Notes under the pieces: generated by a model
Told to the model about the DNA's origin: nothing
The model's database searches: none
The model's input: the letters and a program-made list of their open reading frames with translations, nothing else
Program-made: the position numbers and the translations under genes
Shown here: piece after piece, positions 1 to 64,000 of the stretch
Position numbering within the stretch: position 1 is the stretch's first letter
How the letters are laid out: every line of letters begins with the position of its first letter
Virus record (IMG/VR): IMGVR_UViG_3300010429_001166
Source of the DNA: an uncultured virus (IMG/VR IMGVR_UViG_3300010429_001166)
Lineage: Duplodnaviria; Heunggongvirae; Uroviricota; Caudoviricetes
Direction: 5' to 3' (one strand)
DNA: 64,000 nucleotides

Positions 1-509
1 GCGGCGGCGAGCCAGTCACGCATGATTAGCGCGAGGCTCATGTACTGCCCGTTGCGAATCGCCTGCGGGGACTCCGGGCTCTCGCCGCACGGTAGCTTGA
101 GGGCTTCGATCAGGCGCGCAACTCGCAGCACTTCGTCGTTCGGCACCCGCACATACCCGGCCTGCGGCGCAGACAGCGCGCGCAGGCGGTTAATCTCTCG
201 CACAAGGGGCGCAGTAATAGAAACCAACTGGCCGCCTACCGGAGTGTTATCGCATGCCGGACACGCCTTTGCGCCGCGCAGATTAAAAGTGAAGTCATCA
301 CACTGTCGCCACGGCACGCCGCAGTCTTTGCAGATGTGCGTCGGCTCAAGCATCGGATGCTCACTAGCAGGAGCATTGTTATCGTGCGGCGCAGACAGCG
401 AGGCGATAGCTTGCTCGCACGTTTCTGCGTCGTAGGTTTCGCCGCGCGCTTCCAACACGACGGCAAAGCGCCGAAGTCTTGCTATCAACTGCTCGCGCTC
501 GTTGCTCAT
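1..509 (-). CDS. Hypothetical early protein, truncated by the window edge
   Basis: ATG at 509 after AGGAAGGAAGC; begins MSNEREQLIARLRRF and appears to run off the left end. Confidence 0.55.
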   Translation of the reverse strand, partial: MSNEREQLIARLRRFAVVLEARGETYDAETCEQAIASLSAPHDNNAPASEHPMLEPTHICKDCGVPWRQCDDFTFNLRGAKACPACDNTPVGGQLVSITAPLVREINRLRALSAPQAGYVRVPNDEVLRVARLIEALKLPCGESPESPQAIRNGQYMSLALIMRDWLAA

Positions 510-619
510 GCTTCCTTCCTATAAACGCGCTCTGCGAGATTCCAGCCGATGCCCACCATGACCAGCGAATAAAAGATCGCCGGGAAGATAAACAGCCACA
601 GGGGTTGAACGTCACACAT
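506..619 (-). CDS. Small membrane protein
   Basis: MCDVQPLWLFIFPAIFYSLVMVGIGWNL hydrophobic stretch; stop overlaps the next ATG (ATGA). Confidence 0.45.
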   Translation of the reverse strand: MCDVQPLWLFIFPAIFYSLVMVGIGWNLAERVYRKEA

Positions 620-781
620 GCTTTGCCTCCCGCGGCTGACCACGCAGAATTCGAATGGCAGCACGCAGCGTTTCTCGCGCCTCACAGGTGCCGCACATTC
701 GCGTCGGCAAGCACGCGCAACCGAACCCATCAAGGTCGCAGACCTTCTCGACTGCCGCTGCTGCGGCCTTGTAATCGTCGC

Positions 782-1678
782 TCATGCTTCCTCCGAATCA
801 AGGGTGGCGTCGCCTAGCTCTGCGCGGGCGATCTGATACCCGAAATGCACCTGTTCAAGCGCGTCACGCCCGTATTGGTAGCCCTCGGCTTCCTTCTTTG
901 CCCACGCTTCGCGGAATGGTGGCAGCACGCGCTCGCCGGGCGGCTTCTGGCACTCGCTCGCGGCGTACTTCTGCGCGCACGGATGCACAGCATCGTCGGG
1001 GTGACATGTGCAGGACCGCGGCTTCGCTGGCGGGGCGACATAAAGCGGGATGCAGTCGTAGTGCTTCGCCGGGTCATACATATCCGGCATGACGAACAGG
1101 TACAGGCCGTGATCATCCGGTGGCGACACGTATGCGAACGGCTCCACACCAAGCTGCTCGCCGTGATCTGCGAGTGCGGCCTTGTAGCCGCGTGTGAACT
1201 CCGCATCGCCCTGCGGCTTCGTCGCAATCCCTTCGCCATGACATACCGGGCAAGGCTCGAAACCGTAGTCGCGTGCAAGTTGGGCAGAGGACTGCGGCTT
1301 CGCAGAGTAGAGCGGAGTATGTCGCGCGCCATTTGGCTTATCGTGAACACGGGACTCATGTACAAGATAAGGCCAAGTCGCACCTTGCCGCTTCCACTCG
1401 CCACTTGCGACCCATTCCTCTGCGTAGCACACCGGCTCCGCATCGCCCTGCGCGGCAAGCTGTCGTTCCAGCTTTTGTTCGCGGCCCAATACCGTCTTGT
1501 AACTCTTCATCAGAGCGTCGTAGTTCTTGCGGTAGTGCTCTCGGTCAGCAGCAGTCGCTTCATCGATGGCGCGCTGGATGATGGCCTTTGTCCCTGCCAT
1601 TTCATATGGACTGTCCCACCCACAAAGCAGTTTGGTGATTTCCTTTGCTGCCCGTAGCGTTATGTCGTCGTTGGTCAT
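782..1678 (-). CDS. Mosaic hypothetical phage protein (Ead/Eaa-like modular architecture)
   Basis: Start MTNDD after GAAGGAG; repeated QGDAE...P(V/F)AY...PLY segments; CxxC and CTCHP motifs. Confidence 0.65.
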   Translation of the reverse strand: MTNDDITLRAAKEITKLLCGWDSPYEMAGTKAIIQRAIDEATAADREHYRKNYDALMKSYKTVLGREQKLERQLAAQGDAEPVCYAEEWVASGEWKRQGATWPYLVHESRVHDKPNGARHTPLYSAKPQSSAQLARDYGFEPCPVCHGEGIATKPQGDAEFTRGYKAALADHGEQLGVEPFAYVSPPDDHGLYLFVMPDMYDPAKHYDCIPLYVAPPAKPRSCTCHPDDAVHPCAQKYAASECQKPPGERVLPPFREAWAKKEAEGYQYGRDALEQVHFGYQIARAELGDATLDSEEA

Positions 1679-2097
1679 AGCGACTCCTTCCTCGCGCGGA
1701 TGGCGGCGTGATAGGACTCCGCACATGGATGCGTATCCGATTGAAAGTAGTTCGGCCCGTTGTATCCGCACAGGTAGCAAGGCGGGTCGTCAGCGAACCG
1801 CTCAGTGTCAATGCACTCCAGCAGCAGCTTCCGCAGCGCATCCGCCTCTGCTTTCGCGCGGTCGCGTTCCTGCCATGCGTTCATCAGCTCGACGTGATGG
1901 TGCTGTACGCGGCGTTCGTCGTGTGCGCGGGCTTGGTCGGCGCGGACTTTCCACATCATCCACATCATTTCCATCGGGCCGTGCCTATAGTCGCCGTTCG
2001 CGTAGCGGTCTAGTAGTCCGCCGTCGTCGCCAGCAAAGCGACCGCGTACTGCCGCTTCAAACGCCTCGCGTTCGGCCTGCCTGTCCAGCGTTTTCAC
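1675..2097 (-). CDS. Hypothetical protein (EREAFEA N-terminus, CxxC)
   Basis: GTG start overlapping the upstream stop; translational coupling to the next gene. Confidence 0.6.
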   Translation of the reverse strand: MKTLDRQAEREAFEAAVRGRFAGDDGGLLDRYANGDYRHGPMEMMWMMWKVRADQARAHDERRVQHHHVELMNAWQERDRAKAEADALRKLLLECIDTERFADDPPCYLCGYNGPNYFQSDTHPCAESYHAAIRARKESL

Positions 2098-2285
2098 AGC
2101 TTCACCAGATCGTCTGCATCCGTCGCAACCCCGTTGATCGACAGCGGGTTGTAGCGCACGAACACGAAATGATCGTTCTTCGACGTGACGACGCCAACCT
2201 CGCAGTCTGGATGATGGCGGTCGCCGTGGGCGTGGCCGGGGATATAGAGCACGCGGTCGCCGACGTTGAAATCTTCGAGATTCAT
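2094..2285 (-). CDS. Small SH3/KOW-like hypothetical protein
   Basis: FNVGDRVLY...GVV motif; GGGAG RBS. Confidence 0.65.
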   Translation of the reverse strand: MNLEDFNVGDRVLYIPGHAHGDRHHPDCEVGVVTSKNDHFVFVRYNPLSINGVATDADDLVKL

Positions 2286-2924
2286 TTGCGCTCCCGCTTC
2301 GCCGCGCTGTCGATGTCCTGTGCTGCCCGCAGCGGCGTGCCAAGCCCATCGTCGTTACCCGAGCTATCCACAGTGCCGAAGTACACCTTGTAGAAACGCA
2401 TGCTTACCCCCAGAACCAAAAGGCTGCAACAATCAAACCAAGAATGAGCATCGCCAAAGCAACAAGCGACGCGTATCGCGTGTGCCGCCGCACTTCATCG
2501 ATCAGTTGCCTTGGCGTTTGCTCCAGCGCCTGATGCGCTTCCCGCTCGTTACGAACCCGCATGTTTCTTCCCTTTCCTCACCAGCGCGTCGCTCTTGCGA
2601 GAGACGCCGAATTCAAAGTAACAGTCTGCGAACGTGGTGCCCATCTCGGCCAGCATCTGTTTCAGATCGGTGTAGCGCAGGCGCACACGCAACGTACGTA
2701 GTGCTGGTGCGCCTGCCGGGATAGGTAGTGCTAGGTCAAGATCAATGATTGCAACGCGTTCTACCGGGGCGTTGGGCTGCATGGGCCTGTTTGAATCTGC
2801 GTCAGCGTTGTTCCTTCGGACGAACGGTATGTACATACGTAGCCTCTTACAGCAGGGTCGTAGTAGCTACTGATGAGCGTCCAGCAGCAAGATAGGGCGA
2901 CGAGTATCAGGGCCGCGAGTTTCA

Positions 2925-3257
2925 TTACTTCACCCCCTTGTACTTCTTCCACGCCGACACCATGAAGGCAACAAATTCAGCGTCAGTGCCCGCCACTTCT
3001 TCCTTCGGCTTCTTGTTGTACAGACGCTTTGTACGTTCCGGCGTTTCTGCAACGGGGATCGCCTCCAGCGGAATCTCCAACGTCACATTTTGTTCGGCAT
3101 TCTTGTGCTTCTCCCCCTGCCGCTTCGGCCAGTGAACCTCGCCACGCTCATACTTCGCCTTGAACGCCGCCCGCGCTTTCTCACCATTCGCGCGCATCGC
3201 AGCCAACGCTGCTTCCGTAATCACGTGTCCACGCTTGTCTTTGCGAACTTCAGCCAT
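2925..3257 (-). CDS. Basic hypothetical protein
   Basis: MAEVRKDKRG start after GAGGAGA. Confidence 0.55.
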   Translation of the reverse strand: MAEVRKDKRGHVITEAALAAMRANGEKARAAFKAKYERGEVHWPKRQGEKHKNAEQNVTLEIPLEAIPVAETPERTKRLYNKKPKEEVAGTDAEFVAFMVSAWKKYKGVK

Positions 3258-3419
3258 TTGTCTTCTCCTCTTTCGCTTCCAGCATTTCTTCCACTCGCTT
3301 CTCAACGCGAGCGATAACCATGTGTCCTACCTTGCCCTTGATGCCCATGATGCTGTCGTTCTTGCAGGAAGTCAGGCAGGCGCGGATCACTTCCAGTTCT
3401 TCCTTCTCGAAATACACCC

Positions 3420-3674
3420 TCATTCCGTCGCTCCAATCTTGGTGAACGACACCGCGTGCAAGCCACGCACGTACTGCCCCATCAGCTTGCCTGTCTCGAT
3501 ATCGAACACCTCCAGTTGCATGCCCACCTTGCCCCAACGCAGCATCAGCAACGCCCGGTCGTGCGCGTTGCGGCTGTATTTGAAGTTGCGCCCGATGCAC
3601 TGCTTCTTCGCGCGTGCATCCCAGATGCGGAAGGGGCGTACTGAATCTTTGATTTCGCCGTAGCCGTTGTTCAT
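3420..3674 (-). CDS. Hypothetical protein
   Basis: GAGGAGGAG RBS; 84 aa. Confidence 0.65.
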   Translation of the reverse strand: MNNGYGEIKDSVRPFRIWDARAKKQCIGRNFKYSRNAHDRALLMLRWGKVGMQLEVFDIETGKLMGQYVRGLHAVSFTKIGATE

Positions 3675-3683
3675 ATCTCCTCC

Positions 3684-4574
3684 TCAGAACTTGTAGCTGT
3701 CCAGAATCTTCTTCACTTCGCTTGCAACGTGTTGCCGTGCGTCCATGTTCTTGCGCAGTTCGTCCGGTTCTACGCCAAGCAATGCCTGCTCCAGCGTGCG
3801 GCGCGCGTTCTCCAAATCCTGATCGCCCGTCAGGTTCAGTTCCTTCAGCAGATCGCACATTTCCACACCACCCGTCACCAGTGTGTCGTGGAAGCGCCGG
3901 GGCTTCTCTTCGCCCTGCACCGTGTCAACCTGCAGCCGGTCAGCCATGCGGGTCAGGTGTTCATGCAACCGCTCCCACAGCGACCTGTGCGCCGCCGATA
4001 CCCTTTCCTCTGACAACTTCTCCAGCTTCTCGCGCAGTTCCTTCTGGGCCTTGTCCCCGATGTCGATACGGAAGTCACCCGCCTTGGGCACCGGCAGGTA
4101 GCCGAGCGTCCATGCGAACTTGCTGGGCAACTCGTGGACAGAAGGGAAGTCAGCCCGCTTGAACATGTCGCCCAGCGCCATGGCCTGCGCCGTGATCAGC
4201 GTTGGGTAGATGCCCATGAAGGACTGCACCAGCTTGTCGAACTCCAGCCTGCGGTCGCCCATGGACTGCTCAAAGGCGATGAACTTGGACGCAGGCAGCA
4301 GGCGTTGCCCGTTGTCCGACCACGGCATGGTCTGCTCGTACACATAGGTGCGCGTGCTGGTCACGTGCTTCTGGATAATCTCCAGTTCGTTGCGCCCTGC
4401 CAGCAGGTGCTTGTTGACGCGTGCGGCATCCTTCGCCTTGGCATTCTTGTCGTGCACCAGTTCGTCGGTCGCGGAGCGATCCAGCTTGCGCGCAGTCCAC
4501 ACGCTTGCGTTGAACTCCACGATCATGGCGGCGGTATCGATATTCAAACGCGGAGGCAGTTCGTTCATGTTCAT
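3684..4574 (-). CDS. DUF3150-like protein
   Basis: SVWTARKLD...K-L-L...QTMPW...G-RLLP pattern typical of the DUF3150-like genes that accompany AAA/VWA pairs in phages and ICEs (recognised from memory). Confidence 0.7.
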   Translation of the reverse strand: MNMNELPPRLNIDTAAMIVEFNASVWTARKLDRSATDELVHDKNAKAKDAARVNKHLLAGRNELEIIQKHVTSTRTYVYEQTMPWSDNGQRLLPASKFIAFEQSMGDRRLEFDKLVQSFMGIYPTLITAQAMALGDMFKRADFPSVHELPSKFAWTLGYLPVPKAGDFRIDIGDKAQKELREKLEKLSEERVSAAHRSLWERLHEHLTRMADRLQVDTVQGEEKPRRFHDTLVTGGVEMCDLLKELNLTGDQDLENARRTLEQALLGVEPDELRKNMDARQHVASEVKKILDSYKF

Positions 4575-4903
4575 TTCTTCCCCTGACGTTGTGACTTTTT
4601 GAACCATTGAATCAACACTTTTTCAGGTAGCTCCGGGCCTTCGTGATCAAATACATATGGGCCATAGATGTCTCGGTTGTAGCGAGCCCGCATCTCCATT
4701 CCATGCATTGCCCGCGCCAACTGCTTCGCATCCTCGGTCACGAAGTCTTCAATCTTCAGGCCGGGGTTGATTTCCGATATGAGCGGGAAGCTCTCAATCG
4801 GCGTCTTGCAGTTTGTCCAGTCTGCAGTCGCACACGCATCGAGCGTGGCCACGGCTCTACCCTTCTTGATGTCGTACCTAAACAGCGCTACGGTTTTGTA
4901 CAT
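4571..4903 (-). CDS. Hypothetical protein
   Basis: 110-aa ORF coupled to its neighbours. Confidence 0.55.
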   Translation of the reverse strand: MYKTVALFRYDIKKGRAVATLDACATADWTNCKTPIESFPLISEINPGLKIEDFVTEDAKQLARAMHGMEMRARYNRDIYGPYVFDHEGPELPEKVLIQWFKKSQRQGKK

Positions 4904-5156
4904 CCCAATCCCTCGCCATTGCTGCCAGCACGCGGCTCAACTGCGGAAACTCCGCAACGATGACGCCCGCATCACTTGTCGTGAACTCCCGTGTGCCATC
5001 GTCAACCCCTTCGGCTACGCCTTTGATCAGCCCTTCAAGCACACGCCTCGGTTGCGTTTTGCTGTTACCGAAAGAGGTTTTATAGAGTTGCGTGAAGCGC
5101 ACCACCAGATACTCCCGCAACTCCTCGTCAGAGACGTACTTTCTAGGCAGCATCAT
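4878..5156 (-). CDS. Hypothetical protein
   Basis: ORF in the operon, with an RBS. Confidence 0.5.
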   Translation of the reverse strand: MMLPRKYVSDEELREYLVVRFTQLYKTSFGNSKTQPRRVLEGLIKGVAEGVDDGTREFTTSDAGVIVAEFPQLSRVLAAMARDWDVQNRSAV

Positions 5157-5373
5157 CACCACGCCTCTTTAACTCGTCCACGAAAAAGCTTATGCGCGCC
5201 TCTATAGGCACAAATGCGTACGCGTTCAACTGCGGCGCGCCAATCGTGCATTTTGTTCTCCCCTTCAACAACCATTCCGTGTCAATGAACACCCAATGCT
5301 GCAGTGTCGGGGTGTCCACTTTAACGAGTGCTTCTCGATAGCCGCGAACTACAGCCGCTGTTTCCTCATCCAT
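5143..5373 (-). CDS. Hypothetical protein
   Basis: Start overlaps the upstream stop. Confidence 0.5.
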   Translation of the reverse strand: MDEETAAVVRGYREALVKVDTPTLQHWVFIDTEWLLKGRTKCTIGAPQLNAYAFVPIEARISFFVDELKRRGDDAA

Positions 5374-6596
5374 CACGGGTTCAGCGAACTGATGTGCATG
5401 GTCTTGCCGGTCTTGGCATACCAGTCGATATTATCAATCACGCCCCAGAGCACCGGCACTTGCAAGCCACCGGGTTCCGCACCGATGTAGCCATCGGTCA
5501 GGAAGATCACGCACTGCGGCTTGATGTTGTTCTGATTGATGTAGTCCACCGCACACTGCGCATCGGTGCCTCCGCCACCGGCAGGTTTGAGAGCCTGCGC
5601 AATGCTGTCGTACTCATGCGGCATGAACTTCTGCACGCCCGCTACGCGGGTGTCCCACCAGATGAGCGTTACGGATTCCGGTCTTGCGTCCTGTGCGACG
5701 CGCGCAATCTCACCGAACAGCAGTGCGTACAGACCAGCCATGGAGCCTGACGTATCGGCAGCGATCACCAGCGGCCCGACACTCTCGTTGTACAGCGTAG
5801 GGAGCAGAACCCTGCCGCCCGTTGCTGCGAACATCCGGCTGTTGATGCGCGACCAACGCGCCACGTCATTGCCACGCACCACGCTGCACACGAAGTCGCG
5901 CAGATGCTCGCGCCAGTTAGTACGACGCGGTAAAACCGCGCCCAAATCTAGGGCACCACCGGAGCCACTTTTACTACGACGCTTGACGCTCTCGCGCAGC
6001 AGTTCGCCTTGCTGGATCGCCTCCTGAATCTCCTTGTCGAGCTTTTCAAGCGTCTCAGGGTCGAAGTTGCCATCCCGATGCTCGTCCATCGGCTCGCCGC
6101 GCCCTCGTCCACGTCCCTTGCCGCCCCCATCGTCATCGCCATTCTTCAGCAAGTCCATGAAGACCTTGGGGAACGACATGTTGTAATACTTCGGGTCGAT
6201 GATGGGCTTGGGTTCAACCCACCACTCGATGAACTTGCCATCCGGGTCGGCCTGCTGAATCAACCCGTTCACTACGTAGTCCGCTGCACAGTTGGCAATG
6301 TGCCGGTTGTGCTTGAACGCTTCCTTGTACATCGTGCAGTGAAGCAACATCTTGTGGAAGTTCTCGTGCAGTACCACGGCACGGGTCTGCGCCCGGGTCA
6401 GCGGAGCCATGAACCCTTCGCCATACCAGCAGTCGCGCCCATCGGTGCACGCTGTGGGGAACATCGGGTCAATCTCAGCCTTGCCCATCATCATCACGCC
6501 CGAGATAAGCGCGAACTCGGGGTGATTCATGATGTCGAAATGCGCCGCGCTGATGCGCTGCTGCGGCGTCATCACACTCCAGTTGGCGTCTGACAT
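5373..6596 (-). CDS. Putative metallopeptidase with C-terminal VWA domain (DUF2201-like)
   Basis: PTACTDG, HExxH (VLHENFH), N-A-D--VN, MIDAS DTSGS, GGGGT and LTDG motifs. Confidence 0.88.
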   Translation of the reverse strand: MSDANWSVMTPQQRISAAHFDIMNHPEFALISGVMMMGKAEIDPMFPTACTDGRDCWYGEGFMAPLTRAQTRAVVLHENFHKMLLHCTMYKEAFKHNRHIANCAADYVVNGLIQQADPDGKFIEWWVEPKPIIDPKYYNMSFPKVFMDLLKNGDDDGGGKGRGRGRGEPMDEHRDGNFDPETLEKLDKEIQEAIQQGELLRESVKRRSKSGSGGALDLGAVLPRRTNWREHLRDFVCSVVRGNDVARWSRINSRMFAATGGRVLLPTLYNESVGPLVIAADTSGSMAGLYALLFGEIARVAQDARPESVTLIWWDTRVAGVQKFMPHEYDSIAQALKPAGGGGTDAQCAVDYINQNNIKPQCVIFLTDGYIGAEPGGLQVPVLWGVIDNIDWYAKTGKTMHISSLNP

Positions 6597-6626
6597 GTTT
6601 GTTTCCTCTGTGTTGTTCTAGTTATT

Positions 6627-7769
6627 TCACTTGCTGCCAGCGAAGTATATTTGGTGTTCTTTCAAAAGCTTCAGGAAGCGCTCCACCAGCGCGTAATACT
6701 GAATCTTCTGTTCGTGACGCGCGGCGGTGACAAGGAACACGCTCACCATCTCGTCCTTCATGCGCTCAACGTACTGCAGGAACTTGTCCGCTTCGGTGCG
6801 GTTGTCCGTGTCCAGCACCATCTTGAACACCTGCACCACCTGTGCCGTGGGGCTCGTGGGCAGCGGGCAGTTCTTCGGGTCTTGCAGGATGCGCTCCTTG
6901 GTGGGCAACTCACGCCCGAAGCGCACATACGTCTCCAGTTCACGGCCCGTCTCAACGCCCAACGTGCCGCACAGACCCGCTTGAAGAACGTGCGGCGGGA
7001 GCTTGATACCCTCTTTGATCTGATCGCTGGCTGCGTGCAGCGAGCGCGGCGATGCGTACGCCGTCTGTTGCACAGCGGGGTTGAAGATGTACGGATTGTC
7101 CCGCGCCAAATCCTTCTTCTCGTATTTGCCACCCGGTGCGTAGTCGATGAAGCTGTCCAGCACCTTCGGGTACTGCGTCATAAACGCGATGATTTCCGGT
7201 GCCCAGTTGTTGGCCGATGCGTACGCCACCAGTTCTTCCGCATTGGGCTTGCGCATCGTGACCACGATGATGCGATTGCGGGTGTGCGCAGGCATGAAGT
7301 CGCCCAGCCCTTCAACACCCAAGTTCGTCGTACCGAAAATCACGCTGCCTTCCGGAGCTACGAAACTACCCACCCGGTGCTCGTAGAAGAACGGAGCCAG
7401 CGACGCCTGAATGTGCTTCGGTGCCTTCGCCAGTTCGTCCATCATCACCACGACAGGGCGCGAACCATTGATGCCCTTCTGGTTCTTCGCATTGATGCCG
7501 TAGCGTTCGTTCGGCAGGCCGCGCGTGGTGCCACTCTCCATGTCCGGCACCGGGATCACGTGATCGCCAATGTCCAGTTGCGCGCAGTCCACCGGAGTGG
7601 GGAACAGGTGGCTGGCGAACTGCGGCATCGCCTTGAGCGTTGCCAGCAGCGCAGACTTGCCGATGCCGTTCTCGCCCTGCACAAGCACCGTGCGCTTGTG
7701 ACCGACAGCAGCGATGAGGGAAGCAACTTCGGTGTGCGAAAGAAGCGGAGCGCCTTGATAGGTCATCAT
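6627..7769 (-). CDS. MoxR-like AAA+ ATPase
   Basis: Walker A GENGIGKS, Walker B VVMMDE, sensor-1 TTN, arginine finger RNR, SPRS motif; adjacent to the VWA gene. Confidence 0.88.
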   Translation of the reverse strand: MMTYQGAPLLSHTEVASLIAAVGHKRTVLVQGENGIGKSALLATLKAMPQFASHLFPTPVDCAQLDIGDHVIPVPDMESGTTRGLPNERYGINAKNQKGINGSRPVVVMMDELAKAPKHIQASLAPFFYEHRVGSFVAPEGSVIFGTTNLGVEGLGDFMPAHTRNRIIVVTMRKPNAEELVAYASANNWAPEIIAFMTQYPKVLDSFIDYAPGGKYEKKDLARDNPYIFNPAVQQTAYASPRSLHAASDQIKEGIKLPPHVLQAGLCGTLGVETGRELETYVRFGRELPTKERILQDPKNCPLPTSPTAQVVQVFKMVLDTDNRTEADKFLQYVERMKDEMVSVFLVTAARHEQKIQYYALVERFLKLLKEHQIYFAGSK

Positions 7770-7823
7770 TGTTGTACTACTCCTCTGGTGTTGTAAGTGA
7801 CTGGTGTCACTGTGTTTTGGTGG

Positions 7824-7852
7824 AATTTACTTACGTGCAGCGCGAATGTCAA
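7824..7852 (-). promoter_or_regulatory. Sigma70-like promoter for the AAA/VWA operon
   Basis: Minus strand TTGACA-17 nt-TAAATT, about 55 nt upstream of the ATPase start. Confidence 0.7.
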
Positions 7853-8759
7853 GTGCTTCCTGTGCCTCGGCACGGGTGTAGAACCAACTCATTCTGCGGG
7901 GCAGCTTGTCTCCACTCCACATTGGCAACGGGATGCGTCCATTACCCATCAGCGGGCTGTATACGTACTTCGCCAACCAGTCTTGCAGCACATCCTTGCT
8001 CGGCATCACGCCCTGCTTGGTGTAGTAGATATTGGCGAACTGCCCTGCGGCATGCATCAGGCGCGGCCACACGTGGTTGTATACATCCGGATCGTTGCCT
8101 GCTGCGATGTGCGTCAGGAAAAACTTCGGCACGTCGGGGGCGTCGCCGTTCCTGTACATATCTAACCCGCTGCCTAGCTCCACACGCTCCGGTTCGTGTT
8201 GCGTTAGACCCGCGTGCAAGACAAGCGCAAGCGCCTCCATTTTCTCCTGTGCAACCGCACGCCTGCGCCGGTTCTCCTCGACCACTTCCTTGTCGGCGCT
8301 GCGCCGGTAGAACTGCATCACCCATGAGCGCTCGGTGTCGAGCGCGTTGGTGTTCTGGTCGTAAACGAATTGCAAGTGCGCGCACTGTCTTTCGAACTCC
8401 CGGCTGCGTAGCAGCGGCAAGCGCACTGTCCGGTTGTCGAGCGTGTAGAGCGGCTGCCCGTGCCACCAACCCGCGTTGTCGAGGAAGCGCCAGTTGAGCC
8501 TGTGGCTCGTCGGCATGAACAGATCGACAACAAAGCTGCGATCCTTCGCAGGCTCGTGATACTTCACCATGCGGCTGTTGTACAAGAAAAGGGAATACGC
8601 ACCGTCAGAATCTTTTTGTAGTGCGTAGTGTGGCTTGCTCGGCACGTCCAGCGGACGTTGGTTCTCAGACCAACGACGGGGTAGCTTCTTGCTATGAAAG
8701 AACGCGTCTGCTCCAGACCATGAGTACAACCCCTTTACGCTGTTCAAGTTACTGTACAT
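7827..8759 (-). CDS. Hypothetical protein (310 aa)
   Basis: Long ORF after GGAGG RBS. Confidence 0.7.
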   Translation of the reverse strand: MYSNLNSVKGLYSWSGADAFFHSKKLPRRWSENQRPLDVPSKPHYALQKDSDGAYSLFLYNSRMVKYHEPAKDRSFVVDLFMPTSHRLNWRFLDNAGWWHGQPLYTLDNRTVRLPLLRSREFERQCAHLQFVYDQNTNALDTERSWVMQFYRRSADKEVVEENRRRRAVAQEKMEALALVLHAGLTQHEPERVELGSGLDMYRNGDAPDVPKFFLTHIAAGNDPDVYNHVWPRLMHAAGQFANIYYTKQGVMPSKDVLQDWLAKYVYSPLMGNGRIPLPMWSGDKLPRRMSWFYTRAEAQEALDIRAARK

Positions 8760-9005
8760 CTATCCTCCCAAGGCTCTGTTGAGTTGTTGACACACCTGTT
8801 TTGCCACCCGGTACGCAACGGGGTGATCGAACTTCAGCATGACTTCTTCGTACAGGCGCGTGTTGGCGTTGTAGCCAATGAAGCGCTTCGCCTGCTTGCG
8901 CGACAGCGCGAACACCTGTTTCTTGACGACGCCTTCGTTGCTGTTCACGATGCTGTGGAACTCGTAGCGAACGAAGTCTGCGTACTTCCTGCTTTTCTTA
9001 CCCAT
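8760..9005 (-). CDS. Hypothetical protein
   Basis: 81-aa ORF in the operon. Confidence 0.55.
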   Translation of the reverse strand: MGKKSRKYADFVRYEFHSIVNSNEGVVKKQVFALSRKQAKRFIGYNANTRLYEEVMLKFDHPVAYRVAKQVCQQLNRALGG

Positions 9006-9237
9006 AACAACACGTCACCGCGAGCGCGGTGATAACCAGTAAAGCATTCCAGATCGCAAAGCGCAGCGCTCCCAACGGGTCTTCATCCGTTTCCATGTTG
9101 TCTCCGTTGCCAGTTACGGAAGAACTTCTCCAACGCATCAGCCAACTCCCACGCGCCCTTCTTGCGCAGGTTCACCACGCATTCCACTACTGCCTGCTCT
9201 GCGGGCGTGAAAGCCAACAGCGGCAACTGTTGCTGCT

Positions 9238-9513
9238 TCATTCGGATACCCTTTCCTTTTCGTTACGGCGTGTAACGAACGTCCCACGCTGTTCCGCGCG
9301 TTTGAGGATGTGCCTCTCGATGCACAACTCATCGATGATCTTGTGCACTCTGCCATGAACAACGAAGGTGGGTGCAGTCCCGCTAACTACCGCTTGTATG
9401 TCCAACTGTATCCACTTGTGAACGAGCAGCAGAGCCGTGTCAAATGTCGTAGTGCGTTCACAACTGTCGAGCATTTTCCACAAACAGCGCATGCGGTCGC
9501 TTTGTATTGTCAC
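9238..9513 (-). CDS. Hypothetical protein
   Basis: Coupled ORF; contains palindromic site 1. Confidence 0.5.
   Translation of the reverse strand: MTIQSDRMRCLWKMLDSCERTTTFDTALLLVHKWIQLDIQAVVSGTAPTFVVHGRVHKIIDELCIERHILKRAEQRGTFVTRRNEKERVSE
9259..9279. promoter_or_regulatory. Palindromic operator-like site 1
   Basis: TTCGTTAC-GGCGT-GTAACGAA. Confidence 0.7.
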
Positions 9514-9921
9514 TTAGCCCGCCTGTGCGTCTGCGACGCACGCGCCAGCCACCACGCTGCACTCTCCACACTCCAGCCGCGCTCGCGCAAGTATCCGGCT
9601 GCGGAGCGCATCCCCAAGCTCCGACGAATCCGGAGAGCCCTGACCAACTGCATCAAGTTTTTCTTCTTCCTCATGGCATATCTCCAGTATGCGTGCCTCC
9701 CACGCGAACTCACGATGCAACTGCGCAGGGCTCACTTTGTAAAAGATGAACTGCACAGTGGCATCAGTGTCACTCGTCAATGCGCGTGCACTGATGCGCA
9801 ACGCTCCGTAAATTACCTTGTTGATTTTCTCAACTGTTATTGGTGTGGTTTTGGTCAGCAGCCACGCTGCGTAATCATGCAGCGTCTTGCACTCCCTACG
9901 CAGCAGCAGTCTATCGTTCAT
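9514..9921 (-). CDS. Hypothetical protein
   Basis: MNDRLL start overlaps the upstream stop. Confidence 0.45.
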   Translation of the reverse strand: MNDRLLLRRECKTLHDYAAWLLTKTTPITVEKINKVIYGALRISARALTSDTDATVQFIFYKVSPAQLHREFAWEARILEICHEEEEKLDAVGQGSPDSSELGDALRSRILARARLECGECSVVAGACVADAQAG

Positions 9922-10202
9922 TCGAATATCCTGTTGTACGTGTGTCGCCATGTCGTCAGGTCGTACCTCTTTGGCGAATCGCCAAGTTTCTCAAGCTCCT
10001 TGTTGATCCGTTCCAAGCCCCACACGTAGTGCTGTATCTCTATTTCAATCAGCGCGTACGACGAAGGGCTCGTGTGTGGAGACACCAGTGTTTTTGCAGC
10101 GTAAGAAACGAGTTCATGCAACCTGTGTTGTGCGTGAACAAGTGAAGTCGGGTCTTTCAGTATCGGGCGTAGGCAAAACCTGTGCTCGTCATCTGTGGCC
10201 AT
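9918..10202 (-). CDS. Hypothetical protein
   Basis: 94-aa ORF in the operon. Confidence 0.5.
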   Translation of the reverse strand: MATDDEHRFCLRPILKDPTSLVHAQHRLHELVSYAAKTLVSPHTSPSSYALIEIEIQHYVWGLERINKELEKLGDSPKRYDLTTWRHTYNRIFE

Positions 10203-10407
10203 TGATCGCCTTGTTCACCCGCTCCGCGAGATAGTTGAACATGTCAGCGTTGCTGAGTGCTGCCAGTGCGTTGATACTGGCAACAAGCCACCCCATCGTG
10301 GCCGAATAGTTCTCGCTTGCGAGATTCATCAGCGCCAGCAGGATGGCGATGCAAAAGCAAATCTTGGTAAACAGTGTGCCCATCAGCGTGATCTTCAGTT
10401 CTGCCAT
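10189..10407 (-). CDS. Small two-TM membrane protein
   Basis: Two hydrophobic segments. Confidence 0.55.
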   Translation of the reverse strand: MAELKITLMGTLFTKICFCIAILLALMNLASENYSATMGWLVASINALAALSNADMFNYLAERVNKAINGHR

Positions 10408-10670
10408 TTTTTCCACGGTATTCCCTCCTCGTACTCGCGCAATAGGCGTGTGTAGGCTTCCATCCGCATCAGCGCCCGCGCATCGCCTGAGTTGATTATT
10501 TTTTTAAGCGCAGCGTTGCGGTGCGCGGCTAGCCAATCGATGTCGTCCACGTCGGCGTGGGGGCACAGCGCTACCGCACGAAAGTAAATCTCGTCAACTG
10601 TGAAGCACTGACTGGTTGCCGTGTTCTCCGGGTCAAAGTCCGGGCGCACATCAATCGTTGTATGCGCCAC
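10395..10670 (-). CDS. Hypothetical protein
   Basis: 91-aa ORF. Confidence 0.45.
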   Translation of the reverse strand: MAHTTIDVRPDFDPENTATSQCFTVDEIYFRAVALCPHADVDDIDWLAAHRNAALKKIINSGDARALMRMEAYTRLLREYEEGIPWKKWQN

Positions 10671-10848
10671 GATATGCAGGGAGAATGAGCGGCGCGTCGG
10701 CGTCGGGAGTGTTGGTGAAGACGTTCAGCAGTTCTTTCACGCGACGCCGTTCTGCTCTTTCCTCCAACCGCATGAAGTAGTGACCGGTCGCGGTGTGCTT
10801 GCCGCGCTTGCACGCGCGGCAGCTACAGGACTTCGGGGTGCCTTTCAT
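10651..10848 (-). CDS. Small Cys-rich basic protein
   Basis: CSCRAC motif. Confidence 0.55.
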   Translation of the reverse strand: MKGTPKSCSCRACKRGKHTATGHYFMRLEERAERRRVKELLNVFTNTPDADAPLILPAYRGAYND

Positions 10849-11233
10849 CGATACCCTTTCTTTCGATGTGTGCGTTGATGAAGCGTAGGACGCGCAGGAT
10901 GAAGCGCGGGTACTGATAGCCTTTGGTCAACAGCAGTGCGCACATCTGTTGCGCGTACAACAGGTCTTTATCGGTCATGCTGTCCGGCAGTGGAGGGTAC
11001 TTGCGCAGCAGGTACAGCACTATTGCTGCGCGCACGCCGGGGTTGCGCGGCTTGATGAGCCACCTTTTGCCCTCCAGCATGTACTCCAGATTCGTCTTGA
11101 GGCTGCCGAACAGCGTGGGATGTACGTTCGGCTCCGTGCGATTTTGTTTCCAGCGCAGTCGCCCCTTCCAGAATTCGTTACTGTCTGTAACGAAACTTTT
11201 CTTTGCTGTCGTGTGTTGTTGAATGAAGCTCAT
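10823..11233 (-). CDS. Hypothetical protein
   Basis: ORF containing palindromic site 2. Confidence 0.55.
   Translation of the reverse strand: MSFIQQHTTAKKSFVTDSNEFWKGRLRWKQNRTEPNVHPTLFGSLKTNLEYMLEGKRWLIKPRNPGVRAAIVLYLLRKYPPLPDSMTDKDLLYAQQMCALLLTKGYQYPRFILRVLRFINAHIERKGIDERHPEVL
11174..11194. promoter_or_regulatory. Palindromic operator-like site 2
   Basis: TTCGTTAC-TGTCT-GTAACGAA. Confidence 0.7.
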
Positions 11234-11294
11234 GGCAATCAACAAAATGACATGGCTTTCACTACGGTGGGCTCTCTCTTTGCTTTCTTCATTG

Positions 11295-12635
11295 TCACTC
11301 CTCCTCTGAAAAGATAGTGCTTGCGCGCAGCGCAGGTGGCGGCTGCGGGTTGAGCGTGTTGAACGCGGTCAGGTTCAAGTGTCGTTGTTGAGGCGTGCGT
11401 TTGTCGTACTTGGGGAACATCTGCATCCGCCCACGCAGCTTCTCCGGTAGTGCTGCGAACATATCGCGCAGTTCCTCGCGCAAGAGCGGAGGGACAAGCA
11501 GCGACCAGCGCGTGACTGGCGTGATGGTGCCCGGTGGGTCTGCCCAAGGGGCAGTCCACTCCAGCGGGTGTTGTTGCGTGATGATGGCTGCGTCGATGTT
11601 GCGCAGTGCGATTTCCCCTGCCTTGATGCGTGCCATGTGGAACATCTCCATGGTGAACTTGTTGCCGGTGTTCTCCTCGGTGTAGATGCCCTCGGGTGTA
11701 CGCACCTTGAAGGCGATTTTCCTGCCGTTCACCCGGTCGCGTGTGCGGTTGCGCACGTTCGATTTGCTCGCCTTGAGCGTGTGCTCGATGGAGTAGCGCA
11801 AGGGCTCCCATGCAGCGGCGCAGAGGACTTCGCCACGTGTCGCGGTGGCGTTTGCAAGAGGCAGTATCTCGCCTGTCTCCGGGTCAGTTGTCGTTGCCTT
11901 GTTGTTGAAGCTGTCCGCGCGTGGCGTGCGCCATGCAGGCAGTCCTGTGAAGGGCCGTCCGCGCGTCGTGGGGCGCACGGAGTTCACTTCGGCAGCGATG
12001 TTGTTCAGCGCGTGCACATCTGCGATGGGGATGTAAGCCCGCCAGTGCATCCGTGACGCATCGACGCGCATGATGGGGTTGTCGAGGTCGGCCAGTCGAG
12101 CGTCGCGTGCACGTGCGAAGATGCGCCGTCGCAGGGAGTAAAGAGAGTAGAGGTAGCAGGCGTACTCGGCGGTTCTGTCTGTTGGGGTGCTGCGTTGCGG
12201 GTTCTTCGGGTGGAAGGGCCAGATGTCGGGGTAGAGCCGTTCAGCCTGTGTGCGCGCTGCGCGCAGCAGTTCTGACAGAGCCTCAAGGGCGGGGTCGGTT
12301 CCGCTGATCAGGTTCGTTACAGGTGGTAACGAACCCGGAGGGACTTCGGCCTGCAAGGTGTTGCGTAAATGGGCGTAGGCAGTGCGCTTCGCCTCGGATA
12401 CCCTTACCCGCTCCGCCTTGGCGGCGGCTTTGCGTCTGCACGCGCGGCAAGGGCGTGTGGGGTCGATCAATAGCTTTCGCCATTCAATACCCTTCCGCTC
12501 CGCGATTGCGAATAAGCAGAAATGCGAGCCGGGGAATGTGCGGTTGCAATTTGGGCACGTGAAGCTACGCGCCTTATTCGCAACGGTTGGCGCGAGTACA
12601 TCAGGCGAGAGAGACGTGGTTTTTACGGTTTTCAT
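11295..12635 (-). CDS. Hypothetical 446-aa basic protein with N-terminal Zn-finger-like Cys motifs
   Basis: CPNC...HFC...CRAC; directly downstream of the inverted-repeat element. Confidence 0.7.
   Translation of the reverse strand: MKTVKTTSLSPDVLAPTVANKARSFTCPNCNRTFPGSHFCLFAIAERKGIEWRKLLIDPTRPCRACRRKAAAKAERVRVSEAKRTAYAHLRNTLQAEVPPGSLPPVTNLISGTDPALEALSELLRAARTQAERLYPDIWPFHPKNPQRSTPTDRTAEYACYLYSLYSLRRRIFARARDARLADLDNPIMRVDASRMHWRAYIPIADVHALNNIAAEVNSVRPTTRGRPFTGLPAWRTPRADSFNNKATTTDPETGEILPLANATATRGEVLCAAAWEPLRYSIEHTLKASKSNVRNRTRDRVNGRKIAFKVRTPEGIYTEENTGNKFTMEMFHMARIKAGEIALRNIDAAIITQQHPLEWTAPWADPPGTITPVTRWSLLVPPLLREELRDMFAALPEKLRGRMQMFPKYDKRTPQQRHLNLTAFNTLNPQPPPALRASTIFSEEE
12311..12335. promoter_or_regulatory. 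Palindromic operator-like site 3
   Basis: GGTTCGTTAC-AGGTG-GTAACGAACC (10-bp arms). Confidence 0.7.
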
Positions 12636-12642
12636 GGGTTGT

Positions 12643-12917
12643 GCCGGATAACTTCCGAGTAGACAGGCGGATTGATGGACATAGAAACTGCCATCGGATC
12701 AGTATGTTATAGCGGTGGCCAGAAGTCCAACCGGATTCTACTCTTTCCAGACGATTTTCGTTGCATCCACCCCTGTCACGGACTCCTAAATAGCAACGAA
12801 GTAAGGTCTAAACAGAGTCAAACCCGGCCGGACAATCCGGCCATCTAAGTAAGTAATTGTATTGTATAGAATATTATATGGCCGGATGTTCGCCTGTCCG
12901 CCCGGAAGTTATCCGGC
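12643..12917. repeat. Nested inverted-repeat element with AT-rich core (candidate origin)
   Basis: GCCGGATAACTTCCG (12643-12657) / CGGAAGTTATCCGGC (12903-12917); inner ATCCGGCCAT/ATGGCCGGAT flanking an AT-rich 33-mer. Confidence 0.7.
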
Positions 12918-12923
12918 TCTCGT

Positions 12924-13208
12924 CTAGTGCTGCAAACGCACCGTCAGCGCCTCGCGCACGGACGTTTCGAAGGCGCGGTGCGCCGCGATTCCCGGGTTCA
13001 GTTCGACATACAGCGCGTTGCTGCCCCAGTAGAACGGCGCGTTGATGCCCGTGGCTGCGCCCAACAAGATCGGCGCGATTTCGGTCTGCTTCACGGTGGG
13101 CGCAGACAGGTCGATAACGAGGATGCGGTTGGTGTTGTTCTGCGCGTTGATCTTGTTGTTCTTCGCGCGCACGTTGTGCAGATGCAGGGCTTCGTTGAAT
13201 TGGTTCAT
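12924..13208 (-). CDS. Hypothetical early protein
   Basis: AGAGGAG RBS; 94 aa. Confidence 0.65.
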   Translation of the reverse strand: MNQFNEALHLHNVRAKNNKINAQNNTNRILVIDLSAPTVKQTEIAPILLGAATGINAPFYWGSNALYVELNPGIAAHRAFETSVREALTVRLQH

Positions 13209-13247
13209 TGCTTGCTCCTCTGGTTGGTGCCCGCGCTGGTGCGCGGG

Positions 13248-13268
13248 TTGGTTACAGCGTGTAACGAA
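13248..13268. promoter_or_regulatory. Palindromic operator-like site 4 (intergenic)
   Basis: TTGGTTAC-AGCGT-GTAACGAA flanked by GC hairpins. Confidence 0.75.
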
Positions 13269-13317
13269 AGCGGGCCGCGAATGCGGCCCTTGATGCGCTT
13301 GATACCCTCACTTTTGG

Positions 13318-13542
13318 CTAGCGCAGCCCTTGGTAGGCGGCGCAGGGGTCGAAGTGCGCGAAGAACGCACGACGCGCCGCGATGGTGCAGCCAGTCCACA
13401 GTGCGTTGACCGTATCGAGGCTGATGTCGTGCGTGCTGCGCTCCTCGGCGGCGATCTGCACCGAGCGGACAAAGTATTGGCGCTGCCGCGCGTCGAGCGC
13501 AGGCGGGGTGGTTTCGAAGGGCAGAGTGGTGCTGGTCTTCAT
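13318..13542 (-). CDS. Hypothetical early protein
   Basis: MKTSTT start after GGAG. Confidence 0.55.
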   Translation of the reverse strand: MKTSTTLPFETTPPALDARQRQYFVRSVQIAAEERSTHDISLDTVNALWTGCTIAARRAFFAHFDPCAAYQGLR

Positions 13543-13593
13543 TTCGTGTGCTCCAGATGTGACGAGGGCCGCGCAGTTGCGCGGCCCTCTGGG

Positions 13594-13614
13594 TTGGTTA
13601 CGGGGTGTAACGAA
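13594..13614. promoter_or_regulatory. Palindromic operator-like site 5 (intergenic)
   Basis: TTGGTTAC-GGGGT-GTAACGAA next to the hairpin GAGGGCCGCGC/GCGCGGCCCTC. Confidence 0.75.
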
Positions 13615-13618
13615 CTGA

Positions 13619-14011
13619 CTAGCGCAGCGCTTCCGCACGCTTGAGCGCCCTTTGCGCTTGCGTCGGCGTCAGCCGTGCCAGCATCTTCGCGGCGCGCTCC
13701 ACCGGGTCAACGTGCTGCGCAGCGACCTTTTTCTCGTTGACGAGCAGGATGTCGCGTGCCCGCTTGAGCGCCTGTCCCGGCGCGGTGCTGCCGCTGCCCA
13801 GCGTGAATCCGGACAGGACGCCGCGCTTGCTCTCGTGCGGTTCCACTTCGTACCGCTTCGCCAGCGCCATCACAACGGCGCGGTCGGCTTCGATCTTCTG
13901 CGCCCGGTTCATCTTCGGGGCGTTCTCCAGCAGCCAAGCCTTGGCCAGCATGCCGGTGGCGGTGACGTTCGCGTAGTCGATCAGGCGGTTCGTGAATGAG
14001 TAGCGTGCCAT
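13619..14011 (-). CDS. Hypothetical early protein
   Basis: 130 aa; AGAGGA RBS. Confidence 0.65.
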   Translation of the reverse strand: MARYSFTNRLIDYANVTATGMLAKAWLLENAPKMNRAQKIEADRAVVMALAKRYEVEPHESKRGVLSGFTLGSGSTAPGQALKRARDILLVNEKKVAAQHVDPVERAAKMLARLTPTQAQRALKRAEALR

Positions 14012-14041
14012 GATGTGTGTGATCCTCTGAGTGTGTTGGGT

Positions 14042-14062
14042 TTGGTTACGGGGTGTAACGAA
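14042..14062. promoter_or_regulatory. Palindromic operator-like site 6 (intergenic)
   Basis: TTGGTTAC-GGGGT-GTAACGAA. Confidence 0.75.
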
Positions 14063-14269
14063 CTACTGCGCCGAGTGGCGCAGGACAACCGGCTGCGGGT
14101 TCGCAGCGTCGAACACGGGCTTGCCATCGAGGTAAACGCTGGCCGGGATGCGGCTGAACTGCGTGACGTTGATGGCGAAGTTCAGCGCGCTTTCCATCGA
14201 GCGGTACGGCGCAGTCAGCAGCAGGTTCTTGTTGCAGCCGAAGTAGTGGACAACAGGTTGCGACTTCAT
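14063..14269 (-). CDS. First early gene, hypothetical
   Basis: AGGAGAG RBS; immediately downstream of the leftward promoter. Confidence 0.65.
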   Translation of the reverse strand: MKSQPVVHYFGCNKNLLLTAPYRSMESALNFAINVTQFSRIPASVYLDGKPVFDAANPQPVVLRHSAQ

Positions 14270-14315
14270 TTGCTCTCTCCTAGAAGGTCAGGGCCAATCC
14301 CCAACCGACACCTAC

Positions 14316-14324
14316 ATTATAGCA
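14316..14324 (-). promoter_or_regulatory. Extended -10 early promoter
   Basis: Minus strand TG-C-TATAAT about 46 nt upstream of the first early gene. Confidence 0.7.
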
Positions 14325-14452
14325 CGACGTTGTGGAGACTTATTTACAGGGGGTGGCGGAGGGGTACGGGATGGCACCCCCCAAGAAGCAGAGTAGGAGT
14401 CCCGCAGCAGAGAACACCATTCCCCACTTGCAGCTAGTAGAAAATACGACTG

Positions 14453-14495
14453 TGTAAAGTTTTTTACAATGTAAAGTTTTTTACAATGTAAAGTT
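14453..14495. repeat. Tandem 17-bp repeat (2.5 copies), each unit palindromic
   Basis: TGTAAAGTTTTTTACAA x2 + TGTAAAGTT; TGTAAA-N4-TTTACA. Confidence 0.85.
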
Positions 14496-14732
14496 CTTAT
14501 CACATACCCCCACCCACTACAAAAAAAGCCCCGTTTGCCATACCTCAAAACCGCCATTTGACAAACGTGGATAAGAGCCCGAAACTCCGCCGCGATGAAG
14601 ATTGAGTTCAACTTCAATTTCCACGGTGTGGAGGGGCACCCCATCCAACCACCGTGCAAACCGCGCCCGCCTGTCAAGGCAGCGCTTCGTTTCTACACAG
14701 GCCCGCAGTCTTTTTTCGAAGGAATCGATTTA

Positions 14733-15044
14733 ATGGCACGCCTGACTATCGAAGAAAAGTTCACCAACGTCACGGTCAACCCGAAGACCGCCAAGGGCAA
14801 CCCCGCACCCATCGATGGCTCTGTTGTCTGGACTTCCAGCGACGACGCCGTTGCCACAGTCATCTCCACCGGCCCCACCACGGCGGAAGTGGTCGCCATC
14901 GCTCCGGGTGTCGTACAGATCACGGCGGTGTTCGACGCCGACATGGACGAGGGCGAGACGCGTGAAGTCACCGCCTCCGGTGCCGTCGAGGTTGTGGCTG
15001 CCGAAGCGCAGACCGGCGAAATCGTCTTTGGCGACCCTCAGTAA
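14733..15044 (+). CDS. Ig-like (Big_2-like) domain protein; could start at 14595
   Basis: VVWTSSDDAVATV...V-AIAPG--QITA motif. Confidence 0.7.
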   Translation: MARLTIEEKFTNVTVNPKTAKGNPAPIDGSVVWTSSDDAVATVISTGPTTAEVVAIAPGVVQITAVFDADMDEGETREVTASGAVEVVAAEAQTGEIVFGDPQ

Positions 15045-15200
15045 ACCCTGACAAACAAAGACCGTCTCGGTCCCCGAATCCGAGCGGCACTGTCATGGGT
15101 AGCTGGGCGAGAGCCCAGCTTCTGGGCTCTGCGGTTGGCACCGCAGTGGGAAAATCTGGGGCGGAGTAGGCTTCCTACTCCGCCGCCTGTTCAGTTTTGA

Positions 15201-15229
15201 TTGACCCACGCGCTCGCGCGGGTTACATT
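15201..15229 (+). promoter_or_regulatory. Sigma70-like promoter
   Basis: TTGACC-17 nt-TACATT. Confidence 0.7.
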
Positions 15230-15235
15230 CTCTGC

Positions 15236-15349
15236 GCCACGCAGCGGTTGGCGACTCTATCGCCTGTCGCCCTTTCCGCCCCTGCGAGGCTCCTCTGAGT
15301 CTCCCAAGACTCTTGGGGGCGAGCGCCAATCGCTCGCCCTCTTTTTTTT
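15236..15349 (+). ncRNA. Candidate ~115-nt small RNA or late-operon leader
   Basis: Lies between the promoter and an intrinsic terminator; long imperfect hairpin plus a second small hairpin. Confidence 0.55.
15315..15349 (+). terminator. Rho-independent terminator
   Basis: GGGGGCGAGCG-CCAAT-CGCTCGCCCTC followed by T8. Confidence 0.85.
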
Positions 15350-15425
15350 CTCAACCTCTTGTGCTTTAATCTGGCCCCATTCGCCACACTGGCGCAAGGG
15401 GCGTGCCCGCGAGGGCACTGGTGTC

Positions 15426-16004
15426 ATGGATTTTCTGGCAGACAAGCCGCTGTTTCTGCGGGACATAGCGGTGAAAGACTTGCTGGATGCCAAGATACAC
15501 ACGGCAGACTTTCTCATTGCGCACGGCCTCGCGCCGGAGAGCGATGAGGAAATCGAGAAAGAAGCTGCACGCAGCGTCTTTTCGGCCCTTACAGGGCCGA
15601 ACACAGACACAAAAACCCAACGGCAAGCCGTAGCCCTTCTGGAAACTCCAGAGGCAGTCCGTCAGTTGGTCACGATGCTCACGGCCTACGATTGGCAGTT
15701 CATTACGCAGGCCAATCAAATCAGGTCATACGTCGTCGCACGACTGCTTGAAGAATGCGACCACCCCGATTCGCGGGTAGCGCTCAAAGCCCTTGAACTG
15801 ACGGGGAAGATCAGCGAAATCGGTCTGTTCGAAGAGCGCGTGAACGTGAAACGCACCGACATGACCGACAGCGAGCTTGACGAGAAAATACGCGCAAGAA
15901 TGGAGCGCATCCGCGCCCTCGAAAAACCGACAGAGCCGCCCATCGAGGCTGCCTTCACAGAAAAACAAGGGGAATCGGGAGAACAGGCGGTGCACGCCAG
16001 TTGA
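15426..16004 (+). CDS. terS: Terminase small subunit (putative)
   Basis: Position before terL; LKALELTGK...IGLF-ER C-terminal motif. Confidence 0.75.
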   Translation: MDFLADKPLFLRDIAVKDLLDAKIHTADFLIAHGLAPESDEEIEKEAARSVFSALTGPNTDTKTQRQAVALLETPEAVRQLVTMLTAYDWQFITQANQIRSYVVARLLEECDHPDSRVALKALELTGKISEIGLFEERVNVKRTDMTDSELDEKIRARMERIRALEKPTEPPIEAAFTEKQGESGEQAVHAS

Positions 16005-17539
16005 ACCTCCACGACTTACCACCCCCCGAAGTTCTTGCACGGCTACCCCGTGCGGAAAAAGAAGAACTGCTGGCCTTGCTGGAACAGCAAGAGACACGCC
16101 TCGCGCGCACTGCTGCACGCACACGCTTCCTGCCCTTCGCGCACACCATCTATCCGGGGTTCAAGGAAGGCCCGCAGCACCGCGTCTTCGCCTCCACGTT
16201 CGAACGCATCATCAAGGGCGAGAGCAAGCGCGTCATCATCAACATCGCCCCACGGCATTCGAAGTCAGAATCAACGTCGTACCTCCTCCCCGCCTTCTAT
16301 CTCGGCCACTTCCCCGATCACAAGATCATCATGGCGTCGCACACTGCGAGCCTTGCTGAAGACTTCGGGCGACGCGTACGGAACCTGATTCAAAACCCGG
16401 ACTACCACGAGATATTCGAACGCACAGAAGTGGCGTCCGATCAGAAAGCATCGGGCAAGTGGTCAACCGCTGCCGGTGGTCAGTATTACGCCGTGGGCGT
16501 CGGTGGTGCGCTTGCTGGTCGCGGTGCGGACTTGCTGATCATCGATGACCCGCATTCGGAACAGGCAGTTCGAACTGATAGTAAAGGCACCTTTGAGAGT
16601 TGCTGGGCGTGGTTTCAAACTGGGCCACTGCAGCGTTTGATGCCATCGGGACGCATACTCGTTGTAATGACTCGATGGGGTGTGGCGGATTTAACTGGAC
16701 GCTTGCTTCAGCAAGCCGCCAACGGCGGTGAAGAGTGGGAAGTCATCGAGCTTCCGGCAATCATGCCCTCTGGCAAGTCGCTGTGGCCAGAGATGTGGCC
16801 GGTGGAAGAGTTGATCGCCAAGCGCGACAACATGGACCCGCGCTACTGGTCATCGCAGTACATGCAGAACCCGACTTCCGAGGAAGGCGCGCTCATCAAG
16901 CGCGAGTGGTGGCAGGTGTGGCCTGAGAGCAAGCCACCCAAATGCTCCTTCGTCATCCAGTCATGGGACACCGCGTACACGGAGAAGGAGACAGCCGACT
17001 ACTCCGCGTGCACTACATGGGGCGTGTTTGAACACAACGACCCGGCGTTGCCAGAGCCCGTCAACCACATCATGCTGCTCGATGCGTTCCGCGACCGCAT
17101 GGGCTTCCCTGAACTGAAAAGTGTGGCCAAGAAGCACTACGAGAAGTGGAAGCCGGACGCATTCATCGTTGAGGCGAAGGCATCGGGTCTGCCGCTCATC
17201 TACGAGCTTCGTGGCATGGGCATACCAGTGCAGGAGTATTCGCCATCACGCGGCAAGGCGGGCGTCAGCAATGACAAGACAGCGCGCGTCAACAGCATCA
17301 CTGACCTCTTCGCCTCCAAGTTCGTGTGGCGACCCGACACCGTGTGGGCCAAGGAGGTTGCGGAAGAGTGCGCAGCCTTCCCTAACGGCAAGAACGACGA
17401 TTACGTGGACACGACAGTGATGGCCATGCAACGCTTCCGGCGTGGCGGCTTCATCCGCCTGCCATCCGACTACAAAGACAACACCATCGCGCCCTTCCGG
17501 CGCAAGCGCGGCTACTACGGTTGGGCTGCATCGCGGTAA
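16001..17539 (+). CDS. terL: Terminase large subunit
   Basis: INIAPRHSKS Walker A variant, GRGADLLIIDDP Walker B, QSWDTA and FPNGKNDDYVD nuclease motifs; TTG start. Confidence 0.95.
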   Translation: MNLHDLPPPEVLARLPRAEKEELLALLEQQETRLARTAARTRFLPFAHTIYPGFKEGPQHRVFASTFERIIKGESKRVIINIAPRHSKSESTSYLLPAFYLGHFPDHKIIMASHTASLAEDFGRRVRNLIQNPDYHEIFERTEVASDQKASGKWSTAAGGQYYAVGVGGALAGRGADLLIIDDPHSEQAVRTDSKGTFESCWAWFQTGPLQRLMPSGRILVVMTRWGVADLTGRLLQQAANGGEEWEVIELPAIMPSGKSLWPEMWPVEELIAKRDNMDPRYWSSQYMQNPTSEEGALIKREWWQVWPESKPPKCSFVIQSWDTAYTEKETADYSACTTWGVFEHNDPALPEPVNHIMLLDAFRDRMGFPELKSVAKKHYEKWKPDAFIVEAKASGLPLIYELRGMGIPVQEYSPSRGKAGVSNDKTARVNSITDLFASKFVWRPDTVWAKEVAEECAAFPNGKNDDYVDTTVMAMQRFRRGGFIRLPSDYKDNTIAPFRRKRGYYGWAASR

Positions 17540-17561
17540 CACCGCGACAAGGAGAGACGGA

Positions 17562-17819
17562 ATGAGCGTGGAGAAGGTTCAGTACAACGGCACTAACAGC
17601 GCGGGGCGCAACGTGCACAAGGTGCACACCAACAAGTGGCGACGCTGGACGCCTGCGGCGCGCTGCGTGTTCAACACGCTCTACAGCACGATGAAAGACA
17701 ACCAGTGGGTCTTCCTGCACCCCAAGCAGGAGGCTCTGACCGCGCAGAAATGGCGAACGGTTGCATGGAACGCGGCATGGATCGCCGCAGACGAAGCGAG
17801 CGAGCACAACCATGGATAA
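17562..17819 (+). CDS. Hypothetical protein inserted between terL and portal
   Basis: AAGGAGAG RBS; Trp-rich (AWNAAWIAAD). Confidence 0.65.
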   Translation: MSVEKVQYNGTNSAGRNVHKVHTNKWRRWTPAARCVFNTLYSTMKDNQWVFLHPKQEALTAQKWRTVAWNAAWIAADEASEHNHG

Positions 17820-20193
17820 GAGTCTCTACACCGCACCGCAAGGGCTGGCCGACATGCCGGACGCAGAAGCCCCGGCGCTCGAAATCGAGCTTGAAAGCGA
17901 GATGCCGGAGGAGGGTGAGCCCACCGAGGCGGTGACGCCACCGGGACACGATGAAAACCTCGCTGAAACCATCGAAGAAAGCGTGCTCGCCACGCTGCGT
18001 TCAGAGATTCTTGAAGACGTACGCAACGATCTGAACACCCGCAAGGATTGGGAACAGACGCTCACCGAGGGCATCAAGCTGCTGGGCATGCGCTACGAGG
18101 AGATGAACGAGCCGTGGGAAGGTGCCTGCGGCGTGTTCCACCCAGTAATGGGCGAAGCAGCGGTGCGCTTCCAGTCGGAAGCGGTGATGGAGACATTCCC
18201 TGCGAGCGGGCCGGTCAAGACGGCCATCATCGGCCAGCAGACCCCGGAGAAGGTGGAGGCAGCCAAGCGCGTGCGCGAGGATATGAACTACCAACTCACC
18301 GAAGTGATGAGCGAGTATCGCGCCGAGCACGAGCGCATGCTGTTCTCGCTGTCACCGATGGGTTGCGCATTCAAGAAGGTGTACTACGACACCACGCGTG
18401 GCAGGCCCGCAGCACCCTTCATACCTGCCGAAGACATCATCCTGCCGTACGGATCGTCACAACTGGCTTCGTCACCGCGCATCACGCACCGCATGCGCAA
18501 GACCAAGAACGACCTCCTGAAGCTGATGGACAGCGGGTTCTACAAGAAGTACGACCTGACGGACCCGGCCACGCAGGTGGACGAGTTGAAGCAGGCCAAG
18601 GATGAAGAAATCGGCATGAAGGAGCTAACGCCGTCGCTCTTCACGCTGTACGAGGTGCACGGCGAATACGTCGTTGAGGATGACGACGAGACAGGCATTG
18701 CTGCACCCTACGTCATCACGATTCTGGAAGACACCGATGAGGTGCTGTCCATCCGGCGCAACTGGCTGGAGGGCGACGTGCTCAAGATTGCGCGTCAGCA
18801 CTTCGTCAAGTACGACTACATCCCCGGCTTCGGCCCCTACGGCTTCGGTCTGATCCACCTGATCGGCGGCTTTGCGAAGAGCGCGACCAGCATCCTGCGT
18901 CAACTGGTCGATGCAGGCACGCTCAGTAACCTCCCGGGCGGCTTCAAAACGGCAGGTATGCGCGTCAAGGACGACCAGACGCCCATCTCTCCGGGCGAAT
19001 TCCGCGATGTCGAGGTGCCCGGTGGCACGCTGAAGGAGAACATCGTCCCGCTGCCGTACGAGGAGCCCAGTGCGGTGCTGGCGGGGATGCTGGACAAGAT
19101 CATCGAGGATGCGCGCCGCTTTGCATCGACGGCGGACATGGACGTGAGCGACATGAGTGCGCAGGCACCGGTCGGAACGACAATGGCACTGCTGGAGCGT
19201 GCGCTGAAGGTGATGAGTGCGGTGCAGGCGCGGGTGCACTTCTCGTTCAAGCAGGAGTTGAAGCTGCTCGCGGGGATCATCCGCGACTACGCGCCGGACG
19301 AGTACGACTACGACCCGGAGAACGCACCGCGTGGGGCACGCAAATCCGACTACGAGTACGTCGAAATTATCCCGGTGAGCGATCCGAACGCGTCAACCAT
19401 GTCGCAGCGGATCGTGATGTGGCAGGCGGTGATGCAGTTGGCGGAGAAAGCACCGCAGTTGTACGACCAGCGCGAGCTTCATCGGCAGGTGCTGGAGACG
19501 TTCGGTGTGCCCAACATCCAGAAGCTCCTCCCCGGCATGCAGGACTTGCCGCCGATGGACCCGGTAACGGAGAACATGAACGCGCTCAACGGCAAACCAG
19601 TGAAGGCGCATCTGCATCAGGATCACAACGCGCACCTGATGGTTCACAACAACATGCTGCAAGACCCGATGATCCAGCAGCAGATCGGCCAGAACCCGCA
19701 GGCGCAGATGATCATGGGCGGTTTGATGGCCCACATCACCGAGCACGTCGCATTCCAGTACCGCCAGCAGCTTGAAAAGAACCTTGGTGTGCCTCTGCCG
19801 CCGCCCGATCAGCCGCTGCCGCCCGAAATCGAAGTCAAACTGGCTCCGCTCATCGCACAAGCGTCGCAGATGCTGCTCGCGCAGGATCAGATCGCCGCCG
19901 CGCAACAGCAACAGCAGGAAATGCTGCAAGACCCCATGTATCAACTCGAAAAAGAGAAGAACGAACTCAAGCGGCTCGAAATCGAGCGCAAAGAGCAGGA
20001 TTCGACACGCGATTACAACATCGCGCAGGGCAAATTGGCCGTCGAAAGAGCGCGTTTGGGAGCCGATGTGAACCTCAAAGGCATCGGCATGGGCGTCGAT
20101 TTAGCGAAAGCCCGACTGCAGGCTCAATCCGCAGAGCGTAAAGCGTCACAAGCAGCGCAGAAGCCTGCTGCGAAGCCGAAAGCAACGAAATGA
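17812..20193 (+). CDS. Portal protein
   Basis: About 790 aa after terL; FKKVYYD, GFGLIHLIGG, LVDAGTLSNLPGG motifs; Gln-rich coiled C-terminal barrel as in P22-like portals. Confidence 0.9.
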   Translation: MDKSLYTAPQGLADMPDAEAPALEIELESEMPEEGEPTEAVTPPGHDENLAETIEESVLATLRSEILEDVRNDLNTRKDWEQTLTEGIKLLGMRYEEMNEPWEGACGVFHPVMGEAAVRFQSEAVMETFPASGPVKTAIIGQQTPEKVEAAKRVREDMNYQLTEVMSEYRAEHERMLFSLSPMGCAFKKVYYDTTRGRPAAPFIPAEDIILPYGSSQLASSPRITHRMRKTKNDLLKLMDSGFYKKYDLTDPATQVDELKQAKDEEIGMKELTPSLFTLYEVHGEYVVEDDDETGIAAPYVITILEDTDEVLSIRRNWLEGDVLKIARQHFVKYDYIPGFGPYGFGLIHLIGGFAKSATSILRQLVDAGTLSNLPGGFKTAGMRVKDDQTPISPGEFRDVEVPGGTLKENIVPLPYEEPSAVLAGMLDKIIEDARRFASTADMDVSDMSAQAPVGTTMALLERALKVMSAVQARVHFSFKQELKLLAGIIRDYAPDEYDYDPENAPRGARKSDYEYVEIIPVSDPNASTMSQRIVMWQAVMQLAEKAPQLYDQRELHRQVLETFGVPNIQKLLPGMQDLPPMDPVTENMNALNGKPVKAHLHQDHNAHLMVHNNMLQDPMIQQQIGQNPQAQMIMGGLMAHITEHVAFQYRQQLEKNLGVPLPPPDQPLPPEIEVKLAPLIAQASQMLLAQDQIAAAQQQQQEMLQDPMYQLEKEKNELKRLEIERKEQDSTRDYNIAQGKLAVERARLGADVNLKGIGMGVDLAKARLQAQSAERKASQAAQKPAAKPKATK

Positions 20194-20381
20194 TGATCCA
20201 CGACTTCGCGCAACGCCTGTTGAATGAGCTTGAAGCGCGCATCAAGACGAAAACGACCGGGATTCTCAATGGAAACCTGTCGCCTGAAGAGTATCGAACC
20301 GCCACTGGGCACTACCAAGCTCTTGCCCAGACCGTGGCGTTCATAAAAGAGCTTGCAAAGAAGGCAGAAAACGATGAGTGA
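20190..20381 (+). CDS. Small head-region protein
   Basis: EYR---G-YQAL motif typical of the gene after the portal. Confidence 0.7.
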   Translation: MMIHDFAQRLLNELEARIKTKTTGILNGNLSPEEYRTATGHYQALAQTVAFIKELAKKAENDE

Positions 20382-20733
20382 GAAGCAGGTGGACGACCGC
20401 AAGATGCCAGAACCCGTTGGGTTCAAGATTCTGTGCGCGGTGCCGAAAGTTGACGACAAATTCGGTGATACGGGGCTCGTGAAGCCCGATTCGCAAATCA
20501 AGATCGAGGAACACAGCACCGTTGTGCTCTTCGTTCTGAAGCTCGGCCCGCACGCGTACAAGGATGCAGAGCGCTTTCCGCACGGCGGATGGTGCAAAGA
20601 AGGGGACTTCATCCTTGTGCGCGCGTACACCGGCACACGCTTCCGGGTTGACGGACAGGAATTCCGAGTGATCAACGACGATCAGGTTGAAGCGATTGTC
20701 GATGACCCGCGCAAGCTATCAAGGGCCGTGTGA
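20374..20733 (+). CDS. groES: GroES-like co-chaperonin
   Basis: P-G-KIL, mobile-loop region, V-KLGP, K-GD-I, YTGT, DG-EFR-INDD-V-A motifs. Confidence 0.88.
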   Translation: MSEKQVDDRKMPEPVGFKILCAVPKVDDKFGDTGLVKPDSQIKIEEHSTVVLFVLKLGPHAYKDAERFPHGGWCKEGDFILVRAYTGTRFRVDGQEFRVINDDQVEAIVDDPRKLSRAV

Positions 20734-20744
20734 TGGAGAAGAGC

Positions 20745-21695
20745 ATGGATCAAGAACAATTCAAGTTCCCCCACGAAGAGGGCGAAGCGCCGGAAGACGA
20801 CAAGAAAGCTGTCACTCCGGAGGGTGAAGACGAAATCGAAGTCGTTGACGACACGCCCGAACAGGATCGTGGGAGGCGTCCGGTTGGCAAGACCGCTGAT
20901 GAGATTGCACCTGACGACGAGGTGAAGCAGTACAGCGCGCAGGTGCAACAGCGCATCAAAGAGATGAAGCGCAGCTACCACGACGAGCGCCGTGCGAAGG
21001 AAGCAGCGGAGCGCGAGCGCGATGAAGCGGTGAAGGCCGCGCAGTATTACCACGCGCAGACGCGCAAGCTCGCTGAGACAGTCACGACGACCACGAAGGA
21101 GAGTGCGGTCCACGCGAAGGCCGCTGCTGAAACCGAACTTTCTGCGGCGGAAGCGGAGCTTGAGAAGGCGTACGAGTCCGGTGATGCGAAGGCGGCGGCG
21201 AAGGCCACACGCAGCATTGCGGAAGCGCAGGCGAAACTGGTCAAAGCGCAAACTTTGCCAACAACCCCTTTACAGCCGCAGTTTAATGGCGTACAAACGC
21301 CCCCAACGGACCAGCAACGTCCCGATCCGAAAGCTGAACGTTGGCAACAGGCCAACCAGTGGTTCGGGTCGGATGACGAGATGACGAGCTTCGTGCTGGG
21401 TCTGCATCGGAAACTCGTCAAGCAAGGCGTCGATCCCCGTAGCGATGGTTACTACGCGAGCATCGACAAGCGCATGCGGGAGGTATTCCCCGATCAGTTC
21501 GGGGATGAGGAGTCCCCGCCTCCACAGGCTCAAAGCAAGCCTGCCGCTACTGTCGTAGCGCCTCCCACGCGGTCATCCGCGCCAAAGAAGATCACGATTA
21601 CCAAGTCGCAGGAAGCGCTTGCCCACCGGCTAGGCATCTCCGTGCAGGAGTACGCGCGACAAGTTCAACTACTGGAGCAACGCAAGAATGGATAA
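20745..21695 (+). CDS. Capsid scaffolding protein (putative)
   Basis: Acidic N-terminus, coiled coil, C-terminal LA-RLGIS--EYA; upstream of the capsid genes. Confidence 0.75.
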   Translation: MDQEQFKFPHEEGEAPEDDKKAVTPEGEDEIEVVDDTPEQDRGRRPVGKTADEIAPDDEVKQYSAQVQQRIKEMKRSYHDERRAKEAAERERDEAVKAAQYYHAQTRKLAETVTTTTKESAVHAKAAAETELSAAEAELEKAYESGDAKAAAKATRSIAEAQAKLVKAQTLPTTPLQPQFNGVQTPPTDQQRPDPKAERWQQANQWFGSDDEMTSFVLGLHRKLVKQGVDPRSDGYYASIDKRMREVFPDQFGDEESPPPQAQSKPAATVVAPPTRSSAPKKITITKSQEALAHRLGISVQEYARQVQLLEQRKNG

Positions 21696-22131
21696 CCGCA
21701 AACCGAGAGTGCTGGAAACGCGTGAGAGTGGCTATGTGTATCAGCCGCCGAGCGCGCTGCCGTCGCCCAATCCGGAAGATGGCTATGGCTTTCGGTGGAT
21801 TGCGCTGTCCGTTCTGGGTCAACCTGACCCGGCTAACACGTCGAAGCGTTTTCGTGAAGGCTGGGAACCGGTGAAGGCTGCGGACCATCCTGAGTTGACG
21901 ATTGCCGCGAACGGAGAGGGCAACATCGAGATGGGCGGGCTGATTCTGTGCAAGGCACCGACCGAGATGATTGAAGGGCGCACGCGCTACTACGCGACGC
22001 ACGCCCAGCAGCAAGTTGCGTCGGTAAATGCGCAGTTCATGAATCACAACAACCCCAAGATGCCGCTGTTCAACGAAAACCGCAGTGAAACGCAGGTTGG
22101 TCGCAGCGAATTTGGGTCTGGAACCAAGTAA
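21688..22131 (+). CDS. Conserved head-region protein
   Basis: FRWI...REGWEPV...GGLILCK motif. Confidence 0.7.
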   Translation: MDNRKPRVLETRESGYVYQPPSALPSPNPEDGYGFRWIALSVLGQPDPANTSKRFREGWEPVKAADHPELTIAANGEGNIEMGGLILCKAPTEMIEGRTRYYATHAQQQVASVNAQFMNHNNPKMPLFNENRSETQVGRSEFGSGTK

Positions 22132-22146
22132 ACAGGAGAACACGGA

Positions 22147-22737
22147 ATGGCAAGCGTTGCCTCTCCCTACGGCCTCCGCCCCTACAACATGTTGGGTGGT
22201 CGCCCGAATACGGGTGGTGCCATGCGTCTCGTCCCGATGACTGTCAATAGTGCGACGGCCATCTATACGGGCGACGTGGTGCTGCTCGGCGCTGCTTCTG
22301 CTGGTCAACCCACTGCCGCTGCTGCGACGGTGACGACTTCGACCGGTGGTGTGGCAGGTGTGTGCGTCGGTGTGCAGTATTACGACCCCACGCTGAAATA
22401 CTTCCTCACGGCGCAGTACCTCCCCGCCAACGCAATTTCGAACGGCTACACGGGCGTGTCGATCATGGTCAACGACGACCCGGATCAACTGTTCGTCGTG
22501 CAAGCGGTCGGATCGGTTGCGGCGACGGTGCGCGGCAAGTTCGCGGCGCTGGAGAACTTCGGCGGCAGCGCAGTGACGGGTGTCTCGTCGGTGCGTCTGT
22601 CCACCCCGGCCAACACGGCAACGCTGGCGGTTCGCATCGTTGATTTCGTGGACGCGGGTTCCGCCTTCACCGATTGTGTGGTGCGGTTCAACGTTGGTGT
22701 GCACATGTACACCAGCAACACCGTGCTGGCGAACTAA
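22147..22737 (+). CDS. Head decoration / minor capsid protein (putative)
   Basis: PYGLRP, IYTGDVV, DDPDQLF motifs; directly before the major capsid gene. Confidence 0.65.
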   Translation: MASVASPYGLRPYNMLGGRPNTGGAMRLVPMTVNSATAIYTGDVVLLGAASAGQPTAAAATVTTSTGGVAGVCVGVQYYDPTLKYFLTAQYLPANAISNGYTGVSIMVNDDPDQLFVVQAVGSVAATVRGKFAALENFGGSAVTGVSSVRLSTPANTATLAVRIVDFVDAGSAFTDCVVRFNVGVHMYTSNTVLAN

Positions 22738-22750
22738 GAGGAGCATGTAA

Positions 22751-23659
22751 ATGGCAATCAGTCGTGCACAACTCCTCAAGGAACTGCTCCCCGGTCTGAA
22801 CGGCCTGTTCGGTCTGGAGTACAAGCAGTACGGTGAGGAACACACTCAAATCTACGATTCGGAAACGTCGGATCGCAGCTTTGAAGAGGAAGCGAAGCTG
22901 GCCGGTTTTGCTGCTGCTCCGGGCAAGACGGAAGGCGCGGCAGTCGCTTACGAGTCGGCGCAGGAGATGTGGACTGCCCGTTGGACCCACGAAACGGTCG
23001 CGCTGGGCTTCGCCCTGACCGAAGAAGCGGTGGAAGACAACCTGTACGACTCGCTTTCGAAGCGTTACACCAAGGCGCTGGCGCGAGCGATGGCGTACAC
23101 GAAGCAGGTGCGGGCCTCTGCGCTGCTCAACAACGGATTCACGTCCGCTGCTGGCGGTGACGGCAAGAACCTGTTCGCCACGGACCACCCGCTGCTCAAC
23201 GGCAGCACCAACTCCAATCGCCCCACTACGGGTGCCGACCTGAACGAAACGTCGCTGGAAGCAGCGGTGATTCAGATGGCCGCGTGGACGGACGAGAAGG
23301 GGCTGCTGATCGCCGCCAAGCCGGTCAAGCTGATCATCCCGACTGCTTACATGTTCGTCGCCAAGCGACTGCTGGACTCGCCGCTGCGCTCGGGCACGTC
23401 GGACAATGATCTGAACGCGCTGAAGTCGATGGGCACGATCCCCGGTGGCTGGTCGATCAACCACTGGCTGACGGACCCGAACGCGTGGTTCATCAAGACC
23501 GACGTTCCGAACGGCATGAAGCACTTCACGCGCGTTGCGATGAGCACCGGAATGGATGGCGATTTTGACACCGGCAACGTGCGCTACAAGGCGCGTGAAC
23601 GGTACTCGTTTGGCTTCGGTGATCCGCTCGGCATGTGGGGTTCGCCGGGTTCGACGTAA
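22751..23659 (+). CDS. Major capsid protein (Mu gpT-like family)
   Basis: MAISRAQLLKELLPGLN..., EEAVEDNLY, DFDTGNVRYKARERYSFG; strong GAGGAG RBS; followed by a terminator. Confidence 0.92.
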   Translation: MAISRAQLLKELLPGLNGLFGLEYKQYGEEHTQIYDSETSDRSFEEEAKLAGFAAAPGKTEGAAVAYESAQEMWTARWTHETVALGFALTEEAVEDNLYDSLSKRYTKALARAMAYTKQVRASALLNNGFTSAAGGDGKNLFATDHPLLNGSTNSNRPTTGADLNETSLEAAVIQMAAWTDEKGLLIAAKPVKLIIPTAYMFVAKRLLDSPLRSGTSDNDLNALKSMGTIPGGWSINHWLTDPNAWFIKTDVPNGMKHFTRVAMSTGMDGDFDTGNVRYKARERYSFGFGDPLGMWGSPGST

Positions 23660-23664
23660 GAAGC

Positions 23665-23687
23665 AACGGGGCTTCGGCCTCGTTTTT
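23665..23687 (+). terminator. Rho-independent terminator
   Basis: AACGGGGC-TTCG-GCCTCGTT followed by TTT. Confidence 0.8.
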
Positions 23688-23697
23688 CCGCGTATCG

Positions 23698-23753
23698 GGT
23701 CCGGTGGCTGACGCGGCAGACGGTGTAGAGACACCGGACCAACCTCCCTACAC
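23698..23753 (+). ncRNA. Structured cis-RNA downstream of the capsid gene (Mu-gpT-DE-like motif candidate)
   Basis: GGTCCGGTG/CACCGGACC stem; loop GTGTAG complementary to CTACAC next to the RBS. Confidence 0.6.
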
Positions 23754-23764
23754 AGGAGAACGAA

Positions 23765-24193
23765 TTGGGAACCAGCACGTTTTCTGGCCCGCTGCGGGCC
23801 GGTACACAGCGCGAGGGTGCGCAAGCCAATGTCGGCAGTGCCACGCTGACGCAGACTGTTTCGCTGCCGTGGAAGGCCGCGAGTCTCGTCGCCGAAGCGA
23901 TTTTCTACCTGCCCGCGAACGCGACTATCCTGCGTGTGTGGGGCGACCCCACGACGGTGTTCAACAGTACGGGCGCGTCAACGCTGACCTTCGGTACGGC
24001 ATCAGCGGGCACGCAGTATGGCGGCTCGCTGGACGTGAAGACGGCGGGGATCAAGGAAGCGACCTCGACGGCTGCCATCGCTGCGGCGAAGGCGAACATC
24101 GGTACGAACACCGCGCTGTACGCGACGGTGACTTCGGCGGATCAACCTTCGGCGGGCGCGGTTCAGGTTTTCGTTCAGTACATCCAGAACTAA
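23765..24193 (+). CDS. Virion structural protein (TFSGP N-terminus)
   Basis: TTG start after AGGAGA; small-residue, beta-rich composition. Confidence 0.7.
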   Translation: MGTSTFSGPLRAGTQREGAQANVGSATLTQTVSLPWKAASLVAEAIFYLPANATILRVWGDPTTVFNSTGASTLTFGTASAGTQYGGSLDVKTAGIKEATSTAAIAAAKANIGTNTALYATVTSADQPSAGAVQVFVQYIQN

Positions 24194-24206
24194 CAGGGGG
24201 TAAGCC

Positions 24207-24536
24207 ATGGCTCGCCCCTTTGTTGTGACGCAGACAGGCGCAGGCTCGTCTGTTGTCTATCCGTTCAACCTGAACATCACACCGGGCAACATCGCCATCG
24301 GGTGCGTGGTCAGTGGCACGGTGAACTTCACTGTGCAGCACACGTACGAAGACCCGTTTGCGGCGACGTTCAACCCGGCTACGGCGGTGTGGTTCAGTCA
24401 TCCCACGCTCGTCAATCTGACCGCCAACGCCGAGAGCAACTACGCGTATCCGCCACGCGCTGTGCGCGTCACTGTGAATTCCGGTTCGGGATCAGTGACG
24501 ATGACGGTGATTCAGGCGGGTGTGTCGGGAGGCTAA
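24207..24536 (+). CDS. Virion structural protein
   Basis: TVQHT-ED...NYAYP--AVRV motif. Confidence 0.7.
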   Translation: MARPFVVTQTGAGSSVVYPFNLNITPGNIAIGCVVSGTVNFTVQHTYEDPFAATFNPATAVWFSHPTLVNLTANAESNYAYPPRAVRVTVNSGSGSVTMTVIQAGVSGG

Positions 24537-25106
24537 ATGAGCGGCATTGTTGGCGCTGAACACGGCGGTGCGGGCGCGACGGATACGTTTGCTGCCACGC
24601 TGAAACTCCTCACCGACAAGGAGGAACTGGAACGCCGCCTCGCGCTGCTGGAGCAGACGCGAAAGAACGCAGCCGAAGTGGTTGCACTCGCTGGTCCTGC
24701 CAGCGAGATTGTCGAGATGCGCAAGAAGGTCGGTGAAGACCGCGACGCCGCGAAACTGACGTTGGATCAGGCGCGGCAGCAGGCTGCACTGATCGTTGAT
24801 GAGGCGCGTACTCGCGCAGCGGGCGTGGTTGAGGAGGCGCACGCACTAAAACAGCAGTCGGCGGAAGTGCTGGTGAAGGCAAAGGCCACTGCAAAAGAGG
24901 TTGAGGCAGCCGCACAGGAGCAGTTTGCGAAAGCGGAAGCTGCGCTGCAGGACGCGCAGATGCAGGCCACGCTGGCGGAAGACGCCAAGAAGCAGGCCAA
25001 CCGCGAAATCAAACTCGCACAGGCTGCGAAAGCTGAATACGAAGAGAAGGCGCGGTCGGTTGCTGCAGTCGTTGAGCAGTTCCGTGCTTCACTGGGTGGG
25101 GTGTAG
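24537..25106 (+). CDS. Coiled-coil protein
   Basis: Ala/Glu/Lys heptad pattern. Confidence 0.65.
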   Translation: MSGIVGAEHGGAGATDTFAATLKLLTDKEELERRLALLEQTRKNAAEVVALAGPASEIVEMRKKVGEDRDAAKLTLDQARQQAALIVDEARTRAAGVVEEAHALKQQSAEVLVKAKATAKEVEAAAQEQFAKAEAALQDAQMQATLAEDAKKQANREIKLAQAAKAEYEEKARSVAAVVEQFRASLGGV

Positions 25107-25108
25107 GA

Positions 25109-25543
25109 ATGCCTAAATCGACTCCAGCGTGCAATAGCCTGCTTGCGCTGATCTTCAACGGTACGACGTGGAACGACATCGCGGAAAACGATTCGACTTC
25201 CCCGGCAGCGAACCTGTACGTGAGCCTGCACACGGCTGATCCCGGTGTTGGCGGCGCGCAGACGACCAGCGAGACGGCGTACACGAACTACACGCGCATC
25301 GCGGTTGCGCGCACGACGGGTGGCTGGGACGTGCCCTCTGGCAGCGGTACGCAGAACGCGGCGCTGATCCAGTTCGCGCAGTGTGGTGTGACTGGAGCAA
25401 CCGTGACACACGTTGCCATCGGCACTGCCTCTTCCGGCGCAGGACTCGTCCTGTATGCGGGTTCGCTGTCGTCATCGCTGGCGGTGGCCAATGGCATCCA
25501 GCCGCAGTTCGCTGCGGGTGCTCTCAATGTGGTGGAGTCGTGA
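25109..25543 (+). CDS. Tail fibre-associated structural protein (paralogue A)
   Basis: LYVSLHTADPG...E-AYT-Y-R-AVARTTGGW. Confidence 0.7.
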   Translation: MPKSTPACNSLLALIFNGTTWNDIAENDSTSPAANLYVSLHTADPGVGGAQTTSETAYTNYTRIAVARTTGGWDVPSGSGTQNAALIQFAQCGVTGATVTHVAIGTASSGAGLVLYAGSLSSSLAVANGIQPQFAAGALNVVES

Positions 25544-25719
25544 TCATCTACACGTGCATGTACTGCGGGAAGATTGCCGAGAGGCAGTTCGATTGTGGCT
25601 TCGTGCGCACGTGCGCGCACAAGGACAGCCCTATCGTCGCAAGCGTGAGTGCCACGGTGCGTGGTGACAGCAACATCGGGATGAAGGATGCCGTTCCGCA
25701 ACCTACGCCAGCTAACTGA
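25540..25719 (+). CDS. Small Cys-rich protein
   Basis: GTG start overlapping the upstream stop; CxxC...C-H. Confidence 0.5.
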   Translation: MIIYTCMYCGKIAERQFDCGFVRTCAHKDSPIVASVSATVRGDSNIGMKDAVPQPTPAN

Positions 25720-26590
25720 CGCCACTGAGGGCAAGACGTGGATCAGTTCGTACCGTAAAGCGGTCGCTGCAACAGCGACGGTTGCGGGGCAGTGGTACGA
25801 CTATTCGTACGCTGGCGGCAACCCCATTGCCAACTACTACGCGGCGTCGCCACTGGTGTCTTCTGTTCTGGAAGCGGACAAGGGCATCATCGTCCCTTCC
25901 GTACCTGCGGGTTCGAAGCAGTTCCTGCATCGCTGGATGGCGATGAGCGCAGCAGCGAGTGCTACGTCAACCACAAATCAAAACCAGCAGATGTACATGC
26001 TGGACTACCTGCTCTACTACCCATTCGTGGACATGGATGCGGCTGGTGAAGACCAGACGATGGCGCAGACGCAGGTGTTGCCGCGCTACACCGATGGTGT
26101 GGGTGTGCAGATGATGGTGGTGGCGCAGTCGGGCACGGTGGGTGGCGGGCGCTTCACGATCACGTACACCGACACGACCGACACGCAGCGCACGACGACC
26201 AGCATGTTCTGTGGGGCTGCGGCTGCAGCAGGGTCGCTCGTCAACGCGGTTCTCGCCACTGGCGGGCTCACTCCATTCGTGCCGTTGGCAGCAGGTGTGC
26301 GCGGTGTGAAGAGCGTGCAGTCGGTCAACTTCTCCGTGGCCAATGGCGGTCTGTGCTGTGTGGTGTTGGTCAAGCCGTTGGTGGACTCGTGGATACGCGA
26401 GGAAGCGCGCAGGACGACGAGCGGCACGATTGAATCGTTTGGCGACGCCATGGAAGTGGAGATTCCGCGCACGCGTGCGGGCATGGTGGAGATACAGAAC
26501 GGCGCATTTCTCGGCATTCTCGGGCGTGGCGCAGCCGGTTCACTTGCTTCTTCGGTGCTGGTAGGCACTGTGGAAACGGTCTGGGGATAG
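25688..26590 (+). CDS. Virion structural protein (paralogue of 26592-27488)
   Basis: VAGQW-D, PR-TDGVG, PFVPLAAG--G, VLVKPL motifs. Confidence 0.7.
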   Translation: MPFRNLRQLTDATEGKTWISSYRKAVAATATVAGQWYDYSYAGGNPIANYYAASPLVSSVLEADKGIIVPSVPAGSKQFLHRWMAMSAAASATSTTNQNQQMYMLDYLLYYPFVDMDAAGEDQTMAQTQVLPRYTDGVGVQMMVVAQSGTVGGGRFTITYTDTTDTQRTTTSMFCGAAAAAGSLVNAVLATGGLTPFVPLAAGVRGVKSVQSVNFSVANGGLCCVVLVKPLVDSWIREEARRTTSGTIESFGDAMEVEIPRTRAGMVEIQNGAFLGILGRGAAGSLASSVLVGTVETVWG

Positions 26591-26591
26591 C

Positions 26592-27488
26592 ATGGGGTAC
26601 TCGTCACTTGACGATCTTGTGAATCAGATTTCGACCAACGGCAAGTTCGGTCGGATCGACTACAACAAGACGACTGCGGTTGCGGGCGTTGCGGGTACGT
26701 GGACCGATCTGGGCACGGCAACGGGCTCTGTCCCTGCGAGCACTTACGCGGGCACGTCGTTGACGTACGTACCGACTGACGATACGTGGTCGGAAGGTGC
26801 GGTGTGGCACGGTGGGAACGTCTCCACCGCGACCAAACACTTCCTCAATGCAGGTGCATCGATCTTCGCTGCAGCGGGCGCACCGTGGATTCTCATGTGC
26901 GTCGATCAGGTTGGGTACGTGCCGATCACTGGTGCGGATGTCACTGGCACGGGCGCACGCACGATCACGATGACGGCGCTGGATAGCGGCGCGCGTTGGC
27001 CCAATGGTGTTGGTCTGCGTGCGTACTTCTCTACCGAAGTGGCACCCACGGCGGGTGGTCCGAATCTGACTGCGATGACGTACACCAATCAAGCGGGTAC
27101 GGCGGGCAAATCCATCGGTGTGACGGTGGGTTTCGCAGCCACGCCCGTTACGGGCATGGTGCCACACTCAGGCAACGCGGCGACGCGCTACGCACCCTTC
27201 TTGCCGCTCGCCGTTGGCGACTACGGCATCCGCGATCTGGAAGCGTTCACGCTTTCCACGGGTACGGCGTATACGGGCTCCGGCCAACTTGTGCTGCATC
27301 TGGTCAAGCCGTTGTGGTCGATTCCGATTCCGGCGAGTGGCATCTATTCGGAGCGCGATTTCGTCAACCAGCTTCCGTCGCTACCGAATATTCCCGATGC
27401 GGCGTGTCTGAAATTTCTGGTGTTCCAGACCGGTGCCACGACTAGCGCATCGCCTCTTATAGTCTCAGCGGACTATGGCTGGAACTGA
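26592..27488 (+). CDS. Virion structural protein
   Basis: VAGTWTD, R--NGVG, PFLPLAVGD-G, LVKPL motifs. Confidence 0.7.
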   Translation: MGYSSLDDLVNQISTNGKFGRIDYNKTTAVAGVAGTWTDLGTATGSVPASTYAGTSLTYVPTDDTWSEGAVWHGGNVSTATKHFLNAGASIFAAAGAPWILMCVDQVGYVPITGADVTGTGARTITMTALDSGARWPNGVGLRAYFSTEVAPTAGGPNLTAMTYTNQAGTAGKSIGVTVGFAATPVTGMVPHSGNAATRYAPFLPLAVGDYGIRDLEAFTLSTGTAYTGSGQLVLHLVKPLWSIPIPASGIYSERDFVNQLPSLPNIPDAACLKFLVFQTGATTSASPLIVSADYGWN

Positions 27489-27493
27489 TAGAC

Positions 27494-28267
27494 ATGCTGC
27501 TCGCTGCCAATAACACACGCATGATCAGCTTGGGACGTTCGTTCTCAGGTGTGACCACGCTTGCTGGCGGCTACCGCAAGGAACGTCTCGGGCTTGGATT
27601 GAATCTGTACGCGGGCGACGCGGGCATCTCCGCGAAATCGGGTGTGCCTGATGGCACGCGGCATCCGGTTGCGTTCCTGCAACCGCGCAAGACTGGTGGG
27701 TTGGCTGCGCGAAACAGTTTGTATGGCGCGGGGGCTGTTACCGCTTCTGGCGTGCTTGGCAAGAACGCACAAGCATCGCTGTCAGGCGCAGGTTCGCTCA
27801 GTGGTGTCGCACAACTGATCGTGTCGATGGTGGCAACGTTGACCGGCGCTGGTGCGATTACGAATGCAGCACTGCTGGCGTATCTGCAACTGGCGGCGTC
27901 GTTGGCTGGCAGCGGCAATCTGCTGGGTGCGACACAAGCGCTGGCGAACGCGGTTGCGTTGCTTGGTGGCTCAGGTGGTGCGGCGGGATCAACTGCGACC
28001 GCGAAGGGCTCGCTGGCCGCGCAGATTGTCGTGACGGGTACAGGGTTGACGGCTGAAAGCGTTGCGTCGGCGGTGTGGAGCAAGCTGATCGAGAGTGGCT
28101 ACAGCGCGGAAGACATCATGCGCATCCTCACGGCGTATGCAGCGGGCAATGTGTCTGGTGGGCCGGGATCACCCACGTTCAAATCGCTTGACGGATCAAA
28201 GACGCGCATCGGTGGTACGGCAGACGCGGATGGTAATCGCACGCGCACGACACTGGATGGGGCGTGA
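27494..28267 (+). CDS. Gly/Ala-rich fibre-like structural protein
   Basis: A-L-G-G repeats; C-terminal ADADGNRT. Confidence 0.65.
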   Translation: MLLAANNTRMISLGRSFSGVTTLAGGYRKERLGLGLNLYAGDAGISAKSGVPDGTRHPVAFLQPRKTGGLAARNSLYGAGAVTASGVLGKNAQASLSGAGSLSGVAQLIVSMVATLTGAGAITNAALLAYLQLAASLAGSGNLLGATQALANAVALLGGSGGAAGSTATAKGSLAAQIVVTGTGLTAESVASAVWSKLIESGYSAEDIMRILTAYAAGNVSGGPGSPTFKSLDGSKTRIGGTADADGNRTRTTLDGA

Positions 28268-28464
28268 TGTGGGCATCTTCAAACTGGCAACGCACGTACT
28301 GGGAAGCGAACGACTGGAATGGAACCGCTGACGGAGGAGGAAGTCCTTCAACTGATACAGGCGGCATTGTTATTGGTCATCGGATTTGTGTTGGGACTGG
28401 CAGTGGGGTCGGTGGGGATTTGGTGATATGGGACAGGATAACGAGCAAACTGGACGTGCCGTGA
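28264..28464 (+). CDS. Small protein with W-x4-W repeats and a Gly linker
   Basis: WASSNWQRTYWEANDW. Confidence 0.5.
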   Translation: MMWASSNWQRTYWEANDWNGTADGGGSPSTDTGGIVIGHRICVGTGSGVGGDLVIWDRITSKLDVP

Positions 28465-28581
28465 ACGACTGGACTACTGAACCCGCATTGGGGCGTGTGA
28501 AGGTGTCTTTCACACTCGAAATCACGCACGAGGATGGTTCAGTGACGAAGCACCTGTGCGAAGGCGTTATGGAGAACCTTA

Positions 28582-28974
28582 ATGGCTAAGAACATGACTG
28601 TGGGTGGGGCAGCTACGAAAGCAGCGCTCGATGCCATGCTCGCACGGTTGGGTGGCGGTGTGTTTCGTCTGCGTTCCAGCACCACAACGCTGGCCAATGT
28701 CGGTTTCAATGCAACGGCATTCGCAGGCGCAACGATGGCGGTGCCAGCAGTGGCAACAGCCAACACGATGACGCCGAGCGGTGTACCGACAGCGGGCACA
28801 ATTGACAATGGACAGTGGATCACATCGACTGCCGTGGTGGACATCTCTTTCAACATCGACACGTCGGGCAACACGCCGGACATGATCGTTTCAAACCCAG
28901 TCATCCCGGGCACGGCTACTTCGGTGACGATCAGCGGGCTGACGTATTCCCTCGAAATCGGGCCGACCCCGTAA
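28582..28974 (+). CDS. Virion structural protein
   Basis: 130 aa; GGAG RBS. Confidence 0.6.
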   Translation: MAKNMTVGGAATKAALDAMLARLGGGVFRLRSSTTTLANVGFNATAFAGATMAVPAVATANTMTPSGVPTAGTIDNGQWITSTAVVDISFNIDTSGNTPDMIVSNPVIPGTATSVTISGLTYSLEIGPTP

Positions 28975-28986
28975 CAGGAGCGCGCA

Positions 28987-29667
28987 ATGTCAAAAGGTCA
29001 AACAGCCGCGAACGACTATCTGCGGCTCCTCTACAACGCAACGGCGATCACGAATCTCGCGGACAACGCCGCGACCGCGCCGCTGACCAATATCTACGTG
29101 GCGCTACACAGTGCGGATGTTGCTGACACGGCTTCGCAGAACAGCAATGAGATTTCGTACACGGGCTACGCGCGAGTGGGCGTGGCGCGTACGACGGGTG
29201 GTTGGACGGTGACGAATGATGCAGTGAGTCCGGTTGCAGCGATTAGCTTTGGTGCCTGCACGGCGGGTAACGCCACGGCGACGCACTTCTCCACGGGTGT
29301 GGGTGCATCGGGTGCGACGAAGGTGCTGCACAGTGGCGTGATCGGCAACCGCCTTGGCCCCTTCACGGCCACGGTGTCGGATGTGATCACGTTGCCCGGG
29401 CTGACGGGTGTGAACGTCAACGACCGCATCTGCTTTTACGCCACGAATGGCTCTTCGCTGCCTACGGGCATGACGAGCGGTGTTGTGTACTACGTGGCGA
29501 CTGTGAGCGGCAACGACGTGACGGTGAGCACGTCACAAGGTGGAGGCACACTCGACCTGACTTCTGTTGGTGACGGTGTTGCGTTCAAGGTGACGCCCAT
29601 CAACATCACGTCGGCTCCGAGCGTCACGCCGCAACTGTCGGTCAGCACCACCATTTACGAGGAGTAG
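28987..29667 (+). CDS. Tail fibre-associated structural protein (paralogue B, with an inserted domain)
   Basis: IYVALHSAD...EISYTGYARVGVARTTGGW; extra LPTG-TSG-VYYV module. Confidence 0.7.
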   Translation: MSKGQTAANDYLRLLYNATAITNLADNAATAPLTNIYVALHSADVADTASQNSNEISYTGYARVGVARTTGGWTVTNDAVSPVAAISFGACTAGNATATHFSTGVGASGATKVLHSGVIGNRLGPFTATVSDVITLPGLTGVNVNDRICFYATNGSSLPTGMTSGVVYYVATVSGNDVTVSTSQGGGTLDLTSVGDGVAFKVTPINITSAPSVTPQLSVSTTIYEE

Positions 29668-29670
29668 CGC

Positions 29671-32600
29671 ATGCGCGCAGCACAATACGTTGGGCTTGGC
29701 ATTCGCACCATGATGGGTGTGAACGCTGGCGCTATTGCGCCACCGACGTTTGTGACTGGCGCAGGCGTGAGCGTGTCTTCGGGTGCTGGAGCGGCTGTCG
29801 GCACTACGGTGGCAGCGCAAATACCGGTGTGGTATGCAACGCCAACGTTCACCATACAAGTGGGCGAAGAAACGGTATTGCCGTTGCCAGTTACGGTGTC
29901 TGGTGGTGGCTATTTGTTGATTTCGTGGGTTGCCCCGCTGCCGCAGCCGACGTGGATCACACTGAACAGCGGTGTATTGCCGTCGATATCGTTTGACGGT
30001 ACGCAGGTTGATGGCAATGACATCAGCGGCATGGTGCTGTCGGCCACGGCCAACGGGCAGACGGTGAATAGCGCAAGCGGGTCTGTGACGGTGAATGCTG
30101 CGCTTGTTGGGTTGTCGTTTGTTGCTGACGTAGCTGGGTACACATCCACGAACGGCACTTCAACCGGCTCTCGCCCGCGCAATAAGCGCGGACAGATGTG
30201 GTACGAGTCCGCGTACACCACGAAGGACGGCACGATCATCGAGCACGCCGATGGCGCGCATGGGCGTGTGCGCGTTGGAACGGACCCAGAAGCGTACAAC
30301 CCGGAAATGCTCATCGGTACGTCGAATCGCGTGGGCGAGTTCGATCCTTTGACGGGCAGCATGACGGAGGTCTATCCAGATACGTTTGAAGATGTTGGGA
30401 CGTTCGCTTACGATAACCTGCTGTACCTGTATTTCGACCGCATCGATGCGCTAGTGTCGTTTTCACAGGGTGTTTTCAGTCGCGCGCTCGCACCGAGATT
30501 GCTGGGTGGTGCGGTTAATCCAAGCGGCGACAATATGGTGGTACGCACGTGGACTGGCCCCACTGTGACGGACCCGTACCCCACTGATTACTGGAGTCCG
30601 CATAAGAGTTCGGTATCGAACAGCGGGATTTGCGCATGGACGCATTTGCAGGCGACGGGTACTCCAGACCGTTTTCCGCGCACCACAGCAACTTCGATTC
30701 CGTATCCGGCTGGTCGCCCACCTGTGTTCTCATCGAACGCAGCATCAAATGCCCTCATGTATACCTACGGGTGGTTTCCGGGTATTGAGCAGCATTTCGG
30801 CTGGTTCAACATGCACGCGGCCTATTCGCGGCAGTTCGATTGCGCGGTTGTCATCGGTGGTGCGAGCGCATCGAATCAGGTCGAGGGGCCAAGCCTGTCG
30901 GTTGTTCTTCCGAGTCGATACATCAACGCGACGATTGTTCCGCCCTACAGCGTCCTGTTCACCGGCATGAGCAAGTCGGAGTGCGTGGTCGGTGGCGCGC
31001 GTTGGATGTTGAGTAGTGGTCGTGCAGGCTGCAAATTCCTTGGGCACCACGTTTATTGGGGTGGCGGCGATGACCAACACCAATCAAGTGGTCAGGCGGC
31101 TGTGCCGTACTTCTTCCGCGCCGACATTCGGCCAGTGCTGGCGAATCCGACTGCACCGTTGACGACGACGTTCTTGCCAGAACGGTTGTCAGACATGCCC
31201 TTCGGCATGACGGGTGGCGCGTTCTCGGCAGACCCGTACACCAACACGATCCTCGCCTTCGGGATGCCAGGCGTGGCGTTGTACGACGCGACGACGGACA
31301 TCTGGCAGAACATCACCAGCAGCCTGTCGGAGTTCAATAGCACGTTTGGCGGTGGCCCCAACTACATGAGCTTCGTTCACGCGGACTTCATCGACAGGCG
31401 TGGCGCAACCAGTCTGCGCAAGACGTACTTCTTCGGTGGTTGGAATAACAGCAGCACTCCCGCCTTCGGCACTCCCGAATACAACAATCGTTTTGAAAGG
31501 GTGCGGTCGATCAAGGTCACACGTAGCAAGACGGTTTCGACGTTTGATGTCGTAGCACAGCATCCTGAAAACCCCGCTAATACGTTTGGGGGTAACGGAC
31601 TTGGCCCGTTGCGCTCTATCAAGCACAACGTCTTGATCGCTGCAGGCGATTATGTGTACCTCGCTGGCGGTGACTGGGACGATCACTACCCAGTAAATGT
31701 CAGTGGTAGTGGAACGCCGGGATACAAAATTGAAACGGGCACCGGTTTCTACCCGCCCGGGCCGAAAGGACCGAACACACAAAACGGGCGTCAGGAAATT
31801 TGGCGTACGCAGATTTCAACAGCAGCGTCGTCTGGTACTTCTACGTGGTCGATGGTTGGTAATGCTTATGCAGAATATCCGTGGCGAGAGGATTTGGGCC
31901 ACGGCTTCTATGACGGTGCGCAGCGTGGGCCATTCATGCCTGACGGCACGGGCATGTTCGTTGATCGCAACGGACAAATTTGGATGGGGCCATGTGACAT
32001 TGGCTACGACGATTTACGCGGTTCAGAAATGGCTGGGAATGAACCATCATTTGCCGCGATGTACAAGTGGACACCGCCCGGGTACAACAACACGTCTGTT
32101 ACTGGTGCAGGTGTGAACGGTGTGGCGCTCGGCAATGGTTGGACGATGCCGAACCAAAGCCGTTTACAAGCATTCAGCATCGGGAACCCCGGTACTGATT
32201 GGGATGCTGGACTGAATGCTTCTGGTAACGTTGGTTGGGGTCGTCCGAACAAGGGTCCGGCGTACGACACGACTGACCACAAAGCACGAGTCGTCAACGT
32301 AGACAACGGTGGGTCGCAAGGAAATCGAGTTTTTTACGTGCATGTTTCGGCGTTTGATTGCGCGCCTGATGGCAACGGCAAACACAACTGGGTGCGGCAG
32401 ACAGCGACGGTGCCCATCATGCAGATGGGCAGTCCACCGCAGCACGTTGTGACTGGCATCAACACCGGATGGGGGCAGGGCGGGATTGGCAACACATGCC
32501 AGATCGAACGCACGCTGTTTTTCTCGTTAATGGTCGCATATGGTGTGAATGACGGCAGCGGTAACGCTGACTATGTAGGCCAACCTGATACGACATCGCT

Positions 32601-33111
32601 GTTGCGCGGTGCGATCATTGCGGTTGACCTTAACACGTTCCCTGCGGCTAGTTCGGTCAGTTACATCCCACTACCGCAGATGATGCCGTGGTGGCTACGC
32701 ACATTCGATGGCCCTCAATCCGGCGACGGGCATCACCCCGGCACACCGGGGCAGAACCGTGGAATGGTAGCCGTTGGCAACAAACTCGTTATTGGTCCGG
32801 ACTCATTCCATAAAGTCGATACAGACCCGTGGATTGTGGTTTACGACACTGTGAGCAAGACGTGGGAATGCTTCGATCCTCCGGCGTACTACGGGATTAC
32901 CAACGGCGGGCACGACTGGCCAAACTCGCTGATGGCGTTGGTTGCGGTCCCGTCGCTGGGTGAAGCGTGGTTGTGTGGACTGGCCACTCTCAGTGATTAC
33001 GGGCAATACACCCCATATCGTGCAGCTAACAATTTCCACGACCCCGCCGCCTACTACAACAGCACAGGTTTATGGGCGAGCCGCCGCATCTTCCGATTCA
33101 AGGTGACATAA
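29671..33111 (+). CDS. Large putative receptor-binding / beta-propeller virion protein (1146 aa)
   Basis: Kelch-like GG...YD----W segments; Gly/Ser/Thr/aromatic rich. Confidence 0.6.
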   Translation: MRAAQYVGLGIRTMMGVNAGAIAPPTFVTGAGVSVSSGAGAAVGTTVAAQIPVWYATPTFTIQVGEETVLPLPVTVSGGGYLLISWVAPLPQPTWITLNSGVLPSISFDGTQVDGNDISGMVLSATANGQTVNSASGSVTVNAALVGLSFVADVAGYTSTNGTSTGSRPRNKRGQMWYESAYTTKDGTIIEHADGAHGRVRVGTDPEAYNPEMLIGTSNRVGEFDPLTGSMTEVYPDTFEDVGTFAYDNLLYLYFDRIDALVSFSQGVFSRALAPRLLGGAVNPSGDNMVVRTWTGPTVTDPYPTDYWSPHKSSVSNSGICAWTHLQATGTPDRFPRTTATSIPYPAGRPPVFSSNAASNALMYTYGWFPGIEQHFGWFNMHAAYSRQFDCAVVIGGASASNQVEGPSLSVVLPSRYINATIVPPYSVLFTGMSKSECVVGGARWMLSSGRAGCKFLGHHVYWGGGDDQHQSSGQAAVPYFFRADIRPVLANPTAPLTTTFLPERLSDMPFGMTGGAFSADPYTNTILAFGMPGVALYDATTDIWQNITSSLSEFNSTFGGGPNYMSFVHADFIDRRGATSLRKTYFFGGWNNSSTPAFGTPEYNNRFERVRSIKVTRSKTVSTFDVVAQHPENPANTFGGNGLGPLRSIKHNVLIAAGDYVYLAGGDWDDHYPVNVSGSGTPGYKIETGTGFYPPGPKGPNTQNGRQEIWRTQISTAASSGTSTWSMVGNAYAEYPWREDLGHGFYDGAQRGPFMPDGTGMFVDRNGQIWMGPCDIGYDDLRGSEMAGNEPSFAAMYKWTPPGYNNTSVTGAGVNGVALGNGWTMPNQSRLQAFSIGNPGTDWDAGLNASGNVGWGRPNKGPAYDTTDHKARVVNVDNGGSQGNRVFYVHVSAFDCAPDGNGKHNWVRQTATVPIMQMGSPPQHVVTGINTGWGQGGIGNTCQIERTLFFSLMVAYGVNDGSGNADYVGQPDTTSLLRGAIIAVDLNTFPAASSVSYIPLPQMMPWWLRTFDGPQSGDGHHPGTPGQNRGMVAVGNKLVIGPDSFHKVDTDPWIVVYDTVSKTWECFDPPAYYGITNGGHDWPNSLMALVAVPSLGEAWLCGLATLSDYGQYTPYRAANNFHDPAAYYNSTGLWASRRIFRFKVT

Positions 33112-33792
33112 ATGGCCGTCGCAATCGCCTACAGCACAAAGTCGAGTTACGTTGCGTTCAGTGGGGCAAGTTCGACGGCTTTCACTGGCCTGCCAACTGG
33201 CGTCCCGGTCATCATTGCTGTCGTCAACGACTATGGCTCAACAGCCACACTAAGCGGATTTCAACTTGCTTCGGATGCCTTGTCGCCGACTGATGCGACG
33301 GCGATGCTGGCTCCGGTTACGGGCCATCAGGTTTTGTATCTGTACTTCTCGTCCATCACGACGGCCAATCAGAACCTGACATTCACGAATTCCGGTTCCT
33401 ATGCCGAGGGCAAAGCCTTTGCGTTCACGGTCACCGGACATGACACGTCCGCGCCGTTTGGCACTGAGACAGCGGATGCGAGCGTGACGCCCCTGAACTT
33501 CACGTTCGACGCAACGGGCGATGCGGTTCTCGTGCACTTTTTCGGGACGGCTGCTACCACGTATTCCTTTTCGGAGGGTACTTGGAGCAACAGTGGCCAA
33601 GAGGATCTCGGGATTACTTATTGGTCTTCCAACCTGACTGCTGGTGTGAAGTCCATCGCTGTCACCGACGGCGTGCCGACAAGCGCGGCGCTTGTCGAAA
33701 TCAAGGCCGCTGGTGGTGGCGGTGGCGGGATCCTTCTTTCACAAATCGAACGTGGCCGCTCGCTCGGTCGCGGACTTAACAGGGGGCTCTGA
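33112..33792 (+). CDS. Virion structural protein
   Basis: Beta-rich; C-terminal poly-Gly linker plus RG repeat tail. Confidence 0.6.
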   Translation: MAVAIAYSTKSSYVAFSGASSTAFTGLPTGVPVIIAVVNDYGSTATLSGFQLASDALSPTDATAMLAPVTGHQVLYLYFSSITTANQNLTFTNSGSYAEGKAFAFTVTGHDTSAPFGTETADASVTPLNFTFDATGDAVLVHFFGTAATTYSFSEGTWSNSGQEDLGITYWSSNLTAGVKSIAVTDGVPTSAALVEIKAAGGGGGGILLSQIERGRSLGRGLNRGL

Positions 33793-34442
33793 TGATTTTC
33801 CAACGGAAGTACAACACTGCGACTGTCACTGCCACGCACATTCGCATTCCGATGATCAAGCGTGGTGTGGTGGACTTCGCGGTGAGTGCTGACTGGACTC
33901 CTGCGGTGGGCGATGTGCGCCTATCGAAAGACGGCGGCTCGTGGGCCGACATCAGTTCTGCACCCACCGCTTCCAGTTCGGGTGGCAACGGCTCGTCTGC
34001 TGCATGGGTGTTCGCGTTCACTGCAGCGGAACTGTCGTGCAAGATTCTGACGGTCATCGTGTCCGACGCGTCAACGAAGGCGGTGGAGGATCAGGCATTC
34101 ATCATCGAAACCTTCGGCAACGCGTCGGCCATGTACCCGTCCGATATCAGCGCCGACAACACCGATGCTGAAAACCGCTTCCTGTCGGCTGTGAAGGGCA
34201 ACGTGCTCGGCACGGTTGGAACTGGCAGCACGCAGACGAGCATCGTCACCAGCGCGCTGGACCCGGCTGCTTCGGCCACCGACCAGTACAAGGGCCGCAT
34301 CCTGATCTTCGCCAACAACACCACGACGGCGAATCTGCGCGGGCAGGGTACGGATATCACGGCGAGCACGGCTGGTGGTGTGCTGACGGTGAGCGCACTG
34401 AGCCACGCACCCGCCAACGGGGACACGTTCACGATCACCTGA
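33792..34442 (+). CDS. Virion structural protein
   Basis: GDV-LSKDGG, D-YKGRILIF, APANGDTFTI motifs. Confidence 0.65.
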   Translation: MIFQRKYNTATVTATHIRIPMIKRGVVDFAVSADWTPAVGDVRLSKDGGSWADISSAPTASSSGGNGSSAAWVFAFTAAELSCKILTVIVSDASTKAVEDQAFIIETFGNASAMYPSDISADNTDAENRFLSAVKGNVLGTVGTGSTQTSIVTSALDPAASATDQYKGRILIFANNTTTANLRGQGTDITASTAGGVLTVSALSHAPANGDTFTIT

Positions 34443-34456
34443 TCGGAAGGTAAACC

Positions 34457-35551
34457 GTGGCCGCGTTCTCACGGCTTGGTTCGGGCCGGTACGGTGTTCG
34501 CCGTACCGGCATCTTCTCTCGTGCGCAGGTACAGGGCACCGGGGAAGCACGCGGCTCGTCTGTAGCAGTCGCTGAATTCAGCACGCTCATCATCACGGGC
34601 ACGGGCGTGTCCGTGGGGCAGGGTGCAGCACTTGGCGCTGATGTCACTTCCACACGCGGCGCGTTGCAGCGCTTCTCGCGCCTCAGTACCGGTCGGTGGG
34701 GAATGCGCAAGGCGGGGCTGTTCACCGGGCGCGGCACCATCACGTACATCTCGGAAGCAGGCACGTCGGTCGGTATCGGCTACGCAGCCGCAGTCATTGA
34801 CCCACTCACGCCGCGCTCCATCGGGCACTTTTCCAAGCTGGCAACAGGACGTTGGGGAATGCGCTTGCCCGGGAACTTCACCGGGCGCGGAGGCAACGTC
34901 ACTGTCGAGCAGACGGGCGTTTCGGTCGGCCACTCCGTGGTCATGGGCGACCTGTTCACCGGCAGCCGCACGATCCCGAAGCGCACGCGGTTGCTGGTCA
35001 GTGGGTGGGGCTCGCGCCTCACCGGCACGCTTGCGCGTGGCTTGCCGACATACGTAGCAGGTGTAGGCAGTGTGTCTGCAGGTGGCGTGGCAGTCGCCAC
35101 GGGACTGCTGCAATCCAATATCAATCAGACCGGCACCATCGGAGCCAAGGGCAAGGCGGGTGTGGCCGGGACGCTGCAGGTGTTCGGTGCGGCGTTCAAT
35201 CTTGGCAACGTGTCGGTTGGTGCGAAGGGCAAAGCAGGCGTTGCTGGCACGTTGACGGCAGGTGTCAGCTTCTCGTTGGGCTCCGTTTCGGTCGGTGGGA
35301 AGGCCAAGGCGGGGGTTGCAGCTTCGACGTTTACAGCGAATAATCCGTTCGATCTTGGGGTTGTTTCGGTGGGCGCACGCGGCAAGGCGAGCGTCGCTGG
35401 TGAAACGCAACCACAAGCGGTTTTCGAACTGGGCGTTGTAGCGCTCGGGGCGCGAGGTAGAGCAGCGGTCGCTGGCCGCTTTTTTGGCGAACCTTGGGTG
35501 CCCGTAGCTACTGCTCAATCACCCAACTGGTCGCCTGTTGTGAAGGGCTGA
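34457..35551 (+). CDS. Repeat-rich structural protein
   Basis: FSRL--GR(Y/W)G repeats followed by GA(K/R)GKAGVAG repeats; W-PV C-terminus. Confidence 0.65.
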   Translation: MAAFSRLGSGRYGVRRTGIFSRAQVQGTGEARGSSVAVAEFSTLIITGTGVSVGQGAALGADVTSTRGALQRFSRLSTGRWGMRKAGLFTGRGTITYISEAGTSVGIGYAAAVIDPLTPRSIGHFSKLATGRWGMRLPGNFTGRGGNVTVEQTGVSVGHSVVMGDLFTGSRTIPKRTRLLVSGWGSRLTGTLARGLPTYVAGVGSVSAGGVAVATGLLQSNINQTGTIGAKGKAGVAGTLQVFGAAFNLGNVSVGAKGKAGVAGTLTAGVSFSLGSVSVGGKAKAGVAASTFTANNPFDLGVVSVGARGKASVAGETQPQAVFELGVVALGARGRAAVAGRFFGEPWVPVATAQSPNWSPVVKG

Positions 35552-35552
35552 C

Positions 35553-35795
35553 ATGGGTGAAATCAAACGCAGACCAACTGATCCCGTTCCGGGCACCAAA
35601 GGCCCGAAGCGCGGCAACAACGACACCTTCAAGCTGGACAAAGCTGCGGAGCCCAAAACGGCTCCGCCTTCGTATGAGGGCACGCTTGGCAAACGCCGCC
35701 GCGAGATGCTGGACTCGGTAATCGAGACAACGGCAACGGGTAAGCCACGCCCATTCAAACGCGGCGGCGCTGTCAAACGTGGGAAGCGTTGCTGA
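35553..35795 (+). CDS. Small basic protein with a C-terminal FKRGGAV motif
   Basis: 80 aa; coupled to the next gene. Confidence 0.6.
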   Translation: MGEIKRRPTDPVPGTKGPKRGNNDTFKLDKAAEPKTAPPSYEGTLGKRRREMLDSVIETTATGKPRPFKRGGAVKRGKRC

Positions 35796-36484
35796 TGGCA
35801 ACAACGGGAACAACCAACTTCGCGCTCTCCTTCACGGATGTGGCGGAGGAAGCGTTTGAGCGTGTGGGGCTCGAAATGCGCACGGGGTACGACCTTCGTA
35901 CTGCACGTCGCAGCATGAATCTGCTCACGCTGGAGTGGGCCAATCGCGGTCTGAACATGTGGACCGTTGAAGAGGGTACGCAAGACCTCACGCTGGGTAT
36001 TGGCTCGTACATCCTGCCCGCAGACACTATCGACATCATCGAGCACGTACTGCGGCAGAACGACGGCAACGCGTCCACCCAGAATGATGTGCAACTCGCG
36101 CGAATCGGGTTCAGCACGCACGCGACGATCCCTAACAAGCTGCTTACGGGAAGACCGAACCAGATTTACGTGGATCGGCAGCGCGACGCCCCGGCTGTGT
36201 ATCTGTGGCCTATACCGGGGATACAGGGCTACCAACTTCGCTATTGGCGTCTGCGACGAATGCAGGATGCTGGACAGGGGATTGAAACGTCGGATACGCC
36301 GTTCCGTTTCCTGCCTGCGCTCGTAGCCGGACTTGCCTTCTACATTGCGCTGAAGATGCCCGAGGGCGCAGCGCGGATTGAAGGCTTACAGGCGGAGTAT
36401 GAGCGCCAATTCAGTCTCGCATTGAGTGAAGACAGACAGCGCGTATCAGCCCGTTTCGTGCCCAAGATTGCGAGGGTGGGATGA
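35795..36484 (+). CDS. Head-tail adaptor protein (putative)
   Basis: EEAFER-G...TARRSMNLL--EWANRG-N-WT, GRP, PFRFLPALVAGLA. Confidence 0.8.
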   Translation: MATTGTTNFALSFTDVAEEAFERVGLEMRTGYDLRTARRSMNLLTLEWANRGLNMWTVEEGTQDLTLGIGSYILPADTIDIIEHVLRQNDGNASTQNDVQLARIGFSTHATIPNKLLTGRPNQIYVDRQRDAPAVYLWPIPGIQGYQLRYWRLRRMQDAGQGIETSDTPFRFLPALVAGLAFYIALKMPEGAARIEGLQAEYERQFSLALSEDRQRVSARFVPKIARVG

Positions 36485-36813
36485 GCCACCCCTACGCGCG
36501 GGGCAGTCGGGCACTGGGCATCTGCGATGTGTGCGGGCTGCGTGAGCGCCTGCGCAAGCTGCGCCCGCTGATCGTCAAGCGGCAGATGACGCAGACCATG
36601 GCCTGCCCGCGCTGTTGGGTGCCGGACCAGCCGCAGTTGTTCGTGGGCGAGCGACCGGTAATTGATGCCGAAGCCCTGCGCAACCCGCGCCCGGATCAGT
36701 ACGCGCAGAGCCGTGAAATCACGGCACCTGCCGTCATGCGTACCCCGATTTCATCGGGGGTGATTGATGTCATTGCACCGCTAGGTGGGGAGATAGTCGA
36801 TGGCCAAGGATAA
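36481..36813 (+). CDS. Zn-ribbon protein of the neck region
   Basis: CDVCG...CPRC, DAEALRNPRPD. Confidence 0.7.
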   Translation: MSHPYARGSRALGICDVCGLRERLRKLRPLIVKRQMTQTMACPRCWVPDQPQLFVGERPVIDAEALRNPRPDQYAQSREITAPAVMRTPISSGVIDVIAPLGGEIVDGQG

Positions 36814-36928
36814 GAAGCCGCTTCCAGCATTCATGGCAGCGAAGGGTAAGCCGCCGTTCGGTGGCAAGGGCAAGCCGTTTGGTGCCAAAAGCGCTGGCAA
36901 GAAGCCGTTCCCGTTCAAGGCGAAGTAG
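36800..36928 (+). CDS. 42-aa Lys-rich peptide
   Basis: MAKDKKPLPAFMAAKGKPPF...; GGGGAG RBS; below the ORF-track length cutoff. Confidence 0.6.
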   Translation: MAKDKKPLPAFMAAKGKPPFGGKGKPFGAKSAGKKPFPFKAK

Positions 36929-36930
36929 AC

Positions 36931-37569
36931 ATGGCGTTGACGTACACGCAACTGGTTGACGCTGTGCAGAGCACGGCGGAGAACTATGAATCCACATTCG
37001 TGGCGAGCATCCCGTTGTTCGTGCGTCAGGCAGAGAAGCACGTCTACAACACGGTCTACATCCCGTCGCTGCGCCGGAATCAAGTTGGCTTCTTCTCGCA
37101 GGACAACGCGTACCTGACCATGCCGGAAGACTTTCTGGCGGTGTACTCGATGGCAGTGGTGCAGCCGGGGGGCACGTTCTCGTACCTGTTCAACAAGGAT
37201 GTGAGCTACATCCGCGAGGCATATTCGAACGATGCCGTGACTGGTGTGCCGAAGCACTACGCCATCTTCGATGACGTGTCATTCATCGTGGGGCCGACAC
37301 CGAACGACGACTATCAGGTTGAACTGCATTACTACTACTACCCGCCGTCCATCGTGGATGCGGGTACGTCGTGGCTCGGGGATAACTTCGACCACGTGCT
37401 GTTGTACGGCACGCTGATCAACGCCTACATCTTTATGAAGGGCGAAGAAGACGTGCTGAAGATGTATCAGGAGCGTTACGGAGAAGGGATCAAACAACTA
37501 GAACGTCTTGGCAGCGGTATGAATCGAAGAGACGAGTACCGATCCGGCGCAAAGCGCCTATCTGTTTGA
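36931..37569 (+). CDS. Second adaptor / tail tubular protein (putative)
   Basis: GPTP---Y-VELHYYY-P, LLYG-L--AYIFMKGE motifs. Confidence 0.75.
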   Translation: MALTYTQLVDAVQSTAENYESTFVASIPLFVRQAEKHVYNTVYIPSLRRNQVGFFSQDNAYLTMPEDFLAVYSMAVVQPGGTFSYLFNKDVSYIREAYSNDAVTGVPKHYAIFDDVSFIVGPTPNDDYQVELHYYYYPPSIVDAGTSWLGDNFDHVLLYGTLINAYIFMKGEEDVLKMYQERYGEGIKQLERLGSGMNRRDEYRSGAKRLSV

Positions 37570-37581
37570 TACGGAGTCACC

Positions 37582-37752
37582 ATGTGGGGAACGTTCATAG
37601 CATTGGCAGTGATCGCCGTGATTGCTGGCTTCATTTGGAAGAAGCGTGAAAACTCAAAGTCGTTGAAGCAGCAACTCACCGACGCTATCAAGGGGTCTGA
37701 CAAGGGCGGCGGTGGCGACAAGGATGGCGGGGGTACGCATGCCCAGCAATGA
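37582..37752 (+). CDS. Small single-TM protein
   Basis: MWGTFIALAVIAVIAGFIWKKR; GGAG RBS. Confidence 0.6.
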   Translation: MWGTFIALAVIAVIAGFIWKKRENSKSLKQQLTDAIKGSDKGGGGDKDGGGTHAQQ

Positions 37753-37891
37753 ATTCGAAATCTTCATCTCCATCCTTGAGCAGCAGCGCAACGTAGCCAT
37801 GACGGAGCTTGCGCGTGTAGCTGCGCGCAACGCAGTGCTGGAAACCGAAATTGCCAAGCTGAAAGAGCCGCCGCCTGCGGCTGCGGAGTGA
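37739..37891 (+). CDS. Small coiled-coil protein
   Basis: LEQQRN-A...LETEIAKLK. Confidence 0.55.
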   Translation: MPSNEFEIFISILEQQRNVAMTELARVAARNAVLETEIAKLKEPPPAAAE

Positions 37892-37895
37892 CGCC

Positions 37896-38225
37896 GTGTG
37901 GGAACAGATTCCTGACGAGGTTCGCAACGCGGCACCGGGGATGGCGGGCAGTGCGGTAGCGCTGATCTTTCTGCGTCGTCCGTTCTTCATGTCGCTGGGC
38001 ATCTTCATTGGTGGGTGTCTGATCGCGCATTTTGGAACGCGCTGGCTCGCCACGGTGTTGAGCATGGAGACGGCGGAAGGGCTTGTTGGCTTTTTGCTCG
38101 GTAGCTTCGCCATGGCACTGGTCGCTCGCACGTACGACTTTATTGGTGCCATCAACCCGACCGACGTGTGGGACTTGATCAAAGACATCGTGCGCAAGTG
38201 GTTTGGTGTAGGAGGGAGCAAATGA
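37896..38225 (+). CDS. Holin (putative)
   Basis: Three hydrophobic helices and a charged C-terminus, upstream of the endolysin. Confidence 0.7.
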   Translation: MWEQIPDEVRNAAPGMAGSAVALIFLRRPFFMSLGIFIGGCLIAHFGTRWLATVLSMETAEGLVGFLLGSFAMALVARTYDFIGAINPTDVWDLIKDIVRKWFGVGGSK

Positions 38226-38497
38226 TCACGACAACCATCTCTGCTTTCTTCGTCATTTACCTGTTCTGTCTCGCGGGCCTGTTCAGCTACGAATTCAAGG
38301 ACAACTGGTTCCAGCATTTTGGCCTGTTGGGCGGCGGCATCACGAGCGTGGCGGCGATGTATCGGGTCTACAACATGGGGTGGGTGCCCACGGAGATGTT
38401 GGTGTTCGCAGTGTCTGTCGCGCTGTATGCGCTCGGTACGGCGTTGAAAGTGTGGGGGTTCAGGAAGAAGCGGTATGAGTGCACAACTCAGTCCTAA
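38222..38497 (+). CDS. Second membrane protein of the lysis cassette (holin/antiholin-like)
   Basis: Three TM segments and a basic C-terminus. Confidence 0.6.
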   Translation: MITTTISAFFVIYLFCLAGLFSYEFKDNWFQHFGLLGGGITSVAAMYRVYNMGWVPTEMLVFAVSVALYALGTALKVWGFRKKRYECTTQS

Positions 38498-38936
38498 TTT
38501 CTGGCTAAACGAATTCATCGATTCGGAAACCGCCATGGCTATTGGCGACCCCAACGTGCCGTCTCCGCAGGTGCTGGAGCAGCTTTTCAATCTCGCGTTC
38601 GCGCTGGAGGGTGTGCGTGACTATCTGGGCGGCAAGGCGGTGGTGATCAGCAGCGGCTATCGCTCGCCCGCTGTGAATGCCGCCGTTGGTGGCGTGTCGA
38701 ACTCCGACCACATTCTCGGCATGGCTGCGGATGTGAAGGTGCCGGGATACGGCTCGCCGCGTGAAGTGTGCGAAGCGCTGGTGCCGTACATGAATGCATT
38801 TGGGATCAAACAGGTGATCAACGAATTCGGCACGTGGATGCATGTGTCGATCAAAGAGCCCGCCAATCCGATCAACCGCGTTCTGACGATTGACCGCCAT
38901 GGTGTCCGTGCTGGTATCCACAAGACGAGGGGCTGA
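38475..38936 (+). CDS. Endolysin, peptidase M15A family
   Basis: LSPNF-L-EF, SSGYRSP--N-AVGG---S-H--G-AAD, W-HVS. Confidence 0.92.
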   Translation: MSAQLSPNFWLNEFIDSETAMAIGDPNVPSPQVLEQLFNLAFALEGVRDYLGGKAVVISSGYRSPAVNAAVGGVSNSDHILGMAADVKVPGYGSPREVCEALVPYMNAFGIKQVINEFGTWMHVSIKEPANPINRVLTIDRHGVRAGIHKTRG

Positions 38937-39439
38937 TGGGCTGGGGCGCGATTCCGCTGGGCGTACGGATAGCCGCAATCGTGGGCTTTGCGCTTTGCTT
39001 TGCACTCGTCGGGATGGGGACACACAAGGTGTTCAGCGACCGCAAGATAGCGAAGCTGAAGAAGGATCACGCGGAATACGTTGCGAAGGTGGCGATTGAC
39101 AAGGCCAATGTGGAAGCTGCGTTCAGGGCCAAGGAAACCAAGATCAGGGACAGCGCCGATGCCATTCTCACTGCCACACTGGAAGAGCTACGTGATGTTG
39201 TCGCTGTGCGTGACCGGCTGCGCGTCGAACTCACTGCCACCCGGAACCGTCTCAAAGCCGCCGAGCTTGCCCCCGCTGAGTGCAGAGATTACGCAGCCCC
39301 GCCAACCCAACTTTCAACTGTGCATGCAGAAATGGTTGCAGAACTCGCTTACGCCGCCGATGTCGTCGTGCTTGAACGCAACGCCTGCATTGCCCAATAC
39401 AACGCAGCCAGAGAAGCGTTGAACGAGGTGAGCAACTAA
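38936..39439 (+). CDS. Rz-like inner-membrane spanin
   Basis: N-terminal TM plus coiled coil, after the endolysin. Confidence 0.8.
   Translation: MGWGAIPLGVRIAAIVGFALCFALVGMGTHKVFSDRKIAKLKKDHAEYVAKVAIDKANVEAAFRAKETKIRDSADAILTATLEELRDVVAVRDRLRVELTATRNRLKAAELAPAECRDYAAPPTQLSTVHAEMVAELAYAADVVVLERNACIAQYNAAREALNEVSN
39159..39422 (+). CDS. Rz1-like outer-membrane lipoprotein spanin, embedded in a different frame
   Basis: Lipobox LCVTG-C, Pro-rich mature part, nested in Rz. Confidence 0.75.
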   Translation: MPFSLPHWKSYVMLSLCVTGCASNSLPPGTVSKPPSLPPLSAEITQPRQPNFQLCMQKWLQNSLTPPMSSCLNATPALPNTTQPEKR

Positions 39440-41056
39440 ATGCCCAGCACATATTCGAATTCACTGCGGCTGGAGTTGATCGGCGCAGGCGAACAGACCG
39501 GAACGTGGAATGTCACCACGAACCGTAATCTCGGCACGCTCATCGAGACGGCCATCTGTGGTGTGCTGTCGCTGTCGATGGTGGACACCGACCAGACGCT
39601 TTCGACGGTCAACGGCAACGTGGATCAGGCGCGCAACGCCATCATCGTGGCGACGGGTTCGCTGTCGGCCAACCGCGCGATCATCGCGCCGAACGTGCCG
39701 AAGAACTATGTGGTGCGCAACGCGACCACTGGTGGGTTCAACGTACTGATCAAAACCAGCGGCGGCATCGCGGTTGCGGTTGCCCCCGGGCAGTCCGCTG
39801 CGGTGTTCTGCGATGGCTCGGACTTCTATCTGGCGCAGGCCAACCCGGTGCTGTCCAGCCAGCAGATCACCGATGCGCTGGGTTACACGCCGTACAGTAA
39901 CGCCAACCCTTCTGGATACATCACTTCGGCTGCGTTGGGGTCATACGCGCCTCTGGCCTCTCCTCCCTTGACAGGAACGCCGACTGCCCCAACGCAGCCA
40001 CCCGGCACCAACAACCAGACGCTGGCGACAACTGCGTACGTCGTGTCTGCTGTGACTGCTGCGACCACGGGTGTGGTGTCGGTCAACGGGCGCACGGGCG
40101 CGGTGGTGCTCAACAGCGGCGACATCGCCAGCGCGCTGGGTTACACCGCGTACAACGCAGCCAACCCCGCTGGTTACATCAACGCTGCCGGGGCTCCGGT
40201 GCAGTCTGTGTTCGGGCGCACAGGCGCGGTAGTGCTGCAGAGTGCCGACGTGACGGGTGCGCTGGGCTACACACCCTACAACAACACGAACCCGGCTGGA
40301 TACATAACGGCGTCGGCGCTGACGCCGTACGCATCTCTGGCTTCTCCCCCCTTGACCGGTGTACCTACTGCGCCGACTGCAGCCACGGGTAACAACACCA
40401 CACAGATCGCCACCACGCAGTTTGTGCAGTCAGCCATCAATGCTGGTGTAGCAGGTGTGTCGTCGTTCAACACGCGTACGGGCGCTGTTACTCTTTCTTC
40501 GCTGGACGTGACTAACGCGCTAGCGTTTACACCGGTGCAGCAGGGTAATGGGGTTGGCCAACTTACTAACATCGTAAAGATTGGATGGAGTAGCGGTTCA
40601 CGGGTCAAGGTGACGGTAGACAGCACCGATATCGGCAACGTTCTGTTCGACAACGCGGCTATCTCGCTGTTGACCAATAACGTTGGCTACATCACTGCTT
40701 CCGGCGCTCCTGTGCAGTCGTACAACGGGCGTGTGGGGAACGTCGTTCCGCAGTACGGTGATGTGATCGGTGCGCTCAACTACACACCGTATTCGACAGC
40801 GGGTGGCACGATCAGTGGTGACGTGATGGTGTCGCATCCGGCAGCGAATACCACGGGGCGTGTGTATCTGGGTAGTTCAGGCGCGCGATTCTTGGGTTTC
40901 GACGGCACGAACTACCAGCTACCGCTTGCAAATCTGGTTGTCGGCACGCGGCTGTATGGCAACGGCCCGGTGGGTATCGGCATTGGCTCGATGCAGGTTT
41001 CCACAAGCGGCCCAAGCGGAGGGTTGCCCGGTGACATCTGGGGTGTGTACGTCTGA
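39440..41056 (+). CDS. Tail fibre protein
   Basis: N-terminal STYS-SLRLELI--GEQ-GTW anchor; repeats SV(N/F)GRTGAV, ALGYTPYN--NPAGYI, SPPLTG-PTAPT. Confidence 0.85.
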   Translation: MPSTYSNSLRLELIGAGEQTGTWNVTTNRNLGTLIETAICGVLSLSMVDTDQTLSTVNGNVDQARNAIIVATGSLSANRAIIAPNVPKNYVVRNATTGGFNVLIKTSGGIAVAVAPGQSAAVFCDGSDFYLAQANPVLSSQQITDALGYTPYSNANPSGYITSAALGSYAPLASPPLTGTPTAPTQPPGTNNQTLATTAYVVSAVTAATTGVVSVNGRTGAVVLNSGDIASALGYTAYNAANPAGYINAAGAPVQSVFGRTGAVVLQSADVTGALGYTPYNNTNPAGYITASALTPYASLASPPLTGVPTAPTAATGNNTTQIATTQFVQSAINAGVAGVSSFNTRTGAVTLSSLDVTNALAFTPVQQGNGVGQLTNIVKIGWSSGSRVKVTVDSTDIGNVLFDNAAISLLTNNVGYITASGAPVQSYNGRVGNVVPQYGDVIGALNYTPYSTAGGTISGDVMVSHPAANTTGRVYLGSSGARFLGFDGTNYQLPLANLVVGTRLYGNGPVGIGIGSMQVSTSGPSGGLPGDIWGVYV

Positions 41057-41595
41057 TGGCTACCGAACTGCACATCAAGGACAGCAGCGACACGTGGCGC
41101 AAGCTCACGCAAATCCACATCAAGGACAGCAGCGACACGTGGCGCAACCTGAAGGAGTTGTGGATCAAGGGCAGTGATGACGTGTGGCGCAGGGTGTTCA
41201 ATTCGATTGTCATTACGGTGCCATCTGGCACGGTTGACCACACTGTTGGTGCACCAACAGACGCGAACGCGCTCATTAGTTTCGGTAGCGACGGCAGCAT
41301 CAGTTACGGCGCAGGTAACACGACTCCGGGTATGGCACAGTGGGGTACGCCAACGTCAGGAGGTCTAGGTAGTGGATACGTGATTCGTGCTTCGATAAGC
41401 GGAACTGCGGTTAATTACCCCGGCTCGGCAGCAACCGATAATTCATGGATTTCGCTTGGCACTGCGGTTCTCTGGGGACAACGCGTAACCGGTGTAGGCG
41501 CGCGTACATGCACGCTTGCTATTCAAATTTCAGGTGACGGCGGAGCAACGATCATTGCCAGCGGTTCAGTAACGATTAACGCGGAGGCGGCGTAA
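41056..41595 (+). CDS. Tail fibre tip / receptor-binding partner
   Basis: Three 15-aa IK----(T/V)WR repeats followed by a Gly-rich beta domain. Confidence 0.65.
   Translation: MATELHIKDSSDTWRKLTQIHIKDSSDTWRNLKELWIKGSDDVWRRVFNSIVITVPSGTVDHTVGAPTDANALISFGSDGSISYGAGNTTPGMAQWGTPTSGGLGSGYVIRASISGTAVNYPGSAATDNSWISLGTAVLWGQRVTGVGARTCTLAIQISGDGGATIIASGSVTINAEAA
41071..41147 (+). repeat. Exact 32-bp direct repeat, 45-bp period
   Basis: CACATCAAGGACAGCAGCGACACGTGGCGCAA at 41071 and 41116. Confidence 0.9.
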
Positions 41596-43445
41596 TGCCT
41601 TTGCAAGCCCTCCAGTTCAAGCCGGGTATCGACCGGGAGAACACCAACTACGTTTCCGAAGGTGGTTGGTACTCCTGCGACAAAGTGCGCTTCCGTTCCG
41701 GATATCCGGAGAAGATTGGCGGTTGGGTGCGCATCGGCCTGCAAGCGTACGAGGGTGTGGCGCGCACGCTCATCAACTGGGTGACGCTCGCCAACGAGAA
41801 CCTGCTGGGCTTCGGCACGCACCTGAAATACTACGTCGAACTGGGCGAAGCGCTGTACGACATCACCCCACTGCGTGCGTCGAGCATCATCAACAACAAT
41901 CCTTTCGCCACTATCAATGGCTCTGATGTGGTTGTTGTGTCCGACACCGCGCACGGCGCAGCGGATGGGGATTACGTGACCTTTACCGGGGCTACGGGTT
42001 TCGCGGGCTTCACGCCCGACCAACTGAACCGTGAGTTTCGTATCACGCTCATTGACGGGGACTCGTACTCAATTACGTTGCCGCAGGCAGCGAATGCCAC
42101 GACCACGGGTGGTGGCGGTGCAGTGGTGGCCGCGTATCAGGTCAACACTGGTTTGGCTACGTACATTCAAGGCACGGGCTGGGGCGCTGGCGGTTGGGGG
42201 CGCGGGGGCTGGGGCTCGGGCTCGTACATCAGCATCGATTTCCAATTGCGCCTGTGGAACCACGGTCAGTTCGGTGAAGACCTGATCTACGGCCCGCGTG
42301 GCGGCGGGCTCTACTACTGGGATGCTTCCACGGGCACCGGCACACGCGGCGTGCGGCTGGACAGCTTGGTAGGCGCGAGCAACGTGCCACAGGTGCACAA
42401 CGTACTCGTCGTTTCCGATGTCTCACGTTTTGTTCTTGTTTTCGGTACCAACCCCCTCGGCAGCGCCGTAATGGACCCCATGTTGATCCGATGGAGTGAT
42501 CAGGAGAATGCCGTTCAGTGGACACCCGCAGCGACGAATCAGGCAGGCGATCTGCGCCTGTCGTACGGCTCCTCAGTCATCACGGCGCGCAACGCGCGGC
42601 AGGAGATTCTGGTCTGGACGGATGCTGGGCTCTACTCCCTGCAATACCAAGGTCTGCCGTTCGTGTTCGGTGCGCAGTTGATCGCGGAGAACCTGTCGAT
42701 TGCAGGACCGAATGCGGTTGCGGTTGCCAATAACGCGGCGTACTGGATGGGGGCGGACAAGTTCTATCGCTACACCGGTCGCGTCGAGACGCTGGACTGC
42801 ACGCTGCTGCGGCACATCTTCGAAGACTTCAATACGACGCAGCGTTGGCAGGTGTGCGCGGGTAGCAACGAGGGCTTCAACGAAATTTGGTGGTTCTATT
42901 GCTCACAGGATGCGTTGCAGAACGACCGCTATGTGGTCTACAACTACCTCGAAAACATCTGGTACTACGGCAACCTGTCGCGCACTGCGTGGCTGGACTC
43001 GCCACTGCGCGGCTTCCCGATTGCGGCTACCAACGGCTCCATCGTGTACCACGAGAACGGTGTGGATGACGGTGAACTGATCAACACCGCGCCAGCGCCC
43101 ATCAACGCATACGTGGAATCAGCGGACTTCGATATTGGCGACGGACATCAGTTCGCTATGATCTGGCGCATGATCCCCGACATCACGTTCGTGGGTTCGA
43201 CTGATGCGACACCGGCAGTGAAGATGACGCTGTATCCGCGCCGCTCGCCCGGGTCTGCCTACACTGTTGAGCCGCCGACGACGGTGGTGCGCGGTGTGAC
43301 CGTGCCGGTTGAGCAGTTCACGGAGCAGGTGTATGTGCGCCTGCGCGGGCGGCAAATATCGCTGCGTGTGGAATCCGATCAGCTTGGTGTTGCGTGGCAG
43401 GTTGGCAAACCGCGCGCCGATGTGCGCCCGGATGGCAGGAGGTAG
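41595..43445 (+). CDS. Tail nozzle / DNA stabilisation protein (putative)
   Basis: VRFRSG-PEKIGGW, IRWSDQE, WWFY, terminal D-RPDGRR; position before the ejection proteins. Confidence 0.75.
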   Translation: MPLQALQFKPGIDRENTNYVSEGGWYSCDKVRFRSGYPEKIGGWVRIGLQAYEGVARTLINWVTLANENLLGFGTHLKYYVELGEALYDITPLRASSIINNNPFATINGSDVVVVSDTAHGAADGDYVTFTGATGFAGFTPDQLNREFRITLIDGDSYSITLPQAANATTTGGGGAVVAAYQVNTGLATYIQGTGWGAGGWGRGGWGSGSYISIDFQLRLWNHGQFGEDLIYGPRGGGLYYWDASTGTGTRGVRLDSLVGASNVPQVHNVLVVSDVSRFVLVFGTNPLGSAVMDPMLIRWSDQENAVQWTPAATNQAGDLRLSYGSSVITARNARQEILVWTDAGLYSLQYQGLPFVFGAQLIAENLSIAGPNAVAVANNAAYWMGADKFYRYTGRVETLDCTLLRHIFEDFNTTQRWQVCAGSNEGFNEIWWFYCSQDALQNDRYVVYNYLENIWYYGNLSRTAWLDSPLRGFPIAATNGSIVYHENGVDDGELINTAPAPINAYVESADFDIGDGHQFAMIWRMIPDITFVGSTDATPAVKMTLYPRRSPGSAYTVEPPTTVVRGVTVPVEQFTEQVYVRLRGRQISLRVESDQLGVAWQVGKPRADVRPDGRR

Positions 43446-43449
43446 GCAC

Positions 43450-43686
43450 ATGGCTGCGCCTCTTCTTCCACTGCCGCCCAAGGAGTACGACGGGACATAC
43501 ATGCTGCAATTCGTGCGCACGCTGGACACGTACTTCCGCCAAATCGAGGCGGTGCGACACGTCAACGCCGCATCAGTCAATGTCAACATCAACAGTCTGC
43601 CGACGCAGACGCAGTTGTCTTCGTTGCGCTCGGGTGATGTGTACCGCGATACGAGCGACAACAACACATTGAAGGTAAAGCCATGA
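43450..43686 (+). CDS. Small tail protein
   Basis: LP-PP-EYD...L--YF; L-SGDVY. Confidence 0.65.
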   Translation: MAAPLLPLPPKEYDGTYMLQFVRTLDTYFRQIEAVRHVNAASVNVNINSLPTQTQLSSLRSGDVYRDTSDNNTLKVKP

Positions 43687-45473
43687 GCGGTATCGAGAGT
43701 CTGGTCCGCAGGGGCATGGAGATGGGCATGCAGGCGTTCGCTGACGGTGGGCAGGTTGGTGAGCCGGGACGCTTCACGCAGAACCCTGATGGCTCATATT
43801 CGTTACAGATTGAGAATGGTGGGCTGCACCGGCTGCCGTTCAACATCGATCCGAACGCTATTGAGCGCGGCTTTTACAGCGGGCAACTGGGGGGTTGGTT
43901 CAACAACGAACAGGACTATGAAGGTGCACGCCGTGGGTACTACGCGTCGAATCCCGATGCAAGTGCTTTGCCTGATTGGCAGACGTTTTCGGATTACACG
44001 ACGCAGCGAGCCAACGGTATCACTGAGGGGGGCATGTCGGCGGTTGATAACCGCGCGTATGCGTACACCGACCCTGCAACTGGAGTGAACTACAACTCCA
44101 ACAGCATCAACACCAGCATTGGTGTTGATGAATACGGCAGCCCGCGTATCACGATCAAGTACGGCGACAAAGGCGGCATAGTCGTTCCGTACGTTAAGAA
44201 TGAGCAGGGCCGGTACGTTCCTGATGTGTCCAACGCGCAGCAGTTCACGCGGAACACCAACACGCAGTGGTACGACTACATACCGCTCGTCATAGCGGGT
44301 GGCTATTTCGGTGCAGCGGCGGCGGGGCTTGGTGCGACTGCGGAGGGGGCAGCCGCAGGTGCAGGGGCTGGTGGTGGCGGATCGGTTGTCAGTGGGCTGC
44401 CATACGTGCCATTTGAAGAAGGCTTCGTTGGTTCAACGTTTGGAGCAGAAGCAGGGTTGAGTACGCTTCCTTATGTGCCATTCGAAGAGGGCTTCCCGGC
44501 GTACACACCGTTCGAAGAAGGGTTTGTTGGCTCAGAGTTTGGTGGGGCTGAAGGAATCTTTAATCCAGAAACAGGTGTGTATGACTTCCCACAAGCAACT
44601 GTGACGCCACCGGCTGAAGTGCCTCCGGGTTGGCCTGAACTACCCCCGACGCTACCTCCGCCTATGTCGGAAATTCCGATGAACCCGGAGCTACCCACAA
44701 TCCCTACGTTTGATCCGCCAACTATCCCCGGCTACGAAGACCCGGAATGGTGGCAGCGCATCATCGATTGGGCAAAAAACAATCCGGAGAAGGTCATCAC
44801 GGGTATTGGCACCGTCGGAAGCATCTTCGAAGGGTTGAACGAAGACGACGCAGCGAGCGGTGGCGGTGCGGCCAGCGACGGTTGGAAAGGGCCGATCACC
44901 AACTACAGCTTGGCGCAGACATACACGCCTGCACCTGCCAACTATCGTCCGGGCTTCGATCCGGAGCATGTGTACCTGCGCTCGTCGTATGTATCAGGCA
45001 ACCCGCAGTCGCCGCAGATGACCGTGAATCCAATCCCTCCGGATATCGTTCACACAGACGATCCCGGCATGAGCACGCCGTACGTGCACCCCGCACCCGG
45101 TGAAACCGGCACTGCAGGGCCGACGCAGGGGCAGATCGGTAGGGTGGGTTCACCGCTTGTGGTCGGTGACAGCAAGAAGAAAGCACTGCTGGGCTTGGCA
45201 CAGGGCGGCATCGCGTCACTGGCTCCACGCATGACCAAGGGGCCGGGGGATGGCTTGTCTGACAGCATCCCCGCTACAATTGAAGGACAGCAACCGGCTG
45301 TCCTGAGTGCACAAGAATTCGTGGTCCCAGCGGACGTGGTAAGTCATCTGGGCAATGGTTCCTCTGAAGCAGGGGCACAGGTGCTGTACGACATGATGGA
45401 CCGCATCCGTCATGCGCGCACCGGTAACAAGCAACCAGCGCGGCAGATCAACCCTGCCAAACTCATACCGTAA
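43683..45473 (+). CDS. Internal virion / ejection protein
   Basis: C-terminal GPGDG-SDSIPA...EFVVPADVVS-LGNGSSEAGA domain; central TM-like and Pro-rich parts. Confidence 0.7.
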   Translation: MSGIESLVRRGMEMGMQAFADGGQVGEPGRFTQNPDGSYSLQIENGGLHRLPFNIDPNAIERGFYSGQLGGWFNNEQDYEGARRGYYASNPDASALPDWQTFSDYTTQRANGITEGGMSAVDNRAYAYTDPATGVNYNSNSINTSIGVDEYGSPRITIKYGDKGGIVVPYVKNEQGRYVPDVSNAQQFTRNTNTQWYDYIPLVIAGGYFGAAAAGLGATAEGAAAGAGAGGGGSVVSGLPYVPFEEGFVGSTFGAEAGLSTLPYVPFEEGFPAYTPFEEGFVGSEFGGAEGIFNPETGVYDFPQATVTPPAEVPPGWPELPPTLPPPMSEIPMNPELPTIPTFDPPTIPGYEDPEWWQRIIDWAKNNPEKVITGIGTVGSIFEGLNEDDAASGGGAASDGWKGPITNYSLAQTYTPAPANYRPGFDPEHVYLRSSYVSGNPQSPQMTVNPIPPDIVHTDDPGMSTPYVHPAPGETGTAGPTQGQIGRVGSPLVVGDSKKKALLGLAQGGIASLAPRMTKGPGDGLSDSIPATIEGQQPAVLSAQEFVVPADVVSHLGNGSSEAGAQVLYDMMDRIRHARTGNKQPARQINPAKLIP

Positions 45474-45482
45474 GGGCGCGTC

Positions 45483-46370
45483 ATGGCTGACACCACTCAA
45501 ACCAGCACTAACAGTGCAGACCTTCCGCAATGGGCTGGCCCTTATGTGGGCGACATGCTCGGGCGCTCGCTCGCGCTGTCGTACTCACCCTATCAGGGCT
45601 ACGGCGGTCAACGGTTGGAGAACTTCTCCGATTTGCAGAACCAGTCGTTTGGTTCCATTGGCTCCATGCAGGCACCGGGGCAGACCGGCACCGCGACCAA
45701 CTATGCGAATCAGGCGGGGCTGGCGGGGCTCGGTGCCACGCAGAAGTGGATCGATCCCGGGGTGGCAAGTTCGTACATGTCGCCCTACATGCAGAACGTG
45801 GTGGACATCCAGAACCGCGAACTGCAGCGCAGTGGTCAGATTCAGCAGAACATGAACCAAGCGAAGGCGGTGCAGGCGGGCGCGTACGGTGGCTCGCGGC
45901 ACGGTCTGGTTGATGCTGAACAGCAGCGCAACCTCATGCAGCAGATGAACGACAACCAGAACGCGGGTCTGCAATCTGCGTACACCACGGGTATGGGGCA
46001 GTTCAATCAAGACCGCTCTGGCGCGCTCGCGGGCGCGGGGGTCGCTAACCAAGCGGCAGGTGTGCTGGGCACTCTCGGTCAGAACCAGTTGCAGAACCAA
46101 ATGGGCATTGCCACGCTGCAGAACCAGTTTGGCGCACAACAGCAGTCGCTGGGCCAGCTTGGTCGGGACTATGACTATGAGAGTTTTCAGCAGCAACAGC
46201 AGTGGCCGTACCAGCAACTGAACTTTGCCAACAGCATCCTGCGCGGCTACCCGCTCAATGGCAATAGCACGCAGACCACGACGACCAACGAGAGCCGTCC
46301 GTCGCTATGGTCGCAGATCACGGGTGCAGGACTTACAGGCTTGAGCCTGTGGAACATGTTCGGGAAATAA
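45483..46370 (+). CDS. DNA transfer / pilot-like ejection protein
   Basis: Gln/Gly-rich, YMSPYMQNVV, AGAYGGSR, C-terminal hydrophobic tail. Confidence 0.75.
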   Translation: MADTTQTSTNSADLPQWAGPYVGDMLGRSLALSYSPYQGYGGQRLENFSDLQNQSFGSIGSMQAPGQTGTATNYANQAGLAGLGATQKWIDPGVASSYMSPYMQNVVDIQNRELQRSGQIQQNMNQAKAVQAGAYGGSRHGLVDAEQQRNLMQQMNDNQNAGLQSAYTTGMGQFNQDRSGALAGAGVANQAAGVLGTLGQNQLQNQMGIATLQNQFGAQQQSLGQLGRDYDYESFQQQQQWPYQQLNFANSILRGYPLNGNSTQTTTTNESRPSLWSQITGAGLTGLSLWNMFGK

Positions 46371-46371
46371 C

Positions 46372-47850
46372 ATGGACATCCTCCAGCTTCAGGAAATGGC
46401 CAACTCGATGCCGACCCCGGCATTGCTGGAAGCGGTCAACAGTCCGAACAGTCCCGTCCCCGCGTTCCTCGCGCTGACCGTGTTGAATGAGCGCAAGAAT
46501 ATGCAGGCGGGTGCCAACGCACAGCAAGCGCAACAGCAACTTGCCCAACAGCCGCCGACGGTAGCGCAGGGTGTGACGCAAGGTGTGGCTGGGTTGCCGA
46601 CTGGTACGACGATTCCGCAGCAGGGGTACGCGCAGGGTGGAATCGTGGCGTTTGATCGCGGTGGGATGATTCCTTATAGCCCCGGTGCGCTGCGCCCGCC
46701 GATGTACTCGCAGGATGAGCCAGTTGTGCCCGGTCCAGATCACGGTCGTTCGATTCTGACGAAGCTGCCTGAAATGTGGGAGTGGTTGAACAAGTTCACG
46801 CAACGCGCCAATGTGGACTACAACTACGTGAATCAAGGCTACGGTAACGAGGGGCAGCACGGCCTGCCTGCGCTGACACGGCCAACGCATCCGGGCATGA
46901 ATCAGGCGGACTACAGCAACGAGCCTTCGCACCTGCGAAGCACGAGCACGAGCTATCCAATTGGCCCCGCCCGCCCAAGCGGAGTTCCCAGCACCGCAGT
47001 CGGCGGTGGCATCGGCGGCGGAATGCGCCAGCAATCCGGCTATCCGGACTTCGTTGACCCACGTACCGGCGCTGCACCCCGCATGACAGAGGAGCAACGC
47101 GACGCCGAAGTGATGCGCCAGTACGAGCGCATCAAGGCAATGTATGGCGAAGACGTTGCGCAGCAGTTCATCACTGAAATCAAAGCCGAGCGCGGCAAGC
47201 TCGATCAGCGCTATACCGACAACAAGAACGAAGCGTGGCTGCGCGCTGGCCTTGGAATGCTGGCCGGTCGTTCGAAGTGGGGCGCGGTCAATATCGGTGA
47301 GGGTGGCCAACAGGGTCTGAACGCGTATCAGGCAGGCCGCGCAGCGATTGATCGTGATGGACGCGATCTGCGCCGTGAAGAGATGGCTGCGCGTATGGGC
47401 ATGCAGCAACGGCAGGATGTGCTCCGTGGTCAGGCGCAGACGCAAGCGGATCGCGCAGCGGATCGCACCGACCGCACCCGCGCCGAAGACATCGCGGTCA
47501 ACACCTCCATGATGGAGCACAAGGTCAAAGCCGCGCAGTTCGGTCTGGACAGTCGCAAGGTCGATGCGATGTTCGCGGAGGTGAGCGCGCGGCTGGCAGC
47601 GGTCAAGGAATCGGCGGCGGCACGGGGGGATGAGCGCATGTTGCGAGTTATCGATGGTGCGTACAACGGTGCAGTTAAGCAGGTGTTGGAAGGCATCAAG
47701 GACGACCCGTTCGCGCTGAAGGATTTCAACGAGAATCCCGGCAAGTATGCCGACAAGATCGACCGTGCTTTCCAGCAACGCATGTCTGCGACGCAAGGCC
47801 AAATGTCGCGCATGCAACGTGGTAAGGCTTCTGCTTTCGGACTGGACTGA
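46372..47850 (+). CDS. Internal virion / ejection protein
   Basis: YAQGGIVAF motif, helical C-terminal half. Confidence 0.7.
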   Translation: MDILQLQEMANSMPTPALLEAVNSPNSPVPAFLALTVLNERKNMQAGANAQQAQQQLAQQPPTVAQGVTQGVAGLPTGTTIPQQGYAQGGIVAFDRGGMIPYSPGALRPPMYSQDEPVVPGPDHGRSILTKLPEMWEWLNKFTQRANVDYNYVNQGYGNEGQHGLPALTRPTHPGMNQADYSNEPSHLRSTSTSYPIGPARPSGVPSTAVGGGIGGGMRQQSGYPDFVDPRTGAAPRMTEEQRDAEVMRQYERIKAMYGEDVAQQFITEIKAERGKLDQRYTDNKNEAWLRAGLGMLAGRSKWGAVNIGEGGQQGLNAYQAGRAAIDRDGRDLRREEMAARMGMQQRQDVLRGQAQTQADRAADRTDRTRAEDIAVNTSMMEHKVKAAQFGLDSRKVDAMFAEVSARLAAVKESAAARGDERMLRVIDGAYNGAVKQVLEGIKDDPFALKDFNENPGKYADKIDRAFQQRMSATQGQMSRMQRGKASAFGLD

Positions 47851-50800
47851 TGGCGTACTCGCTGACGTTGCCTGACGGCACAGTCGTTGACGGGATCAAC
47901 GACAAGTACAGCCGTGAGGAGGCTCTGTCTCGCATCCGTGAAAAGATGCCCGAGGCGTTCGACACACGCCCAGCGTCACAGCGGTTCTATGGCGACATGC
48001 CCAGTGTCGCTGCACCAACTACCCCGCCTCGCAAGGGGCTCATGGCGTCGTTCTCCAAGGGCGCAGAGTCGCTTGGTTCGTCATCACTCACCGGTATCAA
48101 GTCCGTCTTCGGCAACGCAGCCGATGCCGCAAAGGAAGGTATAGCCGACAACGACAGGCTCGATGCGAAGTACGCGCAGGAAGTGTCGGGCGCGAAGATC
48201 AAGAAGGTTTTCGAAGAGCAGGGATTGGGCGCAGCGGCTGCAGAAGTCATGCGCCAGTTCCCCCACGTGCTTGCGGAGCAGGCACCCAACATTGCGTTGA
48301 CGATTGCGGGAGCGAAAGGTGGCGCGCTTATTGGTGGTGGTGTTGCTGGCCCAGTGGGCGCGGCTGTCGGCGCGGTGGTTGGAGGCGCGGGCGCGCTTCT
48401 TCCCCAGTACGTCGGCAGTAACGTTGAACGACAAGCCAGAGCCCAGCAAGAAGCTGGACAAGCAATCGCGCCTGACGTTGGCAAAGCAGCGCTCACGGGC
48501 GCGGCGCAAAGCGCTCTAGATTACGCATCCCTGCGATTGCTCGGCGGTAACGTCGTCGGCAAGTGGCTGGGAATGAAGACCAGCGAAGAAGCGCTGAAAG
48601 CGGCGGCTATTCGCAGTCTGAAAGCGTCCGCAGGACTGGGTGCCGCGAAAGGTCTGGCTGAAATCCCTACGGAAGTGGCCCAGCAGGTGCTGGAGCGCGC
48701 GCAGGCAGGGCTGTCGCTCACCGATGACAAGGCACTGGCAGAGTATGGCGAGGCTGCGTACGCTGCTGGGCTCGTGGGTCCGTCGCTGGGTGGTGTGGCA
48801 GGCGTGGCGGATCGCTCCGCCGCACGCGGCACGATTGAACAGCAGGAGCGTGAGAAGGCTGCAGCCGACGCGGCGAAGGCCGCGAAAGACAAAGCTGCGT
48901 TTCAGCAGACGCCTGAGTACCTGAACAGCGTCGAAGGGCTGACCGCACAGCGCAGCAAACTGCACGAGCAGAAGAAAGAACTCGTCAAGCAGATCAAGCA
49001 CGCCACCGGGGAAGAAAAGGATGCGTTGACGGAGCAGCACAAGGGCGTGCTGGCGCAGATCAAGGAGTTGAGTGGACGGATCGATCAGGCGAAGAAGTCG
49101 CCGCTCGATGTGTTCATCGACAGCTTCGACAAGGTTGCAGAACCCACGGTGCGCGGCAAGCCCGCTGCCCCGGCATCGACTGGAGATTTCCTACCCGGGG
49201 TGAGCAACGAAGATGCTGGCGTGTCGCCTGCGGAGGCGGCGCGACCAAAGGACTTTGCGCCGGACTACCAGAACGCGGATGCAACCGACGCGTTTTTGCT
49301 GTCGCTTACTGATCCCGCTGCGTACAAGCTGTGGTTGAAGCAGTCGGCGCAGGACAGCTACGACCCGATCACCGGCAACCAACCCAACAGCGCGACACGT
49401 ACCGACCCGTATTCAGTACAGTGGCAGCAGGCTCCGTCCACAGACGTATCGCCGGATGCGTATGAGCTAGGTGAGTCCAACGCCGTGCCGTATGGTCAAG
49501 GTCCGCTAGCGGAGGGACTGGAAGACCTTGACGCCACGACTATCGACTCCCGCGTGCAACGGATGCGCGAGCGGCGTCTTCAGGAGCAGGAAGACGATCT
49601 ATACGGTAGAGCCGTTGCCGCCACGGAGAACTGGTCGGAGAAGGCCGCGCAGGAGCGCACGGCAACCGGTGAAGTTCACCCACCCTTCGTGCGCTACGGA
49701 CGTAGGAATCACCAGCTTGCGCAACTACTACGTTTGAACGGCAAGAAGATGGTCGCTGGTGAATACAGCGACAACGATATTCAAGCGGCCATCGATGAAC
49801 GCATCCGCGCGCTGAAAAGCGAACAGCAAGCACTCGGCAATCAGAAACTGTACGACCGTCGTGTTGACGAGCAAGGCGACAGCGTAACCGGGCTCGATGT
49901 CGATGCAGACCTTCTGAACAAGATGGCTGCCAACGACGCGATGATGGAACAACTCCAGCACCTGCGTCAGTTGTATGCACGCACAGCGAACACCACACCG
50001 GACAACTCCGCGAAATTGCTGGACGAGTTCAGCGCCACGCCGCCACAACGAGAAAAGCCGAAGCGCCCAGTTGTCGAGCCCGCGCCTATTCCCACCAAGA
50101 AGGCCATCTTCCGTTCGCCGGAACCGGCCAGTACGTTGTCGGATAAACGGCCTGTACTACGGATGGAGTCGGTCACGCCCAACGAGCGTGCGTGGCGGAA
50201 GAACAGGAAGGAAGAAATCGCGCAAAAGCGCGATCAATTGCTTCGGTACTACGAAACGCTGCTGACAGAAATCCATCGCGGCGAGTTTTTCGGTTCGCAG
50301 TTTTCACCGCGTCGCCTGTTCAACAAAGACAAAGCGGAGTCGCGTTACCCGACCAAGAGCAAGCAAGCTGCAGCAATGATCCGCCAGATTGTCGAATTGT
50401 CTGTTGCGGAAGCGGCGGAAGCCCACGCGCTGAATGGCGATAGGCTGTCACGCACACAATCGCAGGTGTACAGCCACCGCATAGCGAACATCCTGCGCGA
50501 TTACCTCTCGCGTGCGCAGGCAAACGCCAATCCCGGCAAACCGGTTCCCATGCCGACGTTAGACATGGACAGCCAAACCCGGGAAGAAGACACGGAGGTA
50601 AACGCCCGTAACGTGCCGTTCGGTGACATCAATAAAGCGATGGCCGCGATGCGCAAGGAAGTGCAGCCGGAAATCGAGAAGATGCAGCGCAACCTGCTGC
50701 GTCAAACACCGAAACGCCAGCGCGCAGAAGGCGAACGTCAGCTTGTCCTGACTAGCCAAACAGAAGCATCGGAAGCAACGCGTCGCCAGCGCGAGCGCGG

Positions 50801-53800
50801 AACGACGAAGCAGCAGGAGCAGGACTACGTTTACGAGCGGGTGCAAGAAGCGTTAGAAACTCCCGAGCGTCTGGATGCGCTGGAGCGCATGGAACGCGCT
50901 CAACGTGAAGGCATATTTCCGAAACGTGGGGCCGCAGCACCCACACCGGCAGCGCCAACGCCTGAAGCACCACAAGTACCGGGGCGAGCACCGAAGATTG
51001 CACCGCCGACAGCACGAGAAGCACTTGAGCTTGCCGAACAAGCCCTGCGCGGTAGCAACCGCTCAACGGTTACGCCGCAATTGCTCGCAGACATCGAAGC
51101 GCTTGCCACGAACCCCACTCCGGAAGGCGCGGCCAGTGTCGTCCAGCAACTGCGCCAGATCAGCGATGTCAACCAAGAAGACGTTGATCAGCAGGAGCTT
51201 TTCACCGGGCAGGACACCCCGCAGGTACGCATCATCCGTCGCACGCCGTTCCTGTTGCGCAGGCTGATCAATTCGCAGCAAGTGCAAGTGCTGCGTGACA
51301 TGGTGCGCCCGCTGGACAAACTCATTGCTGCGTATGACAAGCAGATTGAAGAACTGAACGCGATCTTCGATGAGCAAGAGCTTCGTTTGATGGATCGTGC
51401 TACCAACGGTGCGTACTCACGTGTACTGGAACGTTTCGAAGCATGGAAGGATTCGTTGAGCACGCTGCGCATGCTGGCAGACCGTGTGGACAGTCTCAAC
51501 ATCGAGGGATACCGCAACAACTACGAGGCGGTGGAGCAAGGCATTCAGGGTGTGCGTGCGGGGTTTGACGAGGAGTTGGCCAAGCTGAACGACCGTATTT
51601 TTCGAGAACTGGGCAAGAAGCCGAAAGACAAGGCCGACAACGTTCCCTTCTACGAACTGTATGGTCGTCTGCAGGATTTGAAAGTGTCGTTGCTGCGTGG
51701 GGAAACGTTCGAATCTCCTGCACCGATTACAGAAATCGAAGCACGCGAGCGCGACGCATCGGAGAAGAAGAACCGCCTGCTGCCGATGCAGACGGCCAAG
51801 GGTGAAGCCACGCGCACGACGCTCACGCGGGATGAACAAAAGCGCCAGCAGGAAGCGCGCAAGCGGGCGCAGGAGAATGAGCAGGCGCGGCTGCAAGCAG
51901 GGCGCGAACTGGTAGCGCGCATCAGGAAGGCCGAAGAGGTTGACCGTAAAGCGAAGGAAGCTGCACAGGAGAACCTGCAGAAGCTGCCGGTCAGCGCCAA
52001 GCAACGCGTCGTGTCCGATGTCATTCCGAACAAGAACGAGAAGATGCCGCCGCGCGTGCGCACGGCGAAGATCATCACGAAAGCAAGACCTGATACGTGG
52101 GATTCGCTAGGTCCGCGTTGGGCTGAAGAGGCGTCGGAAGAAGGTCGGCAGATCGGTGAAGCTGAATACGATGCGCTGGGACCAATAGAACGCATCAGTG
52201 TGGACGAGTGGCGCGGGCAGCGCGACCGTGTGACAGAAGCGAAGGCCGAGCTTGAGCGCGCAGAAGCTGCGCTCACTGATGTACGTGGTGGTAGCAGGAC
52301 GCTGGGTGCAAACGCATCACACGCGAACATACGTTCTCCCGGTTCGCGCAGCTTTGGTCAAGAAAAGGTCAAGCCTGCCAAGCTCATGCAGCCTGCCCCG
52401 CGCAAAGGCAACGTCATGCAGATTCGTGCGTTGCAGCGCGCCGTGGAGAAGGCAGAAGAAAATCTGCTGCAAGAGATGGCAGTGCTGGACGAGTTTGCAG
52501 CGCGGTTGAAAAAGAAGATGTCGAAAACCGAAATCGACAAGGCGCTCCGTTTGTCTGAGCAGGCTGAAGACAACGACAAGATCGAACAGCTTCTACGCAT
52601 CGAACGCCAAACGGAAGGCGGCAAGCGCCCCGGGTTCGGTTCACAGATAGCGGCAGCCGCTGCCGAGCAACGCGCCGAAGGCAACGCACATCCTGCGGAG
52701 CAGGTTGCAACGCGCCCCGCGTACATGCCGCACTCACCGAAAACCAGCAACTCCCCGCCCTACACCAAGAAGATGGCGGGCGAGAAGCGCAAGCGCGCCA
52801 AGCCTGCAACGCCGTTTGGTGAGAAACTGGACAAGGCGTTGGGTGGCGACACGGTGTTCCGTTCCGGTGAAGACACCGGCATTACGCCTGAAGAAGCAAC
52901 AGCAGGTGCGGCGAAAGCGCACAAGCTGCTGCCCGGTGTGAAGTGGTTCGGCACGCGGGATGAGGTGACGCCGGAAGTGCAGGCAGCGCTCGCTGCCAGA
53001 GGAGAGACACCGGCAACCGTCAAGGGCGGGCTGTTGCCTGACGGCACCGTGTTCATCATCGCGGAGAACCACAAGAGCGCAGCCGATCTGGATGCCACCA
53101 TACAGCACGAAATCATCGGGCACTACCGACTAGAGCGCACCATGTTCGGCAGCCGGACAGGCATGCGGTTGATGACTGATCTGGCCAGCAAGTACCTGCC
53201 CGATATGCAGGCTACGTACGAGCTATCGTCGCAACTAGGCTTCTCATCCGATGTACAAGGCGCAATAGTGCACGACGCAATGAGCGTTCCAGAAGCAGGA
53301 CGCCCGCTGTACATGCTGCGTGAAATTGTTGCGCGTGCATCGGAGATGAAACCGGCGTCATGGGGCGAGAAGGCCAAACGTTTCTGGAAGGAATTCGTTG
53401 GGCACTTCAAGCACGTCGCTCGTGGGCTGGGTTTGAACTGGAACCTGTCCGACGCCGATGTGTTCTACATGATCAAGCAGGCGCAGAACGGTGAACTGCG
53501 CAGTATCGAAGGCGGTGACACGATCTTCCGTACCGCCACACCTTCAGACATCAAGGCCATTGGCGACAGGTTCTACCAGCAAAAGTCGAACTGGAAGACG
53601 GCCAACGAACGTGGTGCTCTGGGGCACGCATTCCGCACGACGTGGATTGACCGGCACCACCTGATCCGTGTTGTTAGCGAGCGCATGGAGAACTCGCTGC
53701 GCGGGTTGAACATGCTGTACTTCGCGCGCATGGCCGACCGGGTGAACCAGTTCGTGTCAGAGGCGATGAGCCATGGCCCGATAACGCTGGAGAAGGTCGA

Positions 53801-56093
53801 TCTGAAAAACGGCGAGCACGCGTACATGTTCCGCGCCAACAAGGGCGCAAACGTCGCAGACATCATCAAGGTGCTGAAGACCGAAGACTTCAACTCGTGG
53901 GCCAGCTATATGGCGCTAGAGCGCGCCGAGAAGGTCGGCTACGACAAGCTCTTCGCCAACCGCCCCGACAAGCTGGCACCGGAGCAACGCCAGCGTCTGC
54001 TGGAGTACGGGCGCAACAACAAGGCGTTTCAGGATGCCCGTGCCATGTACCGCGAATACAACTCCGGGCTGGTTGATTTCGCCGTGCACTCCGGCTACCT
54101 GTCGAAGCACGCGGGCGAGGAGATGAAGTCGCGCGACTACATCCCGTTCTATCGCAAGGATGACAGCACCGGCAAAATTCTCATGGAAGGCGAAGACCGC
54201 CCCATCGAAATCGGCAATATCCGCGACAACAAGGAGCTTGCGGCGCTGTTTGGCAGCGACAAAGACCTCAACGATCCGTACGCCAACATCGCGCGCAACG
54301 CACGCCTGCTGATCGGCGGTGCCATCCGCAACCAAGCGGCCAAGAACACCGCGATGGAGCTTGCCAATATCGGGCTCGGTCACATCGTCAACACGCGCAC
54401 GCACAACCGCGAGGCGACAGGGCGCAACGTGATTCACTTCCGGATGGACGGGCAGGAGCGTTCGTTCTGGATGGACACGTCGCAAAACCCGGCTTTCGCG
54501 GACATCCCCGCCGACCTGTTCGTGAAGGGCATGGAAGGCATCGTCACCACACTGCCCACGTTCTGGCGGCTCATGTCGATCCCGACGCGGGTACTGCGCG
54601 ACTTCATCACCCGCAACCCGTTGTACGCAGCCCGCCAGCTTGCCCGTGACCCGCTGCATGCATGGATGGCCAGCGGTGCGGACTTCAGCATCACTGGCAA
54701 CGCGTTGAAGCGGGTGGGCAACCTGTTTATGAACAGGGACGAGACGGGCAACCTGTTGCGTGAGCGCGGCATGGTCGGTGGTCAGGTGATACAAGGCACC
54801 GACGAAGACATGCGCAAGATTATGAAGCGCCTGCACGCGGGGCACGATGTCATCGACATGCTCGCCAGCAAAGCGGATCAATTGTCTGTATCAGCAGACG
54901 CCGCTACCCGCGCCGCGTTGTATGACAACTTCCGCAACCAGCACGGAATGGATGAATTCCGCGCCTACATGGCGACGATGGATTCGGTGAACTTCGCAAC
55001 GCGCGGTGCGTCGCCGTCTGTGCAAGCCATCAACATGATGATCCCGTTCTTCAACGCGCAGATTCAGGGTCTGGACTCTGTGTATCGCGCGGTGACGGGG
55101 CAGATGCCGTTTAACGACAAGATGAAGGCCCGCCAGCGGCTGGCGACACGCGCTGCCCTGATGGCTGCCAGCACGATGCTGTACTACGCGATGGTGGAGG
55201 ATGAGGAGTGGTATCAGAACACGCCTGAGAACATCCGGCTGTCGAACTGGCTCTTCAAGATTCCCGGGGTCGATGAACCTATCCGCATCCCGATACCTTT
55301 TGAATTCGGCCTGCTGTTCAAGGCGGTGCCGGAAACCATCCTGATGGCGTCGAAGAGCGACCCGGAAGCGAAGGCTGCATGGGCAGCGCTGCGCAACATG
55401 GGCGTGAATACCATCCCCGGCGCGTCGTCGGCGGGCATCCCTGCCGCCATGAAGCCGGGTGTCGAAGCGATGGCGAACCACTCGTTCTTCACCGGGCGCA
55501 GCATCGTGCCTGAGTACCTGCAAGGCGAAGACCCAAAAAACCAGTACACGCCCAACACCACGGAAGCGGCCAAGACGATGAGCGCGATTGTCGATGCACT
55601 CACGCCGTTCTCCGTGTCGCCCATGAAGATCGAACACATCGTGCGCGGCTACACCGCAGGCATCGGCTTCGCCACGCTGCAGATGATCGACGCCACGTTG
55701 AGCGGAACGGAGTCCGAAGCCCCGGACAAGAAGAACAGCCAACGCATCCTGACCGGCCCACTGTTCCAGCCGGTGGACGGCAACGCCATCATCAGCCGCG
55801 CCTACGACGCCGTGAAGCGCATCGAGGCAGCGCAGGGGCGCATGCGCAACGCGGAAACGGAATTTGACAGGGAAGAGATGCAGCGCATCGCCGCAGAAGA
55901 GGCTACCGATCTGGCCATGACGCGCGAAGCAGGGCGCTTCAAGAAGCAGGTTGGTGAACTATCTAAGCTGCAGCGTCAAGTGAAGTTCCATCCAACGATG
56001 ACGGGCGCGGAGAAGCGGGAGATGATTGACCAGTTGCAGCAGCGGAAGATTGAGCTTGCGCGGTCGTTCGAAACTCAGGCGCAATTGCATTGA
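47850..56093 (+). CDS. Large polyvalent (ejected) protein with HE--GH zincin-like motif and C-terminal LPD38-like domain
   Basis: 2747 aa; Gly-rich TM-like N-terminal segment, QHEIIGH, IPFFNAQIQGLD, IPIPFEFG-LFK--PE, KIEH-VRGY. Confidence 0.8.
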   Translation: MAYSLTLPDGTVVDGINDKYSREEALSRIREKMPEAFDTRPASQRFYGDMPSVAAPTTPPRKGLMASFSKGAESLGSSSLTGIKSVFGNAADAAKEGIADNDRLDAKYAQEVSGAKIKKVFEEQGLGAAAAEVMRQFPHVLAEQAPNIALTIAGAKGGALIGGGVAGPVGAAVGAVVGGAGALLPQYVGSNVERQARAQQEAGQAIAPDVGKAALTGAAQSALDYASLRLLGGNVVGKWLGMKTSEEALKAAAIRSLKASAGLGAAKGLAEIPTEVAQQVLERAQAGLSLTDDKALAEYGEAAYAAGLVGPSLGGVAGVADRSAARGTIEQQEREKAAADAAKAAKDKAAFQQTPEYLNSVEGLTAQRSKLHEQKKELVKQIKHATGEEKDALTEQHKGVLAQIKELSGRIDQAKKSPLDVFIDSFDKVAEPTVRGKPAAPASTGDFLPGVSNEDAGVSPAEAARPKDFAPDYQNADATDAFLLSLTDPAAYKLWLKQSAQDSYDPITGNQPNSATRTDPYSVQWQQAPSTDVSPDAYELGESNAVPYGQGPLAEGLEDLDATTIDSRVQRMRERRLQEQEDDLYGRAVAATENWSEKAAQERTATGEVHPPFVRYGRRNHQLAQLLRLNGKKMVAGEYSDNDIQAAIDERIRALKSEQQALGNQKLYDRRVDEQGDSVTGLDVDADLLNKMAANDAMMEQLQHLRQLYARTANTTPDNSAKLLDEFSATPPQREKPKRPVVEPAPIPTKKAIFRSPEPASTLSDKRPVLRMESVTPNERAWRKNRKEEIAQKRDQLLRYYETLLTEIHRGEFFGSQFSPRRLFNKDKAESRYPTKSKQAAAMIRQIVELSVAEAAEAHALNGDRLSRTQSQVYSHRIANILRDYLSRAQANANPGKPVPMPTLDMDSQTREEDTEVNARNVPFGDINKAMAAMRKEVQPEIEKMQRNLLRQTPKRQRAEGERQLVLTSQTEASEATRRQRERGTTKQQEQDYVYERVQEALETPERLDALERMERAQREGIFPKRGAAAPTPAAPTPEAPQVPGRAPKIAPPTAREALELAEQALRGSNRSTVTPQLLADIEALATNPTPEGAASVVQQLRQISDVNQEDVDQQELFTGQDTPQVRIIRRTPFLLRRLINSQQVQVLRDMVRPLDKLIAAYDKQIEELNAIFDEQELRLMDRATNGAYSRVLERFEAWKDSLSTLRMLADRVDSLNIEGYRNNYEAVEQGIQGVRAGFDEELAKLNDRIFRELGKKPKDKADNVPFYELYGRLQDLKVSLLRGETFESPAPITEIEARERDASEKKNRLLPMQTAKGEATRTTLTRDEQKRQQEARKRAQENEQARLQAGRELVARIRKAEEVDRKAKEAAQENLQKLPVSAKQRVVSDVIPNKNEKMPPRVRTAKIITKARPDTWDSLGPRWAEEASEEGRQIGEAEYDALGPIERISVDEWRGQRDRVTEAKAELERAEAALTDVRGGSRTLGANASHANIRSPGSRSFGQEKVKPAKLMQPAPRKGNVMQIRALQRAVEKAEENLLQEMAVLDEFAARLKKKMSKTEIDKALRLSEQAEDNDKIEQLLRIERQTEGGKRPGFGSQIAAAAAEQRAEGNAHPAEQVATRPAYMPHSPKTSNSPPYTKKMAGEKRKRAKPATPFGEKLDKALGGDTVFRSGEDTGITPEEATAGAAKAHKLLPGVKWFGTRDEVTPEVQAALAARGETPATVKGGLLPDGTVFIIAENHKSAADLDATIQHEIIGHYRLERTMFGSRTGMRLMTDLASKYLPDMQATYELSSQLGFSSDVQGAIVHDAMSVPEAGRPLYMLREIVARASEMKPASWGEKAKRFWKEFVGHFKHVARGLGLNWNLSDADVFYMIKQAQNGELRSIEGGDTIFRTATPSDIKAIGDRFYQQKSNWKTANERGALGHAFRTTWIDRHHLIRVVSERMENSLRGLNMLYFARMADRVNQFVSEAMSHGPITLEKVDLKNGEHAYMFRANKGANVADIIKVLKTEDFNSWASYMALERAEKVGYDKLFANRPDKLAPEQRQRLLEYGRNNKAFQDARAMYREYNSGLVDFAVHSGYLSKHAGEEMKSRDYIPFYRKDDSTGKILMEGEDRPIEIGNIRDNKELAALFGSDKDLNDPYANIARNARLLIGGAIRNQAAKNTAMELANIGLGHIVNTRTHNREATGRNVIHFRMDGQERSFWMDTSQNPAFADIPADLFVKGMEGIVTTLPTFWRLMSIPTRVLRDFITRNPLYAARQLARDPLHAWMASGADFSITGNALKRVGNLFMNRDETGNLLRERGMVGGQVIQGTDEDMRKIMKRLHAGHDVIDMLASKADQLSVSADAATRAALYDNFRNQHGMDEFRAYMATMDSVNFATRGASPSVQAINMMIPFFNAQIQGLDSVYRAVTGQMPFNDKMKARQRLATRAALMAASTMLYYAMVEDEEWYQNTPENIRLSNWLFKIPGVDEPIRIPIPFEFGLLFKAVPETILMASKSDPEAKAAWAALRNMGVNTIPGASSAGIPAAMKPGVEAMANHSFFTGRSIVPEYLQGEDPKNQYTPNTTEAAKTMSAIVDALTPFSVSPMKIEHIVRGYTAGIGFATLQMIDATLSGTESEAPDKKNSQRILTGPLFQPVDGNAIISRAYDAVKRIEAAQGRMRNAETEFDREEMQRIAAEEATDLAMTREAGRFKKQVGELSKLQRQVKFHPTMTGAEKREMIDQLQQRKIELARSFETQAQLH

Positions 56094-56277
56094 AGACGTT
56101 ACTCAACACGTTGAAGCAGCGGTAGCAGAGTACACGCCCGTTCAAGTAGTTGGTTGGCGTTGGCGTAGGCAGTGTTAGTGTGCCTGCATACACAGCGGTG
56201 AATGCGTATGTTGACGGCGGGTTCGCCTCTGCTCCGCAGCAGTCGCAAAGGTATTCATAGCGCACGTTGACTGGCAT
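55963..56277 (-). CDS. Small Zn-binding protein overlapping the end of the large polyvalent gene
   Basis: CDCCG...LCYRC; starts directly after the upstream stop. Confidence 0.5.
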   Translation of the reverse strand: MPVNVRYEYLCDCCGAEANPPSTYAFTAVYAGTLTLPTPTPTNYLNGRVLCYRCFNVLSNVFNAIAPEFRTTAQAQSSAAATGQSSPASPRPSSLDGTSLDAAA

Positions 56278-56514
56278 TTAGTACCCCTTGTCACGTGTGT
56301 CTTCGTTGCGCAGTCCTGCGAAGCTGTCCTGCGTGCGCGTGAAGAGCACGCCGTATTTCTCGTCCACAACGGTGACGCGATACGTCACCGGGATGTTCAG
56401 CGCCAGTGCCTGCTGAACCGCATCGGCCAGCAGACCCCACACGCGCAGCGCAGGTACAAACACGCTGTCGCCCGGGGATAGCGTCTTCAAATCAAGCGTC
56501 GGACTCTCCTGCAT
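56278..56514 (-). CDS. Hypothetical protein
   Basis: L-PGDSVFVP...GVLF-R motif. Confidence 0.65.
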   Translation of the reverse strand: MQESPTLDLKTLSPGDSVFVPALRVWGLLADAVQQALALNIPVTYRVTVVDEKYGVLFTRTQDSFAGLRNEDTRDKGY

Positions 56515-59344
56515 TCCAGTTCTCCTCGGGTATCTCGATTGCTACACAACGGACACGCGGGCTCGCAGACTTGGTATTGGCGAACATGCTCTTGCGTACA
56601 TCCGTATGCACCGTGTACAACTGTCCAATCTCTTTCAAAAACGCGGTGGAGTTAAATGTCATCTCGTAGCAGTGGTGATTAAGAACTGCCCGTTCGATGT
56701 ACAGCGTGACCACACCGGGTTTGAAATCGTGTTCAACACGCCCCCGCACCTTCGCGCGGGTCTGCGTCTCTTCGGTGATTTCCTGCAGACCCATCTGTGC
56801 AATTACCTTGTCGCTCTTCTTACGTAGCACCAGCAGGTTCGGGTGATACTCACGCACAAACGCGTTGAGGATGTCGGTGGCCGTGCGGGTGTTCGTGCCC
56901 GCCGCCGAGCGCATCTTCTTGATCAGTTCTTCCGCAAAGTTCGTGATGCCCTGCACCGGCATCTTGATGATGTTGGCGTACTGCGGGGACACCAGCAGCG
57001 CCGCAGCCACTATCGCGGTGGCTCCCGCCATCCAGTAACGCTCCGTACCCGACGCGTTGAACCGCTGCTGCAGTTCCGTACCCACCTGTGACACGACACT
57101 GCGTACCGTCTCTTTGTTATCGCAAACCCATCTGATAAATTGGTAGCCTGCGTAGCCGTAGTTGTGCTGCAGCGTTCCAACCAACAACTCTTCATCCCTC
57201 GTCAGACCCAACGCATCATGCATTTCGATTTCAAGGATTCGGTGGATTTCTCCCTCGGTGGTCGTATTCGAAGCCGTGAGCCCGTCGATGATCGACGTGT
57301 TGCTGGAAAGAAGAGCAAGCAATTTCCACTGCGTGGTGTTGCGCCGCTCGCGGATAGTCGAGCCGTCGATCCGCTCCTTTCCCTTCCCCTGCGTAACCGC
57401 AAGTAAGAACTCCTTCGCCCAGCCCACCGCCCCTTCAGTGGTGCTGCGTGTCTTCGTCGTCACTTCATCAATGGGTACGACAAGGCTGTTCTGCAGTCCC
57501 ATGCGGTGAATCGTCGCCAGCACGCTGGACTGAATGGACACGAAGCTGCGCAACGGATGTCCGAACACGCTGGCAGCAAGCATCAGGCTGACAGTCTTGC
57601 CAGTGCCGCTGGTATGCGACTGCACGTGTACCGCCACGCCGTTGTGCCCGGTGAACTCCATGAGGGGTGATGCGAACCCGGTCAGCATGCTGAACAGGAT
57701 GTCGTACTTGCGCTTCGCCACAAAGAGGTTGACCACGTTGCGCCACGCGTCCAGCGTGCCCGCAGGCGTCGTGTTGGCATTCAGGTTGATCAGTTCCGGG
57801 GACATGGGCACCACGCGCACGTCGCCCTTCGTGATCTGCTTGTTGTTCAGGACGAACGAGCCGTCGAATTGCCAGCCGAATGAGTCAGGCATGTTGCGTT
57901 CTACGTTGGTGTGCAGCATGTCGCCCGCACTGGCGCGGATGAACCCGTAGAAGCGCGCATCCTGACCGGTGGCAGCGACGACGTTGTGCTGCGCTAAAAA
58001 CTTCAGTGTCTCTTCCTTGCTGACCAGCGACTTGGTTGGCATCACCACGTCGAGCATTCCGCCCGGACGCTGCGCCACGATGTGCACGCCGCCATCCTGC
58101 CCACTGCGCAGTGTGTCGGTCACGAACACGTCGTAGGGAACGACGCACTTCTCCTGCACCACTTCGCCGTCTTCGTCGTCGCTGACCTTCTCGGAGAAGA
58201 ACACACCGCCCTTCTTGCCGAACTTGAAGCCCCATGGGGGCGACGGACGGGTGTACTCGATCTGCTCGTGCTGCTCCACGATGAAGGTTTTCGGTTCCGC
58301 AGGCGCGGCGTCGATGCGTCGGTCCAGCATCAACGGGTTGGTGATCTTGCCCCAATGCTTGCAACCAGTGCACACCCCGGGCTGTATCCCGTTGAACTTG
58401 TCGCAACCGTACGGCCCCTTGATCGCGGCCAGCTTCTCCTGCATGCGTGTTGGAGAGTAGGGGTGCAGCGCGCTCAGTGCGTTCGCTGCCTTGTCGGCGT
58501 CGGTGCAGCACTTGGTGATCGACAGCAGCCCACGCCACAGTGGCTCCATGCCGTCATCGGCAGCATTGTTGATGTAGTAGGCAAGCTGCTCGCAGCCCTC
58601 ACCCTTCAACGTGCGGTCGAGGATGGCCTTGAACCGGACGGTGCTGTTCTCCAGCAGCTTGACGCCAACCGCATCGGGCGACGCTTTCAGCCGTGCGCCG
58701 GGGATAAGAGTGGTGGTTACGTCATGATTGCCGTTGATGTGTGCGCCCGTGAGCTTCACGAACGTGCTGAACGGGTTCTGTTCCGGCTCCCCTACAAGAC
58801 GTACTTCCACCAACTTCGGGTGTGTAGGGTCTTTCCAGTTGTGCGTGCCCGGGATGCGCAGAATGCGCGCCGCGTCGCCGGTTACTCCAGCGTCAATGAC
58901 AAAGGAGTGTTTTGCACATAGGGCTTTGAATCGATCTGCAACGGTGCGCCATTCGTGGATAGCAACATCACCATCGAAGGCCCAATATACGTGCAGCCCA
59001 TTACCCGATGAGACGATATGAGGGGTTGGAAGCGACGTTGCTTCAACAAACGTACTGAGTGCTTGGGCGGCATCTTTTTTACTCGCGTACTGCGTGGTTT
59101 TGCAATCAAGGTCGAGAAACAGGCTGCGTTGGTACAGTGCGTTGTCCGCAGTACGCGAACCCTCGTCGTTGAACGATGCGGTGGCAAAGTACGCGTTGAT
59201 CTTGCGCTCATCGAGCGCGACCGCTTCGCGTACTAGCTCATCGATGTCATCGAAGAAGTGCTGCTGTACTCTCTTGCCGATGCCGACAAGGCAGTACCGT
59301 CCCGTCGAAGGCAATACGACACGCAGGAAGTCGCTGGGCGACAT
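56492..59344 (-). CDS. Primase-helicase (AEP-like N-terminus plus DUF927-like/P-loop domain)
   Basis: FLDLD, SGNGLHVYW, RILRIPGT-N-K primase motifs; C-x8-C-x2-C cluster; FGW; SGTGKT Walker A, IDE Walker B. Confidence 0.9.
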   Translation of the reverse strand: MSPSDFLRVVLPSTGRYCLVGIGKRVQQHFFDDIDELVREAVALDERKINAYFATASFNDEGSRTADNALYQRSLFLDLDCKTTQYASKKDAAQALSTFVEATSLPTPHIVSSGNGLHVYWAFDGDVAIHEWRTVADRFKALCAKHSFVIDAGVTGDAARILRIPGTHNWKDPTHPKLVEVRLVGEPEQNPFSTFVKLTGAHINGNHDVTTTLIPGARLKASPDAVGVKLLENSTVRFKAILDRTLKGEGCEQLAYYINNAADDGMEPLWRGLLSITKCCTDADKAANALSALHPYSPTRMQEKLAAIKGPYGCDKFNGIQPGVCTGCKHWGKITNPLMLDRRIDAAPAEPKTFIVEQHEQIEYTRPSPPWGFKFGKKGGVFFSEKVSDDEDGEVVQEKCVVPYDVFVTDTLRSGQDGGVHIVAQRPGGMLDVVMPTKSLVSKEETLKFLAQHNVVAATGQDARFYGFIRASAGDMLHTNVERNMPDSFGWQFDGSFVLNNKQITKGDVRVVPMSPELINLNANTTPAGTLDAWRNVVNLFVAKRKYDILFSMLTGFASPLMEFTGHNGVAVHVQSHTSGTGKTVSLMLAASVFGHPLRSFVSIQSSVLATIHRMGLQNSLVVPIDEVTTKTRSTTEGAVGWAKEFLLAVTQGKGKERIDGSTIRERRNTTQWKLLALLSSNTSIIDGLTASNTTTEGEIHRILEIEMHDALGLTRDEELLVGTLQHNYGYAGYQFIRWVCDNKETVRSVVSQVGTELQQRFNASGTERYWMAGATAIVAAALLVSPQYANIIKMPVQGITNFAEELIKKMRSAAGTNTRTATDILNAFVREYHPNLLVLRKKSDKVIAQMGLQEITEETQTRAKVRGRVEHDFKPGVVTLYIERAVLNHHCYEMTFNSTAFLKEIGQLYTVHTDVRKSMFANTKSASPRVRCVAIEIPEENWNAGESDA

Positions 59345-59371
59345 TCCGACTCCTTGCTAGGTTGCGTGTTG

Positions 59372-59518
59372 TCAGGCGTGTTCGCGGGGGCTGTAGTCGT
59401 TCGGGTCGCGGCGGTTGTCCGCCGCAAACGCCAGTCGTTTGAACAGTTCCTCGTGCAGTGTGCGGCGGTCTTCGTCGCTGGCCAGTTGGTATGCAGACAG
59501 CAACTCGTTGGTGGTCAT
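59372..59518 (-). CDS. Small hypothetical protein
   Basis: MTTNELL; start overlaps the upstream stop. Confidence 0.5.
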   Translation of the reverse strand: MTTNELLSAYQLASDEDRRTLHEELFKRLAFAADNRRDPNDYSPREHA

Positions 59519-59793
59519 TGATCTTGCGAAGGCAGAAATCGACACGCTTTTCTCCACGCGGCGTCAGCCGTGCTGGCCGCTTTTAGTATGGTCAGAAGCC
59601 CACTCACCCGGGCTCTGTATGCAGGAGTGACGCTGCCACCTTTGAACCATGCGTAGACCGTGGGGCGGGTGGCTCCGGTGTACTTCGCCACGCGGATAAT
59701 CGAGAAGTCTAGCCGCACCGCCTCACGCCCAAGCTGATTTCCGAGCGTCAGCGGTGCTTTCAGCACGGCTCGTTTCAGTTGTGCGGATATCAT
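59515..59793 (-). CDS. Cro/XRE-like HTH DNA-binding protein
   Basis: SIIRVAKYTGATRPTVYAWFKG helix-turn-helix. Confidence 0.8.
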   Translation of the reverse strand: MISAQLKRAVLKAPLTLGNQLGREAVRLDFSIIRVAKYTGATRPTVYAWFKGGSVTPAYRARVSGLLTILKAASTADAAWRKACRFLPSQDQ

Positions 59794-59796
59794 GTC

Positions 59797-59822
59797 AAAA
59801 AGGGCCACGTTGCCGTGGCCCT
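59797..59822 (-). terminator. Rho-independent terminator
   Basis: AGGGCCACG-GCAA-CGTGGCCCT followed by TTTT on the minus strand. Confidence 0.8.
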
Positions 59823-59843
59823 CTCCGGTTCGGTGGGCGTGGT

Positions 59844-60860
59844 CTAGTCGTCGTCACCCCATTGGCTGACCAGACTGGCGAGCGCAGGGCTCGCGGACAC
59901 CGCCTCGGCGGCGGGCTTTGCCTTCCCGGCGCGCTTCGTGGGTTCGGTGGCGGGTTCCTCTTCCTCGTCGTCCGCTGCAGGCTTGGCGGGCTTGGCAGCC
60001 GCCTTGGCGCTCTTGGGCGGGGTCACGGGCGGCTCGTCATCCTCATCGTCGGCTGCAGGCTTCGCCGCCTTGGCGGGCTTGCCAACCACCTTGGTGGGCG
60101 CTTCCGCCTCGTCGTCATCCTTCTCCCCAGCCGGTTGCACCTTGTCGGTCTGGGTGACGGTCAGCGTGATGGCGCTGATGGCGTCGGGGGTCTGCCCCTG
60201 CGTGCGGACGATGCCGTACTCCTCCTCGTCCAGCCAGCGCATCGGCTTGAAGTACAGCTTGGGCGACTCCGCCTTGGTATCGAACTTCATCCGGGTGACA
60301 ACCATCTCCGGGCTGATGTGCTGTGTCGCAAGGAACTTGGCATACGCCTGAAGTGGGCGGTTACTCCCTTCCTCCTTGCCGAACAGCGATTTGGCGGGCA
60401 CCGAAAGCTGCATGACGTTGCCACCGATATCGTTGGCCAGCACTACCGCAAGCCGTTGGGAAAAACGGCAGGCACGGGTGTCGTTGTCACCGGAGCCCTT
60501 GATGTTCTGTGGACAGGTGGCGCACGTCTTGGCCTGCTTCTCCGGACAGGTGGGATCGGGCACGTCGCCGTTGGCCGACCAGCAGACCGGCGCGGTCGCG
60601 GTGTCATCCTTGTACTTGCCCTCGTAGTACATGCGCCCAACCTTCGGCGCGGCGTTGACCACCACCACATCCAGATAGCGCTCATCGATCTGCGCAATCT
60701 CTTCGCCGTCCACCAGCAGGCGGAACACACCGCCCTTGATGCTGATGCGCTTGCCACCACTGCCGCCACCGGCCAGCGACTTCGCCAGCGTGGACAGTTC
60801 ACCCTTCTTCGCAAACGCGGGCAGGTTGCTCGCGTTGAATGCAACAACTTCGTTTGCCAT
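59844..60860 (-). CDS. Single-stranded DNA-binding protein (putative)
   Basis: RISIKGG-F, C-S--G--P, CATCPQN--GS, flexible acidic tail ending WGDDD. Confidence 0.75.
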   Translation of the reverse strand: MANEVVAFNASNLPAFAKKGELSTLAKSLAGGGSGGKRISIKGGVFRLLVDGEEIAQIDERYLDVVVVNAAPKVGRMYYEGKYKDDTATAPVCWSANGDVPDPTCPEKQAKTCATCPQNIKGSGDNDTRACRFSQRLAVVLANDIGGNVMQLSVPAKSLFGKEEGSNRPLQAYAKFLATQHISPEMVVTRMKFDTKAESPKLYFKPMRWLDEEEYGIVRTQGQTPDAISAITLTVTQTDKVQPAGEKDDDEAEAPTKVVGKPAKAAKPAADDEDDEPPVTPPKSAKAAAKPAKPAADDEEEEPATEPTKRAGKAKPAAEAVSASPALASLVSQWGDDD

Positions 60861-60874
60861 GATCGATCCCACCC

Positions 60875-61270
60875 CTATTTGTTCTTCCTGACGGAGATTT
60901 CGTACTCAGTGTCTGCGTTCATACCGGGCGGCAACTTGCCCGGGTTATCTTCGATGTACTTCTTCATGTTACCTTGCGCAACGCGTCGCTCCAGCAGTTG
61001 CGGCACGTCGTTGGTCTTGATGAACGTGTAGAAGCTGTCCCAATCGCTTGTCCAGTAACGCGTCTTCGTGGACAGCACGACAAGCCCTGCTTCGGTCTTG
61101 ATGCTGGTGGCCTTCTCAGCCAGCAGTTTGGCGCGCATCGCGCCTTGCACGATCTTCTTCTGCTCTTCCAGCGCCTCCATCTTGTCATCGTAATCGGCGC
61201 GGAGCGTTTGCTCCGCAGCCCTGATTTTCAAATACACCTGCGCCAGCTTGTTCAGCGGAAATTCATCCAT
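60875..61270 (-). CDS. Conserved replication-region protein
   Basis: Coiled coil plus SIKT--G, DWDSFY-FI, LLERR, PPG motifs. Confidence 0.75.
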   Translation of the reverse strand: MDEFPLNKLAQVYLKIRAAEQTLRADYDDKMEALEEQKKIVQGAMRAKLLAEKATSIKTEAGLVVLSTKTRYWTSDWDSFYTFIKTNDVPQLLERRVAQGNMKKYIEDNPGKLPPGMNADTEYEISVRKNK

Positions 61271-61300
61271 GAAAGGCTCCTCTTTCTTGTAGTGGAAGGT

Positions 61301-61330
61301 GCGCCCCCGTGCGTGCCTGCCGTGGGGCGC
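61301..61330 (-). other. GC-rich hairpin 3' of the tRNA-like RNA
   Basis: GCGCCCC...GGGGCGC; no U-tract. Confidence 0.5.
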
Positions 61331-61345
61331 TCTCCTTGGTTTCCC

Positions 61346-61496
61346 TACCTGCTCAGTGCTGTGACGATAATGACTAACAATGCCGGTGTCTTAGCCACCT
61401 ATACGACCGATCCTTGAAGCAGGCAGAAGTGCTTGGGGGATCGGGTTGGATTTGAACCAACGTTTCCGGCAAATAGGTTGATGTACTGAGCAAGTA
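61346..61496 (-). ncRNA. Circularly permuted tRNA-like RNA (YrlA/Y-RNA-like topology)
   Basis: T-arm GTTGG-TTCAAAT-CCAAC, CCGATCC-C-CCA, 20-nt linker, GGATCGG, D-arm with GG, TGCCGG/CCGGCA stem, outer 12-14 bp helix. Confidence 0.8.
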
Positions 61497-61566
61497 CCTT
61501 GCGCTAACGGTGTCTAGGCGAAACGCAAACGAGATTGCGTGACACTGACGACAACGCTAACACTGC

Positions 61567-62337
61567 CTAGCCCTTCAACGGCTCCAGAATCAAGCCGGTA
61601 ATCTTGTCTGCAATCGAGCCCTGCACAACCGTCGTCTCGTTCGCGCGCATGCGCGCCTGCTTCACTTCAACCAGCAGTTCATCGAGACGCTTGATCGCGT
61701 CGGACTTCTGAATTGCCGTCGCTGCACCCGTGCGCCGCACCGTGGTGAACTTGCCCACCACAATGTCTTTGCCAATGGCCTGCACCTGCGCGGGGTGCTC
61801 CCTCGTCGCTTCCTTCAACGTCACCGGGACGATCTGCTTCTCGGTCTTCGTGGTTTCTTCCGGATGCACTGCCACCATCACGTTCTTGCCTTCGTCGGCG
61901 GCGGGCTTCCATTCCTTCGTTGCATCGACGGTCGGGATCGCAACGAACAGTTCGCGGATGCGCGTCAGCCGTGCCTCAAGGCCGAGCAACTGATCCACCG
62001 GCAGATCGATGAGCAGTGGCTGGCCTTGCCAGTTCACGGTGCCCACTGCACCCTGATTCGTCTTGTTCTTCTGGAACTGCAGGTCTTCCGCAGTCTTGAA
62101 GATGCCCAGCGCGTAATCGAGTGTGTCGAACACCGTGGTCGGCAGCGCCTTTTCTTCGCGCGCCGCCGCTTCGATTGCCTTGTTCTCCGCCGTATCTTCG
62201 ATCATGGCCAGCGACTTCGTGTGGCCTTCGAAGAAGTGCGACGGCGACTTGAACTTCTTCAGCGTGTCTTCGTACAACTGGTTCCATGCTGAAACGGTCG
62301 TCTTCTCCGCCGCCAGCACTTCGTGGAGCTTTGCCAT
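61567..62337 (-). CDS. Conserved protein of unknown function (256 aa), upstream partner of the tRNA-like RNA
   Basis: AGAGGA RBS; MAKLHEVLAAEK, K--TN--A, P---LL-LE--L, EATREHPAQV, VK-AR-RAN motifs. Confidence 0.85.
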   Translation of the reverse strand: MAKLHEVLAAEKTTVSAWNQLYEDTLKKFKSPSHFFEGHTKSLAMIEDTAENKAIEAAAREEKALPTTVFDTLDYALGIFKTAEDLQFQKNKTNQGAVGTVNWQGQPLLIDLPVDQLLGLEARLTRIRELFVAIPTVDATKEWKPAADEGKNVMVAVHPEETTKTEKQIVPVTLKEATREHPAQVQAIGKDIVVGKFTTVRRTGAATAIQKSDAIKRLDELLVEVKQARMRANETTVVQGSIADKITGLILEPLKG

Positions 62338-62369
62338 TTTCAATCCTCTGTTGTTGTAGTGTGAAGCGA

Positions 62370-62398
62370 ACAGTACCGGAGCATTTTCCGGGTGTCAA
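62370..62398 (-). promoter_or_regulatory. Sigma70-like promoter
   Basis: Minus strand TTGACA-17 nt-TACTGT. Confidence 0.7.
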
Positions 62399-62403
62399 GA
62401 ACT

Positions 62404-63963
62404 TTACGCAGCCATTTCTTCCTGATACAAGTCAACCAGCGCGTTGTGCGTTTCGATGCGCTTCTCCAGCATGCGGTACATGCGCCGCTCCAGATCGGAG
62501 CCTTGCAGGTGTATCACCGTGACGTGGGTGCTGTCTTGTCCGATGCGGTCGGCTCGGGCGATGCACTGCAGGTACGTTTCCGTACTCATCACCGGCCCCC
62601 AGAACACTACCGTATCCGCCGCCGTCAGCGTAACTCCGTGTGCTGCCGCTTGCGGCTGGATCAACAGGATGCGGGTGTGCTTCTCTTTCTGGAAGACGTT
62701 GAAGATCGCCGTGCGCTTCCCGGGCGACACGTCGCCATGGATGCGCTCCACACCGTAGCCCCACGACACCAGCTTGTCGTACAGCACGTCCATGCTGTGC
62801 CGGTAGGGAACGAACACCAGCACCTTGCGGTCGGTATCCTCGATCACTTCCTGCAGCACGTTGAGGCGGGGGGCGCAGTCGAACTCCACCACCTCCCGGT
62901 TGTCGGTGTAGGCTGCGCCAGCCGATATCTGGAGCAACTTATTTACCCCGGCTGCTGCATTGACCGCCGTGATGCGCTCGCCAGCGGCCTTCGCCACCAT
63001 CTGCTCCTTGATCTGCTTGTAATACTTGCTCTGCTGCGGAGTCAGCGCCACATCGCGTGCAGTCGTCAGCACGGGCGGCAAGTCGGTGCACTGTTCCTTG
63101 GTGAAACGTATTGCAGGCTGCAGGGCAGCGAACACTGTCTCCGTGGCATCTTTCTTCGGCACCCACTTGAATGTCGAGATGCGGTTCATCACCTTGTCGC
63201 GCCACGACGAGAAGAAGCGCGGCACACCGTTCGGGTTGACCAGCTTTGCCAGTCCGTATGCATCCTCCGGCGACTGCGCAGCCGGTGTACCAGTCATCAT
63301 CCACAGCATCGTGGTCGAGTCTAGAATCTTGTTCACCGCCTTCCAGCGCTCCGTGCGGTCGTTTTTTAGGTGGGTGGACTCGTCCGCGATGATCAGATCG
63401 AAGCGTCCATCCTCCTTCACTGCGTCGCCTACCAGCTTCAAACCGTCGTAATTGATGATGACGATTTCGTAGTCGCCGTTGATCAACTCTCTGCGTCTTG
63501 CAGCCTGCGCGTGATGCGCAATGCACGCTGACCGATGAATGATGCTGCGGTTGATTTCCGACAGCCATACGCTGTCCATGATCGACAGCGGGCACAGGAT
63601 CAGAACCCTGCGAACTTGACCGACGCGCATCAGGTAGTCAGCAGCCCACAGTGCGCTTAATGATTTGCCTGTACCCGGGTCATTGAACACGAACGCACGC
63701 CGATTCAGCGTGAGGAACGCAGCCGTCGTCTTCTGATGTTCGAACGGCTTGAAGCGTGCGGGCCACGTGTACTTCTTCAGGATCGGACTGGGCGCGTCTT
63801 CGACGCCCAGATTGCGCAGGACGCGTACCTCGTCCAGCCCCCATGACACCAACACCTCGTGCATGCCATTGCTGGAGCGCACGATGTGGCTGCGAGGGAT
63901 GACCTTGAACTTATCCGGATTGCGCGTGCGTAGCAGCAGCGCTTTGTTGTCTACGATTTGCAT
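62404..63963 (-). CDS. SNF2-family (SF2) helicase
   Basis: DPGTGKS, IIADEST, MTGTP, HGVTLTAA, Q--ARADRIGQ. Confidence 0.92.
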   Translation of the reverse strand: MQIVDNKALLLRTRNPDKFKVIPRSHIVRSSNGMHEVLVSWGLDEVRVLRNLGVEDAPSPILKKYTWPARFKPFEHQKTTAAFLTLNRRAFVFNDPGTGKSLSALWAADYLMRVGQVRRVLILCPLSIMDSVWLSEINRSIIHRSACIAHHAQAARRRELINGDYEIVIINYDGLKLVGDAVKEDGRFDLIIADESTHLKNDRTERWKAVNKILDSTTMLWMMTGTPAAQSPEDAYGLAKLVNPNGVPRFFSSWRDKVMNRISTFKWVPKKDATETVFAALQPAIRFTKEQCTDLPPVLTTARDVALTPQQSKYYKQIKEQMVAKAAGERITAVNAAAGVNKLLQISAGAAYTDNREVVEFDCAPRLNVLQEVIEDTDRKVLVFVPYRHSMDVLYDKLVSWGYGVERIHGDVSPGKRTAIFNVFQKEKHTRILLIQPQAAAHGVTLTAADTVVFWGPVMSTETYLQCIARADRIGQDSTHVTVIHLQGSDLERRMYRMLEKRIETHNALVDLYQEEMAA

Positions 63964-64000
63964 ATCAAGTGGTTTCCGACAATCTGCGCGGACTTCGCAC

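Follow-up and report, generated by a model that had tools for sequence, protein, structure and literature searches.

A circularly permuted tRNA-like RNA and the adjoining DUF7873 gene as a putative ribonucleoprotein cassette of phages and bacteria

The window, by which we mean the whole 64,000-nucleotide stretch of an uncultured Caudoviricetes virus (IMG/VR IMGVR_UViG_3300010429_001166) analyzed here, carries on its minus strand a gene encoding a DUF7873 protein and, beginning at the stop codon of that gene, an RNA of ~275 nt whose first helix, P1, overlaps the stop codon (Table 1). A preliminary description of this DNA had reported a circularly permuted tRNA-like fold, and sequence inspection recovered every one of its elements. 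The promoter that it proposed is also present, but it is a 6+3 match only and is missing from the output of the consensus scan. The extent of the RNA had to be revised: the head and the outer helix are as described, but P1, its repeat loop, and the terminal hairpin had been overlooked, as had the 6-nt-periodic tracts, the two-headed forms, the translation-stress boxes, and the accessory insertion. Gene and RNA together make up an accessory insertion of ~1 kb in this phage, one that is absent from 80 relatives. The terminal hairpin has a conserved loop and lacks a U-tract; because the terminator scan called none after the RNA in the phage, the promoter probably also drives the downstream replication genes.

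Table 1. Features of the DUF7873-RNA locus in the window, in minus-strand order
Feature	Position	Strand	Basis or detail
Sigma70-type promoter candidate, TTGACA-17 nt-TACTGT	62370..62398	-	TTGACA 62398-62393, TACTGT 62375-62370
DUF7873 (PF25283) gene, 256 aa	61567..62337	-	Pfam; predicted structure; conserved K/R and aromatic residues
RNA 5' domain: helix P1 (61570-61565/61519-61514) and 45-nt loop of U-periodic hexamers	61514..61570	-	Covariation; alignment A4; autocorrelation
Single-stranded repeat tract joining P1 and P2	61497..61513	-	Alignment A4
Rod: helix P2 (61496-61485/61357-61346, 12 bp), enclosing internal loop and tRNA-like head	61346..61496	-	Covariation
Circularly permuted tRNA-like head without anticodon loop	61381..61471	-	Sequence; covariation; Levitt pair; leader preferences
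Head: anticodon-like stem	61471-61466/61386-61381	-	
Head: variable loop		-	4 nt
Head: T-arm	61461-61445	-	
Head: acceptor 3' strand, C73, and CCA	61444-61434	-	
Head: acceptor linker		-	20 nt
Head: acceptor 5' strand	61413-61407	-	
Head: D-arm	61404-61388	-	3 of 4 stem pairs formed, A12-G23 mismatch; G15:C48 Levitt pair possible
3' repeat tract of internal loop, U-periodic hexamers	61358..61380	-	6-nt U spacing conserved in A4
Purine-loop hairpin (61345-61338, short) and GC-rich terminal hairpin (61330-61301)	61301..61345	-	Covariation

Folding of a 281-nt stretch gave z = −4.55, with none of 200 shuffles as good, and the 161-nt core by itself gave z = −2.09 (4/200 shuffles as good). The Rfam search of the window returned nothing meaningful. 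Our loose head detector also fires at two coding-region sites in the window (47765 on the plus strand and 37848 on the minus strand), and its chance rate is ~0.3 per Markov-shuffled window; because of such chance matches, one window is not proof alone, and the proof is comparative. Among heads collected with sequence-only anchors, 192 of 221 pair at six or seven of the seven acceptor positions, versus a mean of 22.9 and a maximum of 36 across 500 partner swaps. In the 19 clade RNAs, 91.5% of cells are paired and two-sided changes occur at 36 of 40 pairs, with a covariation of 0.752 versus 0.248 when shuffled (0/500) and at most 0.20 when slid. Two-sided changes were also found in all eight aligned pairs of helix P2 (89.5% of cells paired, 19 RNAs) and in all 12 aligned pairs of the 3' hairpins (80.5% paired). 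A fold with covariation downstream of homologous genes, which had been suggested as a check on the preliminary description, is thus present. A reading of the head as the remnants of two adjacent tRNA genes, or as an att site, could draw on its use of tRNA parts and on the frequent proximity of tRNA genes (within 3 kb at 44/133 viral loci), but it is refuted by the covariation: the acceptor strands pair mutually, with compensatory changes at 7/7 positions. Furthermore, ARAGORN called no tRNA or tmRNA in the window, and the arrangement is conserved across phyla.

The heads also carry the RNase P and CCA-processing signatures that the preliminary description had suspected: among 227 of them, C74 occurs in 214, a purine at −2 in 201, U at −1 in 125, and an encoded CCA in 126 (it is absent from the other 101). 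Avoidance of pairing between −1 and 73 was not seen (63 versus 64 expected). The Levitt pair is A15:U48 in 131 of these heads and G15:C48 in 85. The accompanying proposal that the RNA is aminoacylatable did not hold up as a general feature, since no identity element is conserved; G3:U70 is found in 6/192 heads, and all four discriminators are used. The phage RNA has one head, and two-headed forms account for 50 of 180 RNAs. In 19/19 clade RNAs the anticodon-like stem leads into the repeat tracts and a long rod. A permuted tRNA gene that splices into a decoding tRNA was considered and rejected, as the anticodon loop is not recoverable in these 19 RNAs. A detached anticodon hairpin was likewise rejected as a general feature because the loose test was null (73 versus 71 expected). 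What is left is a strict minority signal: strict U34 hairpins lie near 13/180 RNAs (1.1 to 1.3 expected), and those with C34 (6 versus 0.6) and A34 (6 versus 1.1) are raised like U34, although some of these matches may be adjacent real tRNAs. The phage window RNA has no anticodon hairpin.

Outside the heads, the RNA is organized as a U-periodic scaffold. P1 covaries, with 46 to 50 nt between the core pairs in 15/19 clade RNAs, and in alignment A4 an invariant or near-invariant U recurs every 6 nt in its loop. Across 180 RNAs, identity at lag 6 is 0.321 versus 0.267 ± 0.003, and it is raised at lags 12 and 18 and flat at lags 3 and 9. Because the repeat period is 6 and not 3, we rejected the repeats as the reading frame of a tag peptide; coding controls show a lag-3/lag-9 signal, whereas the 180 RNAs do not. 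This result and the A3:U70 pair of the window head agree with the earlier statement that tmRNA features are missing.

The protein gene and the RNA travel together, as had been supposed. In viruses, a head lies within 700 nt downstream of the DUF7873 gene at 113 of 135 nonredundant loci, the window included, versus 3/138 upstream and 1/125 further downstream in controls; in bacteria, the figures are 73/79 downstream and 1/77 upstream. No head was detected at 22/135 viral and 6/79 bacterial loci; many of the viral loci scored as headless show a head by eye, and some do not. The 81 Streptomyces genomes hold 45 copies of the gene, each with the RNA less than 600 nt downstream; the three strong RNA matches among the 37 Streptomyces genomes without the gene are 3' remnants in which little or none of the repeat scaffold survives. 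The family comprises 1,888 clusters at 50% identity, and its carriers include 44/81 sampled Streptomyces, 6/61 cyanobacteria, and many phages. In cultured phages, the DUF7873 gene is situated inside tRNA arrays. On this evidence, DUF7873 and the RNA appear to form a recurring two-part cassette of phages and bacteria. It is very improbable that the two are co-inherited without forming a complex, or that the RNA acts only in cis, as a 3' element of the DUF7873 message. The RNA always lies on the same strand, immediately downstream, with P1 overlapping the stop codon in the window, as such an element might, and binding by the protein is itself inferred, from linkage, periodicity, and conserved basic residues. 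However, RNase P/CCA signatures and covarying tertiary pairs point the other way, as do the small ORFs or homing-endonuclease-like inserts that sometimes part gene from RNA and the loss of the scaffold from gene-less genomes.

The protein matches Pfam PF25283 almost end to end (195.6 bits versus a cut-off of 27; E = 1.5e-57; model positions 1 to 242 of 244), which bears out its earlier likening to an uncharacterized family of actinobacteria and phages, where DUF7873 is common. Its predicted fold combines long helices with a long beta-hairpin (AF2 model, pLDDT 93.9). Oligomer prediction, another of the proposed checks, supported a homodimer: ESMFold2 gave a score of 0.47 versus 0.16 for the best control, with runs agreeing in at least 75% of contacts and a partner pLDDT of at least 77, a mark reached by 20/30 true pairs and 1/23 single chains, although these counts apply only approximately to the present case. 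A third copy was not confidently placed. Net charge is approximately neutral (median, −1), and K/R and aromatic residues are conserved. Foldseek found nothing at E ≤ 0.001 in PDB or BFVD, a PDB sequence search gave no match, ESM Atlas returned DUF7873 members only, and no NCBIfam or second Pfam family matched consistently; no enzyme or toxin fold emerged from these structure and sequence searches. We infer that DUF7873 is an RNA-binding subunit and a predicted homodimer.

The promoters of the cassette may indicate when it is used. Of 203 viral or metagenome DUF7873 genes, counted without de-duplication between collections, 25 have a TTGAC..TANNNT promoter no more than 130 nt upstream (1.0 expected). 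In actinobacteria, an AT-only 5-mer occupies the WblC position in 41/61 DUF7873 promoters, versus 7/127 other gene starts and 2.2% of 716 TANNNT sites, and a GAAAWY box 3 bp upstream of the −35 element occurs with at most one mismatch in 23/61, versus 3.6% of control sites. In cyanobacteria, the exact TrcR site TGTAGTAT is found in 4/9 DUF7873 promoters (0.14 expected), always at −147 to −155, in a post hoc test of related genomes whose sites were first noticed by eye; the older TrcR direct-repeat signature matched only 1/5 and 0/6 promoters. Bacterial copies often sit behind predicted WblC-type or TrcR boxes, as extrapolated from related genomes, and both regulators belong to translation stress. 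In addition, 41/112 viral or metagenome loci share an 8-mer between the leader of the gene and its own RNA, versus 144/898 other genes, as expected for autoregulation; this enrichment is absent from bacterial loci (12/61 versus 240/1132).

These boxes could also be read as pointing to a ribosome factor, a somewhat unlikely alternative in which the CCA heads would dock in the A, P, or E sites of stalled ribosomes, or of 50S subunits after splitting, for protection, hibernation, or rescue, and DUF7873 would take the place of the anticodon arm, a part that SmpB plays for tmRNA. The heads retain the elbow, the 7-bp acceptor, and CCA but no anticodon, two-headed forms could occupy two tRNA sites, and the WblC regulon includes HflX, ArfB, Hsp15, and SmpB (PMC7157823). 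Yet charging identity is not conserved, the absence of codon-type periodicity leaves no tag-ORF signal, the bulky scaffold would have to remain outside the ribosome, and detached anticodon hairpins would be senseless on it.

Instead, we hypothesize a two-gene ribonucleoprotein cassette that provides a tRNA decoy, an explanation to which we assign, as a whole, a probability of roughly 0.6. DUF7873 dimers or higher oligomers would likely coat the U-periodic tracts, at about one site per 6 nt, and stabilize the RNA. Host RNase P would likely cut within the linker of the acceptor; after trimming of the 3' end or addition of CCA, the product would be an RNA of two base-paired pieces, or of three where there are two heads, whose CCA ends are real and mostly uncharged. 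With somewhat less assurance, we expect the particle to act when translation is under attack. The protein-stabilized decoy would display elbow, acceptor, and CCA surfaces, to which a minority would add a loose anticodon hairpin, and it might soak up or trap tRNA-cutting or tRNA-modifying enzymes, thereby sparing the working tRNAs of a cell under stress or of a host during infection. This last step, the bait for tRNA enzymes, is tentative and on balance doubtful; the free variation of the acceptor sequences is hard to square with a bait for a single sequence-specific toxin, and against catalytic enzymes a decoy acting stoichiometrically would presumably be weak. More broadly, and with chances that we place just short of even, the cassette may represent a new Ro60-independent translation-stress ribonucleoprotein in which a DUF7873 oligomer would recognize the 6-nt U scaffold and present one or two processed heads, with detached anticodon hairpins as an optional addition, in the manner of an "exploded tRNA," under WblC/TrcR control in bacteria and, in phages, as a portable cassette that defeats tRNA-targeting defense or keeps ribosomes working. 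It is quite improbable that the uncharged CCA head serves instead to jam or sense a signal, by binding proteins that read uncharged tRNA, such as Rel/RelA, or by releasing a DUF7873 effector upon cleavage, in the logic of an RNA antitoxin. That idea would suit the conserved free-CCA design without amino-acid identity, repeats and a possible autoregulatory leader site that recall protein-sequestering RNAs, and the loss or decay of the RNA after gene loss; it sits badly with a protein lacking an enzyme or toxin fold, and gene copies apparently without RNA argue against a strictly toxic DUF7873.

Several known systems resemble parts of this cassette. In the openly accessible literature, judged from paper listings and the openings of abstracts, we found no description of the RNA or of its pairing with DUF7873. 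Two-piece permuted tmRNA, the partner of SmpB, has a permuted gene order, a processed acceptor, a CCA end, and no anticodon loop, and the permuted order, the CCA end, and the absent anticodon loop are common to both; here, in contrast, there is no G3:U70 and no tag-ORF signal, a full D stem and an anticodon-like stem are present, and the RNA is far shorter. Neither ARAGORN nor Rfam RF00023 gave a match, and the RNA is not a tmRNA. CsrB, type III antitoxins, and TRAP-bound leaders are RNAs whose repeats act as protein sponges. The present RNA is like these sponges in its short single-stranded repeats, which an oligomeric protein would bind, and in its possible leader autoregulation, and differs in its tRNA-like heads and contiguous hexamers; DUF7873 is unrelated to their proteins.

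The closest resemblance is to the Y RNA YrlA (RF02553; PMC4201824; bioRxiv 10.1101/312249). Both have the same order of T-arm, acceptor hairpin, and D-arm with tRNA tertiary pairs, as the preliminary description had proposed, both lack an anticodon loop, and both occur in bacteria and phages next to the gene of a partner protein; Mycobacterium smegmatis YrlA is reported to be cut by RNase P and to gain CCA. Here, however, the partner is DUF7873, whose fold is unrelated to Ro60, the RNA measures 275 to 400 nt versus about 110 to 150 nt, the 6-nt U-periodic scaffold and one or two heads are not YrlA features, and a 7-bp acceptor with C74/CCA is the rule and not the exception. A search of 6 kb of the window with RF02553, one of the suggested checks, gave no match with an E value of 10 or less, and the gathering threshold of this model (69 bits) was reached in 0/14 related loci, the two heads of locus L211 scoring 29 and 25.5 bits. 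The Ro-binding motif GNCGAAN0-1G, which in YrlA lies near the 5' end (PMC4201824), is absent from the window RNA and occurs in 11 of 230 heads versus 6.2 expected. YrlA is encoded within about 4 kb of a Ro60/TROVE gene. No such gene was found among the scanned window ORFs, as had been stated (the window leaves out ~7.7 kb of the 71.7-kb contig), or in the complete records of four phages and that of the nearest virus. Among 81 Streptomyces genomes, 25 have DUF7873 and TROVE, 19 DUF7873 only, 14 TROVE only, and 23 neither (Fisher p = 0.12), with copies on the same contig at least 65 kb apart. The RNA therefore has the YrlA topology without the Ro motif or a link to Ro60.

DUF7873 could still be an unrelated scaffold analogous to Ro60, with the head tethering RtcB or PNPase to damaged RNA, but we consider this unlikely. 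The head topology is that of YrlA, rtcB is also repressed by TrcR, and the nearest solved structure, the conserved Corynebacterium diphtheriae protein 3kdq (Z 9.4, rmsd 6.9, 146 residues aligned), belongs to DUF6847, one gene of which is placed inside an rtcB-rtcA operon, between the two genes, and is followed by a gap of 260 nt. That link is weak, as a Z of 9.4 falls within the range of common helical arrangements and profile comparison of the two families gave an hhalign probability of 0.3% (against a single sequence). All three readable DUF6847 loci have a noncoding gap after the gene, one with a T-arm, but no permuted head or 6-nt period was found in them, and no viral relatives of DUF6847 were found. 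BLASTP clustering, not targeted at RtcB, gave no recurrent neighbor in 139 viral or 80 bacterial DUF7873 loci, and "YrlA" occurs nowhere in the main texts of the Anabaena TrcR papers. YrlA acceptors, moreover, mostly stay closed, whereas the heads described here look built for opening.

The comparison indicates a widespread RNA-protein system that standard tools miss, being called by neither ARAGORN nor Rfam; it gives DUF7873 a testable role and shows that permuted tRNA mimicry can occur apart from Ro60. Cultured phages and Streptomyces offer a small, accessible system in which to ask what a CCA-ended, uncharged, tRNA-shaped RNA does in translation stress or infection.

Every element that the preliminary description had placed within 61301..62398 was found at its coordinates, and a 281-nt stretch there folds with a z score of −4.55. 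A 5′ domain that it had missed, the P1 helix, overlaps the stop codon of the DUF7873 gene and closes a 45-nt loop. Covarying P1 occurs in 15 of the 19 clade RNAs, with 46 to 50 nt separating the core pairs; the remaining four comprise one with an inserted hairpin, one misplaced call, and two with none by the rule used. The proposed TTGACA/TACTGT promoter is present in the sequence, as a 6+3 match only that a consensus promoter scan did not list; promoters like it lie ahead of 25/203 homologues from viruses and metagenomes (1.0 expected). An inverted repeat in its spacer is a possible operator.

The expectation that homologous genes would carry the permuted fold downstream, with covariation, was borne out. 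The loci comprised a set of 8; two viral sets, the best 80 of 394 and 80 of 94; a genomic set (80 of at least 536); a metagenomic set (80 of at least 506); and 10 cultured phages. After duplicates and 4 short loci were dropped, 113/135 viral loci, counting the window, had at least one head in the 700 nt downstream, and two heads were found in 24 (controls, 3/138 and 1/125). Inspection by eye reveals a head in many of the viral loci scored headless, where linkers are long, T-loops odd, or ORFs inserted; a few show none. Among bacteria and MAGs, heads were found in 73/79 loci (one short locus dropped) and at least two heads in 33 (control, 1/77). With anchors placed by sequence only, the acceptor pairs at 6 to 7 of 7 positions in 192/221 heads (partner swaps, mean 22.9, maximum 36). 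In the clade RNAs, 36/40 pairs have changes on both sides, and covariation is 0.752 versus 0.248 when shuffled (0/500) and at most 0.20 in slid controls, with the structure itself derived from the same alignment. The Levitt pair of 227 heads switches between A15:U48 (131) and G15:C48 (85), which argues that selection maintains an L-shaped head. That the RNA is tRNA debris is virtually inconceivable to us.

U at −1, a purine at −2, and C74/CCA are RNase P leader-type preferences. Counts among the same 227 heads are 214 for C74, 126 for an encoded CCA, 125 for U at −1, and 201 for a purine at −2. Mycobacterium smegmatis YrlA, which has a 7-bp acceptor, is cleaved by RNase P and gains CCA (PMC4201824, in part). 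The heads keep no conserved charging identity: G3:U70, already reported missing from the window RNA, occurs in 6/192, and discriminators are A 77, U 64, G 38, and C 13, which speaks against aminoacylation, proposed earlier, as a general feature.

Several side observations concern these regions. Homing-endonuclease-like ORFs lie directly 3′ of DUF7873 or within the RNA acceptor linker in five loci (L034, L038, L057, L074, and L082). In seven others, a permuted head is followed by a tRNA body in canonical order that has an anticodon loop and a short or CCA-less acceptor; two of these bodies are GenBank tRNA genes and may be mis-annotated RNA parts. Two further loose-detector matches in the window lie in coding frames, lack a canonical T-loop, and were taken as chance.

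The gene and the RNA travel together. DUF7873 was found in 44 of 81 sampled Streptomyces genomes. Each of the 45 copies is followed by the RNA at a distance of less than 600 nt, in the same orientation; among 37 gene-less genomes, three have a strong RNA match, all 3′ remnants without a gene trace (L333, L334, and L335). The gene occurs in 6/61 cyanobacteria, accompanied every time by a two-headed RNA, and no recurrent neighbor gene other than the RNA was found. Among phage loci, 44/133 have a tRNA gene no more than 3 kb away. Comparative sequence analysis shows conserved structure, periodic tracts, and strict gene-RNA linkage.

The protein matches DUF7873 at 195.6 bits (Pfam), with 542 close matches, 1,888 clusters at 50% identity, and 75 phage records. 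In its AF2 model (pLDDT 93.9), four long helices are accompanied by a beta-hairpin that is also long. The model has no clear fold match; the best was 3kdq (Z 9.4, rmsd 6.9, 146 residues), a DUF6847 protein, and profile comparison gave no significant link between the families. ESMFold2 runs with three copies scored a symmetric dimer at 0.47 versus 0.16 for the best control (at least 75% of contacts common to runs, pLDDT at least 77), a mark that was reached by 20/30 solved pairs and 1/23 single chains and applies roughly here; this modeling supports a symmetric dimer. Conserved residues are K41, K90, R128, K164, K167, K211, K226, R229, and R231 plus several aromatics, and net charge is about zero.

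Outside the heads, 180 RNAs have a lag-6 identity of 0.321 versus 0.267 ± 0.003, with lags 12 and 18 raised and 3 and 9 flat (coding controls are raised at lags 3 and 9); lag 6 is the best of lags 4 to 9 in 112/180. In the clade alignment (A4), U recurs every 6 nt, and by eye the hexamer sequence depends on lineage. An 8-mer is common to the gene's own leader and its RNA in 41/112 viral and metagenome loci versus 144/898 other genes, with no enrichment in bacteria (12/61 versus 240/1132). We infer that the U-periodic tracts may be DUF7873 binding sites. DUF7873 probably binds the RNA; that the two form no complex is highly improbable. By eye, the additional head of two-headed RNAs lies within the P1 loop. 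Six of 19 clade RNAs, the window RNA not among them, have an extra hairpin whose loop resembles a Ser-UGA anticodon loop. Strict U34 hairpins lie near 13/180 RNAs versus about 1.2 expected, with other wobble bases raised too; a loose anticodon-hairpin test was null.

With its terminase, portal, capsid, and adaptor, the window is a contig of a tailed phage; no tRNA or tmRNA gene was found in it, and the DUF7873 gene and RNA sit within the minus-strand replication block. Of 457 viral relatives of the 338-aa gene, the best 80 were searched in the DNA fetched and none had DUF7873, and the helicase-to-131-aa gap is 51 to 125 nt in 40 nonredundant loci holding both genes versus 1,134 nt in the window; promoter, gene, and RNA thus form an accessory cassette, about 1 kb long. 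Elsewhere, the window has a second such promoter upstream of an AAA/VWA pair, which also lies near DUF7873 in loci L007 and L029, and a large polyvalent protein.

Coordinates of features in the window and in homologous loci (L handles)
Feature	Source	Position	Strand	Remark
DUF7873 gene	window	62337-61567	minus	256 aa
P1 helix	window	61570-61565/61519-61514	minus
SNF2 helicase	window	63963-62404	minus	upstream neighbor of 256-aa gene
Block after helicase, in order	window		minus	256-aa gene, ~300 nt non-coding, 131-aa gene, 338-aa gene, small HTH-like gene, primase
Small HTH-like gene	window	59515-59808	minus
Inverted repeat	window	62376-62392		5 bp, in promoter spacer
TTGACA..TANNNT promoter	window	7852	minus	upstream of AAA ATPase
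AAA ATPase	window	6627-7826
DUF2201 metallopeptidase/VWA gene	window	5373-6596
LPD38-domain protein	window	47850-56093		2,747 aa; probably an injected virion protein
Loose-detector match	window	47765	plus
Loose-detector match	window	37848	minus
Ser-UGA-like hairpin	L001, L004, L008, L023, L025, L263	A4 columns 140-175		variable stems
Canonical-order tRNA body	L011	3691-3766
Canonical-order tRNA body	L013	3597-3669
Canonical-order tRNA body	L070, L073, L121, L140, L153
GenBank tRNA-Sup-TTA	L010, Klebsiella phage Kp24	3518-3597		overlaps second permuted head; probably a mis-call
tmRNA	L018, Gordonia phage Phendrix	257-785		Rfam 89 bits; in same tRNA array; missing from record's features
DUF6847 gene	L422	1501-1935	minus
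DUF6847 locus	L424	574-1291
DUF6847 locus	L425	~601-1300

Regulation was compared with translation-stress boxes. When antibiotics target translation, WblC activates 288 genes via a GAAAWY box that lies 3 bp upstream of the −35 element, according to the available part of PMC7157823. Among 62 nonredundant actinobacterial DUF7873 promoters (TANNNT in 61), an AT-only 5-mer occupies that position in 41/61, compared with 7/127 at other gene starts and 2.2% of 716 TANNNT sites, and GAAAWY matches with at most one mismatch in 23. In Anabaena, TrcR represses a tRNA array and rtcB via TGTAGTAT (excerpt of PMC10272220). This 8-mer occurs in 4/9 cyanobacterial DUF7873 promoters, all at −147 to −155, versus 0.14 expected and none elsewhere in 58.9 kb, in related genomes and by a post hoc test; the older direct-repeat signature, as worded in the accessible text of PMC8421152, mostly failed on the promoters tested with it.

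We consider a role in translation stress reasonably likely and the opening of the acceptor to free the CCA end probable. For the final step, we favor the reading, with a probability of roughly 0.35, that enzymes attacking tRNA are decoyed or trapped; bait is preferred to decoding because of the free identity-less CCA end, the optional detached anticodon hairpins, and the location among phage tRNA genes. A 50S/70S-binding protection or rescue factor is a somewhat unlikely alternative, and a Rel jammer or RNA antitoxin is quite improbable. Tethering of repair or decay enzymes in the manner of Ro60, unlikely in our judgment, would fit one DUF6847 gene that sits between rtcB and rtcA. DUF6847 genes in three loci are followed by 200 to 260 nt of non-coding DNA, one with a T-arm and 5-nt repeat signal and two with a similar hairpin, possibly a second protein-RNA family.

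As described previously, no Ro60/TROVE gene is among the window ORFs scanned; TROVE is also absent from four complete phage records, and in the 81 Streptomyces genomes (both, 25; DUF7873 only, 19; TROVE only, 14; neither, 23; P = 0.12) its occurrence is independent of DUF7873. The head shares its topology with YrlA, to which the RNA had been likened. However, YrlA has a Ro motif and is tied to Ro60, whereas the motif occurs in 11/230 heads (6.2 expected), not in the window RNA, with no Ro60 linkage; the Rfam YrlA model gives at best 29 of 69 bits. Most YrlA acceptors remain closed (bioRxiv 10.1101/312249, in part). On these grounds, the RNA is, judged by sequence, not a YrlA. A tmRNA identity was rejected as well. 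The available portion of PMC7824862 mentions tRNA-like partners for TROVE only, and no description of a DUF7873-RNA system was found in the literature searched. The system is real and widespread, apparently undescribed there, and we suggest that its cassette varies the theme of tRNA-mimic ribonucleoproteins and possibly makes up a separate class.
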